Positions 1 through 64,000 of a DNA stretch of 64,000 bases are shown here, piece by piece; within the stretch, counting starts at the first letter, position 1; the number at the start of each line of letters is the position of its first letter. The notes under the pieces are model-generated. The model was not told the origin of the DNA. It did not search any database and saw nothing but the letters and a program-made list of their open reading frames with translations. The position numbers and the translations under genes are program-made. This DNA is from a virus (Duplodnaviria > Caudoviricetes): IMG/VR virus record IMGVR_UViG_3300042366_000810, positions 6,089 through 70,088 of that record. One strand, given 5' to 3'.

Positions 1-141
1 AAAATTTCTGATTCAGGGGAAATAGTTGAAACTTTAATTACTGATATTAAAACACAACAAGGCAACTATAACGTATATTCATTTTCTACTGGTTTAAAAC
101 CTTGGTATATTGCAGGAGGAGTCTTGGTTCATACCAAGTAA
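1..141 (+). CDS. 3' end of a Hint-domain protein (truncated by window edge)
   Basis: Frame 1 reads KISDSGEIVETLITDIKTQQGNYNVYSFSTGLKPWYIAGGVLVHTK*, which aligns with the end of 9116..10342 (KIGSEGEILETLVTSVDSQEGEFNVYSFATGPKSWYIAGDYLVHIK*). Not in the ORF track. Confidence 0.8.
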   Translation, partial: KISDSGEIVETLITDIKTQQGNYNVYSFSTGLKPWYIAGGVLVHTK

Positions 142-147
142 AAATCA

Positions 148-675
148 ATGAATACAATAGAATCTGATGGATTTTTAAAATCTAAACTTGGTTGTGTTTA
201 TGAAAAATCTTTTATATTTATTAAAAATAATAAAAGTTTATCAAAAAAAATATCTGCAAATATATTTATAGATGATATTATTTACTCTCCATCTTTTTCA
301 GAATTATCAATAAATGATAATTTATATAACTGGTCTTCTAAAACAATGTCTAATATTTCTTTAACTGAATCAAAAGTAACATCAGTTTTTGAATATTTGC
401 ACCACAAACTTGTTTATTTTAATAATGATGAAAATGCTAAATTTTCTATGCAACAACCAATACTTGTAAAAAGATATAATAAATTTTATTTTTTAACTAC
501 CGCAATGGTTGAGGTAGGGGATATTTTATTAAAATACGATGAGCATAGTTTAAAATATGACTTTATAAAAGTAGAATCAATTAACATAGAAGAAGGAGAT
601 TTTACTACTTATAATTTTTACTTATCTCCTGGACAATCTTTTTTAGTTAATGGATGGGTCGTAGGATCTAAATAA
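148..675 (+). CDS. Stand-alone degenerate Hint (Hedgehog/intein-like) domain protein
   Basis: GCVYEKSFI resembles Hint block A; FNNDENAKFSMQQPILV matches FNGDDSAKFSQEQPMFV of the 9116 paralogue; also VEVGDILL and a C-terminal YNF..SFLVNGWVVGSK. Confidence 0.7.
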   Translation: MNTIESDGFLKSKLGCVYEKSFIFIKNNKSLSKKISANIFIDDIIYSPSFSELSINDNLYNWSSKTMSNISLTESKVTSVFEYLHHKLVYFNNDENAKFSMQQPILVKRYNKFYFLTTAMVEVGDILLKYDEHSLKYDFIKVESINIEEGDFTTYNFYLSPGQSFLVNGWVVGSK

Positions 676-1206
676 TTAAAATTTATTTTCATACTCATCT
701 AAAAAGTTTATAGTTCTAGAACTATTTATTTTCCAAGCAGACCAATCTTTTCCTTCTTTTGTCATATAAAATACTATTTCAGCATTTAAAACAGGATTAA
801 AAAGTTCTGCGTTTGACTCTAGGTCAAACCTATCTCTTCTGTCATTTCCAAGTTCATCAATCATATTAATTTGAAATATTCCATAAGAAGAGTCTCCAGT
901 TTTACGATTTCCATTAAAGGCATGTGGCCTGCCATTAGATTCTGCTTTTGCCGTTGCCCAAGCCAATTTTAATGCTTTGCCTTCAAATCCAATAGCCTTT
1001 AGCAATTCTTTTAATTCTTTATCATTTAGGCTATGAGCATTGATATATTTCTGTAGAACTTCTTTATTTGACAAAGGCTTATATTCTTCTTCTATAGCCT
1101 TTTCTGGCTTAATATTAAAGTCATCTGCATTAGCCTTATTAGCAATAATTGCTGATAAAAGCAATACAAACGAACAAATCCCCGCTATTATTTTTTGCTG
1201 ATCCAT
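676..1206 (-). CDS. Exported lysozyme-like / SLT-type lytic transglycosylase
   Basis: AKAES catalytic-Glu motif and DSSYGIFQIN motif; hydrophobic N-terminus. Start placed at ATG 1206 because GGAGGA lies just upstream on the - strand (the ORF track starts at 1227). Confidence 0.8.
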   Translation of the reverse strand: MDQQKIIAGICSFVLLLSAIIANKANADDFNIKPEKAIEEEYKPLSNKEVLQKYINAHSLNDKELKELLKAIGFEGKALKLAWATAKAESNGRPHAFNGNRKTGDSSYGIFQINMIDELGNDRRDRFDLESNAELFNPVLNAEIVFYMTKEGKDWSAWKINSSRTINFLDEYENKF

Positions 1207-1254
1207 AAGTTTCCTCCTAGTAAGCAAAAAACACCTTTTGGGTGTCTAGGATTA

Positions 1255-1284
1255 ATTATACCCAATTTGAGGTACGTAAGTCAA
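1255..1284 (-). promoter_or_regulatory. Sigma-70-type promoter TTGACT-N18-TATAAT for the transglycosylase
   Basis: Reverse complement of 1255..1284; back to back with the + strand promoter at 1301..1309. Confidence 0.65.
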
Positions 1285-1300
1285 GTTGTTATATTTTTAA

Positions 1301-1309
1301 TGGTATAAT
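1301..1309 (+). promoter_or_regulatory. Extended -10 (TGGTATAAT), 7 nt before ATG 1317 (leaderless type)
   Basis: tggtataat-gtaaaac-ATG with no Shine-Dalgarno. Confidence 0.6.
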
Positions 1310-1316
1310 GTAAAAC

Positions 1317-1841
1317 ATGCCAGGTTCAACAACAAATCAAAATATTCCATATCCACTAGCAAATGATCCAGTTAATGTTCATGAAGATATTCAAAATATA
1401 GCAGAAAGCGTTGATTTGCTATTAACTGAATTACAGGTTCCTAATTTACCATTAAATGTTAAAAATAATAATGCTTTTACCTTAACAAAAGGAACCCCTG
1501 TATATATAAATGGCTATGATGTATTCCCAACGGTAGCAAAAAGCATGTCTAATAATATTGATACATTTCCAGTTATAGGATTAGTTAAAAATAATATTAC
1601 TAGTGGGTCATCAGGAGAGGTTGTTGTTGTAGGATTATTAGAAAATGTAGACACATCATTATTTTCTAGCGGAGACTATTTATATGTTGGAGAAAGCGGA
1701 GGTCTTGTAAATGTAAGACCTTCAAGTGGATCTGGTATAGTCGCAGTTGTAGGAAGATCTAATGCAATAGAGGGAACCATTATAGTTGGTCCAATTAAAG
1801 GAGGAAATGCCACTTGGGGTGCTATTAAAAACGGCATTTAA
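1317..1841 (+). CDS. Virion structural protein (minor tail/fibre N-terminus plus capsid-cement-like beta domain)
   Basis: MPGSTTNQNIPYP..DP start typical of actinophage minor tail proteins; GTPVY..IGL..G.V...G..GDYLY pattern. Confidence 0.45.
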   Translation: MPGSTTNQNIPYPLANDPVNVHEDIQNIAESVDLLLTELQVPNLPLNVKNNNAFTLTKGTPVYINGYDVFPTVAKSMSNNIDTFPVIGLVKNNITSGSSGEVVVVGLLENVDTSLFSSGDYLYVGESGGLVNVRPSSGSGIVAVVGRSNAIEGTIIVGPIKGGNATWGAIKNGI

Positions 1842-1857
1842 GTGTTATAATTAAACT

Positions 1858-2268
1858 ATGGCAGTAACAAGAAGTTCATCAAAACAGTATAACGTTGGAG
1901 AAAAACCACCAACTGTTTTATGGACATTTGTAAAAGGTGATACCTCAGCATTTAGAGTTTATGTTACAGATGATGCAAAGCAACCATTAAATATTCCAGA
2001 CTGGAGTATATTAATGAAAATTAAAAGACCAAATGATCCAGACGATGCTGGAGTAATTACAGATAATGCTACAACAATTATGCTTTTAACACCAGAAGCA
2101 GATGCAGATGATGCAGATGGAGAGTTTACAGTTTCTTTAACAGCAGAAGAGTCAGTATCTTTACAAACTGGAGATATTTTTGACATACAACTTTCTTCCG
2201 CAGGAAATACACAGGTTTGGACAGTTGCTCAGGGCAGTATTGTTGTTCTTGAGGATGTTACAGACTAA
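1858..2268 (+). CDS. BppU-like baseplate/fibre adaptor domain protein
   Basis: WTFVKGDT..F.V.VTDD..PLNI..W...DIFDIQL..QG.I.V..DVT pattern; leaderless promoter upstream. Confidence 0.5.
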   Translation: MAVTRSSSKQYNVGEKPPTVLWTFVKGDTSAFRVYVTDDAKQPLNIPDWSILMKIKRPNDPDDAGVITDNATTIMLLTPEADADDADGEFTVSLTAEESVSLQTGDIFDIQLSSAGNTQVWTVAQGSIVVLEDVTD

Positions 2269-2468
2269 TGGCTAAAGCAGTAGTACTAGATAAACCTATT
2301 GCCATTACAAAAAAAATACAACAAGAAGATTATGCTAGGATAGTTAGAATAAATGAAATATTACCATTTAGAGTTCGTTTTACAAGTATTGGAGTAGAAG
2401 GATATAGCCCAAGTAACGTTCCTCCAATTCCATTACAAGTAATTGGTTTTAGTAATTATATTTTATAG
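2268..2468 (+). CDS. Small hypothetical protein
   Basis: TAATG coupling to the upstream gene; fills the gap to the next gene. Confidence 0.6.
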   Translation: MAKAVVLDKPIAITKKIQQEDYARIVRINEILPFRVRFTSIGVEGYSPSNVPPIPLQVIGFSNYIL

Positions 2469-2479
2469 AAAGGTATAGC

Positions 2480-3193
2480 ATGGCAAAAGTATTTATAGCA
2501 ACACCAATGTACGGTGGCGTATGCCATGGAGTATTTATGAAAGGTATGATTGATCTAACAAGAAGATTACAAGAAAAAAAACATGTTGTATTTTTTTCAG
2601 ATTTATATAATGAATCATTAATTACTAGAGCAAGAAATACTTTAACAGAAATGTTTTTAAGAACAGATTTTGATTATTTATTATTTATTGATGCTGATCA
2701 AGGATTTGATGCAAATGCTGTTGTCAAAATGATAGAAGAAGGCGTAGATTTAGTTGGAGCAGCAGTTCCAATGAAAGGAATAAACTGGGATAGAGTTAGA
2801 AAGGCAGCAAAAGAAGATCGGGAAAAATTAGAAAACTTTACTGCAATTTATAATGTTAATATGAATCAAAAACAAAAAGATAAACTTAGAGAAAATCCAA
2901 ATGTGCTTACAGAAGTAGACTATATGGGTACTGGTTTGATGTTGGCAAGTAGAAAAGTTTTTGAAACAATTAAAAAAGATGTTAGACAATATAGATCTGA
3001 TCAGCCATTTATTGGCGGTATTTATGCTGGAGAACCAATATATGATTTTTGGCAAACAGTTGTCAATCCAGAAAGTGATAGATTATTATCAGAAGATTAT
3101 CAATTTTGTCAATTATGGAAAAATGCAGGAGGCAAGATTTATCTTGCTCCTTATGTAAAGGTGGTGCATGTTGGAACATACTGGTTTAAATAA
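2480..3193 (+). CDS. GT-A fold glycosyltransferase
   Basis: VFIATPMYGG, LITRARN, LFIDAD (DxD), GTGLML, LSEDY.FC..W...GGKIY...H.G motifs; RBS aaggt. Confidence 0.8.
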   Translation: MAKVFIATPMYGGVCHGVFMKGMIDLTRRLQEKKHVVFFSDLYNESLITRARNTLTEMFLRTDFDYLLFIDADQGFDANAVVKMIEEGVDLVGAAVPMKGINWDRVRKAAKEDREKLENFTAIYNVNMNQKQKDKLRENPNVLTEVDYMGTGLMLASRKVFETIKKDVRQYRSDQPFIGGIYAGEPIYDFWQTVVNPESDRLLSEDYQFCQLWKNAGGKIYLAPYVKVVHVGTYWFK

Positions 3194-3917
3194 ATTAAAA
3201 GGTTTTGCACCTGTTTATGTAATTAATTTAGAATCTAGAACTGATAGGCTTGATTATATTAAAAATGAATTAGGAAAAAACAATATAACAGATTATGAAA
3301 TTATAAAAGCAGTAGACGGATCAAGTTTTAATTTTGATGAAATTATTTTTGAAAAAGATAAACTAAAACTTTCTAATAATGAACTTGGAGCAACTCTATC
3401 TCACTTAAAGGCAATGGAACATTGGATAAATACTTCAGAGTCAGAATATGCAATTATTATAGAAGATGACTTAAGTTTTGAAACTATAACAAAGTGGAAT
3501 TTTACATTTGATGAATTTTTAAAATCTATTAATAAGCCATATGATATGTTGCAACTTTGTATAATTCATAATTACACCATTAATACAAATCTACACATGA
3601 GAGAGATGAGAGATTGGTCTGCTGCCTGCTATTTAATAAAAAGAGATAGAGCAAAAGAACTTATTGAAAAACATTTTATTGATAAAAAATATGTTTTGCC
3701 ACAAAATAGATCTGCCGTAGCAGACTCTTTAATCTATAGTAGATGTAAAGTTTTATCAATCCCATTGTTAACATATAATATGGATTTAGATTCATCTATT
3801 GACATAGAGGGAAATATAATTGTTAAAGATGATATTAAGCCAAGTATGCAGTCAAACTCTAAAAAGCAAACCCTAGATTACTGGAATAATAATGGCATAC
3901 CCAAACTGGTTCTCTAG
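3168..3917 (+). CDS. Glycosyltransferase family 25-like
   Basis: VYVINL..R.DR, AVDG, GATLSH..A, IIEDD motifs. Exact start uncertain. Confidence 0.8.
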   Translation: MLEHTGLNKLKGFAPVYVINLESRTDRLDYIKNELGKNNITDYEIIKAVDGSSFNFDEIIFEKDKLKLSNNELGATLSHLKAMEHWINTSESEYAIIIEDDLSFETITKWNFTFDEFLKSINKPYDMLQLCIIHNYTINTNLHMREMRDWSAACYLIKRDRAKELIEKHFIDKKYVLPQNRSAVADSLIYSRCKVLSIPLLTYNMDLDSSIDIEGNIIVKDDIKPSMQSNSKKQTLDYWNNNGIPKLVL

Positions 3918-4455
3918 CAATATAAACATATTTGGAAAATATTTAAACTCTTTTGTTGGCTTGCCTAATTTAAAATTTTTACAAATTGGAGCATATACTG
4001 GAGATGCTTCAAAATGGTTGCTAGAAAATATTCTTATTGATAAAACATCTATACTAATAGACGTAGATACCTGGCAAGGATCTGAGGAGGGTATTCATAA
4101 AAAATTTAATTGGCAAGATGTTGAATTAACTTATGATAATAAAACATCTAAGTTTGAAAACATTATTAAATATAAAGGAACTAGCGATTCTTATTTATTG
4201 TCATCAAAAACCTTATTTGACTTTATCTACATAGATGGAGACCACACGGCTAAGGGTGTTTATAGTGATGCTCTTCTTTCCTTCCCGCTTTTAAAGTCTG
4301 GAGGTATTATGGCTTTTGATGATTATTTATGGAAACATGATACTAAAAACATTGAGTTAGAACCTAAAATGGGAATTGATAAGTTTTTAGAAAACCATAA
4401 AAATCAAGTAAAAGTCTTGTTTATTGGATATCAGGTTTGGATTGAAAAAGTTTAA
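3892..4455 (+). CDS. Class I SAM-dependent methyltransferase (Methyltransf_24-like)
   Basis: LQIGAYTG, VDTW.GS.E, FDFIYIDGDH, GGIMAFDDY.W motifs. Confidence 0.85.
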   Translation: MAYPNWFSSNINIFGKYLNSFVGLPNLKFLQIGAYTGDASKWLLENILIDKTSILIDVDTWQGSEEGIHKKFNWQDVELTYDNKTSKFENIIKYKGTSDSYLLSSKTLFDFIYIDGDHTAKGVYSDALLSFPLLKSGGIMAFDDYLWKHDTKNIELEPKMGIDKFLENHKNQVKVLFIGYQVWIEKV

Positions 4456-4477
4456 AAAATAATGTTATAATTTAGTC

Positions 4478-4924
4478 ATGGCAATCGTATCTATCCCTTC
4501 AGTAAAAGAACTTTTTCAAACTGGTGATCGTCCTACTCAACAGGATTATGAAAAACTTATTGATACCACAGCATCTCAAGCAACAAACTTAGGATCTGCT
4601 GGAAATAATGACAACACTATCAGCGGTATTGAAAATGTAACCGTAATCGATAGTTTCGATGCAACACAATGGAGAATGGTTCAATACCTTGTCTCTATAT
4701 CTAAGACTTCTAGTGGTGATAATAAATTTTATGCCACTCAGATGACCATTCTTGTTGACGGAACAGATGTTTCTGTTAGCGAATATGGAACAATTGACAA
4801 TGATGGGAATATTGGCACCATTAGCGTCTCCAGGGCTGGAAATACAGTATCCTTAACGGTTACTCCAGATCCTGCAATTAAGCCAGTCACTGTTCGTTTT
4901 GCACGAATGGGACTTAAGGCGTAA
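4478..4924 (+). CDS. Tail-fibre-associated structural protein
   Basis: F.TGDRPTQQDYEKLID N-terminus; C-terminal beta domain paralogous to the C-terminus of 4942..6918. Confidence 0.55.
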   Translation: MAIVSIPSVKELFQTGDRPTQQDYEKLIDTTASQATNLGSAGNNDNTISGIENVTVIDSFDATQWRMVQYLVSISKTSSGDNKFYATQMTILVDGTDVSVSEYGTIDNDGNIGTISVSRAGNTVSLTVTPDPAIKPVTVRFARMGLKA

Positions 4925-4941
4925 AACAAGGAGATAAAAAA

Positions 4942-6918
4942 ATGGCAACAGTCACAAAAGACTTTAAAGTAAAGAATGGTCTGATTGTTGAAGGCACAAC
5001 AGGTACCATCAACAACTATGACATTCTTACAAAGAAACAAGATGACCAAAATTATATTATTGGTCTTATTGGTGGATCAGCAACATCTAATGCTACTGCA
5101 AATGCAGTAGTTCTTCGTGATGGAAACGCAAATTTTGCTGCAAATGTAATTACAGCAGATCTTGTCGGTGATGTAACTGGTCAAGTATCAGATATTTCTA
5201 ACTTTGATACAGATGATCTTACAGAAGGAAATAATTTATACTTTACAAATGCACGTGCTGAAGCAGCATTAGCAGGATTATACGATCCAGCAGGTTCTGC
5301 AGCAAATGCACAATCTGCAGCAGAAGATTATGCAGATAGTCTTGGAGTAAATTATGATGCAGCAGGTTCTGCAGCAAATGCTCTTTCAGATGCACAAGAT
5401 TATACAGATACACATAGTGATGCTACAACTGGCGTTCATGGAGTAAATGGAAATGTTGTTGGAACATCTGATACACAAACACTTAGCAACAAAACAATCA
5501 GTGATGATTTAATTTTTGTTGATGGAGCAAATGGAGAAAATACAGTAGAAGCAGTTGGTAACAATTTAGTTCTTACATCAAATGATGGAGAAATTATTCT
5601 TGTTGCAGGAAGCGGAAAGCATTCTTACATTGGTTCTTCTTCAGAAGGAAATAGAATTGCAACAGCAGCAGATGTTGATGCTGCAACAGCAGGTTTATCT
5701 TGGAAAGTAGCAGTTAATCTTCTTGCAGACTCTGATGTAAACATGACTGGTTCAACAAATACTTTAGTAATTGATGGACATGCTGCATTAGATACTAATG
5801 ATGTAGGATATCGCATTCTTCTTAGTAACCAAGATGTTGATTCCGAAAATGGTATTTATGAATATACAGAATCCGCTGGAACATATACACTTACTCGTAC
5901 AGAAGATGCAGATGCATTTGCTGAACTAGTTGGTGCAGCAGTATTCGTAATGGAAGGAACTCAGTATGGTCAAACATCTTGGGTTCAATCTAATCACTAT
6001 TTAACAGATTTTACATCTCAGGATTGGGTACAGTTCTCAGGTGCAGGATCTGTGACTGCTGGAACAGGTATCATCGTAGATGGTCTTGAAATTTCAGTAG
6101 ATACAAACGTTATTGCTACTGTAAGTTATGTAGATAATCAAACTACAGATGATTTAACAGAAGGCACTACAAATCTATACTTTACAAATGCCCGTGCTGA
6201 GGCAGCAGTAGGAAATCTAGATACAGACGATCTATCAGAAGGCGTAACAAATCTATATTTCACTAATGCTAGGGCTCAAGCAGCAGTTGCAGGAGATATT
6301 ACTTCAGCAATTGATGCACTTGATACAGATGATATTGAAGAGGGCGCAACCAATCTTTATCACACTGATCAACGCTCAGTTGATGCCGTAGCATCTGCTA
6401 TTAGCGGTGGAACACAAACAAATATTTCTGTTTCTTACAATAACGTAAGCGGAAAATTTGATTTCGTTGCAGAAAATGGTGTTGATGATTCAACTACTGA
6501 TGATCTAGACGAAGGTACAAGCAATTTATACTTTACAAATGCTCGTGCAGTTGCTGCTCTTGAAGCAGTTACTCCAGATTTCCCTGCAGTAGAGATTGCA
6601 AATGTAGCAAAGCAAGTTGCAGCAGAAGCATCTGTTCCAACTGCTAGCACAAACACAGCAGTATCTTGGGCAAAAGCAGATTATCGTTCTGCAGAGTTCT
6701 TAGTTAAGATTGCTAATGGATCTCATACAGAGGTTTCAAAGGTTATCCTAACACTTGACACATCAGACAACGTTGCAATTACAGAATATGCAATGGTTGG
6801 AACAAATGGCTCACTTGGATCTGTTTCAGCAGATGTAAGTGGTTCAGATGTTCGTGTACGTGTCACAACTGATAATAACAACTCAACAGTTGCAGTTATC
6901 GGAACACTTTTGAAGTAA
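4942..6918 (+). CDS. Long tail fibre protein with internal repeats
   Basis: Five TDDLxEG(x)xNLYFT-type repeats, YDxAGSAANA segments, Ala/Thr/Asp-rich; RBS AAGGAG. Confidence 0.75.
   Translation: MATVTKDFKVKNGLIVEGTTGTINNYDILTKKQDDQNYIIGLIGGSATSNATANAVVLRDGNANFAANVITADLVGDVTGQVSDISNFDTDDLTEGNNLYFTNARAEAALAGLYDPAGSAANAQSAAEDYADSLGVNYDAAGSAANALSDAQDYTDTHSDATTGVHGVNGNVVGTSDTQTLSNKTISDDLIFVDGANGENTVEAVGNNLVLTSNDGEIILVAGSGKHSYIGSSSEGNRIATAADVDAATAGLSWKVAVNLLADSDVNMTGSTNTLVIDGHAALDTNDVGYRILLSNQDVDSENGIYEYTESAGTYTLTRTEDADAFAELVGAAVFVMEGTQYGQTSWVQSNHYLTDFTSQDWVQFSGAGSVTAGTGIIVDGLEISVDTNVIATVSYVDNQTTDDLTEGTTNLYFTNARAEAAVGNLDTDDLSEGVTNLYFTNARAQAAVAGDITSAIDALDTDDIEEGATNLYHTDQRSVDAVASAISGGTQTNISVSYNNVSGKFDFVAENGVDDSTTDDLDEGTSNLYFTNARAVAALEAVTPDFPAVEIANVAKQVAAEASVPTASTNTAVSWAKADYRSAEFLVKIANGSHTEVSKVILTLDTSDNVAITEYAMVGTNGSLGSVSADVSGSDVRVRVTTDNNNSTVAVIGTLLK
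5206..6560 (+). repeat. Five dispersed protein-level repeats (T/D)TDDLxEG-x-NLYFTNARA
   Basis: DTDDLTEGNNLYFTNARA; TTDDLTEGTTNLYFTNARA; DTDDLSEGVTNLYFTNARA; DTDDIEEGATNLYHTDQRS; TTDDLDEGTSNLYFTNARA. Confidence 0.85.
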
Positions 6919-6944
6919 AAATAAAATAAAGAGGGAGTGGTTAA

Positions 6945-7400
6945 ATGGCAACAGTAACCAAAGATTTTAAAGTCAAGCATGGCTTGGTAGTAACCAATGG
7001 CGGTATCTTCGGAGGTGCCATTGAAATAGGCACACCAACTATCGGTACACATGCAGTTACTAAAGATTACGTAGATGCTCTAACTGGTGGAATGCCAGTT
7101 GGTAATACCGCTCCCTCTACACCTTCAAATGGACAATTATGGTTTGATACACTAACTTCAAGAGTTAACGTATACTACAACAGTACCTGGATCACAATTG
7201 CAACAATTGATGATACTCAGGTTTTACCAGATCACATTCACGATACATCAATCGATGGAAATGGTTTGATAGTAAGTCAATTTGTGTCAAGTGGATTCTA
7301 TAATGCTCCACAAGGCACACCAGTAGATGGTGGACTACCAAATACTGTAAGTTTTGCAGCAATATATGATGGTGGAGTTGCAACAGATAATTTTAATTAA
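6945..7400 (+). CDS. Short tail fibre/adaptor protein
   Basis: N-terminus MATVTKDFKVKHGL nearly identical to that of 4942; HAVTKDYVD and PSTPSNGQLWFDT fibre motifs. Confidence 0.65.
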   Translation: MATVTKDFKVKHGLVVTNGGIFGGAIEIGTPTIGTHAVTKDYVDALTGGMPVGNTAPSTPSNGQLWFDTLTSRVNVYYNSTWITIATIDDTQVLPDHIHDTSIDGNGLIVSQFVSSGFYNAPQGTPVDGGLPNTVSFAAIYDGGVATDNFN

Positions 7401-7449
7401 AACATCTGTTATAATTACACTATAAATTTATTTCTTGGAGGAAATATAA

Positions 7450-9093
7450 ATGGCAACTAGAATGCAACAACGTAGAGGAACTGCAGCACAATGGACTGCA
7501 GCAAATCCAATCTTAGCAGCAGGAGAAATCGGTTTTGAAACTGATACTAACAAATTTAAGGTTGGTGACGGTACAAACACTTGGTCTAACCTAACATATT
7601 TCGTTGATGCATCAATAGCCTTTGACTCCGCAGAAGTAAACGCATTAGTAACAAATGCCGTAAATGCGGTAATTGATGGTGCTCCAAATGCACTCAATAC
7701 ACTTAATGAACTTGCAGCAGCACTAAATGATGACCCAAATCTTTATACAACTTTAACTAATTTAATTACAGAAGGTCTTGAAGATGTAGAGGCAAATGTA
7801 AACTCTCACACTGCAAGCACAACCAATGTTCATGGAATTGCTGATGTTTCAGTTCTTGTTACAGAAGCAGAGTTAGCAGATGAATTATTAGAGGCTATAA
7901 CAGCCCATGCTAACGTAACTGCTAACGTACACGGTATTCCAAATACTTTGGCACTAGCAGATCAATCTTATGTAGAATCTGCTATTTCTGCTCATGCTTT
8001 GCAAACCGCAAATATTCATGGAATTACAAATACATTAGTTCTTGCAACATTATCTGATGTTTCAACTGCACAATCTAATGCAGAAACATATGCAGTAAAT
8101 AATACTAGCAATGCAATTTCTACCCATAGCGGAGTAACAACTAACGTTCATGGAATTGCAAATACATTAGTTCTTGCTACACAATCAGATGTTTCAAGTG
8201 CTCAGACTAACGCACAATCATATGCAGATAGCCTAGCATCTGACTATGATGCTGCTGGATCTGCAGCCAACGCTCAAAGCGCAGCAGAATCATACGCAGA
8301 CGGTGCAGTATCAACACATAATTTAGATACAACAAATGTTCACGGCATTTCTGATACAGCACAATTAGCATATCTAAATGCAAATACACAAACATTTACT
8401 GGATCAATAGAAATTGATCATAACTTAACAGTTGACGGTAACTTTATTGTTAACGGAAGCAACGTTCTTGTTTCAGCAACACAAATTCAGGTTGAAGATA
8501 CACTTCTACAACTTGGACATACTAATGCTGGAAATACAACAGACTTAGGTTTAGTTACATCATACAATGATGGAACCCAAAAGCACTCTGGTCTTGTAAA
8601 AGACGTAACAGATGGAAAGTGGAAGTTGTTTGATGGTGTTACAACTGAACCAGCAACAACTGTAGACTTTACAGAAGGTTCATTAGATACACTTGCTCTT
8701 AAATTCCTTGAGGCAAATACAGTAACAGTATCTGATGGAGTAGCATTCTCAGATGGAACTCAATCAAAAGAGGGCGTACCTTCACGTACACCAATTGTTT
8801 CAAAAACAGATTCTTATACACTGTCTGCTCTTTCTGAAAGAGACTCTTTAATTGAAGTAAATAAAGCAAGCGCTGCTACAATTACAATACCTACAAATAG
8901 TGCAGTAGCCTTTCCAGTAGGAACATCAATTGATATTCTTCAAGTTGGTGCTGGACAAGTAACAATTGCTGGTGATACAGGAGTAACAGTAAATGGTACC
9001 CCTGGATTAAAACTTCGCACACAATGGTCTTCTGCAACACTATTCAAGCGTGGATCAGACTCTTGGGTAGTAATGGGCGATCTAACTGCTTAA
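7450..9093 (+). CDS. Tail fibre with Mtd-N-terminal-like domain
   Basis: MQQRRGTAAQW..NPILAAGEIGFETDT.KFKVGDG..W..L.Y is the major-tropism-determinant N-terminal signature; internal HxxxxTxN(V/I)HGI repeats. Confidence 0.8.
   Translation: MATRMQQRRGTAAQWTAANPILAAGEIGFETDTNKFKVGDGTNTWSNLTYFVDASIAFDSAEVNALVTNAVNAVIDGAPNALNTLNELAAALNDDPNLYTTLTNLITEGLEDVEANVNSHTASTTNVHGIADVSVLVTEAELADELLEAITAHANVTANVHGIPNTLALADQSYVESAISAHALQTANIHGITNTLVLATLSDVSTAQSNAETYAVNNTSNAISTHSGVTTNVHGIANTLVLATQSDVSSAQTNAQSYADSLASDYDAAGSAANAQSAAESYADGAVSTHNLDTTNVHGISDTAQLAYLNANTQTFTGSIEIDHNLTVDGNFIVNGSNVLVSATQIQVEDTLLQLGHTNAGNTTDLGLVTSYNDGTQKHSGLVKDVTDGKWKLFDGVTTEPATTVDFTEGSLDTLALKFLEANTVTVSDGVAFSDGTQSKEGVPSRTPIVSKTDSYTLSALSERDSLIEVNKASAATITIPTNSAVAFPVGTSIDILQVGAGQVTIAGDTGVTVNGTPGLKLRTQWSSATLFKRGSDSWVVMGDLTA
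7807..8350 (+). repeat. Five H-x7-HGI repeats in the fibre shaft
   Basis: HTASTTNVHGI, HANVTANVHGI, HALQTANIHGI, HSGVTTNVHGI, HNLDTTNVHGI. Confidence 0.85.
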
Positions 9094-9115
9094 TAAAATT
9101 AAAAGGAGATGAGCA

Positions 9116-10342
9116 ATGGCAACATCTAAAAGAAAAGGTGTAAAGTCTTCCGCACAGGATAACTTTATTGGACCAAATAATGTAACTGGAGTTACTTCTA
9201 CAAATGTAGGATCTGGACGTGCATTTAATAATGGACGTATAGACGTATCCTGGACTAATCCAACTACTGGAAATACTCCTACTGGGTATAAAGTTTATGA
9301 TGGATCTACATTAGTAGCAACCATTTCTCATCCAACTAATACAGCAACAATCACTGGATTATCAAGCAACACTGCTTATACATATACTGTTAAAGCATAC
9401 GATTCATATGGAGAAGCATCTGGAGAAAGCGCTTCTGCTGTTACTGCTACAACAGTTCCAGAGACCCCTTCTGCCCCTACTGCAACTGCACAAGGTTCAG
9501 CAGCAACAGATGATGTTTCTTGGTCAGCCCCAGCAAGTGGTGGTTCAGCAATCACTAGTTATGATTGGGAATCAAACGACGGTAAATCTGGAAACACTGC
9601 TTCAACATCAGTATCTGTTGGACAAGAAGCAGGAACTTCTCAATCATACAGAGTTAGAGCAAAAAATGCTAATGGCGATTCAGAATGGTCTAGTTATTCT
9701 AGTCAAATTACTTCATTTTCATTTACACCGTTTGGATTTACACCATTTGGTGCTTTTAGTTTTACCCCGTTTTCAGCCTTTGGCTTTACGCCATTCGGAG
9801 CCTTTGGTTTCGTAAGTTTTGGTTTTACACCATTTGGTGCATTTGGATTCTTAAACTTTGGTTTCAGCCCATCTCAATGTGTTCACGAAGATACATTAAT
9901 TAAAACTCCTAATGGCTTAATAGCAGCAAAAGACATTAAGGTTGGAGATACAGTTTATACATTAGGATTAGATGAAGTTGATTCAGAAAATCCATTTACT
10001 TTAAATTCTAGTTCATTAACTTCAACTGGAATTATAGAAGCAGAAATTCAAAATATAGAAGCATCTCAAAAAGACGTAGTTGTATGGTTTAATGGCGATG
10101 ATTCCGCTAAATTCTCTCAAGAACAACCTATGTTTGTTAAGAGAGATGGACAGTATCAAATCCTAACCTCTGGCTTAGTAGACGTAAATGACTATTTAAT
10201 TAAAATAGGATCAGAAGGAGAAATATTAGAAACTTTAGTTACTAGTGTTGATTCTCAAGAGGGTGAATTTAATGTTTATTCATTCGCCACTGGTCCAAAA
10301 TCTTGGTATATTGCTGGAGATTATCTAGTTCATATTAAGTAA
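9116..10342 (+). CDS. Two fibronectin-III domains + Phe-rich repeat + C-terminal Hint domain; probable virion protein
   Basis: Fn3 signatures (VSWTNP..GY.V..ITGL..YTYTVKAY; VSWSAP..Y..YRVRAKN); 52-aa repeat; CVHEDTLIKTPNG..KDIKVGD..YIAGDYLVH Hint signature. Confidence 0.8.
   Translation: MATSKRKGVKSSAQDNFIGPNNVTGVTSTNVGSGRAFNNGRIDVSWTNPTTGNTPTGYKVYDGSTLVATISHPTNTATITGLSSNTAYTYTVKAYDSYGEASGESASAVTATTVPETPSAPTATAQGSAATDDVSWSAPASGGSAITSYDWESNDGKSGNTASTSVSVGQEAGTSQSYRVRAKNANGDSEWSSYSSQITSFSFTPFGFTPFGAFSFTPFSAFGFTPFGAFGFVSFGFTPFGAFGFLNFGFSPSQCVHEDTLIKTPNGLIAAKDIKVGDTVYTLGLDEVDSENPFTLNSSSLTSTGIIEAEIQNIEASQKDVVVWFNGDDSAKFSQEQPMFVKRDGQYQILTSGLVDVNDYLIKIGSEGEILETLVTSVDSQEGEFNVYSFATGPKSWYIAGDYLVHIK
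9716..9871 (+). repeat. 52-aa Phe/Gly/Thr/Pro low-complexity tandem repeat (20 Phe; 5x FTP, 1x FSP)
   Basis: FSFTP FGFTP FGAFSFTP FSAFGFTP FGAFGFVS FGFTP FGAFGFLN FGFSP. Synonymous codons vary between units, so the repeat is conserved at protein level. Confidence 0.95.
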
Positions 10343-10354
10343 TATTTTTCTCTA

Positions 10355-10363
10355 TGGTATACT
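10355..10363 (+). promoter_or_regulatory. Extended -10 TGGTATACT upstream of the oxygenase triplet
   Basis: Followed by RBS aaagga and ATG 10384. Confidence 0.5.
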
Positions 10364-10383
10364 GATAGTAGAAAGGAATACCA

Positions 10384-11028
10384 ATGGAATATATACCACC
10401 CAAAAATAGTACTAGTACGTCAAAAATAGCACATAAATTTTTTGAAAGAAATTTAAATAATAATTTAGATGATTTGGCAAATTTTTTGCATGTTCAATAT
10501 AAAAGAATAGAACAAGGTGAAATATTAAAAAACGATAAAAATGAAAAATCTATTTGGGATTCATCTGGTAGTGTTACGACCTCAAAATGGAATAAATATA
10601 ATGTTTTTCAATTTTATCATCCAGCAATTCACAATTTGTTTAGAGCAGTAAGATCTATGACTCTCGAGGCATGTAATCATTATAATATTGATTTTGATAA
10701 AGAACAATTTTGGGTTCAAGGTTGGTTTAATATAAATTATAATCATATTGGTAAATTAGATTGGCATGAACACGGAGGAAATGGTGCACCATGGTTTCAT
10801 GGATATTATGCAGTTAAAGCAGAACCATCAATTACACACTATAAAGTTTTTGAAAATGAAATAGAAAATATTAATAAAAATAATAGAGCAATTCTTTCAG
10901 AAACTGGCCACCCACATGCAATGGGAGATTGGGACTGGGATGGACCAAGAATAACCATTGCTTACGATGTAATTCCATTTAGAGGCGTTATGCACAATTG
11001 GGAGCAACATTGGATACCTCTAGCATAA
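10384..11028 (+). CDS. Putative non-heme Fe(II)/2OG oxygenase (double-stranded beta-helix), paralogue 1
   Basis: WFN..WHEH..FHGYY.V..GHPH..RITIAYD: HxH...H facial triad plus distal Arg. Confidence 0.65.
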   Translation: MEYIPPKNSTSTSKIAHKFFERNLNNNLDDLANFLHVQYKRIEQGEILKNDKNEKSIWDSSGSVTTSKWNKYNVFQFYHPAIHNLFRAVRSMTLEACNHYNIDFDKEQFWVQGWFNINYNHIGKLDWHEHGGNGAPWFHGYYAVKAEPSITHYKVFENEIENINKNNRAILSETGHPHAMGDWDWDGPRITIAYDVIPFRGVMHNWEQHWIPLA

Positions 11029-11669
11029 AAAAACCACATAAGTTTTTTGATAGATTTTTAAATAATGACTTAAATGATTTATACAATTATTTAACCAATA
11101 TACATAAAGAGATTTTATATAAAAATATTTTTAACGTGCCAGAAAATGAACTAAAAAAATTTAACGAATTAAGTGCAGCGCCAACCAAGTTGAATCAGTA
11201 TTACAATATATTTAGTTTTAATCATAATAGTATTAAAAATTTACAAAATACTTTAAAAGATATGACTATAGAAGCATGTGAATATTATGAATATAATTTT
11301 GACGAACAAGATTATGTTATTTCGGGGTGGTTTAATTTAGATTATCAAAGTCAACAAGGAGAAGTCTCTCCTATCAATAAACCAGAATTCTTTCACGATC
11401 ATTCTGAAGGAAGTGGAATGCCAGTTTTACATGGATACTATTGTGTAAATGCAGAACCGTCGTCAACATTTTATAAAATTGATAAAAACGAAAAAAATAT
11501 TTTTGAAAATATAAACAAAAATAATCGTGCAATCTTATCTGAAACTGGTCATCCCCATGGAAGAGATGATTGGCATTTAGATAAACCAAGAATAACAATT
11601 GCATATGATATTGTTCCAATAAAATATTTTGAAAAAAAAGAAAAGGGGTATATGTGGATCAGATTATAA
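10998..11669 (+). CDS. Putative Fe(II)/2OG oxygenase, paralogue 2
   Basis: GWFN..FHDH..LHGYYCVNAEPS..AILSETGHPH..PRITIAYD; clearly paralogous to 10384. Start may be TTG near 11010. Confidence 0.65.
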   Translation: MGATLDTSSIKKPHKFFDRFLNNDLNDLYNYLTNIHKEILYKNIFNVPENELKKFNELSAAPTKLNQYYNIFSFNHNSIKNLQNTLKDMTIEACEYYEYNFDEQDYVISGWFNLDYQSQQGEVSPINKPEFFHDHSEGSGMPVLHGYYCVNAEPSSTFYKIDKNEKNIFENINKNNRAILSETGHPHGRDDWHLDKPRITIAYDIVPIKYFEKKEKGYMWIRL

Positions 11670-12376
11670 ATAAACCACATAAATTTTTTAAAAAAAATGT
11701 TAACAATAATTTAACAGACATGTTGGTTTTTTCTAAAGAGGTTAATGATATTGTTACAAGCAATACTGGCTATGACTTAAAAAATACATTTTTAGATACT
11801 AGTAAAAGAAATACACATGATACTGTAATGGATTCATGGCACATTACATATAATATTTTTGAGTATGAAAATGAGGGTATTAAAAATATAAAATCAACAA
11901 TTAAAGAATTAGTCATTGAAGCATGCGAATATTATGGTATTGATGCAAAAGAACAACAATATATGTTAAAAGGTCATTTAAACTATTATGCAGGACCTAA
12001 ATTAGTTAATTTTAAAAATGCTGTGTGGGATAATCATGGTAATGATCCTTTAGAGTTTCATGGCTATTATTGTATTAATGCAGAGCCATCAATAACGTAT
12101 TATTTAATCAATGACGATGTAGTGGAAAATGAAAATAAAAATAATATAGCGCTTTTATCTCAAAATGGTTATCACCATATTGTAGGAAATTGGTTATCTG
12201 AAGATGTTAGAGTAACTATTGGGTATAATGTATTTCCATTAAATAAAATTCCAAAAAATATAAAGGACATCCCCGCTGGGTCAAAAATTTATGGCTGGGA
12301 TCCACATAAACGTGAATATGCATCAACAATAATTGATAGAGATTTAACTTTTGGTCAATGGATTCCTTTAATATAA
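11654..12376 (+). CDS. Putative Fe(II)/2OG oxygenase, paralogue 3 (more divergent)
   Basis: KPHKFF N-terminus; WDNH..FHGYYCINAEPS..GYHH..RVTIGYN. Confidence 0.6.
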   Translation: MDQIINKPHKFFKKNVNNNLTDMLVFSKEVNDIVTSNTGYDLKNTFLDTSKRNTHDTVMDSWHITYNIFEYENEGIKNIKSTIKELVIEACEYYGIDAKEQQYMLKGHLNYYAGPKLVNFKNAVWDNHGNDPLEFHGYYCINAEPSITYYLINDDVVENENKNNIALLSQNGYHHIVGNWLSEDVRVTIGYNVFPLNKIPKNIKDIPAGSKIYGWDPHKREYASTIIDRDLTFGQWIPLI

Positions 12377-12407
12377 AATTAGATATTTATAAAGAAAGGA
12401 CTTTGTT

Positions 12408-12536
12408 ATGAAAAACTTTTATTGTTTTTTATTGGGTCATAAAAAAGAAAATATAGAATGTCCTTATACAAAAATAGTGTATACTATATGTGTTAGGTGT
12501 AAACCAAAACATAGAACAGTTCTAAGATTTCAATAA
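12408..12536 (+). CDS. 42-aa Cys/His-rich small protein (possible Zn finger)
   Basis: MKNFYCFLLGHKKENIECPYTKIVYTICVRCKPKHRTVLRFQ*; RBS aaagga; below the ORF-track length cutoff. Confidence 0.6.
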   Translation: MKNFYCFLLGHKKENIECPYTKIVYTICVRCKPKHRTVLRFQ

Positions 12537-12581
12537 CTCTCTACCTTAACTTGATATAGAGTTTTATTTTTTTGAAAACTC

Positions 12582-12590
12582 TGCTATAAT
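12582..12590 (+). promoter_or_regulatory. Extended -10 TGCTATAAT upstream of nrdJ
   Basis: Followed by RBS aggag and ATG 12622. Confidence 0.6.
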
Positions 12591-12621
12591 TGCTTTACCA
12601 AAATAATAGGAGATTATACGT

Positions 12622-14667
12622 ATGTCAGACTTTTTTTCTTTTAAATTATCATCAGACTTTGTGGACAGTTATAAAAAAACAGAATCTCCCTTTGGATTTC
12701 GTGATGCTGCTACTAACTCTCTAGGAGAGGTTACCTTTATTCGTACATATTCTCGTATGAAAGAAGATGGAACAAAAGAAAGATGGTATGAAGTTTGTAA
12801 GCGTGTAATTGAGGGTATGTATTCTGTTCAAAAAAACCATGCTAAAGAAAATCGTTTACCATGGAATGACTATAAGGCTCAGAAGTCTGCACAAGAAGCA
12901 TTTGATCGTTTATTTAATTTAAAGTGGACCCCTCCTGGTAGAGGTTTGTGGGCTTTTGGAACTCCCATGACCATGGAAAAAAGAAACTCTGCCTCTTTAC
13001 AAAATTGTGCGATGGTATCTACTCATGATATTGATCGTAATGATCCAGGTGCATTGTTTGCATGGGTCATGGATGCATTAATGTTGGGTATTGGTGTAGG
13101 ATTTGATACTTTAGGACAAGAAAAAGAAATGTTAATTTATTCACCAACAGAGCCACCATCTATATATAAAATTCCAGATACTCGAGAGGGTTGGGTAGAA
13201 TCTGTTAGATTATTGATTAATTCATTTCTTAGAGCAAATCAATCAATACAAGAGTTTAATTATGACCTAATAAGGCCTCTAGGAGCCCCAATAAAGGGCT
13301 TTGGAGGAGTCGCTAGTGGTCCAGAGCCATTAAAAGATTTACATAGCCGTATACGCAATGTAATAGGTTCTAGAGCAGGAGATATTTTAGATAGTAGAGC
13401 AATTGTAGACATTATAAATCTTATTGGTACATGTGTTGTTGCTGGCAATGTTCGTCGTTCCGCTACCCTTGCATTAGGAACTGCAGGAGATGATATTTTT
13501 ATCAATTTAAAAAATCCAGAAGTATTTTCAGAAAGAAACTCTTATGATCCAGCAAAACCAGGTTGGGCTTGGATGTCAAATAATTCTATTGATGCAAAAG
13601 TTGGAACAAAATACGAAGATTATGTTGATTTAATTTCAAACAATGGGGAGCCAGGCTTTATTTGGCTTGATGTTGCTCGTAATTATGGACGCTTAGCAGA
13701 TCCCGCTGATGGAAAAGATTATCGTGTTATGGGATTTAATCCATGTGCAGAACAACCATTGGAATCTTATGAACTTTGTACATTAGTAGAAGTTCATTTA
13801 AATCGTCATGAAGATAAAGAAGATTTTTTACGTACACTAAAATTTGCTTATTTATATGGAAAGGCAGTTACACTTCTTCCAACACACTGGCAAACAACAA
13901 ATGGAATTATGCAGCGTAATCGTCGTATTGGAACATCATTAACAGGTATTGCATCATTCGCTGACACTAAAGGAATGCCAGCATTGCGTGAATGGATGGA
14001 TGAAGGATATAATAAAATTCGTCAATACGATCATTCATATTCAGAATGGCTATGTGTACGTGAATCAATTCGTGTAACAACTGTAAAACCTTCTGGATCT
14101 GTTTCGTTGTTATCTGGAGCAACTCCTGGAGTTCATTGGGGGCCTGGAGGTCCATTTTATTTACGTGCTGTTAGATTTGGAAATACAGATCCAATGCTTC
14201 ATTTATTTAAAGCAGCGGGATATAAGATTGAAGCAGATCTAGTATCAGCAAATACTTCAGTAGTATATTTCCCAATAGCATCTGGGCATCCACGATCTGA
14301 AAAAGATGTAAGTCTTTTTGAAAAAATTGGTTTGGCAGCAACTGCTCAAAAATATTGGTCAGATAATGGAGTTTCTGTAACATTGTCATTTAATAAAGAG
14401 GCTGAGACTAAATTTGTTGCTCCAGCATTACAAATGTATGAAGGACAACTTAAGGCAGTATCTTTCTTGCCTATGGGCAATGAGGTTTATCCACAACAAC
14501 CATATAACGAAATAAGTAAAGAAGAGTATGAATCTTATGTTGGTAAAATTGCAAAGATTGATTGGTCTGCAATTTATGATGGAGTGGATAATTTAGAGGC
14601 TCAAGGAGAGATGTATTGCACTACAGATTATTGTGAAATTAAAACAGTAAAGGAAAATAGCAAATGA
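12622..14667 (+). CDS. nrdJ: Class II (adenosylcobalamin-dependent) ribonucleotide reductase, monomeric type
   Basis: RTYSR, PPGRGLW, LQNC, NPCAEQPL..ELC.L.E (N-x-C-x-E), TTVKPSGS.SLL, C-terminal C-x4-C; no intein. Confidence 0.95.
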   Translation: MSDFFSFKLSSDFVDSYKKTESPFGFRDAATNSLGEVTFIRTYSRMKEDGTKERWYEVCKRVIEGMYSVQKNHAKENRLPWNDYKAQKSAQEAFDRLFNLKWTPPGRGLWAFGTPMTMEKRNSASLQNCAMVSTHDIDRNDPGALFAWVMDALMLGIGVGFDTLGQEKEMLIYSPTEPPSIYKIPDTREGWVESVRLLINSFLRANQSIQEFNYDLIRPLGAPIKGFGGVASGPEPLKDLHSRIRNVIGSRAGDILDSRAIVDIINLIGTCVVAGNVRRSATLALGTAGDDIFINLKNPEVFSERNSYDPAKPGWAWMSNNSIDAKVGTKYEDYVDLISNNGEPGFIWLDVARNYGRLADPADGKDYRVMGFNPCAEQPLESYELCTLVEVHLNRHEDKEDFLRTLKFAYLYGKAVTLLPTHWQTTNGIMQRNRRIGTSLTGIASFADTKGMPALREWMDEGYNKIRQYDHSYSEWLCVRESIRVTTVKPSGSVSLLSGATPGVHWGPGGPFYLRAVRFGNTDPMLHLFKAAGYKIEADLVSANTSVVYFPIASGHPRSEKDVSLFEKIGLAATAQKYWSDNGVSVTLSFNKEAETKFVAPALQMYEGQLKAVSFLPMGNEVYPQQPYNEISKEEYESYVGKIAKIDWSAIYDGVDNLEAQGEMYCTTDYCEIKTVKENSK

Positions 14668-15116
14668 AAAGAATATTGATATCAGCAGCAATTTTTTTAT
14701 TAGTTTTTGCTGGTTTACAAAGTATAACTAAATCAAATAATGATTGTGTTAATCTTTATATTGATTACAGTGTATTAAATAATCAAACAAAAATAACAAA
14801 ATGTATAGAAGCGTCTAAAGATACAACTGCATTAGATATTTTAAGAAAGGCTAATCTTAAGATAGAAGGAACTAAAAAGTATGGACTTAGCGTGGTATGT
14901 AGAGTTAATGGGCTTCCAAATCAAATAATGGAATCATGTGAAACAATGCCACCAGAAAATGCATACTGGGCACTTATAGTTAAAGAAAAACAAAAAGTTC
15001 CTTTTCCAACTAGTGAATGGGGTTGGGGACAATTAGCAGTTGATCAACAGTTGTTAAGTCCAGGAGATTCTATTGGATTAGTTTGGGCCAATAATGGAAA
15101 GGTTATATTTCCATGA
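14664..15116 (+). CDS. Exported beta-grasp protein resembling DUF4430 / transcobalamin C-terminal domain (putative B12-binding)
   Basis: Signal or anchor N-terminus; TALDILRKA..IEGTKKYG..VCRVNGLP..C..MPP..AYW..W.W..PGDSIG pattern; four Cys; ATGA overlap with nrdJ. Confidence 0.6.
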   Translation: MKRILISAAIFLLVFAGLQSITKSNNDCVNLYIDYSVLNNQTKITKCIEASKDTTALDILRKANLKIEGTKKYGLSVVCRVNGLPNQIMESCETMPPENAYWALIVKEKQKVPFPTSEWGWGQLAVDQQLLSPGDSIGLVWANNGKVIFP

Positions 15117-15277
15117 AATTAGCATACAAAACATTAGATAACGTTATAGAGTTTCCACTACAAAAACACAAGCCTAAAGCCATACAATATATTTTTCAAT
15201 TAGTTATAAATTTATCTGCACTTTATATGGCTAATAAATTTACAGTTGATATTTGGCGTTCTTTGACGGGACACTAA
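15113..15277 (+). CDS. 54-aa small protein with one hydrophobic segment
   Basis: MKLAYKTLDNVIEFPLQKHKPKAIQYIFQLVINLSALYMANKFTVDIWRSLTGH*; ATGA overlap upstream and TAATG overlap with pduO. Not in the ORF track. Confidence 0.7.
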   Translation: MKLAYKTLDNVIEFPLQKHKPKAIQYIFQLVINLSALYMANKFTVDIWRSLTGH

Positions 15278-15771
15278 TGGTTCACTTAACTCGTATATAT
15301 ACAAAAACTGGTGATGATGGAAAAACTTCTACTGCTACAAATGAAAGAATAGATAAAAGTAGCACTTTAATTGAAGCAATTGGTGCAGTAGATGAAGCCA
15401 ATTCTGCTATTGGAATGGCAACAGAATATCATAATGATATTATAGATAGAATACAAAGTGATTTGTTCGACCTTGGAGCAGAACTTTCTGGTGCTTCAAC
15501 AATAACAATATCTGAAGAAAGAATTACTTATTTAGAAAATGTTATTGATGACTATAATGAATTTTTAGAGCCACTACATTCTTTTGTTCTACCTACAGGT
15601 CCTCTTCATAATGCAAGAACAATAGTTAGAAGAGCAGAGCGAGAGGTTTGGAAAGTAGAAGGGTTAAATATAAACATTGCAAAATATTTAAATCGACTTT
15701 CAGACTTATTGTTTGTTATGGCAAGATATCATAATAAAGGTAATGAAAAATTATGGATTCCCAGAAATTAA
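15277..15771 (+). CDS. pduO: ATP:cob(I)alamin adenosyltransferase, PduO type
   Basis: RIYTKTGDDGKT, GAVDEANSAIG, ARTIVRRAER, YLNRLSDLLFVMAR. Start set at ATG 15277. Confidence 0.93.
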   Translation: MVHLTRIYTKTGDDGKTSTATNERIDKSSTLIEAIGAVDEANSAIGMATEYHNDIIDRIQSDLFDLGAELSGASTITISEERITYLENVIDDYNEFLEPLHSFVLPTGPLHNARTIVRRAEREVWKVEGLNINIAKYLNRLSDLLFVMARYHNKGNEKLWIPRN

Positions 15772-15783
15772 TGAAAGGAAAAT

Positions 15784-16383
15784 ATGAAATATCAAATAAT
15801 TAATGTTGCAACCAAAGAAGATTTAGAACTAATTAATAATTTTGTTAATACTATAAAATTTAATACCAAAGAAGACCATATTCCTCTTCATGATCCATTA
15901 TTTAGTAATCCTAATGTTAATTTTGACATAACTACTTATGGAGATATGCCAAGAGAAGTCGTTTCAATATTTGAAAAATATTGTGAGGCAATTAAAGATG
16001 CTGTAACAAAAATCACTAATATAGAGTACGACCCTCCTATATTGGGTAAAAGTTATATAATGAGGTATTCTCCTGGAACTAGTATTGGCATGCATTATTC
16101 AAGCAATAGGCCAAATAATACTTTTAGATCTATAGTAAAATGGAACGATAATCATGAAGGTGGCGTTCTTAAATTTAAAAATTATAAAGTTAATAAAAAT
16201 TTAATTGCTGGAGATTGTATCATTTTCCCTGAAAATGAAGACTTTATGATAGAGGTAACAAAGATAGAAAAAAACAACATGTTTATATCGGATTTTTGGA
16301 ATGCTCCAGTTGGCCAATCCCCATATCCAGGGTTAAAGTATGAAGAAATTTATTGGGGAAATCCTCTTTGGGAAAATCTTTAA
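15784..16383 (+). CDS. Prolyl-4-hydroxylase-like 2OG-Fe(II) oxygenase fold with degenerate metal ligands
   Basis: Y.PG..IGMHYS..IVKWNDNHEGG.L.F..GD.IIFP; the HxD Asp and the distal His appear replaced. Confidence 0.55.
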   Translation: MKYQIINVATKEDLELINNFVNTIKFNTKEDHIPLHDPLFSNPNVNFDITTYGDMPREVVSIFEKYCEAIKDAVTKITNIEYDPPILGKSYIMRYSPGTSIGMHYSSNRPNNTFRSIVKWNDNHEGGVLKFKNYKVNKNLIAGDCIIFPENEDFMIEVTKIEKNNMFISDFWNAPVGQSPYPGLKYEEIYWGNPLWENL

Positions 16384-16403
16384 TATGATAAAATAGACTT
16401 TAT

Positions 16404-19400
16404 ATGTCTATTGTATCTAATTTATATGCTGAAAAGGTTTTTGCCGAACATCCGCTAGCCCTATGGTCATTAGACGAAAAAGTAGATTATTTATCTTTTA
16501 TTACTGAAGAACAAAGAAGCATCTCGAATACTTGGTCTTTTTCAGATTGTACAGTAACTGAAGAAAATATAGATATAAATAAACCCTTTCTTGAAAGTGT
16601 TTTAAATTTAATAGAATTTGACAACTTTATTGAAACATCAAAAGAAATAACTTTTATTGGCGAAGACTTAGAATCATTTAGTGCCTTAAACGAAGAATAT
16701 GCAACACTCACCATAGGCTCTTATTTTTATACAACTAGTCCTTATATTAAATCTATTAGTATTGGGTTTGAATATATAGACACTAGTTCTTTAGAAAACA
16801 TTCAAGCATTACAAAAATTTGAAACAATTCCTACTTCAGAGTGGATGTTTGTATCTCATACTATTGAATATCCACAACAAAATTCAAATTTTAGACCATT
16901 GATAAAAATAGAATTCCAAAATGGGTCAACAACCACAGATAATTATCAAATATATATAAATGGCATAACTGTGGGGCAGTGGGCAGAAGAATATCATACA
17001 ACATCATTAGGAACGTTAACCATACCATTTCCTACAGATATTAATTTAAATAATATTGATAGTTGTGTAAAGGCAAATGCATACGGACTTGGAACAAAAA
17101 ATGGATACTACCTAGTTAATAATAATACATTAATGTCTAAAAATATTGGTATTCCTATGGTTTATGGAGCATCAACTGTTACAAAAATTTATTCAAATAA
17201 TAATAATCCGTCGTTAATTGTTCCAGGTTTTGGGTTTTTAAATAATGCTGGTAAGTATAAAGAGTATACATTGGAAATGTGGTTAAAGATTAATTCAGAT
17301 GAAAAAACACCAAAAAGAATTTTTGGACCAATTTCTTCAACTGATGGACTTTATGTGGAGGGTGGATTTTTAACTTTAGTAGTTGGAAAATATTTTGCAT
17401 CTCATTTTATAGGTCAATGGTATAGGCCAATGTTAATTCAAATAAGAGTTATTAATAATTCTATTGTTATGTTAATAAATGGAGAACAAGTTGTTAGTTT
17501 AAATATTGATACAAATAGTTTAAATTTACCAGAAGAGTATTCGGCAGGAAAATCAAACGATTGGCTTGGATTTTATTCATATGATAAAATCAATCCTTTT
17601 GAAATAGATTGTATATCTTTATATTCTTATAGTGTTCCAGAGTTTATTGCTAAAAGAAGATGGGTGTATGGCCAGGCAGTAACATCTCCAGAAACTATTA
17701 ATTCTGCATATGCTGGAACTACCGCCTATATTGATTATCCATTTGCCAACTATAGTGCTAACTATACATATCCAAATTTTGGAAATTGGAATCAAGGAAC
17801 TTTTGATAATTTATCAACAAGAGAAATATCTCTGAATTCTCCAGAATATACTTTACCAATAATATACACAGATAATTTATCTTTAGATGATCTTTATAAT
17901 GATTGTTATAATATTAATTTATCTGGAAATAAGTTTTTTACATTTCGACCTAATAGCGTATGGAATGACAAAAATACATATATAAATGTAAACCAATCTT
18001 CAATTATTCAAGATGAAATTCATGCAATTTATATGGCCTTTGAGCATACCGATTATAATGCAAATGAAGAAATTTTAATAAAATTTTATAATGATTTTAA
18101 TGATAACTATTTTAAAATTATTACAATAGATGGAGATATTAAATATATTTTAAACTATAATGGAGTTAACACCATACTCAAAACAATTAATAATTATAGT
18201 TTAAATGATCCAATATCTGTAGGTATATCAATACATGAAATAGTTAATTATTTTGGTGGAGATACTGCAGTATTTTTCGGTTCTCAAAATAATTTAAAGT
18301 TTTATATAGCGGGAGATGGAAATAAAGATAATTGTTTTGTGGGTAAAATTTATTCAGTTGGTATATCTACAGAGTATAACCTAAGTGTTATTAATAGTCA
18401 TTTTGATTCCCAGGGTTTTGTAAATATTTCAGATGCAGCGGATTTAATAGAACACACTGCAAGTTATACTTTGTTGCCATCAATAGCATATAATACATTT
18501 TTCTTAGACATAGGCATTTCTGGTTATTGGCAAGACTATATTCCTTTAAGTTACTTTGCAAAATATGTAGATAATAGCATTGGAGAAAGATATTATGGCT
18601 TAGACTTTTTACAATTTAATATAGATTATCCAGCCCCATCTACAAGCACAACAACCGAAATAATTATTGATCCTTATCCACAAGATCCAGAAGAAAATAC
18701 GCATGAATGGGATTATGAAGATTTAGACGTTGAATTTGATCATCCTATACAAAGACAATACGCTCAGTTAGGAAATTATTTATTTACTGGCTGGGAAAAT
18801 TATGAAGATGCTTCGCAAAAATCAATTAAAACTAATCAGTTAGATACTTCAGGTGCAAGTGTAAAATCATATATTAGCCTTCAATATATTCAAGATGGCG
18901 CTAACAGAAATATGCAATCTTATTCAAATATTGAATTAGTAAATCAAAGCAGAATTATAGATTTTTCTGAAATAAGTGGATGGAGTACAAAATTATTTGA
19001 GGTTGTTGATAATACATTAATATATCCTCCAACAAATGTTGATTTTAATAATTTAGCAGTAGTCACACATCTTGATTTTAACGTTCGTGGAGTTTTGACA
19101 AAGCCTATAGCAATTAAAAAATTAGAATATGCTTCTCAAACTTTTGACTCTACTACTTTTAATAAAATAGGAACAAGATTTGGGCTAAACCTATATCCAT
19201 ATAAAAAATCAGGAATTTATTATGATTATAAAACTAAAAATCCATTTAGTATTTATAAAGAAAGCACTCCATATTTATATAATACAAAAACAAGCGGAAT
19301 TGAAATAAGAGGCGAGGTAGATCCATATATTAGTCGAGGTATAGGAATTCCAATTAATGAAAACTCTGTTGGAAATTATAGAGTTAGCGCAATGCAATTT

Positions 19401-20027
19401 TGGATGAGGTATGATTTTGACAGATTTACTTATAATCCAATACAGGTTTTAGAAATAGAGCATAAACAAGATATAATAAAATTTTTTGCAGTAGCAAATA
19501 GTGAGATTGGAAACCGAGCAAGAATATTTGCAGTAAATCAGTCTACTGGGCAAGAAGTTAATGGAATATCATTTTATTTAAATGGTAATTTAGTAAGAGA
19601 GCCAGTAATAGCAGTAAAAGAATGGTCCTCAATTGGAGTGTCTTTTGCTAATAGTTTAAACTTTGACAATTATTTAGGAGCAATAAATTTAAATGGGCCA
19701 ATGGCTTATAATAATATTACTCAGTATCAGGCTACATCTTTACAGCAGATACAAAGTAAAACATATAGGCCATGGCTAAGAGTTAAAAATGATGGCATTT
19801 CTGATATTTTATGGACCTACTGGAATACTAATTTTATTTGGGATGGAGTCTTAGTTCTTGCCTCTAAAGATTTATATGCTGTAAATCCAGGAACAGTATA
19901 CAAAACATATATAGGAACCAATAAGATTGTTATAGACAGTTCTGGCATAGATCTTGGTTTTTCATCAGATCGGGTTCGTATATTTTCAGAAGTTTTGTGG
20001 CAATCATCAGTAGATAAAGCAGTATAA
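16404..20027 (+). CDS. Large virion protein with LamG/concanavalin-like region (tail/baseplate-associated)
   Basis: VFAEHPLALWSLDE N-terminus; YTLEMWLKI..RIFGP LamG-like segment; 1207 aa. Confidence 0.55.
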   Translation: MSIVSNLYAEKVFAEHPLALWSLDEKVDYLSFITEEQRSISNTWSFSDCTVTEENIDINKPFLESVLNLIEFDNFIETSKEITFIGEDLESFSALNEEYATLTIGSYFYTTSPYIKSISIGFEYIDTSSLENIQALQKFETIPTSEWMFVSHTIEYPQQNSNFRPLIKIEFQNGSTTTDNYQIYINGITVGQWAEEYHTTSLGTLTIPFPTDINLNNIDSCVKANAYGLGTKNGYYLVNNNTLMSKNIGIPMVYGASTVTKIYSNNNNPSLIVPGFGFLNNAGKYKEYTLEMWLKINSDEKTPKRIFGPISSTDGLYVEGGFLTLVVGKYFASHFIGQWYRPMLIQIRVINNSIVMLINGEQVVSLNIDTNSLNLPEEYSAGKSNDWLGFYSYDKINPFEIDCISLYSYSVPEFIAKRRWVYGQAVTSPETINSAYAGTTAYIDYPFANYSANYTYPNFGNWNQGTFDNLSTREISLNSPEYTLPIIYTDNLSLDDLYNDCYNINLSGNKFFTFRPNSVWNDKNTYINVNQSSIIQDEIHAIYMAFEHTDYNANEEILIKFYNDFNDNYFKIITIDGDIKYILNYNGVNTILKTINNYSLNDPISVGISIHEIVNYFGGDTAVFFGSQNNLKFYIAGDGNKDNCFVGKIYSVGISTEYNLSVINSHFDSQGFVNISDAADLIEHTASYTLLPSIAYNTFFLDIGISGYWQDYIPLSYFAKYVDNSIGERYYGLDFLQFNIDYPAPSTSTTTEIIIDPYPQDPEENTHEWDYEDLDVEFDHPIQRQYAQLGNYLFTGWENYEDASQKSIKTNQLDTSGASVKSYISLQYIQDGANRNMQSYSNIELVNQSRIIDFSEISGWSTKLFEVVDNTLIYPPTNVDFNNLAVVTHLDFNVRGVLTKPIAIKKLEYASQTFDSTTFNKIGTRFGLNLYPYKKSGIYYDYKTKNPFSIYKESTPYLYNTKTSGIEIRGEVDPYISRGIGIPINENSVGNYRVSAMQFWMRYDFDRFTYNPIQVLEIEHKQDIIKFFAVANSEIGNRARIFAVNQSTGQEVNGISFYLNGNLVREPVIAVKEWSSIGVSFANSLNFDNYLGAINLNGPMAYNNITQYQATSLQQIQSKTYRPWLRVKNDGISDILWTYWNTNFIWDGVLVLASKDLYAVNPGTVYKTYIGTNKIVIDSSGIDLGFSSDRVRIFSEVLWQSSVDKAV

Positions 20028-20045
20028 TATGATATACTGATGGTT

Positions 20046-20450
20046 ATGAAGAACCCAAAAAACAAAAAAAATGGTAAAAGTTTGCCACGAATGAAGGGGC
20101 AAGTTGGAGAATCTAAGATCCAAGTAATTGAAAAAAATTATAATTGGGGTCTTTATGTATATAAAAAGGCAAATGGAAAGTGGTTTACAGACGGGGCTGG
20201 CTCTGTATTAAATATTCCTGCTATGAAAGGAGATATTTCTAGGATATCAGAACTTAAACAAGCAGCAGTGTACTACGGAGATCCAGGGGATGGGCAATGT
20301 ATTTTTGTTCCAGGTCTTACAAGAATTTCAGAAGAAGAATACTCTGAACAAAAAGATAGAATGATACAAGGTTTGATACCAAGCATGAATGATCTTGGTG
20401 CAGTTCATGCAGCACAACAAACTGTTAAGAAATGGGGAAGTGAAGAATAA
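20046..20450 (+). CDS. Hypothetical protein upstream of portal
   Basis: Intact ORF; TGATATACT promoter 7 nt before ATG 20046; coupled to portal by TAATG. Confidence 0.7.
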   Translation: MKNPKNKKNGKSLPRMKGQVGESKIQVIEKNYNWGLYVYKKANGKWFTDGAGSVLNIPAMKGDISRISELKQAAVYYGDPGDGQCIFVPGLTRISEEEYSEQKDRMIQGLIPSMNDLGAVHAAQQTVKKWGSEE

Positions 20451-22039
20451 TGAGTGAAGAAAGAGAATATTTTCTAGGGGCAAGAATTGATGAGCCAGCA
20501 GATAGTTTTGATGAATTTAAAAACAGCGATCCCTTTAATAAAAACTGGTCAGAATTAAAATCTTTAAATGGTCTTGATAATAATTTTAGACGCAGAACAA
20601 ATAGACTTGTAAAGGCAGAGCCATCTACTGGATATCTAGATAGTGCATTAGTACAATCTTCTGGAATAGACGGGGCTAAATCAAAAGAAATAAATCCAGG
20701 TACTGTTTATCATAATGGATATGGAATGTTTGATGTAATTACTCCGCCATGGAATGTATATCAATTAGCAAATTTCTATGATACTTCTTTTGCTAATCAT
20801 GCTGCAATTGATGCAAAAGTAGAAAATATTGTTGGCTTAGGCTATAAGTTTGAAATCTCTCCAAGAACAATGTTAAAATTAGAATCTTCTTCAGATGCAG
20901 ATGCAGTGGGTCGTGCTCGTAATAGAATAGAAAGAGCAAAAATTGAATTAACCGATTGGTTAGAAGGTTTAAACAATGAAGATAGTTTTACAACTACAAT
21001 GGAAAAAATAGTTACTGATGTTCAGGCAATTGGTAATGGATATATGGAGGTTGGCAGAACTGTTAAAGGAGAAATAGGATATATTGGACACATTCCAGCA
21101 ACCACAATGCGTGTTCGTAGACTTCGTGATGGATTTGTTCAAATTATTGGACATAAAGTAGTTTATTTTAGAAATTTTGGAGCAAAAAATCCTAATCCAA
21201 TTACTTCAGATCCAAGACCGAATGAAATTATTCATTTTAAACAATACTCTCCACTAAATACATTTTATGGAGTACCAGACATTATGTCTGCAATTACATC
21301 TTTACAGGGCGACCAATTAGCATCACAATATAATATTGATTATTTCTCTAATAAGGCTGTGCCAAGATATGTTGTAACCTTAAAGGGCGCCAGATTATCG
21401 GCAGATGCAGAAGATAAAATGTTTAGATTTTTACAGACAGGCCTTAAGGGGCAGTCACATAGAACTCTATACATCCCGCTTCCTGGAGATAATGATGGCA
21501 ATAAAGTTGAGTTTAAGATGGAGCCAATTGAAAATGGTATACAGGATGGATCATTTAAAGAGTATCGCAAACAAAATAGAGATGATATTTTAATTGCACA
21601 CCAAGTTCCTTTATCCAAACTTGGTGGTGGAGATTCTTCTGCAATTGCTGCTGCCTTGGCTCAAGATAGAACGTTTAAAGAGCAGGTTGCTAGACCAGCA
21701 CAAAAACAACTAGAAAAACAAATTAATAAAATTGTTCGTGAGCAAACAGATATTCTAGAACTTAAGTTTAATGAATTAACGCTTACAGATGAAATTGCTC
21801 AGTCTCAAATATTAGAAAGATATGTAAAGACTCAGGTAATGTTGCCAAATGAAGCCCGTCAAATCTTAGGCTTACCTCAAAGAGATGGTGGTGATGATCC
21901 ACTACAGATGAAGCCTCAAGACATTGCCAATGAGACAGCAAATAGGCAAAGGGATTCTGAAAGACTAAATAATCAATCTGATGGCACTGCTACGATATCT
22001 GGACGAAATCCAAAAGGTTCAGGTAGATCATCTCAATAA
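20450..22039 (+). CDS. Phage portal protein (HK97-like family)
   Basis: HAAIDAKVENIVGLG, GNGYMEV.R, EIIHFK..YYGVP-like, NKAVPRYVV, ILIAHQVP, NEARQILGLP; precedes protease and capsid. Confidence 0.9.
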   Translation: MSEEREYFLGARIDEPADSFDEFKNSDPFNKNWSELKSLNGLDNNFRRRTNRLVKAEPSTGYLDSALVQSSGIDGAKSKEINPGTVYHNGYGMFDVITPPWNVYQLANFYDTSFANHAAIDAKVENIVGLGYKFEISPRTMLKLESSSDADAVGRARNRIERAKIELTDWLEGLNNEDSFTTTMEKIVTDVQAIGNGYMEVGRTVKGEIGYIGHIPATTMRVRRLRDGFVQIIGHKVVYFRNFGAKNPNPITSDPRPNEIIHFKQYSPLNTFYGVPDIMSAITSLQGDQLASQYNIDYFSNKAVPRYVVTLKGARLSADAEDKMFRFLQTGLKGQSHRTLYIPLPGDNDGNKVEFKMEPIENGIQDGSFKEYRKQNRDDILIAHQVPLSKLGGGDSSAIAAALAQDRTFKEQVARPAQKQLEKQINKIVREQTDILELKFNELTLTDEIAQSQILERYVKTQVMLPNEARQILGLPQRDGGDDPLQMKPQDIANETANRQRDSERLNNQSDGTATISGRNPKGSGRSSQ

Positions 22040-22079
22040 ATGAGATATCATAAAAAAAGCCTCTATAATATATACTAGT

Positions 22080-23384
22080 ATGACTATATCTAAAGCCCAT
22101 TGGAATACAGAGGGCGAAAATATTCGCCTTTCAATGCCTTTTAGCAAGGTAGATAAAGAGAGACGTACAGTCTCAGGATTTGCCACACTCGACAATGTTG
22201 ATAAACAAAATGATATAGTAACAACAGATGCTAGTTTGAAAGCATTTAAAAAGTTCCGTGGCAATATTAGAGAAATGCATCAACCATCTGCTGTTGGCAA
22301 AATGGTTTCATTTAAAGAAGATAAATATTATGATGATGATTCAGAAAAAATGTATAGCGGTGTTGTTGTTTCTGCTTATATTTCCAAAGGTGCACAAGAT
22401 GCATGGGAAAAGGTTTTAGACGGTACATATACTGGTTTTTCAATTGGCGGAAGAATGAATAAGTGGGACGATGCTTATGATGAAAAAATGGATAAGCAAA
22501 TTAGAATTATTAAAGATTATGATTTGGTAGAACTTTCATTGGTAGACAGTCCAGCAAATCAATTTGCAAATATTATTTCTGTAGAAAAAGTAGACGGTGT
22601 AGATATTGTTAAAGGTGCAGACACTGTAATTGAAAATGTTTTTTGGGATAAAGATTCTGGAATTGTAATGGTTTCTGAGAATGAATCAGAAGTTAGTCCA
22701 ACCACAGGTAGCGTAATGCAAAATATAGGTTTCGTTGAAAAAACAGACAACGAAAAAACAACAATGATAAAGTTCTTAGTAGATAGTGCTAAAGGCATTA
22801 AAACTTCTAAGATTAACAAGGAGGCAAGTCCTATGGCAAAAACAACAAAAGTAGAAGTTGAAAAAACTGATGCAGTAGTTGAAAATGTTGAGGTCGCTCC
22901 ACAGGCAGATGCCGTAGTTGAAACAACTGAAGTTGCTAAGGCAGAAGAGGCCCCAGCAGTTGAAGAAGTTGTAAAGGCTGAAGAAGCCACAACTCCTGAA
23001 GTTGCTAAGGCTGAAGAAGCACCAGCAGCAGCAGAAGTTGTTGAAACAACTGCAGAAGTATCTAAAACTGATGATGTAGTTGCAGAGTCAATTACAGAAA
23101 TTAAAAATACTCTTACATCAGCCTTTAGCGATCTAGTAGCAACTGTTAAGTCTCTACAAGAGCAAGTTGCAACAGTAAGCAAGTCCCTTGATTCTGTAAA
23201 ATCAGAAGTACAGAGTGCAAAGGACGAATTTAATGAGTTTGGTAAGCGTGTAGATGCTGTAGAGGCAGATACTGCTTTCCGAAAGTCTGGAGATCTCGGA
23301 GAGATTATTCAGGAAGAGCCAGCGATGGTTCAAAAATCCTTATGGGGCGGACGTTTCCTCAAAACAGCCGATCTATTTAGATAG
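22080..23384 (+). CDS. Prohead maturation protease fused to an acidic scaffold region
   Basis: VSGFAT..D.QND, REMH, GFSIGG, ELSLVDSPAN (HK97-type protease motifs); Ala/Glu/Val-rich linker and coiled coil follow. Confidence 0.9.
   Translation: MTISKAHWNTEGENIRLSMPFSKVDKERRTVSGFATLDNVDKQNDIVTTDASLKAFKKFRGNIREMHQPSAVGKMVSFKEDKYYDDDSEKMYSGVVVSAYISKGAQDAWEKVLDGTYTGFSIGGRMNKWDDAYDEKMDKQIRIIKDYDLVELSLVDSPANQFANIISVEKVDGVDIVKGADTVIENVFWDKDSGIVMVSENESEVSPTTGSVMQNIGFVEKTDNEKTTMIKFLVDSAKGIKTSKINKEASPMAKTTKVEVEKTDAVVENVEVAPQADAVVETTEVAKAEEAPAVEEVVKAEEATTPEVAKAEEAPAAAEVVETTAEVSKTDDVVAESITEIKNTLTSAFSDLVATVKSLQEQVATVSKSLDSVKSEVQSAKDEFNEFGKRVDAVEADTAFRKSGDLGEIIQEEPAMVQKSLWGGRFLKTADLFR
22833..23384 (+). CDS. 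Putative nested in-frame scaffold protein (internal start)
   Basis: AAGGAGG at 22818..22824, 8 nt before an in-frame ATG at the protease/linker boundary. Confidence 0.55.
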   Translation: MAKTTKVEVEKTDAVVENVEVAPQADAVVETTEVAKAEEAPAVEEVVKAEEATTPEVAKAEEAPAAAEVVETTAEVSKTDDVVAESITEIKNTLTSAFSDLVATVKSLQEQVATVSKSLDSVKSEVQSAKDEFNEFGKRVDAVEADTAFRKSGDLGEIIQEEPAMVQKSLWGGRFLKTADLFR

Positions 23385-23407
23385 AAAATCACTTAGGAGG
23401 TGACAAT

Positions 23408-24526
23408 ATGTCGGAAGAGATTAAGAAAAATCAACCAGGTTCTGTAGGTTCCGCTGACGGTTTATACCAAGGTCAGGGAGGCTTCGCATCTGGTGGAGTT
23501 GGTGGTGTAAGTAACCCAGGTGCAGATACACTTGGAAACATCCCAACAGCAAACTTTGGTGTTACAACTGGTCCTAATGCCGTAAATCCTTCGGGTGATG
23601 CTGCAAGTGGAATTTTACGTCCTGAGCAGGCACGTCGTTTCATTGATTACGTATGGGATGCTACCGTTCTTGCACAAGACGGACGTCGTGTAACAATGAG
23701 AGCAAACACCATGGAACTTGAAAAAGTTAACGTTGGTGAGCGTGTAATCCGTGCTGCTGCACAGGCAGATGGTTCATACACAAACACTGGTGCTACATTC
23801 AGCAAAGTAGAACTTACAACCAAGAAGATTCGTCTAGACTGGGAAGTAACTGCTGAAGCACTTGAAGACAATGTCGAGGGGGCTGCACTAGAAGATCACC
23901 TAGTTCGTTTGATGACAAATGCATTTGCAAATGACATCGAAGATCTAGCAATCAATGGTGATGGCACTACCTCTCCATTCCTTTCAATTATGGATGGTTT
24001 CGTAAAGAAAGCAACTGAAGGCGATGCACACGAAGCAGCAGTAACTGTTGCAGATAATGCATGGGCTCCAGAAGTTATGCAGGAAATCATTCTTGCAATG
24101 CCACGTAAGTATCGTGCCCTAAAGAACAATCTAAAGTTCTATGCAGGTACAGATGCTTTTGCTGGTATCGTAAAGAACAACGGTACTCTTGCTGATGCAG
24201 TTGCTGAAGCGTTTGCTGGTCGTATGCCAGGAAGCACTCAAAGCAATCGTCAGAACTACCTTGATGGACAAGGTCAGACATTCGGTGGAGCACGTACAAC
24301 TCGTGTTCTAGGTATCGATGTACAAGAAGTTCCTTACTACCCAGAAGGTTATGTCGATTTGACATTCCCTGCTAACCGTGTGTGGGGCTTCCAACGAGAT
24401 ATTATCGTTAACCGTGCATACCAACCAAAGAAAGATACAATTGAATACACAGTATTCGTTCGCTTTGGTATCCAATGGGAAGAAGAAGACGCAATTGCGT
24501 ATGCAGACGCTGCATCAGATTCATAA
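23408..24526 (+). CDS. Major capsid protein (HK97 fold)
   Basis: GILRPEQARRFID, LTTKKIRLDWEV..EALEDN, FANDIEDLAINGD, LG..V.EVPY.P; RBS AGGAGG; strongly biased codon usage. Confidence 0.9.
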   Translation: MSEEIKKNQPGSVGSADGLYQGQGGFASGGVGGVSNPGADTLGNIPTANFGVTTGPNAVNPSGDAASGILRPEQARRFIDYVWDATVLAQDGRRVTMRANTMELEKVNVGERVIRAAAQADGSYTNTGATFSKVELTTKKIRLDWEVTAEALEDNVEGAALEDHLVRLMTNAFANDIEDLAINGDGTTSPFLSIMDGFVKKATEGDAHEAAVTVADNAWAPEVMQEIILAMPRKYRALKNNLKFYAGTDAFAGIVKNNGTLADAVAEAFAGRMPGSTQSNRQNYLDGQGQTFGGARTTRVLGIDVQEVPYYPEGYVDLTFPANRVWGFQRDIIVNRAYQPKKDTIEYTVFVRFGIQWEEEDAIAYADAASDS

Positions 24527-24546
24527 TCTGACTTAGCGTATTCCTT

Positions 24547-24584
24547 TTAAGGGGAGTGGGGATTTGTTTCTCTACTCCCCTTAA
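24547..24584 (+). terminator. Hairpin after the capsid gene
   Basis: ttaaggggagtggg-gatttgtttc-tctactccccttaa; weak U-tract. Confidence 0.6.
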
Positions 24585-24618
24585 GTAATCTGTTATAATT
24601 AGTTAGTTAGGAGGAAAG

Positions 24619-25074
24619 ATGTCTGATTATAAAGAAAATATTGAAGAAATTCAAGTAGAAGAATTAATTGAGGCCCCAGTTGCTGAAGAAACAAAAACGC
24701 AAGAAGTGGCTTCTGAATTTGGAATTGAGTCATCTATTTCTGAAGTAGAAGAAACAAAAGATGATGAAATAATTAGTTCTCCAGAAAAAGAATTTTCTGT
24801 TCCAGCAGTTCCTGCAATGAATGTAGGACAGAGTGGAGCGATTTCATCTGGGGGAGCAAATAAAAAAGATAAGCCAAGTAAAAATAGTTCCGCAAAGGCA
24901 GATGACACAGTTGCTGTTCATAGTACAAAAAATTTACATGCATCTGGATTAAAGTCAATTTATAAAGGATTTAATATTTTGTCAACAGCCCATGCAGATA
25001 AATGGCTTGCAAAAAGACCTAATGAGATTCGACTGGCTACACCAGAGGAAGTCGCTAAGGCTTTTGGCAAATAA
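24619..25074 (+). CDS. Hypothetical acidic protein (head region)
   Basis: RBS GGAGG; TGTTATAAT promoter at about 24591. Confidence 0.7.
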   Translation: MSDYKENIEEIQVEELIEAPVAEETKTQEVASEFGIESSISEVEETKDDEIISSPEKEFSVPAVPAMNVGQSGAISSGGANKKDKPSKNSSAKADDTVAVHSTKNLHASGLKSIYKGFNILSTAHADKWLAKRPNEIRLATPEEVAKAFGK

Positions 25075-25083
25075 GGGGTAATT

Positions 25084-26001
25084 GTGATAGTTTTAAGAGT
25101 TCCACCGTATCCAATTCAAATTACATACGATGTGCCAAACGCATCTACTGAATATCATTTAGAAATACAAGATATGGTGGACCTTTCTACTACTACTTTA
25201 GATGTAACATCAGATTCAAATAAAAAAGTTATTTTATCTTTAACAGGAGATTATGTTAAATATGATAACTCATATTTAATAAATATATATACAGATGATG
25301 ACGGAGATCTTGGTAATATTGTAGTTACTGATAGTCTAGATATTACAAGACCATATGTAAATCCATCAACCTATTCAGATATTGCTTCAGAGCAAGCAGA
25401 ATATCAATATAATGAAAGAATTGCAAGAACTTTAATTGATGCTATAACAGATGGATTTTATAACAAAAAAGTAATATATGAGCGCACAGGTTTAGGTGGA
25501 GACTTTATGCCATTAATTCCTAGAGCAAATCAAATTTTAAAAGTTTATGAAAATAATGTGCTTGTATATGATATTGACGATCTAGAAAATTCAACTCAAT
25601 TATTTGAAATAACAAAAGATGGAACTGCAATTATTTATCAGTATACAGATGAGATTAATAGATCAGAAGGCGCTCCATTAATATTTCCATCTTCAAATGG
25701 CGATATAGTAGATTATGGATTCTGGACAACAGATACGTTTCCAAATGGATATGACTATACATTTATTTTAGAAGCAGGGTATCCAGTAGTTCCACTAGAC
25801 ATTCAGGATGCAACAAGAATGTTAATAGATGATATTAAGTGTGGAAAATTAGATTATTATAAGAGATATGTAGGTCAATATAATACCGACCAGTTTAGAA
25901 TACAATATGATAAAAAGGTTTTTGATGGAACTGGTAATTTAATAGTAGATAAGATTCTGGAGAAATATCAAGAACCGATGTTTAATGCTGGAGTCCTCTA
26001 A
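25084..26001 (+). CDS. Head-tail adaptor/connector
   Basis: RPYVNP..ARTLIDAIT..F..GYPVVPLDIQDAT; position after the capsid genes. Confidence 0.6.
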   Translation: MIVLRVPPYPIQITYDVPNASTEYHLEIQDMVDLSTTTLDVTSDSNKKVILSLTGDYVKYDNSYLINIYTDDDGDLGNIVVTDSLDITRPYVNPSTYSDIASEQAEYQYNERIARTLIDAITDGFYNKKVIYERTGLGGDFMPLIPRANQILKVYENNVLVYDIDDLENSTQLFEITKDGTAIIYQYTDEINRSEGAPLIFPSSNGDIVDYGFWTTDTFPNGYDYTFILEAGYPVVPLDIQDATRMLIDDIKCGKLDYYKRYVGQYNTDQFRIQYDKKVFDGTGNLIVDKILEKYQEPMFNAGVL

Positions 26002-26453
26002 TGGCTTCATGTTGCAACTCTACAGACTTTATGTATCCAATGTGTGCAGATGTTTACTATGCAATTATTAGTCAAGATCAATATGGCAAAATAAAAAAAC
26101 AATGGTTTTTTGATAGAACGATTGCTTGCAACGCTGCTCCTGCTGGCGGTGCTGGAACAGAAGAAATTGATCCTAAAGTATTTTTACAATATGAGAATAA
26201 ATTAATTGCAAGAACTAAAGAAGATTTAAGAATTTCTAGCAGAGAAGAACAATATGCAGCAACTAACATTTTAATAACAAATATTAGAGATGGAAATCAA
26301 AATCTAATATATAAAGAAACTGCTGGTACTAGAAAAGGAAAAGGAACTATTTATGAAGTTGCTACCTTTCAACCATTTTCTGGGCCATTTGGAAATGTAG
26401 AATCTTTTAAGGCTTTATGGAGAAGAACTGAAAATCAATCAGTTGGTGATTAA
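26001..26453 (+). CDS. Head closure / neck protein
   Basis: ADVYY..QDQYGKIKKQW pattern; synteny. Confidence 0.5.
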   Translation: MASCCNSTDFMYPMCADVYYAIISQDQYGKIKKQWFFDRTIACNAAPAGGAGTEEIDPKVFLQYENKLIARTKEDLRISSREEQYAATNILITNIRDGNQNLIYKETAGTRKGKGTIYEVATFQPFSGPFGNVESFKALWRRTENQSVGD

Positions 26454-27133
26454 TGATTGCTGTAAATATTAACACAACTTCAATGCAGAGAAAGTTAAAT
26501 AATCTTGTAGAGTACTCTCTTGGATTCTTAGAGGGTGTTGAAAGTGGTAAAAAAATATTTTTTGATCAATTAGGCAAAGGCGTAATAGAAGCATTAGGCC
26601 AATACATAGATGTTATGGCAAGAGCAGACGAAAAAGCCTTACACCATGTATATGAATGGTCTCAAGTTGGCCAAAGAAGTGGAAGATTATTTAATTTTAC
26701 AACTACTGTAACAGGTGCTGGTATTGCTCTTAATGCAACATTTAGTCAATCAAAAACTGTTAAAGATGGATCAAACACTCCATTTTACAATAAGGCTAAA
26801 ATTATGGAAAGTGGAACTGCAGTAACTATAAAGCCAAGAGGAAATAATCCACTTGTTTTTGAATCTAATGGCGAAACTATTTTTACTAAACGTCCTATAT
26901 TAAATCAATTTCCAGGAGGACAAGAAGTTACTGGATCATTTGAAAGAGTGTTTGATACTTTTATGAGATATTATTTTACTCAATCATTTTTAAGAGCAAG
27001 CGGACTGTCTGACTATTTAGAAACTCCAACTATATTTAAAAGAAATCTTGCTGCTGGAATTAGAGGCGGTAAAGGAGTAGGAAGAGCAACTGGTATGAAA
27101 TGGATCATTAATGCAAAGGTTAGTGTAGAATAG
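26453..27133 (+). CDS. Tail completion / neck protein
   Basis: Synteny between head closure and tail terminator; KA..ME.G motif. Confidence 0.45.
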   Translation: MIAVNINTTSMQRKLNNLVEYSLGFLEGVESGKKIFFDQLGKGVIEALGQYIDVMARADEKALHHVYEWSQVGQRSGRLFNFTTTVTGAGIALNATFSQSKTVKDGSNTPFYNKAKIMESGTAVTIKPRGNNPLVFESNGETIFTKRPILNQFPGGQEVTGSFERVFDTFMRYYFTQSFLRASGLSDYLETPTIFKRNLAAGIRGGKGVGRATGMKWIINAKVSVE

Positions 27134-27137
27134 TACT

Positions 27138-27722
27138 ATGGCTAGCATACAAGAATTAGGGTTTCCAGCAAAGTGGTTATTAAGATATATTAATGCTGAA
27201 TTAGCAAAATATGATGAAATGGGAATGATAGATTCAGATAATTTTATGGCAATGTTTCCAACAAATTCGCCAACTAGTACGGAAGAACTTTATAATAATT
27301 TAATACAAAATTTTAATGCGGGAGAGCCATTAATGATTATGTGGGATCGTCTTATGAGGTTTAGACCAAGTCCTTTATATGTTCATAAAAGAGAACAATT
27401 ATTGCTTTTTTTACATACCTCAGATCATGATAAATTAATGGCTGCTAATATAATTATTTCACAAGCATTAGACAGAGAAGATGTTTCTGCACAAGAAGTT
27501 AACAAATGGATGGCTGATAATAAAACAACCTTAGAGCCAGTACTTGGAGAATTAAATATATTCTTTAGAAATATAAAGGTTTACCAGGCTGATGAGACTA
27601 GGGATGTAGTTGAACTAGCCAGTGCCAGAACTCTATTTGTCAATAAAATAATAGTCGAATATGACTATCACGTATACAAGCATGACCCAGAAGATGAAGG
27701 TTTGACGCCAGTTTATTCATAA
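27138..27722 (+). CDS. Putative tail terminator
   Basis: Directly upstream of the tail tube gene. Confidence 0.45.
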   Translation: MASIQELGFPAKWLLRYINAELAKYDEMGMIDSDNFMAMFPTNSPTSTEELYNNLIQNFNAGEPLMIMWDRLMRFRPSPLYVHKREQLLLFLHTSDHDKLMAANIIISQALDREDVSAQEVNKWMADNKTTLEPVLGELNIFFRNIKVYQADETRDVVELASARTLFVNKIIVEYDYHVYKHDPEDEGLTPVYS

Positions 27723-27788
27723 AAAGGCTGTATACTTACTTTGAGGAAACAAAGACCCATCTATTAACCAAAAAAAGAGGTGAAGTAA

Positions 27789-28442
27789 ATGGCATATACT
27801 AGAGGTTCATCTAGCGAAATTATCGTTGGTGCTGCTGCGTTATTCACAGCAGATTCAACTCTTGACGCAAACACAGTTCCTGCTTTTGTATCAGACGAGT
27901 CTTATAAAGAAACACTTTCTAATTCTCTAAATACAGAAGTTAGCGCTGCTGGCGTTGAGAATGTTGGATACACCAGTAACGGTATTGAAATCACTTTCCA
28001 ACCTGATTTCGGTGAAGTGCAGGTAGACCAGATTCTTGACGTTGCTAAACTTTACAAGCAAGGAATGCAAGTAACTCTTGCTACTTCGTTTGCAGAGGCA
28101 ACCCTAGAGAATTTGCTATTCGCAATCGCAGGAAACAGTGATGACCTATCAGGAAGCAAAGGAACATCTTCAGGACGTATACTAGATCTTAAGTCTGGTG
28201 ACATCGGAGAATGTCCAGTAGAACGTGCTCTGATTGCTGTTGGTCCAGGAACTGGTGATTGTGTTGACTCATCATCTGTTGAACGTGTATACATTGCATA
28301 CCGTGCACTTTCTATTGAAAATGTAACAGTATCAGCAAAGCGTGATACCGCAACAATGTTTGACGTCACATTCCGTCTTCTACCAGAAGACGCATCAGGA
28401 TCATACGGAAAAATCGTTGACCGTACAATCCAAGAATCATAA
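27789..28442 (+). CDS. Major tail tube protein
   Basis: NVGYTSNGIEITFQP....VQVDQ..D..K..Q..T.AEATLENL siphovirus tube pattern; strong RBS; followed by a terminator. Confidence 0.8.
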   Translation: MAYTRGSSSEIIVGAAALFTADSTLDANTVPAFVSDESYKETLSNSLNTEVSAAGVENVGYTSNGIEITFQPDFGEVQVDQILDVAKLYKQGMQVTLATSFAEATLENLLFAIAGNSDDLSGSKGTSSGRILDLKSGDIGECPVERALIAVGPGTGDCVDSSSVERVYIAYRALSIENVTVSAKRDTATMFDVTFRLLPEDASGSYGKIVDRTIQES

Positions 28443-28460
28443 AAACTTAATATAGATCAG

Positions 28461-28492
28461 AAAGGACTCACTAGAAATGGTGGGTCCTTTTT
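28461..28492 (+). terminator. Intrinsic terminator after the tail tube gene
   Basis: aaaggactcacta-gaaa-tggtgggtccttt followed by T residues. Confidence 0.7.
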
Positions 28493-28506
28493 GGTACAAT
28501 AGAGTG

Positions 28507-29208
28507 ATGGCAAATGCAATTTATGAAATAAAAAATATTACTACATTAGATGGTATTGAGATAGAAATATCTTCATTAAAAATAAAATATTTAAGACAAT
28601 GTATGTCTGCTTTTGAAGCAATAAAAACATCTACTAGTGATTTTCAATCAATAGATATTTTAGTTGAATGTGCAAGAATATCTTTAAAACAATTTTATCC
28701 TTCATTATCTTTAAGCAAAGAACTAGTTGAAGAAAATTTTGATTTGCCAACTATATATGAAATTTTAAGAGTAGGTGCGGGTATTGATGTTAATGCAAAA
28801 TCTGAAACTGCAGTCAAAGATCAAGCCCTTGAAAGTGGAACAACCTGGAAAGACTTAGATTTGGTCAAACTAGAGTCTGAAGCATTTTTGTTAGGTATTT
28901 GGAAAGATTATAATGAATTAGAAGAGTCAATATCTATGCCAGAATTATCTGCTATTTTAGTTTCTAAAAGAGAAAGCGACTATGAAGAGAAGAAATTCTT
29001 GGCTGCAATTCAAGGAGTGGATTTAGATAAGGCTAATAATAAGCAAGAGGATGATCCATGGACCAAATTAAAAAATAGAGTATTTAATCAAGGAAGAAAA
29101 GATAATGATATTTTAACCTTTAAAGGAGATAAGGCAAGACGTGCAGGGTTTGGTATTGGCATGGGTTTAGACTACGAAGATTTGACAAAAAATAACACCT
29201 CAGCGTGA
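28507..29208 (+). CDS. Tail assembly chaperone, long form (chaperone domain + C-terminal extension)
   Basis: First ~95 aa paralogous to 29240..29572. Start set at ATG 28507 (TGGTACAAT 6 nt upstream). Confidence 0.65.
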   Translation: MANAIYEIKNITTLDGIEIEISSLKIKYLRQCMSAFEAIKTSTSDFQSIDILVECARISLKQFYPSLSLSKELVEENFDLPTIYEILRVGAGIDVNAKSETAVKDQALESGTTWKDLDLVKLESEAFLLGIWKDYNELEESISMPELSAILVSKRESDYEEKKFLAAIQGVDLDKANNKQEDDPWTKLKNRVFNQGRKDNDILTFKGDKARRAGFGIGMGLDYEDLTKNNTSA

Positions 29209-29239
29209 TATAATAATATAACCTATCTAAAGGAGTAAT

Positions 29240-29572
29240 ATGTCGACAGATAAAAATGTAGGTACTGAAGTAACATTGATGGATGGCACTAAAATTAATG
29301 TGCGTCCATTAAAAGTTTCACTTCTTAGACCTTTCATGAAACAATTTGAAAGTGTCGCTAACGTAGCAGACGATAATGAAAAATCAATTGATATTCTTAT
29401 TGAATGTGTCAAGATTGCTATGCAACAGTACAATCCTGAGTTAGCAAAAAGTCCAGAAAATCTAGAAGAGATTCTGGACCTTCCAACGGTATATAAGATT
29501 GTCGAGGGTGCATCTGGTATTAAGTTAACAGCAGCATCAGAATTGATGAATTCCGTTATTGCAAATAATTAA
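29240..29572 (+). CDS. Tail assembly chaperone, short form
   Basis: Immediately upstream of the tape measure gene; SIDILIEC..DLPTVYKI motif shared with the 28507 gene. Confidence 0.7.
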   Translation: MSTDKNVGTEVTLMDGTKINVRPLKVSLLRPFMKQFESVANVADDNEKSIDILIECVKIAMQQYNPELAKSPENLEEILDLPTVYKIVEGASGIKLTAASELMNSVIANN

Positions 29573-29594
29573 ATAAAAAGCGGGGGTGCTGTAG

Positions 29595-32500
29595 ATGGCT
29601 GATGTCAATGCTAATATTAGTGTTAATATTGACACCTCTACAGCCCTCGCTGAATTAAAGTCATTACAAAGACAATTAGCATTATTTCATTCTTCAGTTG
29701 CTAAAAGTAGTGCTGCTGCTAGTTTAGCGCAGGGACAACTACAAAGAGAACTACTTAATACAGTCAATGCCACTGGCAAATTTGCTGCCACGATGGTTAA
29801 CATTAGAACCAGTACAGAATCATTTACTCATGCGCTTGAAACTAATAAACTTGGAATGCGTGAGTATTTTAGATATGCTGGTGGTGCAACAAGAACATTT
29901 GGAAAATTATTTAAATCAGAATTTGACACAATTGGAAAAGTTTCTGAAGAACGTGTCAAGAAAATGCAAACCCAATACATTAAAATGGGTCGTGATGCAA
30001 ATGGTGTTGTTAAAGCAATGGCAATCAAGCCACTTGTTTTGGACATGTCTGATTATGGAACTCAAACACAATTAGCAGCACAAAGACAGGCATTGTTTAA
30101 TCAGTTAGTTAGACAAGGATCTACAAATCTATTAAACTTTGGTAAGAATACACAGTGGGCTGGCCGTCAGTTAATGGTTGGTTTTACTATTCCGTTAATG
30201 GCAGTTGCTACACAATCTGCAAGAACATTTATGGAAATGGAAGCAGCAGCACTTAAATTTAGAAAAGTATATGGAGATTTATTTACACCACAAGCAGAAA
30301 CACAACAAGCATTAGCCAATATTAGAGAACTTGGTGCACAATTTACACAGTATGGAATAGCCGTATCAGATACAGTTGCATTGGCTGCAGAGGCAGCAGC
30401 AGCAGGTTTTCAGGGGGTTGATTTACAGCGTCAAACAACTGAAGCAACACGTTTATCAGTATTAGGACAGATTGAATCTCAGCAAGCACTTGAAACAACT
30501 ATTTCATTGCAAAATGCATTTAGAATGTCTTCTGAAGATTTAGCAAGTTCTATTGATTTTTTAAACGCAGTTGAAAACCAAACTGTTACCTCTCTTGATG
30601 ACATCACAACCGCAATACCTAAAGTTGCTCCAGTTATTCAGCAATTGGGTGGAGATGTAAAAGACTTAGCATTTTTATTAACAGCAATGAAAGAAGGTGG
30701 AGTAAACGCATCAGAAGGTGCAAATGCACTTAAATCTGGTTTAGCAGCATTAATTAATCCAACGTCAAGAGCAAGCGACATGCTTGCAGGCATGGGCATC
30801 AATATTACTAAGATTATAGAATCTAATCAAGGTAACTTACGTGCCACAGTAGTTGAATTTGCACAAGCATTAGATAGGCTTGATCCATTAACTAGAGCAA
30901 GAGCAATTGAACAATTATTCGGTAAGTTCCAGTTTGCACGTCTATCTACATTATTTGATAATGTTATTAGACAAGGAAATCAAGCATCAAGAGTTTTAGA
31001 CTTGGCTGGTTCTTCTGTAGAAGATCTTGCTGCTTTATCTGCACAAGAATTAGGAATGACTGCAGATTCAGCAATGAATAAGTTTAGAAAAAGCGTAGAA
31101 GATCTTAAACTTGCATTGCAGCCAGTAGGAGAAGTATTCTTACAGGTAGTGACTCCAATTATTGAATTTTTTGGAAATATACTAGAAAAATTTTCTGGAC
31201 TATCAGATAGAGCAAAAAGATTTATCACATTAATGGTTGTTGGTATTGGTGGGCTTGGTCCAGTTTTATTAATGACTTTTGGTTTATTGGCAAACGGATT
31301 AGCCAATATCATTAAATTATTTTTAAACCTAAGGAATGGTTACTTAAGATTATCTGGACAATCTCAAATACTTGGAGAACAAACTAATTATTTAACTGCT
31401 GAACAATTAGAGGCTGCCACTGTCGCAGCATCTTTAAATCAAAGTCATTCAAACTTAACACAAACATTTACTCTTGAAGCAAGTGCAGTTAATGCTTTAC
31501 GTAATGCATATCTTGATGCTAATTTAGCAGCAAAAGAATTTGCAACAAGAAATCCTGGAATGATGTTGCCAAAACGGGCAAAAGGTTATGCGTCTGGTAT
31601 TGTTTCTGTTCCTGGTCCAAAGGGTGCTGGAGACGTTGTTCCAGCAATGCTTTCTCCAGGTGAAGCCGTTATTCCAGCAGATATGGCAAAGAAGTATGCA
31701 CCATTAATTCAGGGAATGGTTGCTAATAATATTCCTGGATTTGTTGATGGATTATTTCCAACATATACAAATGCAGTGACATTATTACAATCTGCTACAA
31801 ACCAAGCATTAAAAGGTAGAACTGGAGTTAGTTCTGAATCTCTTGCAGCAGAATTTAGTAAAGGTGGGGCAGGTATTCAAGCACCAATAGTTAGAGCAGT
31901 AGCACAGGCTATGGGCGCCACTAATGTTAAGCAAGTTGTTAAATTAATTGAGTCAGAGCCAGGATTAAAACAATTTGGAAATTCTATTTCACAAGGCGTG
32001 GCATTAGAACTTAGTAAATTAGGAAAACAAAATATTACTGATCCTAAACTTACAAAAATATATCAACAAGTAGCAAGACAACAAGCACAAAATTTTGGAC
32101 AACTTTATACTCAAGCAACAGAGCAATTTTTAACAGAAATTACAACATTTGAAGATACAACTAGAACTAGAATTAATAAAGAAGGACGGATACGTTCAAT
32201 TGGCCGTGCAGGAATTTTTACTGGAAAGCGTTCTTATAGAAGTATGGGTTATGGCTCAGTAGCAGGAGCATTAGGTTTGTCAAGTACTAGGGGATTGGTT
32301 AAAGCACACGTAGCAGATCGAACAATGATGAGTTTGCAAGCATTAGAAACACAGGGACAACTTACTCCAGCAGCAAGACAAGCAATTATTAGACAAACAC
32401 AAGGAACTACAGAATTAGTTGCACAAACAGCACAAACACAATCTCCATCTAGAATAACAAGAAAAATTGGTCAGGATATTTCTAGTGGATTGGCTTTAGG

Positions 32501-35387
32501 AATGAAAGATGGGCAAACTAAAGTTAATCAAGAGGCCAAACAGTTAGGAAGACTTGCAACAGATTCAAGAAATATGCTGTATGGCGGTAAAACTGGAACA
32601 ATAGATCCAATAGAAAAATCTATACGTAGACAAAAAGAAAAAACTATGGGGGATATTGTTAGAGAAAGAGTAATAAATAAAAATCTTCTTAATGATCAAA
32701 TACAGCAAGAAAAACAAGCAAGGCTTGCTACTATGAGAATGGCTAAGTTTAATACTGCATTAATGTCTGGTATGTTTGCGTTAACATCACTTGGTGGGGT
32801 TGCATCAATGGCTGGTGGCAATATTGGTAGACTGGGTGAAATTATGTTCCAAATAAGTGGACCATTATTTGCATTATCTTCATTATTACAAGTATTTACT
32901 GGAACTCAAATGTTGAAATTATTAAAAGAATTTCCTTTAAGATTTGGTGCAGCAGCAATAGCAATTGGTGGTTTAATAGCAGCGATTAAAATTATTAATT
33001 CTAGAAGAGAAAAAGAAAGACTTGCAATAGAAGGTTTAGCAGATGCTGCTACATTGACTACAGAAAAAGTAAAAACTCTTGGGGATTATTTTAATATAAC
33101 CCCAAATAAACTTCCATCTGAAATGGCTGGAATTAGTGCATTTACAACACCAATTAATGAAAGAACTAGGATAGAAGGATTAAAAACAAACGAGGGATTT
33201 CAAAAACAATTTGCTCCAAATATTAAAAATTTAAGAAGTGCAACCGACGAACAGGCTAGATTAATTTTAGAATCTATGGCCATAGTATTGCGAGGACAAG
33301 GATTTGCAAAAGATCAAGTTAATATTATTTTAAAGGCTATTGCTGAAGAGGCTGGAAAGAGTACAGTTAAGTTAGACTTTAAAAAATTAGATATTTCTAC
33401 TCAAGATGGTCAACAACAGATTGTTACAACTGCTAATGAAATTGTAGATAATTTTAATAAAGCCTTTGCTGCTGGAATACAGAAAAAATTTGCAAGAAGT
33501 CTGTCATCTCAAAAAGTCATTTCTTGGATTGAATTAACTAAAGAACAAAAGCAACAAATAAAAACTGCTGGAAAAGAATTAGGCAATATTTTATCTGGAT
33601 TGGCAGGTCAATTTAAATTAGGAATTATTAATGCAAGTACATATAATGAAATGACAAAATCTCTTTTATCTACAATTTCAGATACTGAGCAAGGATTTTT
33701 ATTATTAAGATCAACATTATCATCAATAAATCCTGAATTTGCAAAAGCAACTGCACAGGTTAAAGATTTTAAGAGTCAGGCATTGTTGCTTAGATCGGCA
33801 ATTTTTGGTTTACAGGTTGCTCCTGAAATATTAAGCGATTTAATTAATGGTGATGTTATTCAGCAAGGCAGGGCTCGTTATCAACTTGAGCAATTAGCAA
33901 CCGCTGCTGAAAAGGCTCAACAAGTTATAAATGATAAAACTGGCAATACTGGCGGAACAGGGAAAGGCCTTTTAGATATATTAAAAGAAAGAATTTTAGC
34001 CACACAAGAACAAACAAAAGCATTCATTGCTATGCGTAAGGCTGGTATTGATGCAGTAACGGCTCAAGAATTGGCTGCTGATCCAGAATTAAGAACTAAA
34101 TTAATAGCAGCAGCAAAAGCAGGTAAAAAGGCTTGGATGGATGCCACAGCAGCAATTAAATCTTATGCAGCAGAACAGAAAAAATTAAACCAAATGTTGG
34201 TTGCTGGACAAGATCAAGGAGATTATGAAAAATCTCGTTTAGAGATGGCTCAAAAATATATTGATTTACAAGAACATATTATTGATATGCAGAATCAGCC
34301 ACAATTACAAAAATATGATGCAGAAATTACTTCAATTAACAATCAATTAGATGATATAAAAATTAAAGAAGATCAAATTAATGAAAATTATAATAAACAA
34401 ACTAATGCTCTTAATAAAATAAAAAACATTAATGAAAATATTAATAATTTACAAAAACAAAGATTATCAATTGCTGATGCCTTAACAAGAGGAGACATTT
34501 CTGCAGCAGCACAAGCAATTCAGGATGCTAGGGCACAGCAATCATCTATGTCAATGGAAGTATCACAACAAGCATTAGAATTAGGTAGAGATAATGCAAT
34601 CGCAGCACTTGGCAAAAAAGAATTGGAAACACAGTTAACGTTATTACAAAAACAAAAGAAAGCATTAGAAGATAATATTCAATTAGAAAAAGACAGAATT
34701 AAGTATCTTGGCATGACTAAAAATCAAATTGATAATGCGGTTAAAGCCCTTGATCTTGCTAAAAGTGCAGAAATTGATATTAATGATCCTAATTTCTTAA
34801 ATAATATATTAATAGGCGCAAAAGGTGATGCTGGTGCATTAGAAGAGGCTCTTAAAAAAGTGGCACAACAAGCAAAAGAAGCATTTACATTGTTGACTTT
34901 ATTAAGATCTAAGCAAATTGAGCAGCCAACTTATACTGGATCTGGAGCAGGATATTATATTGGTGGAGGCATGGGTGGTTACGATGCTGCTGGTAGATAT
35001 GTAGGAACTCCATTTGGTCAAGCAATGTATGGTGGATTTATTAAGAGAATGGCTCCAGGTGGAATTGTTAATGGTACTGGAATGACAGATAAGGTTCCTA
35101 CTTTATTAACACCAGGCGAATTTGTGATTAATAAAAATGCTGCACAAAGGTTTGCACCATTATTAAATCAAATCAATGAATCAAAATATCCAGATAGTTT
35201 ATCTTTTGGCGGTACGCCAGTAGTTACTGCAGCAACAAACACTTCTGTAAATAATTCTAACACAGTGTATAATTATAGTTTGAGTGTTACCGCTAATACC
35301 GATGGAGCAAGTCCAGATGATATTGCAAGAACGGTTATCTCTCATATTAGAAATTTGGATGCTCAAAGATTAAGGAGTAATAGATAA
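29595..35387 (+). CDS. Tape measure protein (TP901-like core), 1930 aa
   Basis: Helical Ala/Leu/Gln-rich; TP901-type core (LNAVENQT..I..A.PKV.P..LAFLLTAMKEGGVNASEGANALKSGL); follows the chaperones. Confidence 0.93.
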   Translation: MADVNANISVNIDTSTALAELKSLQRQLALFHSSVAKSSAAASLAQGQLQRELLNTVNATGKFAATMVNIRTSTESFTHALETNKLGMREYFRYAGGATRTFGKLFKSEFDTIGKVSEERVKKMQTQYIKMGRDANGVVKAMAIKPLVLDMSDYGTQTQLAAQRQALFNQLVRQGSTNLLNFGKNTQWAGRQLMVGFTIPLMAVATQSARTFMEMEAAALKFRKVYGDLFTPQAETQQALANIRELGAQFTQYGIAVSDTVALAAEAAAAGFQGVDLQRQTTEATRLSVLGQIESQQALETTISLQNAFRMSSEDLASSIDFLNAVENQTVTSLDDITTAIPKVAPVIQQLGGDVKDLAFLLTAMKEGGVNASEGANALKSGLAALINPTSRASDMLAGMGINITKIIESNQGNLRATVVEFAQALDRLDPLTRARAIEQLFGKFQFARLSTLFDNVIRQGNQASRVLDLAGSSVEDLAALSAQELGMTADSAMNKFRKSVEDLKLALQPVGEVFLQVVTPIIEFFGNILEKFSGLSDRAKRFITLMVVGIGGLGPVLLMTFGLLANGLANIIKLFLNLRNGYLRLSGQSQILGEQTNYLTAEQLEAATVAASLNQSHSNLTQTFTLEASAVNALRNAYLDANLAAKEFATRNPGMMLPKRAKGYASGIVSVPGPKGAGDVVPAMLSPGEAVIPADMAKKYAPLIQGMVANNIPGFVDGLFPTYTNAVTLLQSATNQALKGRTGVSSESLAAEFSKGGAGIQAPIVRAVAQAMGATNVKQVVKLIESEPGLKQFGNSISQGVALELSKLGKQNITDPKLTKIYQQVARQQAQNFGQLYTQATEQFLTEITTFEDTTRTRINKEGRIRSIGRAGIFTGKRSYRSMGYGSVAGALGLSSTRGLVKAHVADRTMMSLQALETQGQLTPAARQAIIRQTQGTTELVAQTAQTQSPSRITRKIGQDISSGLALGMKDGQTKVNQEAKQLGRLATDSRNMLYGGKTGTIDPIEKSIRRQKEKTMGDIVRERVINKNLLNDQIQQEKQARLATMRMAKFNTALMSGMFALTSLGGVASMAGGNIGRLGEIMFQISGPLFALSSLLQVFTGTQMLKLLKEFPLRFGAAAIAIGGLIAAIKIINSRREKERLAIEGLADAATLTTEKVKTLGDYFNITPNKLPSEMAGISAFTTPINERTRIEGLKTNEGFQKQFAPNIKNLRSATDEQARLILESMAIVLRGQGFAKDQVNIILKAIAEEAGKSTVKLDFKKLDISTQDGQQQIVTTANEIVDNFNKAFAAGIQKKFARSLSSQKVISWIELTKEQKQQIKTAGKELGNILSGLAGQFKLGIINASTYNEMTKSLLSTISDTEQGFLLLRSTLSSINPEFAKATAQVKDFKSQALLLRSAIFGLQVAPEILSDLINGDVIQQGRARYQLEQLATAAEKAQQVINDKTGNTGGTGKGLLDILKERILATQEQTKAFIAMRKAGIDAVTAQELAADPELRTKLIAAAKAGKKAWMDATAAIKSYAAEQKKLNQMLVAGQDQGDYEKSRLEMAQKYIDLQEHIIDMQNQPQLQKYDAEITSINNQLDDIKIKEDQINENYNKQTNALNKIKNINENINNLQKQRLSIADALTRGDISAAAQAIQDARAQQSSMSMEVSQQALELGRDNAIAALGKKELETQLTLLQKQKKALEDNIQLEKDRIKYLGMTKNQIDNAVKALDLAKSAEIDINDPNFLNNILIGAKGDAGALEEALKKVAQQAKEAFTLLTLLRSKQIEQPTYTGSGAGYYIGGGMGGYDAAGRYVGTPFGQAMYGGFIKRMAPGGIVNGTGMTDKVPTLLTPGEFVINKNAAQRFAPLLNQINESKYPDSLSFGGTPVVTAATNTSVNNSNTVYNYSLSVTANTDGASPDDIARTVISHIRNLDAQRLRSNR

Positions 35388-36028
35388 TGGTTGACCAACA
35401 ATATTTTGCTGGAAGAAAAAGATATGCAAGGCCACAGGCCATGCTATGGTCAAATAATCTTGGAACTTTAGTTAATGAATCTTATATTCCAGATGGTTAT
35501 GAAATTGGTGGAGAATATCCAGTAGGCACAGATTCTTCTTTAATAGATCAGTTTTTAGTACTTTCTGATCATAATAGAAGTGAGTTGCAATTTTCTTCAG
35601 AAAGAATTGAATCAAGACGCAGGATGATCAATGGATCAATGAGATCATATCATATTGCAGACAAACTTTCTTTATCAACATCTTGGAGCATGTTACCTTC
35701 TAGATCATATAAACAAAATCCAAATTTTGATGATACATTTGGTATTTCTGAAGATTATTGGCGAACACAAGATGAATATACTGTCGATGGTGGTGCTGGT
35801 GGAGTAGATATATTAGATTGGTATGAAAATCATAAAGGACCATTTTGGGTATTTTTATCTTATGATAAATATACTGTTTATGGAAGAGAAGAACAAGACT
35901 ATCAAAAACTAGGACAATATACACAAGTAATAAAAATGTATTTTAAAGATTTTAGTTATAATATAGTCAAGCGTGGTCAAAATAATTTTGATTTGTGGAA
36001 TATAAATCTTACATTAGAAGAGGCATAA
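35387..36028 (+). CDS. Distal tail (Dit-like) protein
   Basis: RRMINGSMRSYHIADKL...SW..LP..WN..L.LEE; follows the tape measure gene. Confidence 0.55.
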   Translation: MVDQQYFAGRKRYARPQAMLWSNNLGTLVNESYIPDGYEIGGEYPVGTDSSLIDQFLVLSDHNRSELQFSSERIESRRRMINGSMRSYHIADKLSLSTSWSMLPSRSYKQNPNFDDTFGISEDYWRTQDEYTVDGGAGGVDILDWYENHKGPFWVFLSYDKYTVYGREEQDYQKLGQYTQVIKMYFKDFSYNIVKRGQNNFDLWNINLTLEEA

Positions 36029-39000
36029 TGTTTTCTAATATTGATTTAATTGAACACTTAAAGTCATCTGATTCAATATCATTAAATTCTGTTGTAATTT
36101 CAGAATGGAATTTAAATATACCTGGCAATATTAAAAAAATTGGTAACTACAGATATCGTCAAACAGAAAGTAATAGTATTTATAATACATTACCAAATAC
36201 TTATGATCCGTCAGATTTAGGAGACTATTATACTGATGCAACAATTTCTTATGCTATTTCTCCAACCCAGGTAGATAACAATAATAATTTACAAAATTTT
36301 TATTCAGAACAACAAAAAATGTCAACATTGTTTTCTTTGGAGTCTTGTACTTATCCGTTTAGACCTAGATCTGGAATAAATAAAACAATGTATTTTCCAG
36401 TAAAAAGATCAAATATTTCTTCAAATTTTTCTGGAGTATATCTTCCAAACAATACACAATTTGGAAATTATCAACCAAGATATTACATGGCATCAAGAGA
36501 TGATCAATTTAAATATTGGACTTCATATAGAAAAGAAGATAATGTTGAAAGGGGTATTGCTAACAAAATATTAAATAATAGATACATTATTGATGACGCA
36601 TGTCCTTTTATTGTATATACAAAAGAAATACCAACAAATAGAATTGTTATTAAAATGCAAACCAATGTAGGATATGTTGATTCTGGTTCGTATCAAACTA
36701 CAGGATCATCTTTTACCGATCCATTTTATGGATATCAAAATCAAACAACACCTAGTAGATTTAAGATACAAATATTAAAAGATGATAGTTGGGTAGATAT
36801 TTTCAGAGTTAATGAAAATGATACCAGAAATGACGGATCTCCAATAATTAATGCAGACGGATATTTAGAAATATTTTATTATGATAATCAATGGTTTGTT
36901 GGTTCATCAACAGTAGATTATGATACGCCTTTTGTTACAGATCTTACTGATCCTATCACAGAGATAGATAGCAATACTGGGGTAGAATATTATAAAGAAT
37001 TTCAATATATTAAAGGAATAAGAATGGTTGTTGAGTCAATGAATAAGTTTGACTCTACCTTTGATTTAATAGAAATTTCTCCTAGATTAACCGCTGATAT
37101 TTCTAATAAAGTATTAAATTTTAAAATTAATAAAATGTTATCAGATATGAATAGTGGGGCATTGCCAGTAGGACAGTTGCTAGCCTCAACTGGTGAAATA
37201 GAAATTTTTGATGAAGATTTTTCTTTTAATGAAAATAACTCTAACAGTATAATTTATGATTATTTAAATAAAAATATTAAAGTTACATTTTATGAAAATA
37301 TTTTTGACAGCAACTCTATTGATTATTTTATTCCTATAAAAACATTATATGCGGATGGATTTCCACAATCAAACACTAACGATGCAACAATTAAATTAAC
37401 ACTAAGAGATTTCTATTTTTATTTTGAATCACAAAAAGCACCAGAAATATTATTAACCGATGTTTCTTTAAGTGTTGCAATATCTATGCTATTAGATTCA
37501 ATTGGTTTTACAAACTATTCATTTAAAAGATTATCAAATCAAGTAGATCCAATTATTCCATATTTCTTTATTTCTCCTGGACAAAATATTGCTGAAGTTT
37601 TAAATCAATTAGCAATATCAACACAGTCTGCAATGTTTTTTGATGAATATAATAATTTTATAGTTATGAGTAAAGAGTATATGATGCCAGATAATAATGA
37701 AAGAGATATTGACTTTACGTTAGTTGGAACAAACACTCAAACTGGTATATTTGTTAATCCAGATGCTGAATCTCCACAAGTAACTAACTATAACAGTGAA
37801 AACTATTTACCAAATATTATAAATATTGCATCTGAAAACAAAAGAATTTATAATGATGGAAGAATTAATTATACTAATAGATATATTCAAAGACAATATA
37901 GTTCAATAAAACAATCTGCTTTAGTTGATCAAGAAAAAACATGGATATATAAACCAGCACTACTTTGGGAAGTATCTGGAGACAATGCTACAAAAAGTAT
38001 TAATGAGCAGGTAGCAAAACAAGGAAACTTTATTCTAGGAGCAATGCCATTAAATTCTAATCTCACATCAGAATTACCAAAGGTAGTAAACAATGTTTTA
38101 ATTAATAATATTATTGATATTGGAGAAAATGTATATTTTTTAACCAGATATAAAGGATACCTGTATTCATCAGGTGAGGTTATTAGATATGACGCTGCTC
38201 AATTTAATGTAAGTGGTATTGGCAATGTTTGGATTAGCAATAATCAAGAATATCAAGATTATTTTGGAGCATTACCGTTTAATGGAAAAATTTATCCAAC
38301 TGGTTTGTTAAGAATATATTCTGTACCATTTTATGAAACTGTAAATAATATATCTAGACTAAAAAATGGTTCAGTAGTAGAACATGGTCGTGGACAATTT
38401 GGAACACAGGTTACAAACCACCATGCTGGAATATCTGATTATTGGTCAAATAATTCCTATGTTCGTGGTTGTGAAATGAAATCTTCTTTATTATTTAGTA
38501 CATCTCCATCACCTATTTTACCAAATACAGAATTAGGAAATGCAGGTATTAATAATTCTCTTGCACAAAAATCATCAAGAACTGGAATCATTAAAAACTT
38601 TTTAGCAAGTAATTATTTATCAGAAACTGAAATGAATAATTTAAAATCTACTAATACTGGAACAATTCAATCATCTGCATTGGTTATGACTGGGCCAGCA
38701 TTTGAAACCACACAATCACCAATAGATTTTATTTCTTATACTTATAAAGAATTGCCAAACACATATAAACATTTTGGCACTAGAATGAGAATAATTGGAA
38801 AAGTTGAAAATAACGAAAATAAATTACAAACACCAATTGGTAGCGCTCCATATTATCAAATTCCAAAATCAGATCCAAGTCAAAATATTAATATTGGTGG
38901 AGGATCTGGCGGTTTAGCATTAATGTTAAATTCATCTAATAACAATGGATACTATTTTGAAATTGCAGCATTAACCGAAAATAATGTTGAATCTTATATG

Positions 39001-40215
39001 CCAAAAAATAGTGATGGAACAACAAATACTGTAATCTATAATGTTTTGTTTTATAAAATTAAAAAAGAAGTTGGAACTTCTGTAGCAATACCAGAAAGAT
39101 TGTGGGGAGGTTTGGCCAGTATATTAGTAGACGATGGACGATTTACTGGACAGTATAGATATGTGGGAGAGCAAAATCCAACAGTGTATGATCTTTCAGT
39201 AGAATACGTAGATATTGGGTCTACACGTAGATTTTATTTATATTTAAATAATAAACATATTGCAACTGTAGATGATACCAACCCTTTGCCAAAATATAAT
39301 AATATGGCTTTATTTGTTAGAGGATCATCAAAATGTATGTTTGAAAACATATATGCTTTAACAGAAAATTATGCACAAAATACAGTATTTAAAGTTGGAC
39401 AACCTGTATCTGGTGCATTCGGAATAGAAGAAATTGGGGCAAACGAAGCATTAAGAAAATACTCAATTAGTGGAATAATTCAATCAACTTATTTATCTGG
39501 AATAAGTTCTCAGCAATCTCCAGAGTATAATATTTATTTTGACGAATTTGGAACAATCATGAGAGAATGTGCATATTTTAATATTAAATATGATAAGGCT
39601 TATCCAGCAATATATGCAAAATTATCACCAACATTTAACAGAATTAAGGGATATACTACTTCTGGGTTTTATGCTGGATCCTATGGTGCAGAATTTTTAA
39701 TTTTTAATAATACCGATTCAGCATTAAATCTAGATGAAACTACTGGAAATTATCTTAGAATCCAGGGTATAACATTTACTCAAGATACCACTTATACATT
39801 AAGTGTAGACGATTATTTTAATAGACGTTCTAATTTATCTAATCCAATAATAGTTGATGATGTTGTTATTAGATCTCCAGAAATTTCATTAGAGCAGTAC
39901 AATGAAATAAGACAAAGTAGATTAAAATATGGAATAAGTGATTTTACTATTGAGGCTCCTTATATTCAAAAAACTGATGATGCAGAAAACTTACTTGGAT
40001 GGATAATTAATAAATCCATGAAACCTAAAAAAATGATTGGTGCTAATATTTACTCATTGCCTATTTTACAATTAGGAGATATTGTAAAAATTGATTATAT
40101 TAAAGATGATGTAAGTGTTGTAAGTGATCCAGACACTAAATTTATAATCTATAATATTGAGTATGAAAGAAAATCTGAAGGACCAGATATGACATTATAT
40201 TTGGCGGAGGTATAA
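36028..40215 (+). CDS. Large tail tip / baseplate hub protein
   Basis: About 1395 aa; LAISTQSAMFFDEYNNF hub-like motif; start set at the TAATG-coupled ATG 36028. Confidence 0.65.
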   Translation: MFSNIDLIEHLKSSDSISLNSVVISEWNLNIPGNIKKIGNYRYRQTESNSIYNTLPNTYDPSDLGDYYTDATISYAISPTQVDNNNNLQNFYSEQQKMSTLFSLESCTYPFRPRSGINKTMYFPVKRSNISSNFSGVYLPNNTQFGNYQPRYYMASRDDQFKYWTSYRKEDNVERGIANKILNNRYIIDDACPFIVYTKEIPTNRIVIKMQTNVGYVDSGSYQTTGSSFTDPFYGYQNQTTPSRFKIQILKDDSWVDIFRVNENDTRNDGSPIINADGYLEIFYYDNQWFVGSSTVDYDTPFVTDLTDPITEIDSNTGVEYYKEFQYIKGIRMVVESMNKFDSTFDLIEISPRLTADISNKVLNFKINKMLSDMNSGALPVGQLLASTGEIEIFDEDFSFNENNSNSIIYDYLNKNIKVTFYENIFDSNSIDYFIPIKTLYADGFPQSNTNDATIKLTLRDFYFYFESQKAPEILLTDVSLSVAISMLLDSIGFTNYSFKRLSNQVDPIIPYFFISPGQNIAEVLNQLAISTQSAMFFDEYNNFIVMSKEYMMPDNNERDIDFTLVGTNTQTGIFVNPDAESPQVTNYNSENYLPNIINIASENKRIYNDGRINYTNRYIQRQYSSIKQSALVDQEKTWIYKPALLWEVSGDNATKSINEQVAKQGNFILGAMPLNSNLTSELPKVVNNVLINNIIDIGENVYFLTRYKGYLYSSGEVIRYDAAQFNVSGIGNVWISNNQEYQDYFGALPFNGKIYPTGLLRIYSVPFYETVNNISRLKNGSVVEHGRGQFGTQVTNHHAGISDYWSNNSYVRGCEMKSSLLFSTSPSPILPNTELGNAGINNSLAQKSSRTGIIKNFLASNYLSETEMNNLKSTNTGTIQSSALVMTGPAFETTQSPIDFISYTYKELPNTYKHFGTRMRIIGKVENNENKLQTPIGSAPYYQIPKSDPSQNINIGGGSGGLALMLNSSNNNGYYFEIAALTENNVESYMPKNSDGTTNTVIYNVLFYKIKKEVGTSVAIPERLWGGLASILVDDGRFTGQYRYVGEQNPTVYDLSVEYVDIGSTRRFYLYLNNKHIATVDDTNPLPKYNNMALFVRGSSKCMFENIYALTENYAQNTVFKVGQPVSGAFGIEEIGANEALRKYSISGIIQSTYLSGISSQQSPEYNIYFDEFGTIMRECAYFNIKYDKAYPAIYAKLSPTFNRIKGYTTSGFYAGSYGAEFLIFNNTDSALNLDETTGNYLRIQGITFTQDTTYTLSVDDYFNRRSNLSNPIIVDDVVIRSPEISLEQYNEIRQSRLKYGISDFTIEAPYIQKTDDAENLLGWIINKSMKPKKMIGANIYSLPILQLGDIVKIDYIKDDVSVVSDPDTKFIIYNIEYERKSEGPDMTLYLAEV

Positions 40216-40216
40216 A

Positions 40217-40873
40217 GTGGCACAATCTTGGAACCCATTAAGTGGATTAAGAGTAAACCCAAATACAGATCCAACTCGTGCATATCAACCAGAAAGCGGA
40301 AAACCAATTGCTCCACAATATACAAGCATTACACACTATGTCGACTCCTCAGTTCAAAATATGCCAATCAAGGCTCCTGCGTTAGAATCTAATTTAACGG
40401 CAACTCCTCCAACACCAATTTCACCAATACAGCCAGAACCCGCTAAACCAATGGTAAAAAGTGCAACACCAGAAATTATTTTATTTGATGATGAAACAGT
40501 TCCTATTGAAATTATGACAGATTTAATATTTGAAAACATTGGAGGACAAGAAATATTGGCTTTAACAAGACACGACATAGTATCTGGAGATTTTATTCCA
40601 AAACAATTAATAAAAAATATTAGTGTTTTAAATCAATCGTATGCGTCTAAAAATATTTTAGGAGTTCAAAGTACTTCTGATAAATATTTTGGTAATTATT
40701 CTATTAAACTAGAAAATAAAATACCAGACGAAGCGGGCGGTCCAAATAATAATAATATTTATATAGAAAATGCTACAGGAGATTTAATTATTGAGGTGAT
40801 AAATATGTTATCTGACGAACAAATAGAGGTTCAGATTGGCTTAGGTGGTACAATATATGATACGGAGTTTTAA
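40217..40873 (+). CDS. Hypothetical tail-region protein
   Basis: GTG start after GGAGG; Pro-rich N-half. Confidence 0.6.
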   Translation: MAQSWNPLSGLRVNPNTDPTRAYQPESGKPIAPQYTSITHYVDSSVQNMPIKAPALESNLTATPPTPISPIQPEPAKPMVKSATPEIILFDDETVPIEIMTDLIFENIGGQEILALTRHDIVSGDFIPKQLIKNISVLNQSYASKNILGVQSTSDKYFGNYSIKLENKIPDEAGGPNNNNIYIENATGDLIIEVINMLSDEQIEVQIGLGGTIYDTEF

Positions 40874-41985
40874 TGATTACTAATACTGGAAAATCTATTA
40901 TAGCCAAGTACCTACTTGGACAGGCTCCATCCTATGCCTCTTATATAGCCGTAGGGTGCGGTAAAAAGCCTTTAGATACCTCTAGCAGCCCCGAAGACTA
41001 TTCCAATAAGGAAAACCTTGAGTTCGAGATGTTTCGTGTTCCTATTACCTCTAAAGGATATATTGTTGAAAATAATATTTCAAAAATAGTTTTAACAGCA
41101 GAATTACCAACAGAAGAAAGATATGAGATTTCCGAAGTTGGTGTTTATTCTGCGGGTGCAAATCCATCTGCAGGATCTTATGATAGTAAGACAGTTATAG
41201 GTTTTTCTTCAGCAGAAACCTGGACTAATGAAACTGGAAATGAAATAACAACAATTGCTGGACCACTTGATGGATCTGCAAATGATGATATTATTGAAAC
41301 CTCAGAGTATATATTTAAAACTAATACAGATAATAGAATATTTTTTAATCCAGAAAGAGCAGCACGATATGAAAGGTGTCGATTTTTAAATAACGTAATA
41401 GTTGTGCGTGGAGACTCTTGTAATATTACAGAAAGTGGTGGACATTTTGTAGTTGGCTCAAATCCAAAATATATAAAAATTAATGGCGTTTCTTTAGATT
41501 TTTCTAAAAATACTCCTATCGATGAATTAAGATTAGCATTTTCAATTATTAATAAAGATGGTGAATCATTAACTATTCCAGATGAAGCAAAAATTATGAT
41601 TGAGTTTACTGGATCAGATACTTCTAAATTTGCTAGATTTGAAACAACTGTAACAAATGGCGTCGGCAGTCCAGTAGTTGATCTTTCAACTAATAGATAT
41701 TTTATAAAAACAAAACAGTTACAAGAATTATACACAACAAATGATTTTACTTGGAATTCAGTAAATACAATTAATATTTATTCATGTATTAAAGATGGTG
41801 GAGTTGTAACTGATGATTTTTACATAATGTTAGATGCCTTAAGATTAGAAAATGTTAGTGCTGCAAATCCACTTTATGGTTTAACTGGTTATGCTGTTAT
41901 TCAAAATGATACGGCAGAAACAATTATTAAAACCTCTAATACAAGTAATTATATTGAATTTAGATTTTCTGTAGGAGTTAGTTAA
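40873..41985 (+). CDS. Baseplate / tail-collar-like structural protein
   Basis: MITNTGKSIIAKYL..YIAVGCG..L.FEMFR..AEL..ISEVG(V)Y resembles tail-collar/baseplate N-termini. Confidence 0.55.
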   Translation: MITNTGKSIIAKYLLGQAPSYASYIAVGCGKKPLDTSSSPEDYSNKENLEFEMFRVPITSKGYIVENNISKIVLTAELPTEERYEISEVGVYSAGANPSAGSYDSKTVIGFSSAETWTNETGNEITTIAGPLDGSANDDIIETSEYIFKTNTDNRIFFNPERAARYERCRFLNNVIVVRGDSCNITESGGHFVVGSNPKYIKINGVSLDFSKNTPIDELRLAFSIINKDGESLTIPDEAKIMIEFTGSDTSKFARFETTVTNGVGSPVVDLSTNRYFIKTKQLQELYTTNDFTWNSVNTINIYSCIKDGGVVTDDFYIMLDALRLENVSAANPLYGLTGYAVIQNDTAETIIKTSNTSNYIEFRFSVGVS

Positions 41986-42482
41986 TGGCACAACAAATAA
42001 AAAAATTTAGAATAAAAAATGTAAACCTTCCACCAATGATTGTAGATAAAGAAGGATATGTGGTGAGATATAGAGTTATATCAGAAGATAGAAATAGATA
42101 TTCCCACTGGTCTCCAGTTAATATAATTGAACCTGGATATACATTTAATTCTGGCTCTATTACTTTTAATAAAAATGGTTCTATTGCAAGTTTTGCCTGG
42201 GATGCAGTAGAAATAAATATTGGAGATAATGAAATTAGACAGGCCAATGAGTATGATGTTTGGATTAGGTGGGATAGAGGAGACAATGGAGATTGGATAT
42301 ATAAAGAAAGACTAGAAGGAACAAATGTATCTTTCCCAATACCTTCAACATATAAAATAAATGGTATTACTCAGGCTTCTGCACCAAATAAAGTTTCTAT
42401 TGAAATATATTTAAAAGGAACTCCAATAACTAGAAATTCAAATTTTTTATTAGTTTATGCAGATGGACCACACACAGTTTAA
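41985..42482 (+). CDS. Hypothetical Ig/Fn3-like tail protein
   Basis: YRVISEDRNRYSHWSP, Fn3-like C-strand motif. Confidence 0.5.
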   Translation: MAQQIKKFRIKNVNLPPMIVDKEGYVVRYRVISEDRNRYSHWSPVNIIEPGYTFNSGSITFNKNGSIASFAWDAVEINIGDNEIRQANEYDVWIRWDRGDNGDWIYKERLEGTNVSFPIPSTYKINGITQASAPNKVSIEIYLKGTPITRNSNFLLVYADGPHTV

Positions 42483-42507
42483 TGATATACTTTAATAGGA
42501 GGAAATA

Positions 42508-42948
42508 ATGGCAAAAATACCACTACCAGAACGAGGACAGCCACTTGATGTAACATATTTATACAAGATGGCAGAGGCAGTTAATGATTTAGCAACTCAA
42601 GTTTCTTCCGCAACATATAAATATTCTGCCGTAGACACCTTTACCGCTGGACAACAAAATTTAAAAACAGCAGATTTAAAGGTTATTGCAAAATACGAAA
42701 ATATTTACAATAATGCTACAGTAACGGCTGCTTCAGAAAAAACATTTAGTTCTACATTTCCAGAGTTTAAATTTGCTCCAATTGTTACAGCATCTATCGT
42801 AAACGTTGGAAATACATCCTCTGGAAAAGATACAACAGTTGTTTTAACATCAATTACAACATCAAGGGTTGACGGAGTAATTAAGTTTGCATCTGGAGGA
42901 GATCTATCTATTGGTGTAAACTTAATTATTGTTGGTGTTCCTAATTAA
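42508..42948 (+). CDS. Tail fibre/tip protein with H-type-lectin-like C-terminus
   Basis: F..EFKFAPIVTAS..V....IT.S..G..NLIIVG pattern. Confidence 0.45.
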   Translation: MAKIPLPERGQPLDVTYLYKMAEAVNDLATQVSSATYKYSAVDTFTAGQQNLKTADLKVIAKYENIYNNATVTAASEKTFSSTFPEFKFAPIVTASIVNVGNTSSGKDTTVVLTSITTSRVDGVIKFASGGDLSIGVNLIIVGVPN

Positions 42949-43142
42949 TGATTAAATGTGAAAAATGTAAAAAAAGAATGTTTATTGATAGGGTCTATAC
43001 TAGACCAGAACATTTAGAAGTGTTTTGTTTATGTTGTGGCTCTAGAAAATTTTATAATCCACCTAGTGCATCGAGTGAGGGAACATGGCTACTTCAAAAG
43101 GAAAAATTGTTAGCCAAGAGTACAACAAATCGCCTATCATAA
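42948..43142 (+). CDS. Zn-ribbon protein
   Basis: CEKC...CLCC motif. Confidence 0.65.
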   Translation: MIKCEKCKKRMFIDRVYTRPEHLEVFCLCCGSRKFYNPPSASSEGTWLLQKEKLLAKSTTNRLS

Positions 43143-43630
43143 AAGGCAAACAAACTGTTTGGTTTTTAAATAATGATTTAGTAAAAATTCATCATTATAA
43201 TAGATCTGATGGAACCGTTGCTTTACAAAATGTTAATAAAGATAGAATAGAAATTTGTTTTATTTTAGATTTTAAAAAGAAAAGGGAAAGAGCGTATACT
43301 ATATCAGAAACGGCACATCTTGTCAATAGGCATAGAAAATATATGCCAAGTTTAATAAAGCGTGGTGTTATTCCTCCACCAACAGGAATGACTGTTGATG
43401 GTAAGCGTGGTTTTAAAATTCGTGCATATTATTCTGAATCGCAAGTTAAAGAGATTCGTGATATACTTGCAAGTACCCATATTGGCAAACCAAGAAAGGA
43501 CGGTTTGATAACAAATAATATGACTCCTACAAAACAAGAGTTGACACGAAGAATGGGTGATGGTATACTTACTTATACAAAAACTGAAGATGGAAGATTT
43601 ATTCCAATTTGGAATGAGTCAATTAACTAG
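43085..43630 (+). CDS. Helix-turn-helix DNA-binding protein (MerR/excisionase-like C-half)
   Basis: AYTISETAHLVNRHRKYMPSLIKRGVIPPP..RAYYSESQV. Confidence 0.6.
   Translation: MATSKGKIVSQEYNKSPIIKGKQTVWFLNNDLVKIHHYNRSDGTVALQNVNKDRIEICFILDFKKKRERAYTISETAHLVNRHRKYMPSLIKRGVIPPPTGMTVDGKRGFKIRAYYSESQVKEIRDILASTHIGKPRKDGLITNNMTPTKQELTRRMGDGILTYTKTEDGRFIPIWNESIN
43541..43569 (+). promoter_or_regulatory. Consensus sigma-70 promoter TTGACA-N17-TATACT preceding the replication genes
   Basis: Perfect -35, 17-nt spacer and extended -10; lies inside the 3' end of the HTH gene. Confidence 0.7.
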
Positions 43631-43645
43631 CCCTTGGGAGGGGTA

Positions 43646-43852
43646 ATGAATAACGAAGACACTAAAGTAACAGTAACACTTGGCTACACAAAAAACTTAG
43701 GTAACTTTGAGTCATTAAGACTTGATTTAGGAGTTACAGATAGTCGTCGAGATGGCGAAAATATTAACGATGCTTTTGAGCGAGTGTATAAATTTGTTGA
43801 AGATAAATTAACACAAAAAATAACAGAAGCAAATAAAGAATTATCTGAGTAA
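43646..43852 (+). CDS. Small hypothetical protein
   Basis: RBS GGGAGG then ATG 43646; VTLGYTKNLGNFESLRLDLG. Confidence 0.7.
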   Translation: MNNEDTKVTVTLGYTKNLGNFESLRLDLGVTDSRRDGENINDAFERVYKFVEDKLTQKITEANKELSE

Positions 43853-44169
43853 TGCCTAGAAAAAGTAGTGTTGCTGAAAGGCATTCATTGCTTAGTAGGT
43901 ATGACAAATTATACAAAGAGGTATATAGTATTAGTCCAACCTATAATAGAAATATAGAGCAATGGGCTTCATCAGATTTAATAGATTCTTATACCTTACC
44001 AATGTGTTATCGCATGATTGAGTATTATTTTTTAAATAGTTCAAGGCATGATTGGTCACATTTTGTATATTCTGCTGATAAAATTTACAAAAATATTATA
44101 GAAATTGATAAAGATAAAGAAGAAAGATTTCAAAGAAGAATTTTAGCAAGGAGGTGGTTAAGTGAATGA
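43852..44169 (+). CDS. Hypothetical protein upstream of the helicase (possible loader)
   Basis: Coupled on both sides; function inferred only from position. Confidence 0.55.
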   Translation: MPRKSSVAERHSLLSRYDKLYKEVYSISPTYNRNIEQWASSDLIDSYTLPMCYRMIEYYFLNSSRHDWSHFVYSADKIYKNIIEIDKDKEERFQRRILARRWLSE

Positions 44170-45388
44170 TATAGAGTCAAAACTTATTACCGCTGTTCTT
44201 ACAGATAAGCAGTTTTATGTTTTAATGCAGTCTGAAGCAAGAACAATGATGCAAACTCATGGAGACATATTAGAGTTTATACAAAAATATCATGATGTAA
44301 ACGCTATGGTACCGCCTTTGTCTTTGGTCGTTGAAAAGTTTAGAGATTTTGAACCAGCAAAAGATTTTGGTGCAACAAAATATCACCTTGAGGAATTACA
44401 ACAACATTATCTTAATAATACATTAAAAGATATTTTGCGATCTGCAGCGGGAGATGTTCAAAATGGAAATGGTGATATTGCCTTACAAGAATTAATTACA
44501 AAAACTTCAGAATTAAAGAAAAATACTTCAGCAATAAAAGATATTGATGCCACAAATTTAGAAGATGCAATAGCACACTTTATTCATACTAAAAAACTTA
44601 AAGACCAGGGCATGGTTGGCATAAGAACAGGTTTGCCAGGGTTTGACAATTACCTCCCATCTGGAATCATGCCAGGACAACTTGGTGTTTTTCTAGCATA
44701 TCCAGGAATTGGCAAATCTTGGCTTTCTCTTTATTTTGCAGTACAAGCGTGGAAGCAAGGAAGATCTCCATTAATTGTTAGTCTTGAAATGTCCGAAACT
44801 GAAGTTAGAAATAGAACTTACGCAATTATGGGTGAAGGAGTTTGGTCTCATCGTAAATTAAGTAATGGTGAGGTTGAATTGGATATGTTTAAATCTTGGC
44901 ATCAAAACAAATTACAAGGTAAGCCAGAATTTCATATCATTTCTAACGATAGTGGTGGAGATGTAACTCCATCTGTTATTAGTGGAAAAATAAATCAATA
45001 CCGTCCTGATTTTGTTATTGTTGATTACATGCAATTAATGAATTCTAACCAAAAGGCTGAAAGCGAAACGGTAAGAATGAAAAATCTTTCAAGAGAATTA
45101 AAACTATTAGCAATTAGTCAAAAGGTTCCTATTATTGCTATCTCATCTGCAACTCCCGATGACATAACAAAACTTGAAACAGTTCCTACTCTTGGTCAAA
45201 CAGCATGGTCTAGACAAATAGCATACGATGCTGACTGGGTATTAGCCCTTGGTCGTGCTGCCAATAGTGATATTATAGAATGTGTTTTTAGAAAAAATAG
45301 AAATGGTTTTATGGGAGAGTTTTTAGTTCAAGTAGATTTTGATAAAGGATATTATAGGTATAAAGATTATGAAGATAATAATGTATAA
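44162..45388 (+). CDS. dnaB: Replicative DnaB-like helicase
   Basis: AYPGIGKS (Walker A), SLEMS, VIVDYMQLM, SRELKLLA, IAYDADWVLAL, KNRNG. Confidence 0.92.
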   Translation: MNDIESKLITAVLTDKQFYVLMQSEARTMMQTHGDILEFIQKYHDVNAMVPPLSLVVEKFRDFEPAKDFGATKYHLEELQQHYLNNTLKDILRSAAGDVQNGNGDIALQELITKTSELKKNTSAIKDIDATNLEDAIAHFIHTKKLKDQGMVGIRTGLPGFDNYLPSGIMPGQLGVFLAYPGIGKSWLSLYFAVQAWKQGRSPLIVSLEMSETEVRNRTYAIMGEGVWSHRKLSNGEVELDMFKSWHQNKLQGKPEFHIISNDSGGDVTPSVISGKINQYRPDFVIVDYMQLMNSNQKAESETVRMKNLSRELKLLAISQKVPIIAISSATPDDITKLETVPTLGQTAWSRQIAYDADWVLALGRAANSDIIECVFRKNRNGFMGEFLVQVDFDKGYYRYKDYEDNNV

Positions 45389-45394
45389 TAAAGT

Positions 45395-45718
45395 ATGTCC
45401 TTTCATCATAAACAAATTAAAGGGTTTTCAATCGAGGGAGTCGTTCTCGATGACCTTGCTGTCCCTAGAATTAAAGATGAATACATAAGATTATTAAAGT
45501 CACAAATGAGAATTGCCTCATATGTGCCAAGAATAGATATAAATCCAGATGTTACAACTGAATATAATAATAAAAAAAATAACTTTACTATAAAAATTAC
45601 ATTATACGGAGTAAAATTAGACAAGGAACAGTTAGAATGTATAGAAGCAATAAACGAGCACAAGCCGATATATATACGGGAGAGCAAGTACAAAGAGTCC
45701 TTAATGGATGCGGTATAG
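45395..45718 (+). CDS. Hypothetical protein
   Basis: TATAAT 5 nt before ATG; intact ORF. Confidence 0.6.
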   Translation: MSFHHKQIKGFSIEGVVLDDLAVPRIKDEYIRLLKSQMRIASYVPRIDINPDVTTEYNNKKNNFTIKITLYGVKLDKEQLECIEAINEHKPIYIRESKYKESLMDAV

Positions 45719-46581
45719 ACACTAAGTCTGAAATGGAAGGAGATTTTATGATCTTCTGTCCATATCATAATAATTTTAGAACAGCCTCTGCAGAAGTAAA
45801 TAAAACTACAGGATTATTTTTTTGTTTTTCTTGTCAAGAAACAGCAACTCTAATAGATTTAGTTATGCATGTAAGTAATCGCACATATTTTGAAAGTGTT
45901 AGATATATAAAATCAAAAGAGCAAGAGCAAAATATTGAGCAGTTAGTGTCAAAAAAACTTATTGAAAAAAAAGATTTTATAGAGTTTGACTCTGAATTAA
46001 TAGATAAATTAAATGAGCAAGCATTAAAGTCAGAAAGAGCAGTTAAATATTTTGAAAAAAGACTAATTACAAAAGATTCAATTGTTAAATTTAAACTTGG
46101 ATATTCAGAAAAACAGGATATGGTGGTCGTGCCTGTACATACTGCCACTGGCATTTGTATAGGAATTGTTGGAAGGTCTATTGAAGGCAAAGAGTTTAAA
46201 AATAGTCCAGGTTTACCAAAATCAAAAACATTATTTAATATTAATAGAGTAAAAACAGCCAATAGGGTATATGTTGTTGAGTCCTCATTTGATGTAATAA
46301 GATTAGATCAAGTAGGATTGCCAGCAGTTGCTACACTTGGGGCTAATGTGTCTACACAACAAATAGAATTGCTTCAAAAATATTTTAATGATATTATGGT
46401 TATTGCAGATAATGATGAAGCAGGCGGAAATATGAAAAATAAGATAATTGAAAAACTTAAATCTCGTGTTTCTGTTATACAACTTAATAAAGAATATAAG
46501 GATATAGGAGATATGGATGATCAGGCAATAAAAAATTTAGAGTTTCAGTTTGACAAATCTATATCTTCTATGCTAAACTAA
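45637..46581 (+). CDS. dnaG: DNA primase (CHC2 Zn finger + TOPRIM)
   Basis: CPYH..FFCFSC Zn finger; VVESSFD, ATLG, ADNDEAG, KDIGD TOPRIM motifs. Confidence 0.9.
   Translation: MYRSNKRAQADIYTGEQVQRVLNGCGIDTKSEMEGDFMIFCPYHNNFRTASAEVNKTTGLFFCFSCQETATLIDLVMHVSNRTYFESVRYIKSKEQEQNIEQLVSKKLIEKKDFIEFDSELIDKLNEQALKSERAVKYFEKRLITKDSIVKFKLGYSEKQDMVVVPVHTATGICIGIVGRSIEGKEFKNSPGLPKSKTLFNINRVKTANRVYVVESSFDVIRLDQVGLPAVATLGANVSTQQIELLQKYFNDIMVIADNDEAGGNMKNKIIEKLKSRVSVIQLNKEYKDIGDMDDQAIKNLEFQFDKSISSMLN
46550..46579 (+). promoter_or_regulatory. Promoter TTGACA-N18-TAAACT (extended -10) for the SSB gene
   Basis: Followed by RBS AAGGAG and ATG 46605. Confidence 0.6.
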
Positions 46582-46604
46582 ACATACGAACAAAGGAGAA
46601 AACT

Positions 46605-47255
46605 ATGAGCGTTATTAAGGGACTAAAAAATATCAACGCCCTGCTCGATAAACCAAAATCAGATACACCAAAAGTACGTTGGCTAAAATTGGCTGACGGA
46701 CAATCAGTAAAAATCCGTTTCATTGAAGAACTAGATGAAGATTCATCTAACTATAATGCAGACAGAGGTTTAGCATTAGTAGTCAAAGAACATACAAATC
46801 CAAAAGACTATAAGCGTAAGGCTGTAGACACTATGGATACAGAAGGTCGTGACTGGGCAGAAGAAATGCACAGAAAAGATCCAAAGGCTGGATGGAGAGC
46901 ACGTTTGCGTTTTTATTGCAACGTACTTGTCGACGACGGTATTGAAGCACCATATGTAGCAATTTGGTCTATGGGTGTTAGTAAGCAATCATCTTTTAAC
47001 ACTATTCGTGAATATGCTTTAGAGACAGGAAGTATCTCTAACCTTACTTGGAAATTAAAGCGAAATGGTCAGGGTACTGAAACTAGTTACACTCTAATTC
47101 CATCATCTCCTGATAAAGAGCCATTTGATTGGTCATCAATTACACCATATCCACTTGAAATGGCCCTTAAGCGTGTTCCATATGCAGAGCAAGAATCCTT
47201 TTATTTAGGATACGACTCACCATCTATTACCTCATCTACCAACGCAGATTGGTAA
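46605..47255 (+). CDS. Phage single-stranded DNA-binding protein
   Basis: WLKLADGQSVKIRFI..FYCNVLVD..KLKRNGQGTETSY OB-fold phage SSB pattern; lies between primase and polymerase. Confidence 0.7.
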   Translation: MSVIKGLKNINALLDKPKSDTPKVRWLKLADGQSVKIRFIEELDEDSSNYNADRGLALVVKEHTNPKDYKRKAVDTMDTEGRDWAEEMHRKDPKAGWRARLRFYCNVLVDDGIEAPYVAIWSMGVSKQSSFNTIREYALETGSISNLTWKLKRNGQGTETSYTLIPSSPDKEPFDWSSITPYPLEMALKRVPYAEQESFYLGYDSPSITSSTNADW

Positions 47256-47256
47256 T

Positions 47257-50200
47257 ATGGGATATACAGGTTTGCATGTCCACACTCACTATTCTTTAAT
47301 GGATGGTGTTGCGACTCCAGCAGAATATTTAGATCGTGCTGTATTGCTAGGAATGAATTCTTTAGCAATAACAGATCATGGCACTTTATCTGGACATCGT
47401 GAATTTGCTCGTGAAGCAAAAGCAAGGGGCATCAAGCCAATTCTTGGCATAGAAGGCTATATGACAAATGATCGTCATGATCGTAGAGAAAAAGCAGAAA
47501 GAACTGAGCCATTAGATTCTGTTTATAACCATATAGTCCTTCTTGCCAAAAATGAAGAAGGTTTAGAAAATTTAAATAAAATTAATGAAATTGCTTGGAC
47601 TGAAGGATATTTTAGAAAACCAAGATTTGATTTTGAAATTTTAGAAAAATATAATAAAGGATTAATTGTTACTTCTGCTTGTCTTAGTGGAATTGTAGCA
47701 AAAGCAATTGAATCAGATAATTATGCTATTGCAAAAGAAAGAATTGAATGGTTTAAAAAAGTTTTTGGAGAAGACTACTATATAGAAGTAATGCCACATA
47801 ATCCAGCACAAGTCAATATAGCATTATTAGATATAGCAGACGAGTTTAAGGTTAAATCAATTGTAACTCCAGATTGTCATCATGCCGATATCTCACAAAA
47901 AGAAATACAAGAGTTGATGTTAATTTTAAATACTCATGCAAAATTAGAAAAAAATGTTAATTATGAAAAATCTAAATCATATAAAGATATGATGAAACGT
48001 TTAGATTATTTATATGGCAGAGAAAGAATGATGAGTTTTAATAAATTTAATATTCACTTGCTTTCATATGAAGAAATCAAAAATGATATGTTAAAGCATG
48101 ATATCTATAGAGAAGATATTTATGAAAATACTAATGAGATTGCTAATAAAGTTGAAGACTATAATATTAAAGAAAAATTAAATTTATTACCAGTTCAATA
48201 TAAAAATCCAGATCAAGAATTAGCAAATTTAGCATTTGCTGGATTAGAAGAAAAAAAATTAAACTCTAATTGGCTTGGCAATGATATTTATGAACAAAGA
48301 TTAGATGAAGAACTTTCTATAATTAGAGAAAAAAAGTTTGCTCCGTACTTTCTTGTTGTAAGTAATATGATTAACTGGGCAAAAAAAGAAGGTATCATGG
48401 TTGGTCCAGGTCGAGGTTCTTCTGCTGGATCTTTACTTTGTTATCTATTAGGAATTACTGAAATTGATCCAATTGAACACGGTCTTTTATTTTTCCGATT
48501 TATTAATCCAGACCGTAATGACTTTCCAGATATTGATACCGATATTCAAGATTCTCGTCGTGACGAAGTAAAAGATTATCTTGTTAAACAATATAGACAC
48601 GTTGCATCAATTGCAACATTTTTAGAGTTTAAAGATAAGGGTGTTGTTAGAGATGTTGCTAGAGCATTAAACGTACCATTGCCAGATGTAAACAAAGTAT
48701 TAAAATTAGTTGATACTTGGGATGAGTACTGTACAAGTAAAACAACTCAATGGTTTAGAGATAAATATCCAGAAATAGAAAAGTTAGGAGAGCAATTACG
48801 TGGTCGTATTAGAGGTACTGGCATTCATGCTGCTGGGGTTGTCACTAGTAAAAATCCTATTTTTAGGTACGCACCGTTGGAAACCCGCTCTTCTCCTGGT
48901 TCTAATGAGCGTATTCCTGTTGTTGCAGTTGACATGGAAGAGGCTGAAAAGATTGGACTTATTAAGATAGATGCACTTGGTTTAAAAACATTAAGTGTCA
49001 TTCAAGATACAATTTCTGAAATTGAAAAGCGACAATTTAAAAAGATTGATTTACTTAACGTTGATTTAGAGGATCAAAAAGTATATGAAATGCTTTCTTC
49101 TGGATATACTAAAGGCGTATTTCAATGTGAAGCAACACCATATACAAATCTTTTAGTTAAAATGGGTGTTAAGAATTTATCTGAACTTGCTGCATCAAAT
49201 GCTCTTGTTAGACCAGGAGCCATGAATACAATTGGAAAAGATTATATTTTACGTAAACATGGTAAACAAAAAGTTACATATTTACATGATAAAATTAAAG
49301 AGATTACCTCAGATACATATGGTTGTATTTTGTATCAAGAGCAAGTTATGCAGGCGTGTGTTGAGTTAGGTGGAATGACAATGTCTGAGGCTGATCAAGT
49401 AAGAAAAATTATTGGTAAGAAAAAGAATGCGAGGGAATTTGATGCGTTTAAGGAAAAATTTGTCAATGGCGCTTCTACTTTTATTAGTCCCAATATTGCT
49501 CGTGATTTATGGCATGATTTCGAAGCGCATGCGGGCTACTCGTTCAATAAGAGCCATGCAGTTGCTTACTCTACTCTCTCGTATTGGACGGCGTGGTTAA
49601 AATATTATTATCCACTGGAGTTCATGTTTGCTTTATTAAAAAATGAAAAAGATCCAGACAACAGAACTGAATATTTAATTGAAGCAAAAAGAATGAATAT
49701 TCCAATTAAGTTACCTCATATTAATGACTCTGATAAGGATTTTAAAATTGAGGGTAAAGGTATTAGGTTTGGATTATCTGCAATTAAATATATTTCTAAT
49801 ACAATTGCCGATAGATATATTGCTGCACGTCCGTTTAAATCTTATAAAGAATTAGAAGAGTTTACCTTTACAAAAGGCAATGGTGTAAATAGTAGAGCCC
49901 TAAATGCTTTGCGTTTAGTCGGTGCAGCAACATTTTCTGATAACCCAAGAAATGATGAAGAGATTAAAAATAATCTTTATGAGTTTTTAAATCTTCCAGA
50001 ATTTAATATTACCATTCCATCTCACTATCATGCATTTATTAATGAAGTTTGTGATTTTGAAGAAAAAGGTTCTTTTATTTTAATGGGTATGGTTAAGTCT
50101 ATTAAAAGAGGTAAGGGTTGGTCTAGAGTAGAAATATTAGATAAAACTGGATCTATTGGAATTTTTGACGATGAACAAACAACTATTGAAAGCGGTAAAA

Positions 50201-50553
50201 CTTATTTATTATTAGCATCTGATAATAGAATTGTTACTGCTGTTCCAGTAGAAGAATTAAGATTATCTACAAATCCATTAGTTAAATTTTTAAATTATAA
50301 AATGTTGCCATATGCTGATGAACAATACTATGTTATTTCTTTTAAACCAAGGACAACTAAAGCAGGTAAAAAGATGGCACTACTAACTCTTGCAGATAGT
50401 AATAGAGATTTGCATCCAATTACAGTATTTCCAACTGCTTTCGCAAAAGCATACATGCATATTAAAGAAGGAAATCATTATAAATTTACTTTTGGAGAAA
50501 CAAAAGATGGAACTAAAATAATGGAGGATATAATAAATGACAGTAACAATTGA
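47257..50553 (+). CDS. dnaE: DNA polymerase III alpha subunit
   Basis: LHVHTHYS..DG, TDHG, GPGRGSSAGS, FPDIDTD, HAAGVV, KIDALGL, GVFQ, YSFNKSHA; no intein. Confidence 0.97.
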   Translation: MGYTGLHVHTHYSLMDGVATPAEYLDRAVLLGMNSLAITDHGTLSGHREFAREAKARGIKPILGIEGYMTNDRHDRREKAERTEPLDSVYNHIVLLAKNEEGLENLNKINEIAWTEGYFRKPRFDFEILEKYNKGLIVTSACLSGIVAKAIESDNYAIAKERIEWFKKVFGEDYYIEVMPHNPAQVNIALLDIADEFKVKSIVTPDCHHADISQKEIQELMLILNTHAKLEKNVNYEKSKSYKDMMKRLDYLYGRERMMSFNKFNIHLLSYEEIKNDMLKHDIYREDIYENTNEIANKVEDYNIKEKLNLLPVQYKNPDQELANLAFAGLEEKKLNSNWLGNDIYEQRLDEELSIIREKKFAPYFLVVSNMINWAKKEGIMVGPGRGSSAGSLLCYLLGITEIDPIEHGLLFFRFINPDRNDFPDIDTDIQDSRRDEVKDYLVKQYRHVASIATFLEFKDKGVVRDVARALNVPLPDVNKVLKLVDTWDEYCTSKTTQWFRDKYPEIEKLGEQLRGRIRGTGIHAAGVVTSKNPIFRYAPLETRSSPGSNERIPVVAVDMEEAEKIGLIKIDALGLKTLSVIQDTISEIEKRQFKKIDLLNVDLEDQKVYEMLSSGYTKGVFQCEATPYTNLLVKMGVKNLSELAASNALVRPGAMNTIGKDYILRKHGKQKVTYLHDKIKEITSDTYGCILYQEQVMQACVELGGMTMSEADQVRKIIGKKKNAREFDAFKEKFVNGASTFISPNIARDLWHDFEAHAGYSFNKSHAVAYSTLSYWTAWLKYYYPLEFMFALLKNEKDPDNRTEYLIEAKRMNIPIKLPHINDSDKDFKIEGKGIRFGLSAIKYISNTIADRYIAARPFKSYKELEEFTFTKGNGVNSRALNALRLVGAATFSDNPRNDEEIKNNLYEFLNLPEFNITIPSHYHAFINEVCDFEEKGSFILMGMVKSIKRGKGWSRVEILDKTGSIGIFDDEQTTIESGKTYLLLASDNRIVTAVPVEELRLSTNPLVKFLNYKMLPYADEQYYVISFKPRTTKAGKKMALLTLADSNRDLHPITVFPTAFAKAYMHIKEGNHYKFTFGETKDGTKIMEDIINDSNN

Positions 50554-51553
50554 TGATGTATTATCACAACTAGATCCAAGAATTCGTAAAAAATTAGCAA
50601 ATGGTGTTGGAATTAATGTTGAATATCAACAGACACCAAGCCATGGATTAAATAAGGCATTAAATGGTGGGTTGCCATATGGTAGACAAGTATTGATTTG
50701 GGGAAGTAAATCAAGTGCAAAATCTTCTTTATGTTTACAAACAATAGCCTTAGCACAGCAAGAAGGTAAAGTATGTGCCTGGATAGATGCAGAAATGTCG
50801 TACTCAGAAGAGTGGGCTAGATCTCTTGGAGTAGATCCAGAAAAACTTATTTATTCTGAAGCAAGAACTATTAATGATATGGTTGATGTTGCAACAAATT
50901 TGATGCAAGCGGGTGTTGATTTAATTGTTGTTGATAGTATTACTTCTTTGCTACCAGCAATATATTTTGAAAAAGATTCGGATGAATTAAAACAATTAGA
51001 AAATACAAAACAGATAGGTGCAGAGTCTAGAGATTTTAGTAATGCTTGGAAAATGTTAAATTATGCAAATAATAAAGTTAAGCCTACTTTGTTGATTCTT
51101 ATTTCACAATCTAGAAATAATATTAATGCAATGTATACTAGTCAACAACCATCTGGAGGTCAGGCAACTAAGTTTTATTCTTCAACAGTAATAAAGTTAT
51201 TTTCTTCAGAGTCTGACAATCAAGCAATTAAGGGGAAGATTTCTGTTGGAGACAAACTAATTGAAGAAAAGATTGGTAGAAAAGTTAGATGGGAATTGCA
51301 ATTTTCTAAAACCTCTCCAGCATTTCAATCTGGAGAATACGATTTTTATTTTAGAGGAGACACATTGGGCATAGATGCTGTAGCAGATTTAGTAGACACT
51401 GCAGAGTTAATGGGGATTGTATCTAGAACTGGAGCCTGGTATATTCTTCCCGATGGCAATAAAATTCAGGGCAGGGACGGATTTATTTCTAAGGTAAGAG
51501 AAGACAAAGAACTATATACACAGATAATAAGCAAGGTTAAAGAACTTGGATAA
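50537..51553 (+). CDS. recA: RecA-family recombinase
   Basis: GGLPYGR..IWGSKSSAKS, WIDAE, LIVVDSI, GGQATKFYSS. Confidence 0.92.
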   Translation: MTVTIDDVLSQLDPRIRKKLANGVGINVEYQQTPSHGLNKALNGGLPYGRQVLIWGSKSSAKSSLCLQTIALAQQEGKVCAWIDAEMSYSEEWARSLGVDPEKLIYSEARTINDMVDVATNLMQAGVDLIVVDSITSLLPAIYFEKDSDELKQLENTKQIGAESRDFSNAWKMLNYANNKVKPTLLILISQSRNNINAMYTSQQPSGGQATKFYSSTVIKLFSSESDNQAIKGKISVGDKLIEEKIGRKVRWELQFSKTSPAFQSGEYDFYFRGDTLGIDAVADLVDTAELMGIVSRTGAWYILPDGNKIQGRDGFISKVREDKELYTQIISKVKELG

Positions 51554-51740
51554 AAAGTTCTCAGTGTACCCTGGTAAGTTTCCATGCCACACCTGCAAGG
51601 AAGAGGTGGGATCAATCAGAGTTTGGCTAGAGACAACAGATGTTACTTGGATGTGTAGTAAAAAACATATTTCTAAGGTTAGATTGGTCCCAGATAAAAA
51701 GTATTATTCGAAAAAAAATAAAAAGGATAATGGTGTATAA
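51546..51740 (+). CDS. Small Zn-finger protein
   Basis: CHTC...C...H motif. Confidence 0.6.
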   Translation: MDKKFSVYPGKFPCHTCKEEVGSIRVWLETTDVTWMCSKKHISKVRLVPDKKYYSKKNKKDNGV

Positions 51741-51747
51741 TTAAAAT

Positions 51748-52347
51748 ATGATAACTGAATTTAAAAATCAAATCTATAAAAATATATTTTCTGATCAAGA
51801 TATCTCTGATATTTATAATGTAATTAATAATGCTAAGGAAGAGTCAACTTTTGTTGTAAAACAATATAGACAAAAGGCTTATTTTGTTGATTTACCAAAT
51901 CATATTGTTGAAAAAATTATTAGTTTTGTTAAAAATATTTATCCATATGAATTAAACTTAAAAGAAATATCTTTTGCAACATATAAAAAAATTGATGGAG
52001 TTGATCCAATACTTAGCCCTCACTTTGATACAACCTTTGAAGAGCCAAGATTTACATTTGATATTCAATTAAAATCTAATATAAGTTGGCCAATTGTAGT
52101 AGAAGGTAAAGAATTTACGCTTAATGATAACGAAGCGTTAACATTTTTTGGAACAAGTCAAATACATTGGAGAACATATAGAGAATTTAAGGACACAGAT
52201 TTTATAGATATGATATTTTGTCATTTTACATTAGCAGATAATAATAAAAAAATAACTATCGAAGAAACTCGAGAATTAAATAAACGACTTTTATATTTTA
52301 TGGATAATTTTTATCAAAAAATAATTGAAAGACTAAAGAATGACTGA
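51748..52347 (+). CDS. 2OG-Fe(II) oxygenase-like protein
   Basis: L.PHFD..FDIQL..WPIVVEG..L.DNEAL.F....HWR..FCHF; HxD...H triad. Confidence 0.7.
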   Translation: MITEFKNQIYKNIFSDQDISDIYNVINNAKEESTFVVKQYRQKAYFVDLPNHIVEKIISFVKNIYPYELNLKEISFATYKKIDGVDPILSPHFDTTFEEPRFTFDIQLKSNISWPIVVEGKEFTLNDNEALTFFGTSQIHWRTYREFKDTDFIDMIFCHFTLADNNKKITIEETRELNKRLLYFMDNFYQKIIERLKND

Positions 52348-52633
52348 AAAATCTGAAATTAAAAGACTAAAAACTGCAAAAGCCCACAAAAATTCTGGAC
52401 GTAATACTAAAAAAGGAGATGCAACTTGGGAGTCTTTTGTTGTTGATATTAAAGAAGCAAAAAAATCTTTTACTATTAATGAAAAAGTTTGGGCTAAAAT
52501 TACAACAGATGCAATTAAATCTGGTATTAATAAATCTCCAGCATTGATTTTAGTGCTTGGGGATGGACCTAAAAAAACTCGTTTAGTTGTAACAGAGTTA
52601 GAAGTAATCAAAGATATGATAGGTAGGGTATAA
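52340..52633 (+). CDS. PD-(D/E)XK Holliday-junction-resolvase-like nuclease
   Basis: E.KR..NSG..KGD......VDIKE..W.KI pattern. Confidence 0.65.
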   Translation: MTEKSEIKRLKTAKAHKNSGRNTKKGDATWESFVVDIKEAKKSFTINEKVWAKITTDAIKSGINKSPALILVLGDGPKKTRLVVTELEVIKDMIGRV

Positions 52634-52640
52634 TATAAAT

Positions 52641-53297
52641 ATGGAAACAATAACAGCAGTATTGCCAAACTTTTTTACAGATAATGAAGAAAAAGTTTTG
52701 CGTAATTTAGTTGAAACAAATAGACAACTAGAGCCAAACTCTAGTAGATATGCTCCAATGATAATTGAATCAATGTCTAGAATGCAAATAGAATTTGATA
52801 TGCCAAAAGATATTGAAAAAAAATTAACCGATTTAGCAAAACAATATTATAATGATCCAGATTTAATTTTAAGTCATTATCAATATTTAGATTATTATGG
52901 CAAGTATGGCAAAGGAAACTCTCCAATGTTGCCTCCGCATTTAGATACAGAAAATTATTATACTAAAATTAGCATTGACTATCAAATGAAATCTAATATT
53001 GATTGGGCAATTGTAGTAGAAGGTCAAAAATTTATTTTAAAGGATAGCGAAGTTTTAGTTTTTGAAGCAGGAGAAAGAATTCATTGGAGAGATCCTATTA
53101 AATTAAAATCAGAAGATCGTTGTGAGGTTATTGTATTTCATTTTTCAAATAAAGATGATCATCAGCCTTATGTTGAAAAACAAATGGATCAAGAAGAAAG
53201 ACAAAAAATTATTGACTATCATAATAATATGCCAAGAATGCAAAAATATAGAAAAGAATTTTTTGAAGAATTAAGAATTTTAGAAAGTAAGGAATAA
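52641..53297 (+). CDS. 2OG-Fe(II) oxygenase-like protein (paralogue of 51748)
   Basis: LPPHLD..IDYQMKSNIDWAIVVEG..HWR..VFHF. Confidence 0.7.
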   Translation: METITAVLPNFFTDNEEKVLRNLVETNRQLEPNSSRYAPMIIESMSRMQIEFDMPKDIEKKLTDLAKQYYNDPDLILSHYQYLDYYGKYGKGNSPMLPPHLDTENYYTKISIDYQMKSNIDWAIVVEGQKFILKDSEVLVFEAGERIHWRDPIKLKSEDRCEVIVFHFSNKDDHQPYVEKQMDQEERQKIIDYHNNMPRMQKYRKEFFEELRILESKE

Positions 53298-53602
53298 TGG
53301 AACCAGAAAAAACTACCTTGGAGTCCGTAAATGGCTTAGTAGAAATTGCTGAGTATATGGACGATAAAGAATTAACAACTTCTTTAGAAATGATTGCTAA
53401 GTTAATAATCAAACCTGATATTCCAATTACAATAGCAACAGTTGAAATTGTTAGGCTGCAAGCAATTGCTGCTAAAATGGCATTAAAGGCAACTTGGATG
53501 GCCAATGTTGATAAAGAAAATAGAGCCAAGAAAAATATTTACTATACAGCAGCAGAATCAGTAAATAATTTGGTTTCTGCTCTTAAGTATATAACTCGCT
53601 GA
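53297..53602 (+). CDS. Hypothetical helical protein
   Basis: Intact ORF coupled by TAATG. Confidence 0.7.
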   Translation: MEPEKTTLESVNGLVEIAEYMDDKELTTSLEMIAKLIIKPDIPITIATVEIVRLQAIAAKMALKATWMANVDKENRAKKNIYYTAAESVNNLVSALKYITR

Positions 53603-53635
53603 TTTCTGCTATACTTATACAAACAAAGGAATATA

Positions 53636-54457
53636 ATGACAAGCAATTTATTAAAACAAGTTATGATAAAAAAGCCAGAATTGGCAAAGCAAGAGCCATT
53701 TTTAAATGCACGAGATTTAATTGAAAAAATAGAATCTGGGTATACTGTAAATAATTTACCAAAACATACTCAGAAAAAAACATTTGCTCCATCTACTATT
53801 GCATATAATCATGGAGAATGTCCAAGATATTGGTATTTGGCTTTTAATGGTGTTGAGTTTGAAGACAATTCAGATTCAAAAGGTGTTGCTAATAGAACAA
53901 ACGGAAGTCACTCTCATTCAAGAATTCAAGAGGCAATGATGAATTCTGGCACTGTTCATATCTTTAAAGATGAAAATAATCAACCCACAACTGAATTTAA
54001 AATTATGAATCAAGACCCATCGATATATGGGTACGGAGACGTAATGATTAAATGGAATGGAGAAGATATCCTTGGAGAAATTAAAACAGTTCCTCACGAT
54101 GGTTTTGAATATAGAAAAAATACTGGTAAGGCAAAGAAAGCGCATTTAATTCAACTATTAATATATATGAAAGTTTTAGGAAAAAAGAAGGCAGTTTTAA
54201 TTTATGAAAATAAGAATAATCATGAATTATTAATCATTCCAGTTGAAGTAAATGATGTTTATAGAAAATGGGTAGAAGATGCATTTGAATGGATGCGTAC
54301 AGTAAAGCAGGCGTGGAAAGATAAAACTATTCCACAAAAAAATTACAGATCAAATTCAAAGATTTGTAAAAACTGTCCAATTCAAAAAGCATGCAGTAAT
54401 GCCGAGGTGGGTACCATAAAGATACCGTCTCTGGAGGAATTGAGTGAAACCATGTAG
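53636..54457 (+). CDS. Cas4/AddB-like PD-(D/E)XK exonuclease with a probable Fe-S cluster
   Basis: APS..ECPRYW, G..H, GYGD..GEIKT, H.IQL.IY, C-terminal CKNC....C (four-Cys cage). Confidence 0.8.
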   Translation: MTSNLLKQVMIKKPELAKQEPFLNARDLIEKIESGYTVNNLPKHTQKKTFAPSTIAYNHGECPRYWYLAFNGVEFEDNSDSKGVANRTNGSHSHSRIQEAMMNSGTVHIFKDENNQPTTEFKIMNQDPSIYGYGDVMIKWNGEDILGEIKTVPHDGFEYRKNTGKAKKAHLIQLLIYMKVLGKKKAVLIYENKNNHELLIIPVEVNDVYRKWVEDAFEWMRTVKQAWKDKTIPQKNYRSNSKICKNCPIQKACSNAEVGTIKIPSLEELSETM

Positions 54458-54722
54458 TTGGTGTGACAATAGATTTAAACCTAATGTTTCTTATCAAATA
54501 TATTGTAGCGCTCATTGCAGATCTGAGGCAACTAAAGAAAAAATTGTTCTTAGATATGAAATGGCAAAGCGCAAAAAAAGAAAAAGCAAAAATAGAAAAT
54601 GTGCAGCAGGTTGTGGTACAACTTTATCAATTTATAACGATGATCAAATTTGTTATGATTGCTCAATCAATCCAAAAGAAGTAAACAAAGTTTTAAAAAA
54701 AATTAAAGGAATGTCTAAGTGA
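54444..54722 (+). CDS. Zn-finger protein
   Basis: CSWC..YCSAHC..CAAGC..CYDC. Confidence 0.7.
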   Translation: MKPCSWCDNRFKPNVSYQIYCSAHCRSEATKEKIVLRYEMAKRKKRKSKNRKCAAGCGTTLSIYNDDQICYDCSINPKEVNKVLKKIKGMSK

Positions 54723-55294
54723 TTGTAAAAATATTAAAAGGATTATCGCCAAAAACTATTTGTTCAATAGACGCTAGCACCAATAGTTTGGCTTTTGCTA
54801 TTTTTACAGATAAAAAATTAATGGTTAATGGAAAAATTAAATTTGATGGAAATACAATATATCAAAAAGTAGGTGATGCTTATGCAAAAACACGAGCATT
54901 ATTTAACATGTATAGTATTGATGGTGTAGTCATTGAGCATACAATATTTATTAATAGTCCAAAAACTGCTGCAGACTTAGCGCTAGTTCAAGGAGCAATT
55001 CTTTCAGCATTATGGGAAAGCGGGGTATCTGAAATAGGATCCGTGTCACCCATAACGTGGCAATCATATATTGGAAATAAAAAGCCAACAAAAGAAGATC
55101 GTATAGCGTTAAAGGCTCAACATCCAGATAAATCCGATTCTTGGCTAAAAAATTATGAACGTAGTCTACGTAAAGAAAAAACTATAAGGTTTGTTAATAT
55201 TAATTATGACAGAGAGATATCAGATAATGATGTTGCAGACGCTGTAGCAATAGGTCATTGGGCACTAGATAACTGGGGAAAGTTGACAAAATAA
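54719..55294 (+). CDS. ruvC: RuvC-like Holliday junction resolvase
   Basis: SIDAST, VVIEH, LALVQG, D..ADAVAIG acidic tetrad. Confidence 0.8.
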   Translation: MIVKILKGLSPKTICSIDASTNSLAFAIFTDKKLMVNGKIKFDGNTIYQKVGDAYAKTRALFNMYSIDGVVIEHTIFINSPKTAADLALVQGAILSALWESGVSEIGSVSPITWQSYIGNKKPTKEDRIALKAQHPDKSDSWLKNYERSLRKEKTIRFVNINYDREISDNDVADAVAIGHWALDNWGKLTK

Positions 55295-55453
55295 ATGATG
55301 GCTGGTAAACTATATACAAGCGAGGCTTGGCTCCGTAAAAGGTTTGTTATGGATAAAAAGTCTCCACAAGATATTGCTAAGGAGTGTGGAACTAGTGTTG
55401 AAACTATTTACGTATACCTGGCAAAATTTGGATTAAGGAAGTCAAAAAGATGA
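55295..55453 (+). CDS. 52-aa helix-turn-helix protein
   Basis: MMAGKLYTSEAWLRKRFVMDKKSPQDIAKECGTSVETIYVYLAKFGLRKSKR*; ATGA overlap with the next gene. Not in the ORF track. Confidence 0.75.
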   Translation: MMAGKLYTSEAWLRKRFVMDKKSPQDIAKECGTSVETIYVYLAKFGLRKSKR

Positions 55454-55785
55454 GACCAGTTCCAGTATATAAAGATATGAATCGCTTTGAGTATGATGAT
55501 TTATATATGCATTCATTATCTGCTCCATCTGGCAATGCAATATTAATGAACTGTATGGGGATTGCACAAATGTTAATTGAAAAAAATATTTCATATGGAG
55601 ATTCCGCATTAGATCCAGTAAGAATTTTTAGTAAGGCTAATCCAATAGAGCAGTTACACGTAAGGATAGATGACAAGTTAAGTCGTCTAATGAAAGGAAC
55701 TGAACATGTTGGAGATAACGATATTGATGATTTAATTGGATATTTAATTTTATTAAAGGTAGCAAAAGAAAAAAATGACAACTGA
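55450..55785 (+). CDS. Nucleotide-modification-associated domain 1 (DUF1599-like) helical protein
   Basis: LIEKN..YGDS...RIDDKLSRL....D...DLIGY pattern. Confidence 0.55.
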   Translation: MRPVPVYKDMNRFEYDDLYMHSLSAPSGNAILMNCMGIAQMLIEKNISYGDSALDPVRIFSKANPIEQLHVRIDDKLSRLMKGTEHVGDNDIDDLIGYLILLKVAKEKNDN

Positions 55786-56311
55786 AACAGATATTGTAGA
55801 ACATTTAGATGAAGTCAATAAAGTTGTTGAGCATTATTTAAAAGGTAATGATGCAACTAAAATCTCTAAAGATTTATCAATTCCAAGGACTCGTGTTGTT
55901 GCATTAATAAATGAATGGAAAGTCATGGCTTCTGCTAATGATGCAATTCGTGCTAGAGCAAAAGAAGCATTGGCATCAATGGATGCACATTATGGAAAGT
56001 TAATTTCTAAAGCATATGAGGTAATTGACGAAGCAACATTAAACAATAATCTTAGTGCAAAAACTCAAGGAATTAAATTAGTTGTTGATATTGAAAAGGC
56101 TAGAATTGAAATGTTACAAAAGGCTGGATTGTTAGAAAATAAAGAACTTGCTGAAGAAATGGTAGAAATAGAAAAACGTCAAGAAGTTTTAATGGAAATA
56201 CTAAAAGATATTGCAAGTGAGCATCCAGAAGTAAGAGATAAAATTATGAAAAGATTATCTGATATTGCCAAGGAAAATGAGGTAATAACTATTGTCCACG
56301 ATGTTCAATGA
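55775..56311 (+). CDS. Probable terminase small subunit
   Basis: N-terminal HTH (ISKDLSIPRTRV) plus coiled coil; overlaps the large-subunit start. Confidence 0.6.
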   Translation: MTTETDIVEHLDEVNKVVEHYLKGNDATKISKDLSIPRTRVVALINEWKVMASANDAIRARAKEALASMDAHYGKLISKAYEVIDEATLNNNLSAKTQGIKLVVDIEKARIEMLQKAGLLENKELAEEMVEIEKRQEVLMEILKDIASEHPEVRDKIMKRLSDIAKENEVITIVHDVQ

Positions 56312-58073
56312 TTTTCTTGAAGCATTACAGGATAATCCTTTTGAAGAAAATCCTGTAGATACAAAAACATTTGTTGAATCAGCAGACTATTTAGGTCAGC
56401 CTGGCTTGTCAGAAATACAGTATGACATTGTTGAGGCTATGAGCCAGGTATATAAAAAAGAAGATTTACAAAGATTAATGGGAGAACAAGAAGGAGCAAG
56501 ATATTATGAAAAATACACGAAAAACGAAATCATCTTACAGTTGGGCAAAGGCTCTGGTAAAGATTTCACCTCTACTGTTGCTTGTGCTTATATTGTATAT
56601 AAGTTATTATGTCTCAAAGACCCTGCAAGATATTTCGGAAAACCAAGTGGAGATGCAATAGATTTAATTAACGTTGCTATTAACGCACAACAAGCAAAAA
56701 ATGTTTTCTTTAAAGGATTTAAAACTAAAATCGAAAAATCCCCTTGGTTTGCTGGTAAGTATAATGCAAAAGTAGATTCTATTGAGTTTGATAAATCTAT
56801 TACTGTTTACTCAGGACATTCAGAAAGAGAGTCTCATGAGGGTTTAAATATTATGTTGGCAGTATTAGATGAGATATCTGGTTTTGCAACAGAAGTAGGT
56901 ACTGGAAATGATCAAGGAAAAACTGCAGATAATATTTATAAAGCATTTCGTGGAACAGTTGATTCTCGTTTTCCAGATTTAGGTAAAGTTGTTTTATTGT
57001 CATTTCCACGTTTTCCAGGAGATTTTATTTCACAACACTATGAAGATGTTATTGCTGATAAAGAAGTTATATCTAAAAAACATACCTTTGTTATCAATCC
57101 TCTATTAGATAGTGAAGACAAAGATAATCAATTTAGTATTGAGTGGGATGAAGACCATATTAAATCTTATAAATATCCAGGAGTGTTTGCTTTAAAACGT
57201 TGTACTTGGGATGTAAATCCTACTAGAAAAATTGATGATTTTAAGGTTGCTTTTATGAATGATCTTGGCGATGCAATGATGCGATTTGCTTGTGTTCCAA
57301 CCTTTTCTTCTGACGCCTTTTTTAAACAATCAGAAAAAGTTAGATCATGCATGACATTAAGAAATCCAATAGATCAATTTAAAAGATTTGATGAATCATT
57401 TAAACCAGATCCAGAAAAAATTTATTTTGTTCACGCAGACTTGGCTCAAAAACATGACAAATGTGCAGTTGCTATTGCTCATGTTGATAAGTGGGTAAAT
57501 GTACAAGTAATTAAAGATTATGAGCAAATATCTCCAGTTGTTGTTGTAGACGCAGTTGCTTGGTGGGAACCAAAAGTAGAAGGTCCAGTAAACCTATCTG
57601 AAGTAAAACAATGGATTCAAAATTTAAGAAGAGTTGGTTTTAATATAGGTTTAGTTTCTTTTGATAGATGGCAATCATTTGATATTCAAAATGAGTTGCA
57701 GGCTGTTGGAATAAAAACAGAAACAGTTTCAGTAGCAAAAAAACATTATGAAGATATGGCTATGCTTGTCTATGAAGAGAGGCTAGCAATGCCAGCGGTA
57801 GAGTTATTGTTTGAAGAATTAACAGAATTAAAAATTATGAAAAATGATAGAGTTGACCATCCACGAAAAAAATCTAAAGACTTAGCAGATGCCGTGTGTG
57901 GTGCAGTTTTTGGGGCAATATCACATACTCCAAAAGACAAAAACCTTGAAGTTGAGGTTCATACCTTTAGAGATAGACCTAAAGATTTTGACAAACTTCC
58001 TGACAACGTGATACAATATAAACCTATCCCAGATGATGTAAAAGATTATCTAGATAGATTTAATCTAATATAA
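56292..58073 (+). CDS. terL: Terminase large subunit
   Basis: GKGSGKD (Walker A), AVLDE (Walker B), LLSFPR, HADLA..D..A, SFDRWQS, DHP...SKDLADA nuclease motifs. Confidence 0.9.
   Translation: MSTMFNDFLEALQDNPFEENPVDTKTFVESADYLGQPGLSEIQYDIVEAMSQVYKKEDLQRLMGEQEGARYYEKYTKNEIILQLGKGSGKDFTSTVACAYIVYKLLCLKDPARYFGKPSGDAIDLINVAINAQQAKNVFFKGFKTKIEKSPWFAGKYNAKVDSIEFDKSITVYSGHSERESHEGLNIMLAVLDEISGFATEVGTGNDQGKTADNIYKAFRGTVDSRFPDLGKVVLLSFPRFPGDFISQHYEDVIADKEVISKKHTFVINPLLDSEDKDNQFSIEWDEDHIKSYKYPGVFALKRCTWDVNPTRKIDDFKVAFMNDLGDAMMRFACVPTFSSDAFFKQSEKVRSCMTLRNPIDQFKRFDESFKPDPEKIYFVHADLAQKHDKCAVAIAHVDKWVNVQVIKDYEQISPVVVVDAVAWWEPKVEGPVNLSEVKQWIQNLRRVGFNIGLVSFDRWQSFDIQNELQAVGIKTETVSVAKKHYEDMAMLVYEERLAMPAVELLFEELTELKIMKNDRVDHPRKKSKDLADAVCGAVFGAISHTPKDKNLEVEVHTFRDRPKDFDKLPDNVIQYKPIPDDVKDYLDRFNLI
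57988..58017 (+). promoter_or_regulatory. Promoter TTGACA-N18-TACAAT for the exported protein at 58091
   Basis: Lies inside the 3' end of terL; extended -10 TG present. Confidence 0.6.
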
Positions 58074-58090
58074 AAGAAAATAGGAGAAAA

Positions 58091-59710
58091 ATGAATTCAT
58101 TAAAGAAAATCGCACTTGTTACCGCTGCAGCGATGGCAAGCACATTCTTTGTTGCAATTCCACAGGCTTCTGCAGCAATTAGTGGCGGATACGAACTATC
58201 TGCTTCTCTTGCTAATGGTGCTCGTGGTGTAACAGTATTATCATCTGATGCTGACAAAGCAGAGGCTGGTGTTAATTCAGTTATTGCATTAACAACATCT
58301 GATACTCTTGCTTCAACAGCAGATGATTATGTATCGTTAGAGATTGCTGGACCTGCTATCTTTGGTGCTTATACAGCAGCAAGTAGCAATGCAGCAACAC
58401 TAGCACTTACCAATCTTGGTAAGACATTTACATTTACCGCAGCAACATCAACTGCAGTAAATTTACCTTCACCAGTATTGGTTAACGTTACTGGAGCAGG
58501 TACAGTTACAATTACGCAAAAGAAAAAGGTTGGATCAACCATTTCTGTAATTGATATCAAAACAATTTATGCAGGAACAACTGCTAAGACAGATATTTTT
58601 TCTGTAGCAGACTCTTTGGGTCGTGTACAAGATGACGCAACTCAAGGAACTTTAACATCATCAGCAGATGTTGCTAACTCAACAACTGTTGTTAATGGTG
58701 GCACAGGATATGTAAATGTTTTGGCACGAGATGGTTGGGCACAAACTATGGCAACAAACGGCGTATTGCAAGCAAATGCAACTAACGGCGCAATTGTTGC
58801 ATGGGATGCAGCCCCATCAGTTCAGGCTTCATTTGCTGTAAAGACAGGAACTGGTGGAGTTCTTCAAATTAAGCAGGGTACTGCTAATGAAAACAAGCCA
58901 GTAACTACAACCATTACAGTTTCATATAATGGAGTTACTTTTGCTACAAAGACAATTACTTTCACAGGTCGTGCAGCATCAATTGCCGTAACAGGTGTTG
59001 ACATTGCACAAGCAGGTGGAGCACGTACAGGAACCTATGACTTTGTTGTTAAAGATTCTGCTGGTAATCAGTTATCTGGAATTACTCCAACTGCTGATAC
59101 AACCAAGTACACATCACAAGTTACAGCAGTTTCAGTTGGTGGAGCATCTTCATCTACTGCAGTTGCAACTGGTGGCTGGACATGTGCTTCAACTTCAGGA
59201 TCTGCAACTGTACGTTTACAATACACACACACAGATGCAACAGTAATCTACTCAAATGATTTTGTTGCAGCATGTGCTAGTGGTGTAAATAAGTACACAG
59301 CAACCCTTGACAAGAAAGAATATAAAGCAGGAGAAATTGCAACCCTAACAATTTCAGCAACAGATGTAAATGGTGCTAAGGTTCACGGTGGAGCAACTCT
59401 CGGTGCTGGCGTAGCAATTTCAGGTGGTCAATTAACACCAGTTACTGCACCAACATCTTCAGATGTATTTGATACAGCAGGAACAAGAGCAATTAAGTTT
59501 ACTGTTGGAAATACAACTGGTTCCTTTAACATGATCGTAGATCTTCCAGCATACGTATCGACAGATTCTGCAAAGACTGTTGCATACTCAATTGTTGATG
59601 CATCTGGATCTGTTACAAATGCTGAAATTTTAAAGTCAATCGTTGCACTTATTGCAACAATTAACAAACAAATTGCAGCATTACAGAAGTTAATTCTTTC
59701 AAGAAGATAA
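58091..59710 (+). CDS. Exported S-layer-like / Ig-repeat surface protein
   Basis: Sec signal MNSLKKIALVTAAAMASTFFVAIPQASA; Ala/Thr/Gly/Ser-rich beta body; C-terminal amphipathic coil ILKSIVALIATINKQIAALQKLIL. Confidence 0.7.
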   Translation: MNSLKKIALVTAAAMASTFFVAIPQASAAISGGYELSASLANGARGVTVLSSDADKAEAGVNSVIALTTSDTLASTADDYVSLEIAGPAIFGAYTAASSNAATLALTNLGKTFTFTAATSTAVNLPSPVLVNVTGAGTVTITQKKKVGSTISVIDIKTIYAGTTAKTDIFSVADSLGRVQDDATQGTLTSSADVANSTTVVNGGTGYVNVLARDGWAQTMATNGVLQANATNGAIVAWDAAPSVQASFAVKTGTGGVLQIKQGTANENKPVTTTITVSYNGVTFATKTITFTGRAASIAVTGVDIAQAGGARTGTYDFVVKDSAGNQLSGITPTADTTKYTSQVTAVSVGGASSSTAVATGGWTCASTSGSATVRLQYTHTDATVIYSNDFVAACASGVNKYTATLDKKEYKAGEIATLTISATDVNGAKVHGGATLGAGVAISGGQLTPVTAPTSSDVFDTAGTRAIKFTVGNTTGSFNMIVDLPAYVSTDSAKTVAYSIVDASGSVTNAEILKSIVALIATINKQIAALQKLILSRR

Positions 59711-59725
59711 TTTCTTTTTAAAATT

Positions 59726-59757
59726 AGAGGGTAGATTAATTTCTACCCTCTTTTTTT
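59726..59757 (+). terminator. Intrinsic terminator
   Basis: agagggtaga-ttaatt-tctaccctct followed by a T-tract. Confidence 0.85.
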
Positions 59758-59795
59758 ATTTAATAATTAAATAAAAATGTTATAATAGTCCTATA

Positions 59796-62306
59796 ATGAA
59801 GAGAGGATCATTTAAAAAACGTTTATTTTTGTCTATTTCTGGAGCCATATTGGTTACAGTTTTATCTTTATTTATATCGTCAGATAGGGTGCATGCGACA
59901 GAAGGTAGTTCTTCAGAACAGGTAATAGTAAGTCCAGCCCAACAAGCAGTTAATACAGCCCTTTCTACGGCTAATACAGAGGTCCAGGAGGCTATTACAG
60001 CCACAAACAATGCCTTGGTAGAGGTAACACAAGCACAAACCGAATATTCCCAAGCCCAAGGTGTTACGGCAGAAGTAGCCACAAAAATATCTCTGGCTAA
60101 TACAGAAGTAAATAATGTTCAAACCGCTATTAATACTATTAGCAGTGTTGATTTATCTGTTACCCCAATAGATCAAAGTTCTCAGGTAGTTCAAGATGCA
60201 AAGGCTACAGTAACTACTGCAACTACCGCCATAAATAATATAACAACACAAATAGCAGAGGCTCAGACAGCAATATCTGAAGCCGTAGTTGCAAAAACAG
60301 AAGCGTCTACAGCACAAGCAACTGCACAAACAGAATTAACACAGGCAAACCTTGCTATTGATGCTGCTCAAACAGCAGTCAATAATTTACAAGCCACTAT
60401 TGGAACAACTGTTAACGTTTTGGCTGGAGTAGACGATGCTGGTGTTCAAATGAATCTTCCATTCGGCATGCAAATGGGAGGAACTGTTTACAACAATGTG
60501 TTTGTTGGATCAAATGCAACAATAACATTTGGAAATAATGAGGGTCATGTATATTGGGATACACCAGGAGCACCTTCTATATCTATTGCTGGCTGGGACT
60601 GGACTACTTGGAGCACAGGAACTGGAATTACATATTCAACTACTGGAACAAGCCTAGATGTTGCTTGGGACTTAAGGCCTTTCCCGCAACAAGATGCTTC
60701 TACACAAATGGTTCAAATTAGATTTAATGCTGATGTTAATCCAAATGACGGTGCATGGATGGCAAACGTAACCGCAGTTGGACCAATACCAGGCGGAGCA
60801 AGATTTAATTATAGAGAAACAACAAATGGCGCTATTACACCAATTACAGATACAAATTCTGGTACTGGATTTGCTGGACAAATAAGTCAAGGCTCCGCAT
60901 TTACTCCATATGTAGATCCAAATACTTCAACAATTCAGGCAGCAGTAGACTCAGCAAATGCAACAATTACTCAACTAAATCAAAGCCTTTCTCCAGTTGT
61001 TGCACAAAATACAACAAACACTTCTAATATAAATGCAATCAACACAACATCTTTAACCAATACCGTAAACTCAGCGGTATCAACAAAGACTTCTTTGCAA
61101 TCAACATTAAACACTAAAGCAGGTCAATTAACATCTGCCATCAATAATAACATTCCTACTCCCGCTCCAGTACTTGCGGAACCAATTATTGCTGGTACTA
61201 CTGTAACAATTACACCTGAGTTACCAGCAGGATACACAGCAAACACTTGGTTTTATCAAGTAGTAACAGATGATCCAGATGCAGAAAACCCATATGAAGG
61301 TGGAACATATAATACAGATGGTGCGCCAGAGTCTATTCAATTAACTGGTTTGACAGAGGGTGCTACTTATACTATTAGAGTTGCTAACTGGTCTGGACCT
61401 GTAAGTCAATATACTGAGACTGTTATTTCTATACCCGCACAACAAAGTTCAAATATAACTACTGGTGGAGGTTCTGCTCCTTCTTATGACCCTGTTGATA
61501 ACAACGAACAAACTCAACCAGACGAGACCACTCCAGATGAAGGGGATAGTACAGAGCCAGAGCCATCTCCTGATGAGAATAATGAATCTTCTGAAGGTGA
61601 TGAATCTCAAGATACGGATACACCTGAATCTGATGACTCTTCATCCAACGACGAACAAGATAATACTCCTGAAGAAAATGAGGGTACTGATGAAGAAGAG
61701 TCACAAGATAATGATACCCTATCAGTAGAAGAAATACAGGAAGCAGTTAGCGAATTAATTGAAGATGGAAATATAACTGCTGCAGATGCTGAAGCAGTTC
61801 TTGATGCGCTATCTGCAGATGGAGAAATTACTACTAATGAAGTAGTTAATTTATCAGAAGTTTTATCTGAAGATGGTGTACTTACTTCAGCAGAAAAAGA
61901 TTTAGTTGCAGATGCTTTAGTTGAGTCTACTGATGGTGCTCCAGTTGCAGCGTCAGACATAGCAGCAGCGGGACTTGAATATCGTGATCTTCCACCACAA
62001 ATACCAGTAGAAGTTAGAGAAGATGCTAATGGCAATCCTGTAGTTATTACAGCAGAGGTTGCTTCAGCGTTATTAACATTAGAATCACCTGCTGCATTAG
62101 CAGGAGCCATAATTGGATGCTTTAATCCAGATGAGGCTATTGAAGGTTTGACAGAAGAGCAAAAATGTGAAGTATTTAAGGCACTTGCAAATATAGGTGC
62201 TGATATGTCACCACAAGAAAGGCAAGACGCCAAGGAAGTTCTTGTAGCAGCCATTTTGGTTGGACAAGTAATTCTTGGTAGTTCAATAATAAGAATAAGG
62301 GGGTAA
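59796..62306 (+). CDS. Large exported/membrane-anchored multidomain protein (coiled coil, NIDO-like region, Fn3, acidic linker, C-terminal hydrophobic anchor)
   Basis: Signal peptide; Ala/Thr/Gln heptads; DDAG...LPF....YNNVFVGSN..ITFG; LTGLTEGATYTIRVAN; D/E-rich tract; hydrophobic C-terminus. Confidence 0.65.
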   Translation: MKRGSFKKRLFLSISGAILVTVLSLFISSDRVHATEGSSSEQVIVSPAQQAVNTALSTANTEVQEAITATNNALVEVTQAQTEYSQAQGVTAEVATKISLANTEVNNVQTAINTISSVDLSVTPIDQSSQVVQDAKATVTTATTAINNITTQIAEAQTAISEAVVAKTEASTAQATAQTELTQANLAIDAAQTAVNNLQATIGTTVNVLAGVDDAGVQMNLPFGMQMGGTVYNNVFVGSNATITFGNNEGHVYWDTPGAPSISIAGWDWTTWSTGTGITYSTTGTSLDVAWDLRPFPQQDASTQMVQIRFNADVNPNDGAWMANVTAVGPIPGGARFNYRETTNGAITPITDTNSGTGFAGQISQGSAFTPYVDPNTSTIQAAVDSANATITQLNQSLSPVVAQNTTNTSNINAINTTSLTNTVNSAVSTKTSLQSTLNTKAGQLTSAINNNIPTPAPVLAEPIIAGTTVTITPELPAGYTANTWFYQVVTDDPDAENPYEGGTYNTDGAPESIQLTGLTEGATYTIRVANWSGPVSQYTETVISIPAQQSSNITTGGGSAPSYDPVDNNEQTQPDETTPDEGDSTEPEPSPDENNESSEGDESQDTDTPESDDSSSNDEQDNTPEENEGTDEEESQDNDTLSVEEIQEAVSELIEDGNITAADAEAVLDALSADGEITTNEVVNLSEVLSEDGVLTSAEKDLVADALVESTDGAPVAASDIAAAGLEYRDLPPQIPVEVREDANGNPVVITAEVASALLTLESPAALAGAIIGCFNPDEAIEGLTEEQKCEVFKALANIGADMSPQERQDAKEVLVAAILVGQVILGSSIIRIRG

Positions 62307-62315
62307 AATAAGCAC

Positions 62316-62501
62316 ATGGCATGGATTAAGAAGAGGATAATGGCTATTTTAAGTGAAAACTTTACATTTCTTGGATTTTTCGTAGCATGGGTTGTTCTTG
62401 AAGGCAGCGCAAAAACGGTAGTCGGATATGTAACCCTAGCCTCAGTAGCCTTATGGTTTTTGACTATAGGTATTAGAGAAAAAGCAGAAAAAGAAGAATA
62501 A
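62316..62501 (+). CDS. Small two-TM membrane protein (holin candidate)
   Basis: Two hydrophobic segments and a charged C-terminus; near the endolysin. Confidence 0.5.
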   Translation: MAWIKKRIMAILSENFTFLGFFVAWVVLEGSAKTVVGYVTLASVALWFLTIGIREKAEKEE

Positions 62502-62535
62502 ATAATATTTTCTTAAAATATAGTATAATGGGGAT

Positions 62536-62721
62536 ATGAAAAAATTGACATCCCTCTTACTTTGCGGTATACTTGTAGTAGGCCTTTCAGGATGCTCAAG
62601 TCGATATAGATATGAATGTCAAGACCCAGAGAATTGGAAGGAAGCAAGGTGCAACCCACCAGCATGTGAATCATCTGGTACATGCACAAAAGACTTAGTA
62701 AGGGAAACTGAAAATGGCTAA
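62536..62721 (+). CDS. Small Cys-rich lipoprotein
   Basis: Lipobox LSGC; four further Cys; TATAAT 6 nt before ATG. Confidence 0.7.
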   Translation: MKKLTSLLLCGILVVGLSGCSSRYRYECQDPENWKEARCNPPACESSGTCTKDLVRETENG

Positions 62722-63118
62722 ACGAAGAACACAAGCAGAACTAGATGGTTTACTTAAATTTCTTTTAGGTCTTACTCTAGGATCAATATTATTTTTTACA
62801 ACAATGGGTATTTTATATGCCTTGATTTTTGTTGAACAACCATTAACTGGACAATCAGAAAACGATAAAATGTTTTTTAATGTTCTTGGTAGCGTTGCAA
62901 CATTTATTACAGGAACGCTGGCTGGTATTTTAATTGGTCAATCAGGCGCTAAAGACGTAATGGAAGCACAATTAGCAAATAAAGAAATGGATGCTAAAAA
63001 TACTCAAGCAGATAAAAAGTTAGAAGCAGAAATTGATGAAGCAAAAGCACGTAGGCTAGCAAAGCCAGATGGCGCAATGCCAGAAGAACAACCAGTAGAT
63101 ACTGATTGGGATAAATAA
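62714..63118 (+). CDS. Two-TM membrane protein with C-terminal coiled coil (holin or lysis accessory)
   Basis: Two hydrophobic helices, then EAQLANKEMDAKN..EAEIDEAKARR. Confidence 0.55.
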   Translation: MAKRRTQAELDGLLKFLLGLTLGSILFFTTMGILYALIFVEQPLTGQSENDKMFFNVLGSVATFITGTLAGILIGQSGAKDVMEAQLANKEMDAKNTQADKKLEAEIDEAKARRLAKPDGAMPEEQPVDTDWDK

Positions 63119-63119
63119 A

Positions 63120-63728
63120 ATGGCAGAGCAGGGTACAGCAGAAAGATTTGTTGAAGTAGCCAAAGGTGAAATCGGAACTATTGAAGGTCCAAAAGATAAC
63201 GAAACAAAATATGGTGCTTTTACAAAAGCAAATTTTCAACCTTGGTGTGGATCGTTTGTGATGTGGTGCGCTAACGAAGCAGGAGTCAAAGTTCCAAACA
63301 CTGTCTACACCCCAAGTGGAGCAGCAGCCTTTAAGAAAAAGAATTCATGGATTGATGGTGATGTCGCTGATCCTGAGCCAGGAGATGTTGCTTATTTTGA
63401 TTTCCCCTCAGATGGCGTTGATCGTATATCTCATGTCGGAATTGTCATTAAAGATAATGAAGATGGCACAGTTTGGTGCATTGAGGGTAACACTTCTAGT
63501 GATGCAAAAGGAAGTCAAAGAAATGGTGGAGAGGTTTGTAAAAAACTTCGTGCCTATAAGAAAAATAAGAAAAATATTATGGTTTCAATTGTAGGATTTG
63601 GTAGACCTAAGTTTGGTTCTTCGCCAAAATCATCACCATCTACTTCATCAAAATCTTCCAAAGTAGATCCAAGTATTCAGGCTGCTATTGATCTTTTAAA
63701 GTCTAAAGGCTATAAAGTTACTAAATAG
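63120..63728 (+). CDS. CHAP-domain endolysin (amidase/peptidase)
   Basis: PWCGSFVMW (Cys), PGD..YF, SHVGIV (His), IEGNT. Confidence 0.9.
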   Translation: MAEQGTAERFVEVAKGEIGTIEGPKDNETKYGAFTKANFQPWCGSFVMWCANEAGVKVPNTVYTPSGAAAFKKKNSWIDGDVADPEPGDVAYFDFPSDGVDRISHVGIVIKDNEDGTVWCIEGNTSSDAKGSQRNGGEVCKKLRAYKKNKKNIMVSIVGFGRPKFGSSPKSSPSTSSKSSKVDPSIQAAIDLLKSKGYKVTK

Positions 63729-63756
63729 TTTTATATTGCTATAGGAAGGTTATACA

Positions 63757-64000
63757 ATGACATGTATTGCTGTTGTTAAACAGGATGGCAGAATTTTTAT
63801 GGCAGGAGATCGTGGTGCTTCTGATGAAGATAATATAATGTCTATTGTTGCTCCTAAGGTTTGGAAAACAGGTCCATATCTTTTTGGTTATGCTGGAACA
63901 ATGGATGGTGAAAGAATAAGACATAACTTTAAGCCACCAATGCCAGAAGGAAATTTAGATAAATTTATGTATACTAAATTTATTAAATCTCTTAGAACAT
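63757..64000 (+). CDS. N-terminal-nucleophile (HslV/proteasome-beta-like) peptidase, truncated at window end
   Basis: MTCIAVVKQDGRIFMAGDRGAS...KV....LFGYAG: Thr2 nucleophile, AGD and GYAG motifs; RBS ggaagg. Not in the ORF track. Confidence 0.7.
   Translation, partial: MTCIAVVKQDGRIFMAGDRGASDEDNIMSIVAPKVWKTGPYLFGYAGTMDGERIRHNFKPPMPEGNLDKFMYTKFIKSLRT

Follow-up and report, generated by a model that had tools for sequence, protein, structure and literature searches.

We show that the gene at positions 9116 to 10342 of the window (the whole stretch of viral DNA analysed, 64,000 nucleotides) encodes a protein whose C-terminal domain is a true HINT fold, and that this gene is a member of a large, uncharacterised viral family sharing the same layout. 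Hint domains are known as inteins, in Hedgehog processing, as BIL domains of bacterial surface proteins and as release modules of pretoxins. Judged by gene order and domain content, the best reading of the product is a tail-fibre accessory, presumably carried on the virion, and we hold with moderate confidence that its Hint domain may form a thioester at the Gln254-Cys255 junction and detach. The phage, an uncultured siphovirus with a genome of ~113 kb and 33% G+C, is distantly related to large Streptomyces phages, and its host is probably a low-GC aquatic actinobacterium.

Domain architecture of the gene product

The architecture first proposed for this ORF in an earlier note, Fn3-Fn3-repeat-Hint, was confirmed by Pfam matches and by an AF2 model with two Fn3-like beta sandwiches ahead of the HINT fold (Table 1). 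Twenty full-length homologues were found, with 52-100% identity in the Hint part and conservative substitutions. The basic leader (residues 1-19) carries a motif conserved among Fn3-type relatives and has no signal peptide; its first 11 residues were modelled with pLDDT below 50.

Table 1. Features of the gene, its neighbours and its paralogues, in window coordinates
Feature	Position	Strand	Description and evidence
Second paralogue, 3' end	1..141	+	285 aa with PASTA, aromatic repeat and Hint; begins ahead of the window (L002:1285)
Stand-alone Hint paralogue	148..675	+	175 aa; Cys after a 15-aa leader; SMQQP; C-terminal VVGSK
Upstream partner, tail fibre	7450..9093	+	Mtd_N-type N-terminus (Pfam Mtd_N 6e-16); PHROG tail-fibre families
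fibC tip domain of upstream fibre	~8737-9090	+	Matches Gordonia phage minor tail proteins
Shine-Dalgarno AAGGAG	9103..9108	+	7 nt ahead of ATG; direct sequence reading
Whole gene	9116..10342	+	408 aa and stop; leader, Fn3, Fn3, aromatic repeat, Hint
Basic leader, aa 1-19	9116..9172	+	M-A-x-x-K-R/K-x-G-x-K-S-x-A-x-(D)-N-F-L/I-x-P; comparison of N-termini
Fn3 domain 1, aa ~20-112	9173..9451	+	Pfam fn3 E 1e-11 over aa 40-107; AF2 beta sandwich, pLDDT >90
Fn3 domain 2, aa ~118-198	9467..9709	+	Second Pfam fn3 stretch; AF2 beta sandwich, pLDDT >90
Aromatic low-complexity repeat, aa 199-254	9710..9877	+	Units F-T-P-F-G-(A-F-G); predicted disordered
HINT-fold domain, aa 255-408 (154 residues)	9878..10339	+	AF2, Foldseek, family profile against PDB
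Cys255, Hint residue 1, block A nucleophile	9878..9880	+	Conserved in family
Block B, S-Q-E-Q-P	10115..10129	+	Aligned with TFDHP of 2LWY
C-terminus, V-H-I-K	10328..10339	+	Block G His kept, Asn replaced by Ile, one Lys before stop
Three oxygenase-like paralogues downstream	10384-12376		Language-model signal only

Assignment of the C-terminal domain to the Hint superfold was weak from its sequence, as Pfam Hint_2 (PF13403), the model for B-type BIL domains, matched residues 255-283 only (E 0.008, 17-19 bits, under the gathering cut-off of 28.4 bits) and no Pfam Hint-family model reached its cut-off on the 408-aa protein. The call is now solid because profile and fold evidence agree with it. 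AF2 modelled the domain as a horseshoe-like, all-beta HINT fold with a pLDDT of 95.9, and a Foldseek search of the PDB gave 62 matches at E<1e-3, the top ones all inteins, BIL domains or Hedgehog HhC, with TM scores of 0.6-0.8 (about 0.7). A profile of the family retrieved the BIL structure 2LWY (E 5e-10) and then several inteins (2e-8 and weaker), and the nearest known relatives of the family are BIL domains and mini-inteins. Some relatives do match Pfam models: Intein_splicing in 21 of 54 members, Hint (PF01079) in three of 54, and the pretoxin-HINT model PF07591 in a few.

The Phe-rich repeat described in the earlier note is present as described, with 20 Phe and five copies of FTP in residues 201-252, and it ends ...FGFSPSQ immediately before Cys255. 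Tandem Repeats Finder detected a 24-nt and a 39-nt period at 9731-9864, which indicates a real tandem repeat and not chance composition. An ordered structure for the tract was considered and rejected, since AF2 with a 38-sequence alignment returned a pLDDT of ~35 and thus no confident fold. Among close homologues the tract varies from 36 to 64 residues in length, yet its last 12 residues (GFLNFGFSPSQ) are constant. Across more distant relatives the motif is wholly different (FTPFGAFG, FPPYFP, FFAPPG or PPVAPP), so that there is no conserved core peptide. What the family does keep is composition: a survey of homologues, as the earlier note had suggested, found the pre-Hint tract to be aromatic and Pro-rich with a variable motif, the 50 residues ahead of Cys1 containing 26.7% aromatic residues and 25.2% Pro, compared with 8.9% and 7.4% outside this stretch. 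The suggested likeness to FG-nucleoporins survives only in part. Both are disordered, repetitive and rich in Phe and Gly, but this is a likeness of composition, and the phage tract is very short, has no hydrophilic spacers and is replaced in relatives by FPPYFP or pure Pro-rich motifs in place of FG.

Distribution of the family and its linkage to tail fibres

The Hint family comprises 167 clusters at 50% identity, and the Hint domain lies at the extreme C-terminus in nearly all of the matches listed (at least 150), with the chain ending 0-20 residues past the fold. The proteins that carry it are modular and adhesin-like, and most of their N-terminal modules are Fn3 or PASTA; among 65 members, Fn3 was found in 27 and PASTA in 14. 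A pattern scan of cellular genomes produced a single match, on one short MAG contig, and the family is thus found almost only in viral sequence, a range that is provisional because the cellular scan was limited to a pattern. A tblastn search of 50,697 cultured-phage records (INPHARED) with the whole protein and with a typical HN-K relative detected no homologue, and a search of the literature for this architecture returned nothing but ordinary inteins, located in the terminases and polymerases of phages.

Loci were located by profile search with a narrow family alignment (A3). In 28 of 35 distinct loci the Hint gene directly follows a gene ending in fibC, its start lying between -31 and +44 nt from the end of that gene. 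A natural fusion, P0059, unites fibC (E 2e-19), linkers, an aromatic/Pro tract and Hint in a single chain. This position and this fusion fit the role of virion appendage that the earlier note had proposed. In Gordonia phage Baddon, the fibC-type minor tail protein gene is followed by one for a hypothetical protein of 202 aa, which by eye bears no clear likeness to Hint. With regard to the host, the actinophage marker WhiB was not found in the 70-kb contig (~65% complete), and the window holds no tRNAs.

The fibre-Hint module is duplicated in this genome. The second paralogue, whose PASTA domain is taken from the precomputed annotation for P0017, likewise lies directly after a fibre gene ending in fibC, and a further paralogue is a stand-alone Hint. 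Stand-alone Hint paralogues with leaders of 5-15 residues retain Cys1 with almost nothing to release, so Cys1 may have another purpose, an observation that counts against a cleavage model.

Catalytic motifs and the fate of the Gln254-Cys255 junction

The earlier note had named conservation of Cys1 as one test of its proposal of self-processing. We found Cys at this position in 92 of 93 N-complete relatives (75 of the 76 sequences in the alignment). Alignment with 2LWY places Ser334 at the conserved Thr/Ser position of block B, which is occupied in all 76 family sequences (Ser in 68, Thr in eight), and Gln337 at the position of the catalytic His, so that Thr-x-x-His is not matched in the 408-aa protein. 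The departure from TxxHP is as the earlier note read it, but it is no quirk of this gene: Gln is the family majority (50 of 76, with His in 18 and Glu in eight). The block F Asp is likewise not conserved, being Ser in this protein and Asp in 22 of 76.

The C-terminal end is more variable. This protein ends LVHIK, as had been reported, but the ending is no family trait; HN-K, HT-K, HI-K, IS and IA all occur, HN is present in 42 of 76, and because most relatives end HN-K the change to VHIK represents a lineage-specific loss. HN is followed by Lys in 45 of 88, by Ser or Thr in four and never by Cys, which excludes canonical splicing. The domain has no C-extein, no homing endonuclease and no interrupted host protein, and with neither a terminal Asn nor a C-extein in the 408-aa protein, splicing and Asn-driven C-terminal cleavage in this copy are, as read from its residues, impossible, in agreement with the earlier claim that this Hint cannot splice. 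N-terminal thioester cleavage is consequently the sole canonical chemistry remaining, and since the C-terminal end varies freely, a function shared by the family must lie at the N-terminal junction.

In the reading that we favour, Cys255 would attack the carbonyl of Gln254 in an N-to-S acyl shift, with Ser334 and Gln337 substituting for the Thr and His of block B. The thioester would then be resolved by water or another nucleophile, which would release the Hint domain, so that Fn3-Fn3-repeat would now terminate in ...FGFSPSQ. Normally the N-S shift depends chiefly on the block B His, and its replacement by Gln, in this protein as in two thirds of the family, weighs against cleavage, as does the lack of conservation of the block F Asp. 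One intein makes the shift without this His (Friedel et al. 2018, PMC6333167), the one known compensation being a bulky residue at -1. We rejected such compensation for Gln in this family, as the -1 residue does not track the split between Gln and His (Gly at -1 in 12 of 40 Q-type against two of 18 H-type sequences), an observation that also speaks against the cleavage model.

A tentative alternative, possible but in our view doubtful, is that the Hint has no catalytic activity and is a module for structure or binding, which docks the protein on the fibre tip or itself forms a distal receptor-binding knob; the tract would be a flexible stalk, and the chain would never be cleaved. Such a module would be consistent with loss of the block B His to Gln or Glu (58 of 76) and of the block F Asp, with loss of the terminal Asn in this clade, with stand-alone paralogues that have almost no N-extein, and with the PPVAPP-type Pro-rich tracts of some relatives, which resemble plain rigid linkers. 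However, an almost invariant Cys1 and an invariant block B Ser/Thr, in a family whose mean column identity is ~21%, are difficult to account for if no chemistry takes place at the junction, and the domain always starts exactly at the Cys, right after a disordered tract, which is the layout of a scissile junction.

The thioester may also be passed on and not hydrolysed, so that a Hedgehog-like or sortase-like ligation would join the Fn3/PASTA arm covalently to the fibre tip domain during assembly or, as the phage adsorbs, to a cell-wall amine of the host; we regard this as unlikely. Hedgehog provides a precedent, since its C-terminal Hint can hand the N-terminal partner on to a nucleophile (reviewed in PMC7765530). 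The strict pairing with fibC also argues for transfer, as does the prominence of PASTA, one of the two dominant N-terminal modules of the family. PASTA is a typical module of Gram-positive cell-wall proteins. The change of His to Gln could, we infer, slow spontaneous hydrolysis and keep the junction intact on the virion. Nevertheless, the acceptor is hypothetical and the reading is wholly inferential, and no adduct-recognition region comparable with the sterol-recognition region of Hedgehog follows the Hint, the stop codon lying 0-20 residues past the fold.

A bolder form of transfer, to which we give marginally less credence, would place the Hint at the far tip of the fibre arm as a spring-loaded thioester 'harpoon'. 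The Gln254-Cys255 junction would stay intact on the virion, restrained by the His-to-Gln change, until a cell-wall amine at the host envelope, or the fibre tip, attacked the thioester; the Fn3/PASTA arm would become covalently bonded to its target and the Hint cap would be shed, with the aromatic/Pro tract acting as a sticky, flexible tether that presents the junction.

The earlier note had also suggested that the repeat is a RiPP-like multi-core substrate for three downstream oxygenase-like paralogues. These directly follow the gene here and in its closest relatives, and language-model features place the first of them (ox1) near PF13759 2OG-FeII_Oxy_5 clusters (score 0.96). That likeness is the sole signal, the three paralogues having no Pfam, PHROG or PDB-profile match, and so their identity as oxygenases stays a lead. 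Only five of 35 distinct loci have the paralogues in the 3 kb downstream, the second Hint paralogue of this genome has the same repeat and no such neighbours, and the motif is not conserved across the family. We therefore rejected the link, and consider a RiPP-like role very improbable. Weakest of all, and scarcely credible, are the ideas that a mobile intein has decayed here or that the ORF is an artefact of annotating a low-complexity frame: many relatives match Intein_splicing, but nothing is interrupted, a C-extein and homing endonuclease are missing and the terminal position is the same in 167 clusters, while a good ribosome-binding site precedes the frame, and there are homologues over its full length with conservative substitutions.

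Relation to known Hint systems and implications

The closest solved structure is 2LWY, an A-type BIL domain (Amitai et al. 2003; Dassa et al. 2004). The phage family shares with it the HINT fold, Cys1 and 22% identity, the highest among solved structures, and most members also have HN followed by a non-nucleophilic residue. Both sit in variable, modular, surface-type proteins and not in conserved enzymes. The phage domains differ in lying at the extreme C-terminus, with a short tail and no real C-flank, in belonging to tail-fibre modules, in mostly having Gln for the block B His and in following an aromatic/Pro disordered tract; this copy differs further in having lost the Asn (H-I) and in its lack of a Pfam Hint-family match above cut-off. 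The resemblance to Hedgehog HhC (1AT0; TM 0.68-0.74) is that of a C-terminal Hint unable to splice, whose only canonical reaction is a Cys1 thioester followed by release or transfer of the N-terminal domain. The phage protein, viral and not eukaryotic, has no sterol-recognition region, a junction of Q|CV in place of G|CF and Gln for the block B His.

Two further systems are analogous. Self-cleaving C-terminal intramolecular chaperones are known from phage tailspikes and fibres (peptidase S74, endosialidase, T5 pb1), and are trimeric and use a Ser-Lys dyad. The analogy is functional only, a C-terminal fibre domain that removes itself after assembly; fold and chemistry are unrelated, and we saw no similarity in sequence or fold. 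The PT-HINT domains of polymorphic toxins likewise use HINT for module release in conflict systems, but they free a toxin C-terminal to themselves, whereas nothing lies downstream of the phage Hint.

If our reading is correct, a large viral family with Hint at the far end of tail-fibre accessories represents a new biological use of this domain, in self-processing or covalent coupling of host-recognition parts, and the harpoon, if true, would mark the first time that protein ligation by a Hint domain is put to use in virus assembly or in irreversible adsorption. The family is also a natural test of the need for the block B His, since Gln, His and Glu vary while Cys1 is fixed, which matters to intein chemists, and short C-terminal Asn-free Hint domains could serve to generate protein thioesters. 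Finally, these phages appear to infect uncultured, abundant and hard-to-culture aquatic actinobacteria, and the Hint family therefore bears on how adsorption occurs in these hosts.

The Hint domain and its N-terminal junction

Pfam searches matched fn3 to two stretches of the protein encoded by the Hint gene (E 1e-11) and gave one Hint-type match, which was sub-threshold (Hint_2, E 0.008, aa 255-283). The C-terminal domain is a genuine Hint domain. Searching aa 255-408 against 1.84 billion representatives matched 167 clusters at E<1e-3, and a profile built from 54 family members matched the solved BIL domain 2LWY at E 5e-10; its weaker matches included the inteins 4O1S, 2JMZ and 4E2U (E 2e-8 to 4.5e-8). 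When these 54 members were scanned singly, Pfam returned Intein_splicing for 21, Hint_2 for seven, PT-HINT for six and Hint for three. An AlphaFold2 prediction of aa 250-408 with the family alignment (mean pLDDT 95.9, pTM 0.90) had 62 Foldseek matches in the PDB at E<1e-3, the best of which were without exception inteins, BIL domains or 1AT0, the processing domain of Hedgehog (TM ~0.6-0.8). The earlier note had described two Fn3 domains, a Phe/FTP repeat, a junction at Cys255, a VHIK ending and an SQEQP block B, and all of these elements proved correct: residues 201-252 contain 20 Phe and five FTP motifs, the tract ends in ...FGFSPSQ immediately N-terminal of Cys255 (codon 9878), the protein terminates in LVHIK, and SQEQP aligns with block B TFDHP of 2LWY.

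Among the 150 matches listed, nearly all family members carry the Hint domain at the extreme protein end. At the position of Cys255, 92 N-complete members have Cys and one has Ser. In a 76-sequence alignment the first position of block B is Ser (68) or Thr (8), and at its catalytic His position 50 sequences have Gln, 18 have His and eight have Glu, Gln being the majority state of the family. Asn326, Asp359 and Tyr388, invariant or nearly so in this alignment, look structural (beta-turn, second 'GD' turn and block F). The C-termini vary, with HN in 42 of the 76, HT in eight, HI in one (the clade of the window gene) and IS, IA or VS endings without a tail in about 17; HN is followed by Lys in 45 of 88 cases, by Ser or Thr in four and by Cys in none. 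Canonical splicing is excluded for the family because the C-terminal end is not conserved and no Cys follows HN. The VHIK of the window protein reflects a loss of Asn in its own lineage rather than a trait of the family; what all members have in common is the N-terminal junction.

Features discussed in the text (L002, the contig of the window; L004, another IMG/VR contig)
Feature	Coordinates	Strand	Details
Hint gene	9116-10342	+	Open reading frame, 408 codons
AAGGAG	7 nt 5' of the ATG of the Hint gene		
Tail-fibre gene	7450-9093	+	Ends in the tip domain fibC; directly upstream of the Hint gene
Second fibre-plus-Hint module	window 1-675 and L002:644-2676		Just upstream, same contig
Minus-strand gene	676-1227	-	183-aa protein, hydrophobic N-terminus; only minus-strand gene in the region
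GT25 glycosyltransferase and methyltransferase	2480-4455 and L004:2796-5792		Among fibre genes; epimerase also in the relative
Three tandem paralogues	10384-12376		214, 223 and 240 aa; invariant His130, His139, His178
Class II (B12-dependent) ribonucleotide reductase	12622-16383 and L004:13346-17112		Followed by small ORFs
1207-aa ORF	16404-20027		Immediately precedes the portal gene; conserved in the 113-kb relative

The aromatic/proline tract and the tail fibre

Where at least 110 residues precede Cys1 (65 representative clusters), the last 50 of them are 26.7% aromatic and 25.2% Pro, compared with 8.9% and 7.4% in the remainder of the N-terminal region, and the two classes together reach at least 35% in 53 of the 65. 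The motif differs between relatives (FTPFGAFG in the window; FPPYFPYF, FFAPPG, PPDFTPV, IIATP or PPVAPP elsewhere). In the window the DNA encoding the tract is a tandem repeat (periods, 24 and 39 nt). Among close homologues (Hint domains 69-100% identical) FTPFG(AFG) units have been gained or lost, so that the tract is 36 to 64 residues long; its last 12 residues are fixed. A full-length AlphaFold2 model gave pLDDT >90 for both Fn3 domains and the Hint domain and ~35 for aa 205-249; the tract is best described, on this prediction, as a disordered, very hydrophobic tether. The modules preceding it vary: 65 full-length relatives include Fn3 in 27 and PASTA in 14, with single cases of PKD, Listeria-Bacteroides repeat or Gly-rich domains, and no signal peptides were seen. 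A basic leader is common to the Fn3-type members, and a different one to the PASTA-type members.

For synteny, 56 IMG/VR loci were reduced to 42 distinct Hint genes, 35 of which had upstream sequence. In 28 of these the start of the Hint gene lies between -31 and +44 nt relative to the end of a fibC-ending gene; five follow a fibre-like gene without fibC and encode proteins of 836-1142 aa, and two follow neither, one being a stand-alone Hint directly after another Hint gene. The second module of the window's contig has the order 213-aa fibre ending in fibC, immediately after it a PASTA-repeat-Hint protein (285 aa; its repeat and Hint parts 72% identical to those of the window protein), and then a stand-alone Hint (175 aa, with a 15-aa leader before Cys and VVGSK at its end). 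In the homologue P0059 (916 aa) a fibre N-terminus and fibC (aa 127-226, E 2e-19) are fused to Pro/Thr linkers, Cys-rich repeats, an aromatic/Pro tract and then Hint. The synteny, together with this Rosetta-stone fusion, indicates that the Hint protein acts jointly with the fibre tip, which it probably extends; its N-terminus would lie proximal on the fibre and the Hint domain distal.

P0059 carries three near-identical ~60-aa repeats at aa 430-640 (…TWYIAGC…NITAASSSGYPSTNCVAPTPTPV…), each with two Cys. Another homologue, P0016 (408 aa, from another contig), is identical to the window protein over its N-terminal ~275 residues and has the Hint domain of the PASTA paralogue, ending in VHTK, which suggests recombination or gene conversion between two paralogous Hint genes. 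In several relatives (L011, L015, L026) a Hint gene is directly followed by a homologue of the minus-strand gene, and the L004 homologue matches SLT_3 (lytic transglycosylase). The glycosyltransferase, methyltransferase and epimerase are candidates for glycan modification of the virion or host envelope.

The phage and its host

The window belongs to a 70-kb IMG/VR contig, with a syntenic contig of 113 kb. The phage is a siphovirus, as its portal, major capsid protein and 1930-aa tape measure protein show; G+C is 33%. Large Streptomyces phages have the closest counterparts of the DnaE-type polymerase (54% identity) and the capsid protein (43%), and fibC (~110 aa) occurs at the end of Gordonia phage minor tail proteins. 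WhiB was not found in the 70-kb contig, nor tRNAs in the window. The phage affinities and PASTA modules suggest an actinobacterial host, probably low-GC and aquatic. In the syntenic contig, the small ORFs after the ribonucleotide reductase include a PduO-type Cob_adeno_trans gene, and the two would form a B12 use-and-activation cassette. The 1207-aa ORF had no PHROG match at E<1e-5.

Possible roles of the Hint domain

What is conserved matches exactly what every Hint reaction requires for its first step, the position-1 nucleophile and block B Ser/Thr; whatever later steps require is variable or absent. The most economical reading is Hog/BIL-like N-terminal processing, in which a thioester would form at Gln254-Cys255 and its hydrolysis, or transfer to a nucleophile, would then release the Hint domain. 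We lean towards such self-cleavage, with the thioester hydrolysed or transferred. Its weak points are the missing block B His and the stand-alone Hint paralogues, which keep Cys1 with just 5-15 leader residues. An intein has been shown to make the N-S shift without this His if a residue bulkier than Gly stands at -1 (PMC6333167); such compensation was rejected here, no corresponding correlation being present in the family. A rival reading, in which the Hint domain is non-catalytic and structural, seems less likely and has to accommodate the conserved first-step elements. That thioester transfer is the purpose of the domain seems improbable.

The proposal in the earlier note of a RiPP-like substrate for neighbouring oxygenases is unsupported, because the three tandem paralogues had no Pfam, PHROG or PDB-profile match and occur alongside the Hint gene in only 5 of 35 distinct loci (two to four copies in relatives). 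Their placement near PF13759 2OG-FeII_Oxy_5 clusters comes from language-model features only.

Close structural relatives of the Hint domain in BFVD (TM 0.88-0.94) are uncultured Caudovirales proteins with the automatic UniProt names 'Hint domain containing', 'Fibronectin type III' and 'PASTA_pknB domain containing', so the Hint call is already in databases. Our literature search found no paper that treats the architecture, the fibre linkage or the aromatic/Pro tract, and none that reports an experiment. We rate the finding as a putative HINT autoprocessing domain whose context is new and consistent.

Follow-up and report, generated by a model that had tools for sequence, protein, structure and literature searches.

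A candidate vitamin B12 supply cassette in a freshwater phage with a B12-dependent reductase

Four overlapping genes of a freshwater phage probably form a virus-encoded module for vitamin B12 supply, extending from capture of the vitamin, for which binding and export are predicted, to its use. The cassette lies on the plus strand of the window, the 64,000-nucleotide stretch of viral DNA that was analysed, and comprises nrdJ, a gene for a 150-residue β-grasp protein, a 54-residue ORF and pduO. This combination suggests that the virus helps to secure the B12 needed by its own dNTP enzyme. A sequence of capture, activation and use had been put forward in the preliminary description; with corrinoid binding taken as a prediction from the modelled fold, each computational test that could be applied speaks for that reading.

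The two outer genes encode B12 enzymes. The product of nrdJ (positions 12622–14667; 681 residues) matches PF17975 (112 bits) and PF21995 (51 bits), both above the Pfam cut-off, and phrog_367 of PHROG (E = 1.5e-139); against the NCBIfam equivalog HMM for RTPR, TIGR02505, it scores 337.4 bits, where the cut-off is 340.05. The translation contains an NPC..E active-site motif and a C-terminal CxxxxC pair, which we take, from the L. leichmannii RTPR, to supply the thiyl-radical cysteine and the redox pair, respectively. On the profile matches the protein can confidently be classified as a class II (adenosylcobalamin-dependent) ribonucleoside-triphosphate reductase, probably of the monomeric RTPR type. 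The last gene, pduO (15277–15771), encodes 164 residues when read from the ATG of its TAATG junction; the program-made ORF list begins it at TTG 15253. Its product matches profile positions 1–170 of 171 in PF01923 (E = 3.7e-47; 161 bits against a cut-off of 24) and scores 152 bits against TIGR00636 (cut-off 108.45), and a nucleotide-binding motif, KTGDDGKT, lies near the N-terminus. Assignment to the PduO-type ATP:cob(I)alamin adenosyltransferases can likewise be made confidently from these matches, and the identities first proposed for both genes are thus borne out.

The junctions within the cassette are short overlaps: ATGA at 14664–14667 between nrdJ and the β-grasp gene, ATGA at 15113–15116 between the β-grasp gene and the microprotein ORF, and TAATG at 15275–15279 between the microprotein ORF and pduO, the last being kept also in two related loci (L002 and L003). 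The original account of four ORFs chained in this way behind one extended −10 promoter proved exact on re-reading. The cassette is preceded by a conserved TGnTATAAT element; in the window, the extended −10 element TGCTATAAT occupies 12583–12591. Reading of the sequence upstream of nrdJ gave no usable −35 for TGCTATAAT, and the element is therefore missing from a two-hexamer promoter scan. Of 49 related viral loci, 47 have the pattern TGnTAnnnT in the 130 nt preceding nrdJ; in the example loci listed it is embedded in conserved sequence, AAAACTCTGCTATAAT, some 30 nt ahead of the nrdJ start codon. A Shine–Dalgarno sequence, AGGAG (12608–12612), stands 9 nt before the ATG and is kept in most related loci listed. 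Abutting the −10 element is an inverted repeat, AGAGTTTT-N9-AAAACTCT (12559–12583), possibly an operator or the terminator of an upstream unit; a similar arrangement of inverted repeat and −10 is visible in the listed sequences of related viral loci. A search of positions 11000–17000 against Rfam returned no family at E ≤ 1, so that the RF00174 cobalamin riboswitch is absent there, as had been claimed. Expression of the cassette would thus be independent of host B12 feedback.

The second gene (14664–15116) encodes a predicted membrane-tethered protein of 150 residues with a transcobalamin-β/DUF4430-like β-grasp fold. Its AF2 model has a pLDDT of 81. The best five VIA-align matches (2bb6, 5no0, 4kkj, 2pmv and 3u7z) superpose over 93–96 residues with Z of 10.1–11.5 and rmsd of 2.4–3.0, and all are TC, IF or HC β domains or DUF4430; the next fold, a generic β-grasp, has a Z of 6.8. 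The same set of TC, IF, HC and 3u7z stands on top in Foldseek, with E from 4e-4 to 1e-2. The model thus indicates a β-grasp superposable on the β domains of TC, IF and HC. The preliminary description had assigned the protein to a DUF4430/transcobalamin β-grasp: the fold stands, and membership in PF14478 (DUF4430) does not, since that profile was not reached at E ≤ 0.1 in a Pfam search of 14664–15113.

Other sequence comparisons were similarly negative. The protein has no Pfam, NCBIfam or PHROG match and none to the SCO2322 family NF040672 at its curated cut-off of 85 bits, and profiles of its family gave only chance matches to PDB sequences, reaching neither TC nor 3u7z. Several links to DUF4430 are nevertheless apparent. 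The fold of RUMGNA_00854 (PDB 3u7z) is matched with a Z of 10.1 over 96 residues, DUF4430 is found in 17% of the members of the language-model neighbour cluster, and one distant homologue matches PF14478 at E = 0.003. By curated sequence thresholds, the family is best described as a sister to Pfam DUF4430 and not as a member of it. Its alignment contains four invariant cysteines, at positions 28, 47, 79 and 92, and the N-terminus forms a putative hydrophobic anchor at about residues 4–20, with a mean KD of 2.26 over a 17-residue segment.

The third gene (15113–15277) was missing from the ORF track and had been claimed from the letters alone. It encodes a microprotein of 54 residues with a basic N-terminus, one hydrophobic helix (about residues 23–39) and an invariant tail, DIWRSLTGH. 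By tblastn it is present in 79 of 80 related viral loci, in forms of 41, 44, 53 and 54 residues. Over its last 10 codons, synonymous codon differences outnumber non-synonymous ones by 1265 to 427, and codon position 2 is invariant. Such occurrence and purifying selection on the tail argue that the ORF is not due to chance; the earlier claim is upheld, and these comparisons identify a real gene and a co-inherited partner. Distant phage lineages have an equivalent ORF 3′ of the β-grasp gene; across lineages the microproteins span 41–63 residues, contain a single hydrophobic helix and invariably have His or Cys as the last residue of the tail. No usable match was found in Pfam, PHROG or NCBIfam, and HMM searches of six-frame ORFs from 92 cellular loci revealed no cellular counterpart. 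Derivation from the N-terminus of an ECF T component was considered and rejected, as no similarity was seen.

Conservation among viruses extends to the cassette as a whole. Relatives of the 150-residue protein are encoded on at least 163 viral contigs, and linkage was counted in 80 related viral contigs. The β-grasp gene adjoins nrdJ in 52 of 56 related viral loci, and pduO is kept adjacent in 72 of 75. In divergent phages, at about 33% identity, pduO, the β-grasp gene and the peptide are retained in a changed order. The supposed linkage of 14664–15116 to nrdJ and pduO in related phages is therefore confirmed, and for pduO it reaches distant phages as well. Among deposited phages (INPHARED isolates, release of 31 August 2025; 50,697 records), tblastn found no example of the 150-residue protein. 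In a tree, a branch with 100/99 support separates the phage-type sequences from 24 cell lipoproteins.

The cellular homologues are actinobacterial lipoproteins, with a lipobox, signal peptide or TM anchor in each relative examined; some are anchored by a C-terminal TM segment. These four-Cys proteins of ECF operons (SCO2322-like; NF040672/PF28005) are homologous to the phage protein, with profile E down to 1e-22 and beyond, and share with it the four cysteines and core motifs. They differ in having a lipobox and, usually, an insertion of 11–15 residues; their genes are followed by ECF T-A-A′ and S, whereas the phage gene is followed by the microprotein and pduO. The family occurs in 64 of 401 sampled Actinomycetes genomes, compared with 2 of 301 for canonical DUF4430. 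The Aurantimicrobium homologue scores 21.1 bits against NF040672, for which the cut-off is 85, and a literature search found no paper naming SCO2322.

In Microbacteriaceae the homologues head ECF operons. An ECF T-A-A′ fusion comes next in 77 of 80 loci, an ECF-S-like protein is present in 71 and a convergent B12-dependent metH in 65, a linkage that may reflect no more than shared gene order in this family. Rfam searches of ten of these loci found no riboswitch upstream of the operons, which counts against B12 supply. In other Actinomycetes, three of 10 sampled loci (L187, L189 and L193) are CbiQ + ABC-ABC operons with the β-grasp domain, and each has an RF00174 cobalamin riboswitch directly upstream on the same strand. 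The ECF operons, the metH neighbourhood and these riboswitches bear out the earlier statement that the domain occurs beside actinobacterial ECF cobalamin transporters.

The remaining phage record offers little about the host. No tRNA was found in it to serve as a host pointer, and a WhiB-like match is sub-threshold only. No match to ECF T (CbiQ), ECF S (ECF_trnsprt) or α-toroid genes was found in the 70-kb record, which is about 65% complete. With these genes absent from the record, a B12 function would depend on a host system.

These features may be combined in a pathway. The cassette would be transcribed from its single promoter and the genes translationally coupled. The 150-residue protein would be exported, anchored to the outside of the host membrane through the hydrophobic stretch at its N-terminus and stabilised by two disulfides, and would bind corrinoid in the manner of a transcobalamin β domain. 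The microprotein, at 41–63 residues with a single helix, may be its membrane partner, the terminal His (or Cys in other lineages) helping to hold the corrinoid or docking the pair onto an ECF transporter. A host ECF-type transporter would then import the cofactor, phage PduO would adenosylate cob(I)alamin to adenosylcobalamin, and phage RTPR would use the product to supply dNTPs for replication of the phage DNA.

This B12-supply reading is supported by the restriction of strong fold matches to corrinoid-binding β domains, by the N-terminal segment, the four cysteines and the anchored cellular homologues, and by the ECF genes, riboswitches and metH found near those homologues. Phage linkage, the NrdJ and PduO assignments and the well-supported branch in the tree add to it. 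It is weakened by the missed DUF4430 and SCO2322 thresholds, by the lack of ECF and toroid genes in the record and by the lack of a cellular counterpart for the microprotein, whose charge distribution does not fix its topology.

A more specific version, which is rather unlikely, is that the β-grasp protein and the microprotein act jointly as a minimal "viral transcobalamin" in two pieces. The terminal His, or Cys elsewhere, would be an axial cobalt ligand or a cap replacing the α domain; the microprotein would be a phage-specific family without a cellular counterpart; and the surface of the infected cell would capture corrinoids with high affinity and pass them to the host ECF importer.

Location at the cell surface also permits a different function. 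Phages commonly block nutrient receptors that they use. The pair could be a device for surface remodelling or superinfection exclusion that masks or displaces a host ECF-associated protein, possibly a phage receptor, or that blocks B12 uptake and starves competitors. A predicted membrane-tethered, extracytoplasmic protein from a host surface lipoprotein family, encoded in a record that lacks transporter parts, would suit such a role. The proposal seems distinctly unlikely, because it leaves unexplained the translational coupling to nrdJ and pduO and the linkage to pduO in rearranged cassettes, and because a phage dependent on AdoCbl would be harmed if uptake were blocked.

It is very unlikely, too, that the pair binds another tetrapyrrole, such as heme, and that its position beside nrdJ and pduO is a sign of scavenging for cofactors or iron in general. 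A precedent exists in L. sakei, where the ECF-like operon lsa1836–1840 encodes secreted transcobalamin β- and α-like proteins (Lsa1839 and Lsa1840) together with ECF Lsa1836–1838. That system has been tied experimentally to heme, not B12, which counts against the B12 reading; it differs from the phage cassette in being cellular and heme-linked and in having an α-like partner and a transporter (bioRxiv 10.1101/864751). Against heme stand the tight and repeated linkage to B12-dependent nrdJ and, in several phage lineages, to pduO, and the cellular operons in which the β-grasp domain is under cobalamin riboswitches; the metH neighbourhood also favours B12. Least probable of all is an intracellular cobalamin chaperone acting between PduO and NrdJ, with the small ORF a minor or regulatory product: the gene does sit between two cytoplasmic B12 enzymes, and adenosyltransferases hand AdoCbl directly to client enzymes, but the conserved N-terminal hydrophobic segment and four invariant cysteines, the lipobox, signal peptide or TM anchor of every cellular relative examined and the purifying selection on the small ORF as a protein all stand against it.

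The B12-supply reading may be set beside known systems. The mammalian β domains of TC, IF and HC (2bb6, 5no0, 2pmv and 4kkj) share the β-grasp with the phage protein over about 94 residues (Z 10.8–11.5, rmsd 2.4–2.5) and are extracellular, as the phage protein is predicted to be. It differs from them in its low identity (13–19%), with no match at the sequence level, in its lack of a fused α (toroid) domain and in its four cysteines, predicted membrane anchor, separate microprotein and viral origin. The isolated TC β domain binds cobalamin and cobinamide by itself (PMC5599065). In its reliance on a class II RTPR the phage resembles RTPR-carrying virioplankton, for which enhanced B12 uptake or production has been suggested as a speculation (PMC10547690), and viral cobalamin AMGs, cobS and cobT, have been reported (bioRxiv 10.1101/655167). 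Neither of those two studies describes an extracellular binder, a microprotein or a pduO cassette. In a literature search on phage, AMG and transcobalamin, the top-ranked papers did not mention transcobalamin.

A small, stand-alone domain with predicted corrinoid binding could serve as a reagent. The cassette also hints at a function for a large, uncharacterised family of actinobacterial lipoproteins in ECF operons, some of them under cobalamin riboswitches. Many abundant aquatic viruses need a B12-requiring reductase, while the vitamin is in short supply and the majority of hosts are auxotrophic. By what means these viruses obtain it is a question already raised (PMC10547690), for which the cassette provides a concrete, widespread and testable candidate, one that couples a predicted extracellular binder and a new microprotein with activation and use of the cofactor.

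The window (GC ~33%) derives from a 70-kb IMG/VR virus record with an estimated completeness of ~65% and encodes portal, head protease, capsid, tail-fibre and Pol III-alpha-type polymerase proteins. Four overlapping forward-strand genes form a cassette: nrdJ (12622-14667, 681 aa), the gene for a 150-aa β-grasp protein (14664-15116), a microprotein gene (15113-15277, 54 aa), and pduO (15277-15771, 164 aa counted from the ATG of its junction). Re-reading of the sequence reproduces exactly the ORF positions in the preliminary description and confirms the successive overlaps ATGA, ATGA and TAATG. The absence of a B12 riboswitch is likewise borne out, no Rfam family being found at E<=1 in window 11000-17000.

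An extended -10 element, TGCTATAAT (12583-12591, forward strand), lacks a -35 element and is followed by AGGAG (12608-12612, same strand) upstream of nrdJ. Of 49 related viral loci, 47 have the pattern TGnTAnnnT in the 130 nt that precede nrdJ, and in the examples inspected it appears in a AAAACTCTGCTATAAT context ~30 nt before the nrdJ ATG. Three AACTCT-type half-sites lie within 12533-12591: AACTCTCTA (12533-12541), TATAGAGTT (12556-12564) and AAAACTCT (12576-12583). The latter two make up an inverted repeat (8 bp, 9-nt loop) that adjoins the -10 element. Since a similar arrangement lies upstream of nrdJ in related phages, the repeat could be an operator or could govern a choice between terminator and antiterminator.

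The flanking genes are not constant. A 199-aa ORF at 15784-16383, 12 nt downstream of pduO, has weak PHROG matches (phrog_2297 'DNA endonuclease', E 4e-7; phrog_3531 'ferrochelatase', E 0.002) and, of 80 related loci, only 12 have it behind the cassette; it is thus placed outside the conserved module. Directly upstream of the cassette, 10384-12376 holds three tandem overlapping paralogues (214, 223 and 240 aa) that belong to no Pfam family, the last of which is present in only 7 of the 80 loci.

The outer genes of the cassette are readily assigned. NrdJ contains RNR_Alpha and the class II insertion domain, both above Pfam cut-offs, matches phrog_367 (E 1.5e-139), and carries an NPC..E motif and a C-terminal CxxxxC pair; on the equivalog model TIGR02505 for class II monomeric ribonucleoside-triphosphate reductase (RTPR) it scores 337 bits, slightly below the cut-off of 340. 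PduO is a full-length PduO-type adenosyltransferase, far above cut-off for both PF01923 (161 bits) and TIGR00636 (152 bits). Such proteins are rare among deposited phages, with 15 matching records, mostly short unannotated fragments.

The 150-aa protein has no match in Pfam, PHROG, NCBIfam or deposited phage genomes, and curated sequence models place it outside the DUF4430 and SCO2322 families. It does match 161 metagenomic protein clusters at E<=0.01, the best 120 of which are 57-92% identical to it. Alignment of 37 sequences reveals an N-terminal hydrophobic segment, four invariant cysteines, and strongly conserved motifs including VCRVNGLP, MPP..AYWA, WGWGQ and PGDSIGLV. The AlphaFold2 model built from this alignment (pLDDT 81, pTM 0.72) was compared exhaustively with 48,161 PDB representatives. 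The five best matches are bovine transcobalamin, the human transcobalamin (TC) β domain, haptocorrin, intrinsic factor and the DUF4430 protein 3u7z (Z 10.1-11.5, 93-96 aligned residues, rmsd 2.4-3.0), against Z 6.8 for the sixth, a generic β-grasp structure. Foldseek returns the same top set, and the transcobalamin-type fold predicted from the sequence therefore holds.

Linkage to nrdJ and pduO in related phages, on which the preliminary description had staked its reading, was sought in IMG/VR, where 163 relatives of the β-grasp protein were confirmed and the best 80 loci examined. Among loci with enough flank, nrdJ ends <=100 nt upstream of the β-grasp gene in 52 of 56 and pduO starts <=400 nt downstream in 72 of 75; tblastn detects the small ORF in 79 of 80. 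Loci L131, L150 and L152 keep nrdJ, the β-grasp gene and the peptide without downstream pduO, and L169 and L170 have the β-grasp gene, peptide and pduO but lack an upstream nrdJ. The wider neighbourhood varies, as in L003, whose flanking genes differ from those of L002. In more distant phage-like contigs (~33% identical) the set persists, rearranged: pduO, β-grasp gene and small ORF in L006/L007, L008 and L186, and the β-grasp gene with the small ORF in L183. In L009 the β-grasp gene (6001-6480) has neither pduO nor a WR..T-tailed peptide adjacent, and nrdJ lies 5 kb downstream. Its product, with a true lipobox (LSGC) and a cell-type insertion, may represent an intermediate or have been acquired independently. 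Among 36 sequences placed in a tree, a 100/99 branch parts 12 AT-rich phage-type proteins from 24 cell lipoproteins, groups that differ in composition and of which the first has verified phage context for only about half its members.

Searched with a profile, 1.84 billion representatives yielded 276 relatives at E<=0.001. One group is GC-rich, 170-210 aa long, and has a lipobox and the same four cysteines; another has a C-terminal TM anchor. The cellular variants P0150, P0152, P0159, P0161, P0192 and P0231 have no lipobox but instead a signal peptide that looks cleavable, an acidic linker, and an Arg-rich tail on a C-terminal TM helix. Some relatives are fused to prenyltransferase/squalene-cyclase-type toroids, recalling the alpha domain of transcobalamin. 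In a class-wide sample, 64 of 401 Actinomycetes genomes encode the β-grasp domain, against only 2 of 301 for canonical PF14478 (DUF4430).

Among 80 Microbacteriaceae loci (including Aurantimicrobium, Aquiluna, Pontimonas, Microbacterium and Agromyces), the lipoprotein gene is directly followed in 77 by an ECF transporter T component fused to two ABC ATPase domains, and neighbours an ECF-S-like membrane protein gene (~250 aa) in 71 and a convergent B12-dependent metH in 65; an Rfam scan of ten Microbacteriaceae loci found no riboswitch. The fusion, at 7495-9288 in L011 and in 76 other loci, joins a CbiQ-like T component and both ATPase domains in one ~600-aa polypeptide (T-A-A'); the S-like protein after it matches Pfam ECF_trnsprt only below threshold. 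Cobalamin riboswitches do occur in 4 of 10 more distant loci with the domain. In L187 a same-strand aptamer ends ~100 nt before the domain-encoding ORF, and in L189 and L193 the riboswitch is followed in turn by a 347-534-aa unknown protein, the β-grasp protein, CbiQ and ABC-ABC. Within 15 kb of L189 (1673-13399), four aptamers surround an operon with two 4-Cys copies of the domain, each preceded by an unannotated 350-500-aa protein that is possibly an alpha-like partner. The riboswitch-linked loci are B12-specific evidence for the family, independent of phage context.

The microprotein, of which no counterpart was detected in six-frame ORFs of 92 cellular loci, is mostly overlooked by gene callers, with only 13 clusters on record. 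Its forms (41, 44, 53 and 54 aa) have in common a basic, variable N-terminus, a ~17-residue hydrophobic segment (mean KD 1.4-2.0) and the invariant tail DIWRSLTGH; the flanking charges are compatible with more than one topology. The last ten codons show 1265 synonymous versus 427 non-synonymous differences and an invariant codon position 2, which indicates that the frame is selected as protein. Equivalent ORFs in distant lineages end in ..WRSMTGH, ..WRVLTCPC, ..WRLLCGC or ..FFPGC, so that the final residue is His or Cys in every lineage examined. In BtuM, Cys serves as the axial cobalt ligand. The axial ligand in transcobalamin is His, which also coordinates cobinamide on the isolated TC β domain (PMC5599065). 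By analogy, the terminal residue is an attractive but unproven candidate for a cobalt ligand or cap.

Viruses with B12-dependent RTPR have been described, with speculation about enhanced B12 uptake (PMC10547690), and viral cobS/cobT have been reported (bioRxiv 10.1101/655167). The literature search found no paper on a virus-encoded transcobalamin-like binder, the microprotein or the cassette. The component proteins fall into known superfamilies, and what appears undescribed is their combination in a virus, together with the microprotein.

That the β-grasp protein and microprotein bind another tetrapyrrole, for instance heme, for which L. sakei offers an analogy, is disfavoured, as is a role for the pair in receptor masking or blocking of uptake. 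Against each stands one or another of the recurrent linkage to pduO and nrdJ, the homologues under riboswitch control and the predicted export signals, and the same evidence disfavours an intracellular chaperone role for the β-grasp protein. On balance we favour the original proposal that the cassette is a module for B12 capture, activation and use with a putative corrinoid binder. The β-grasp protein, predicted to be tethered at the surface, would bind corrinoid, with the microprotein as its partner, and the two would pass it to a host ECF importer; searches of the 70-kb, ~65% complete phage record for ECF T, ECF S and toroid genes found none. Phage PduO would then produce AdoCbl, which the phage RTPR would consume.
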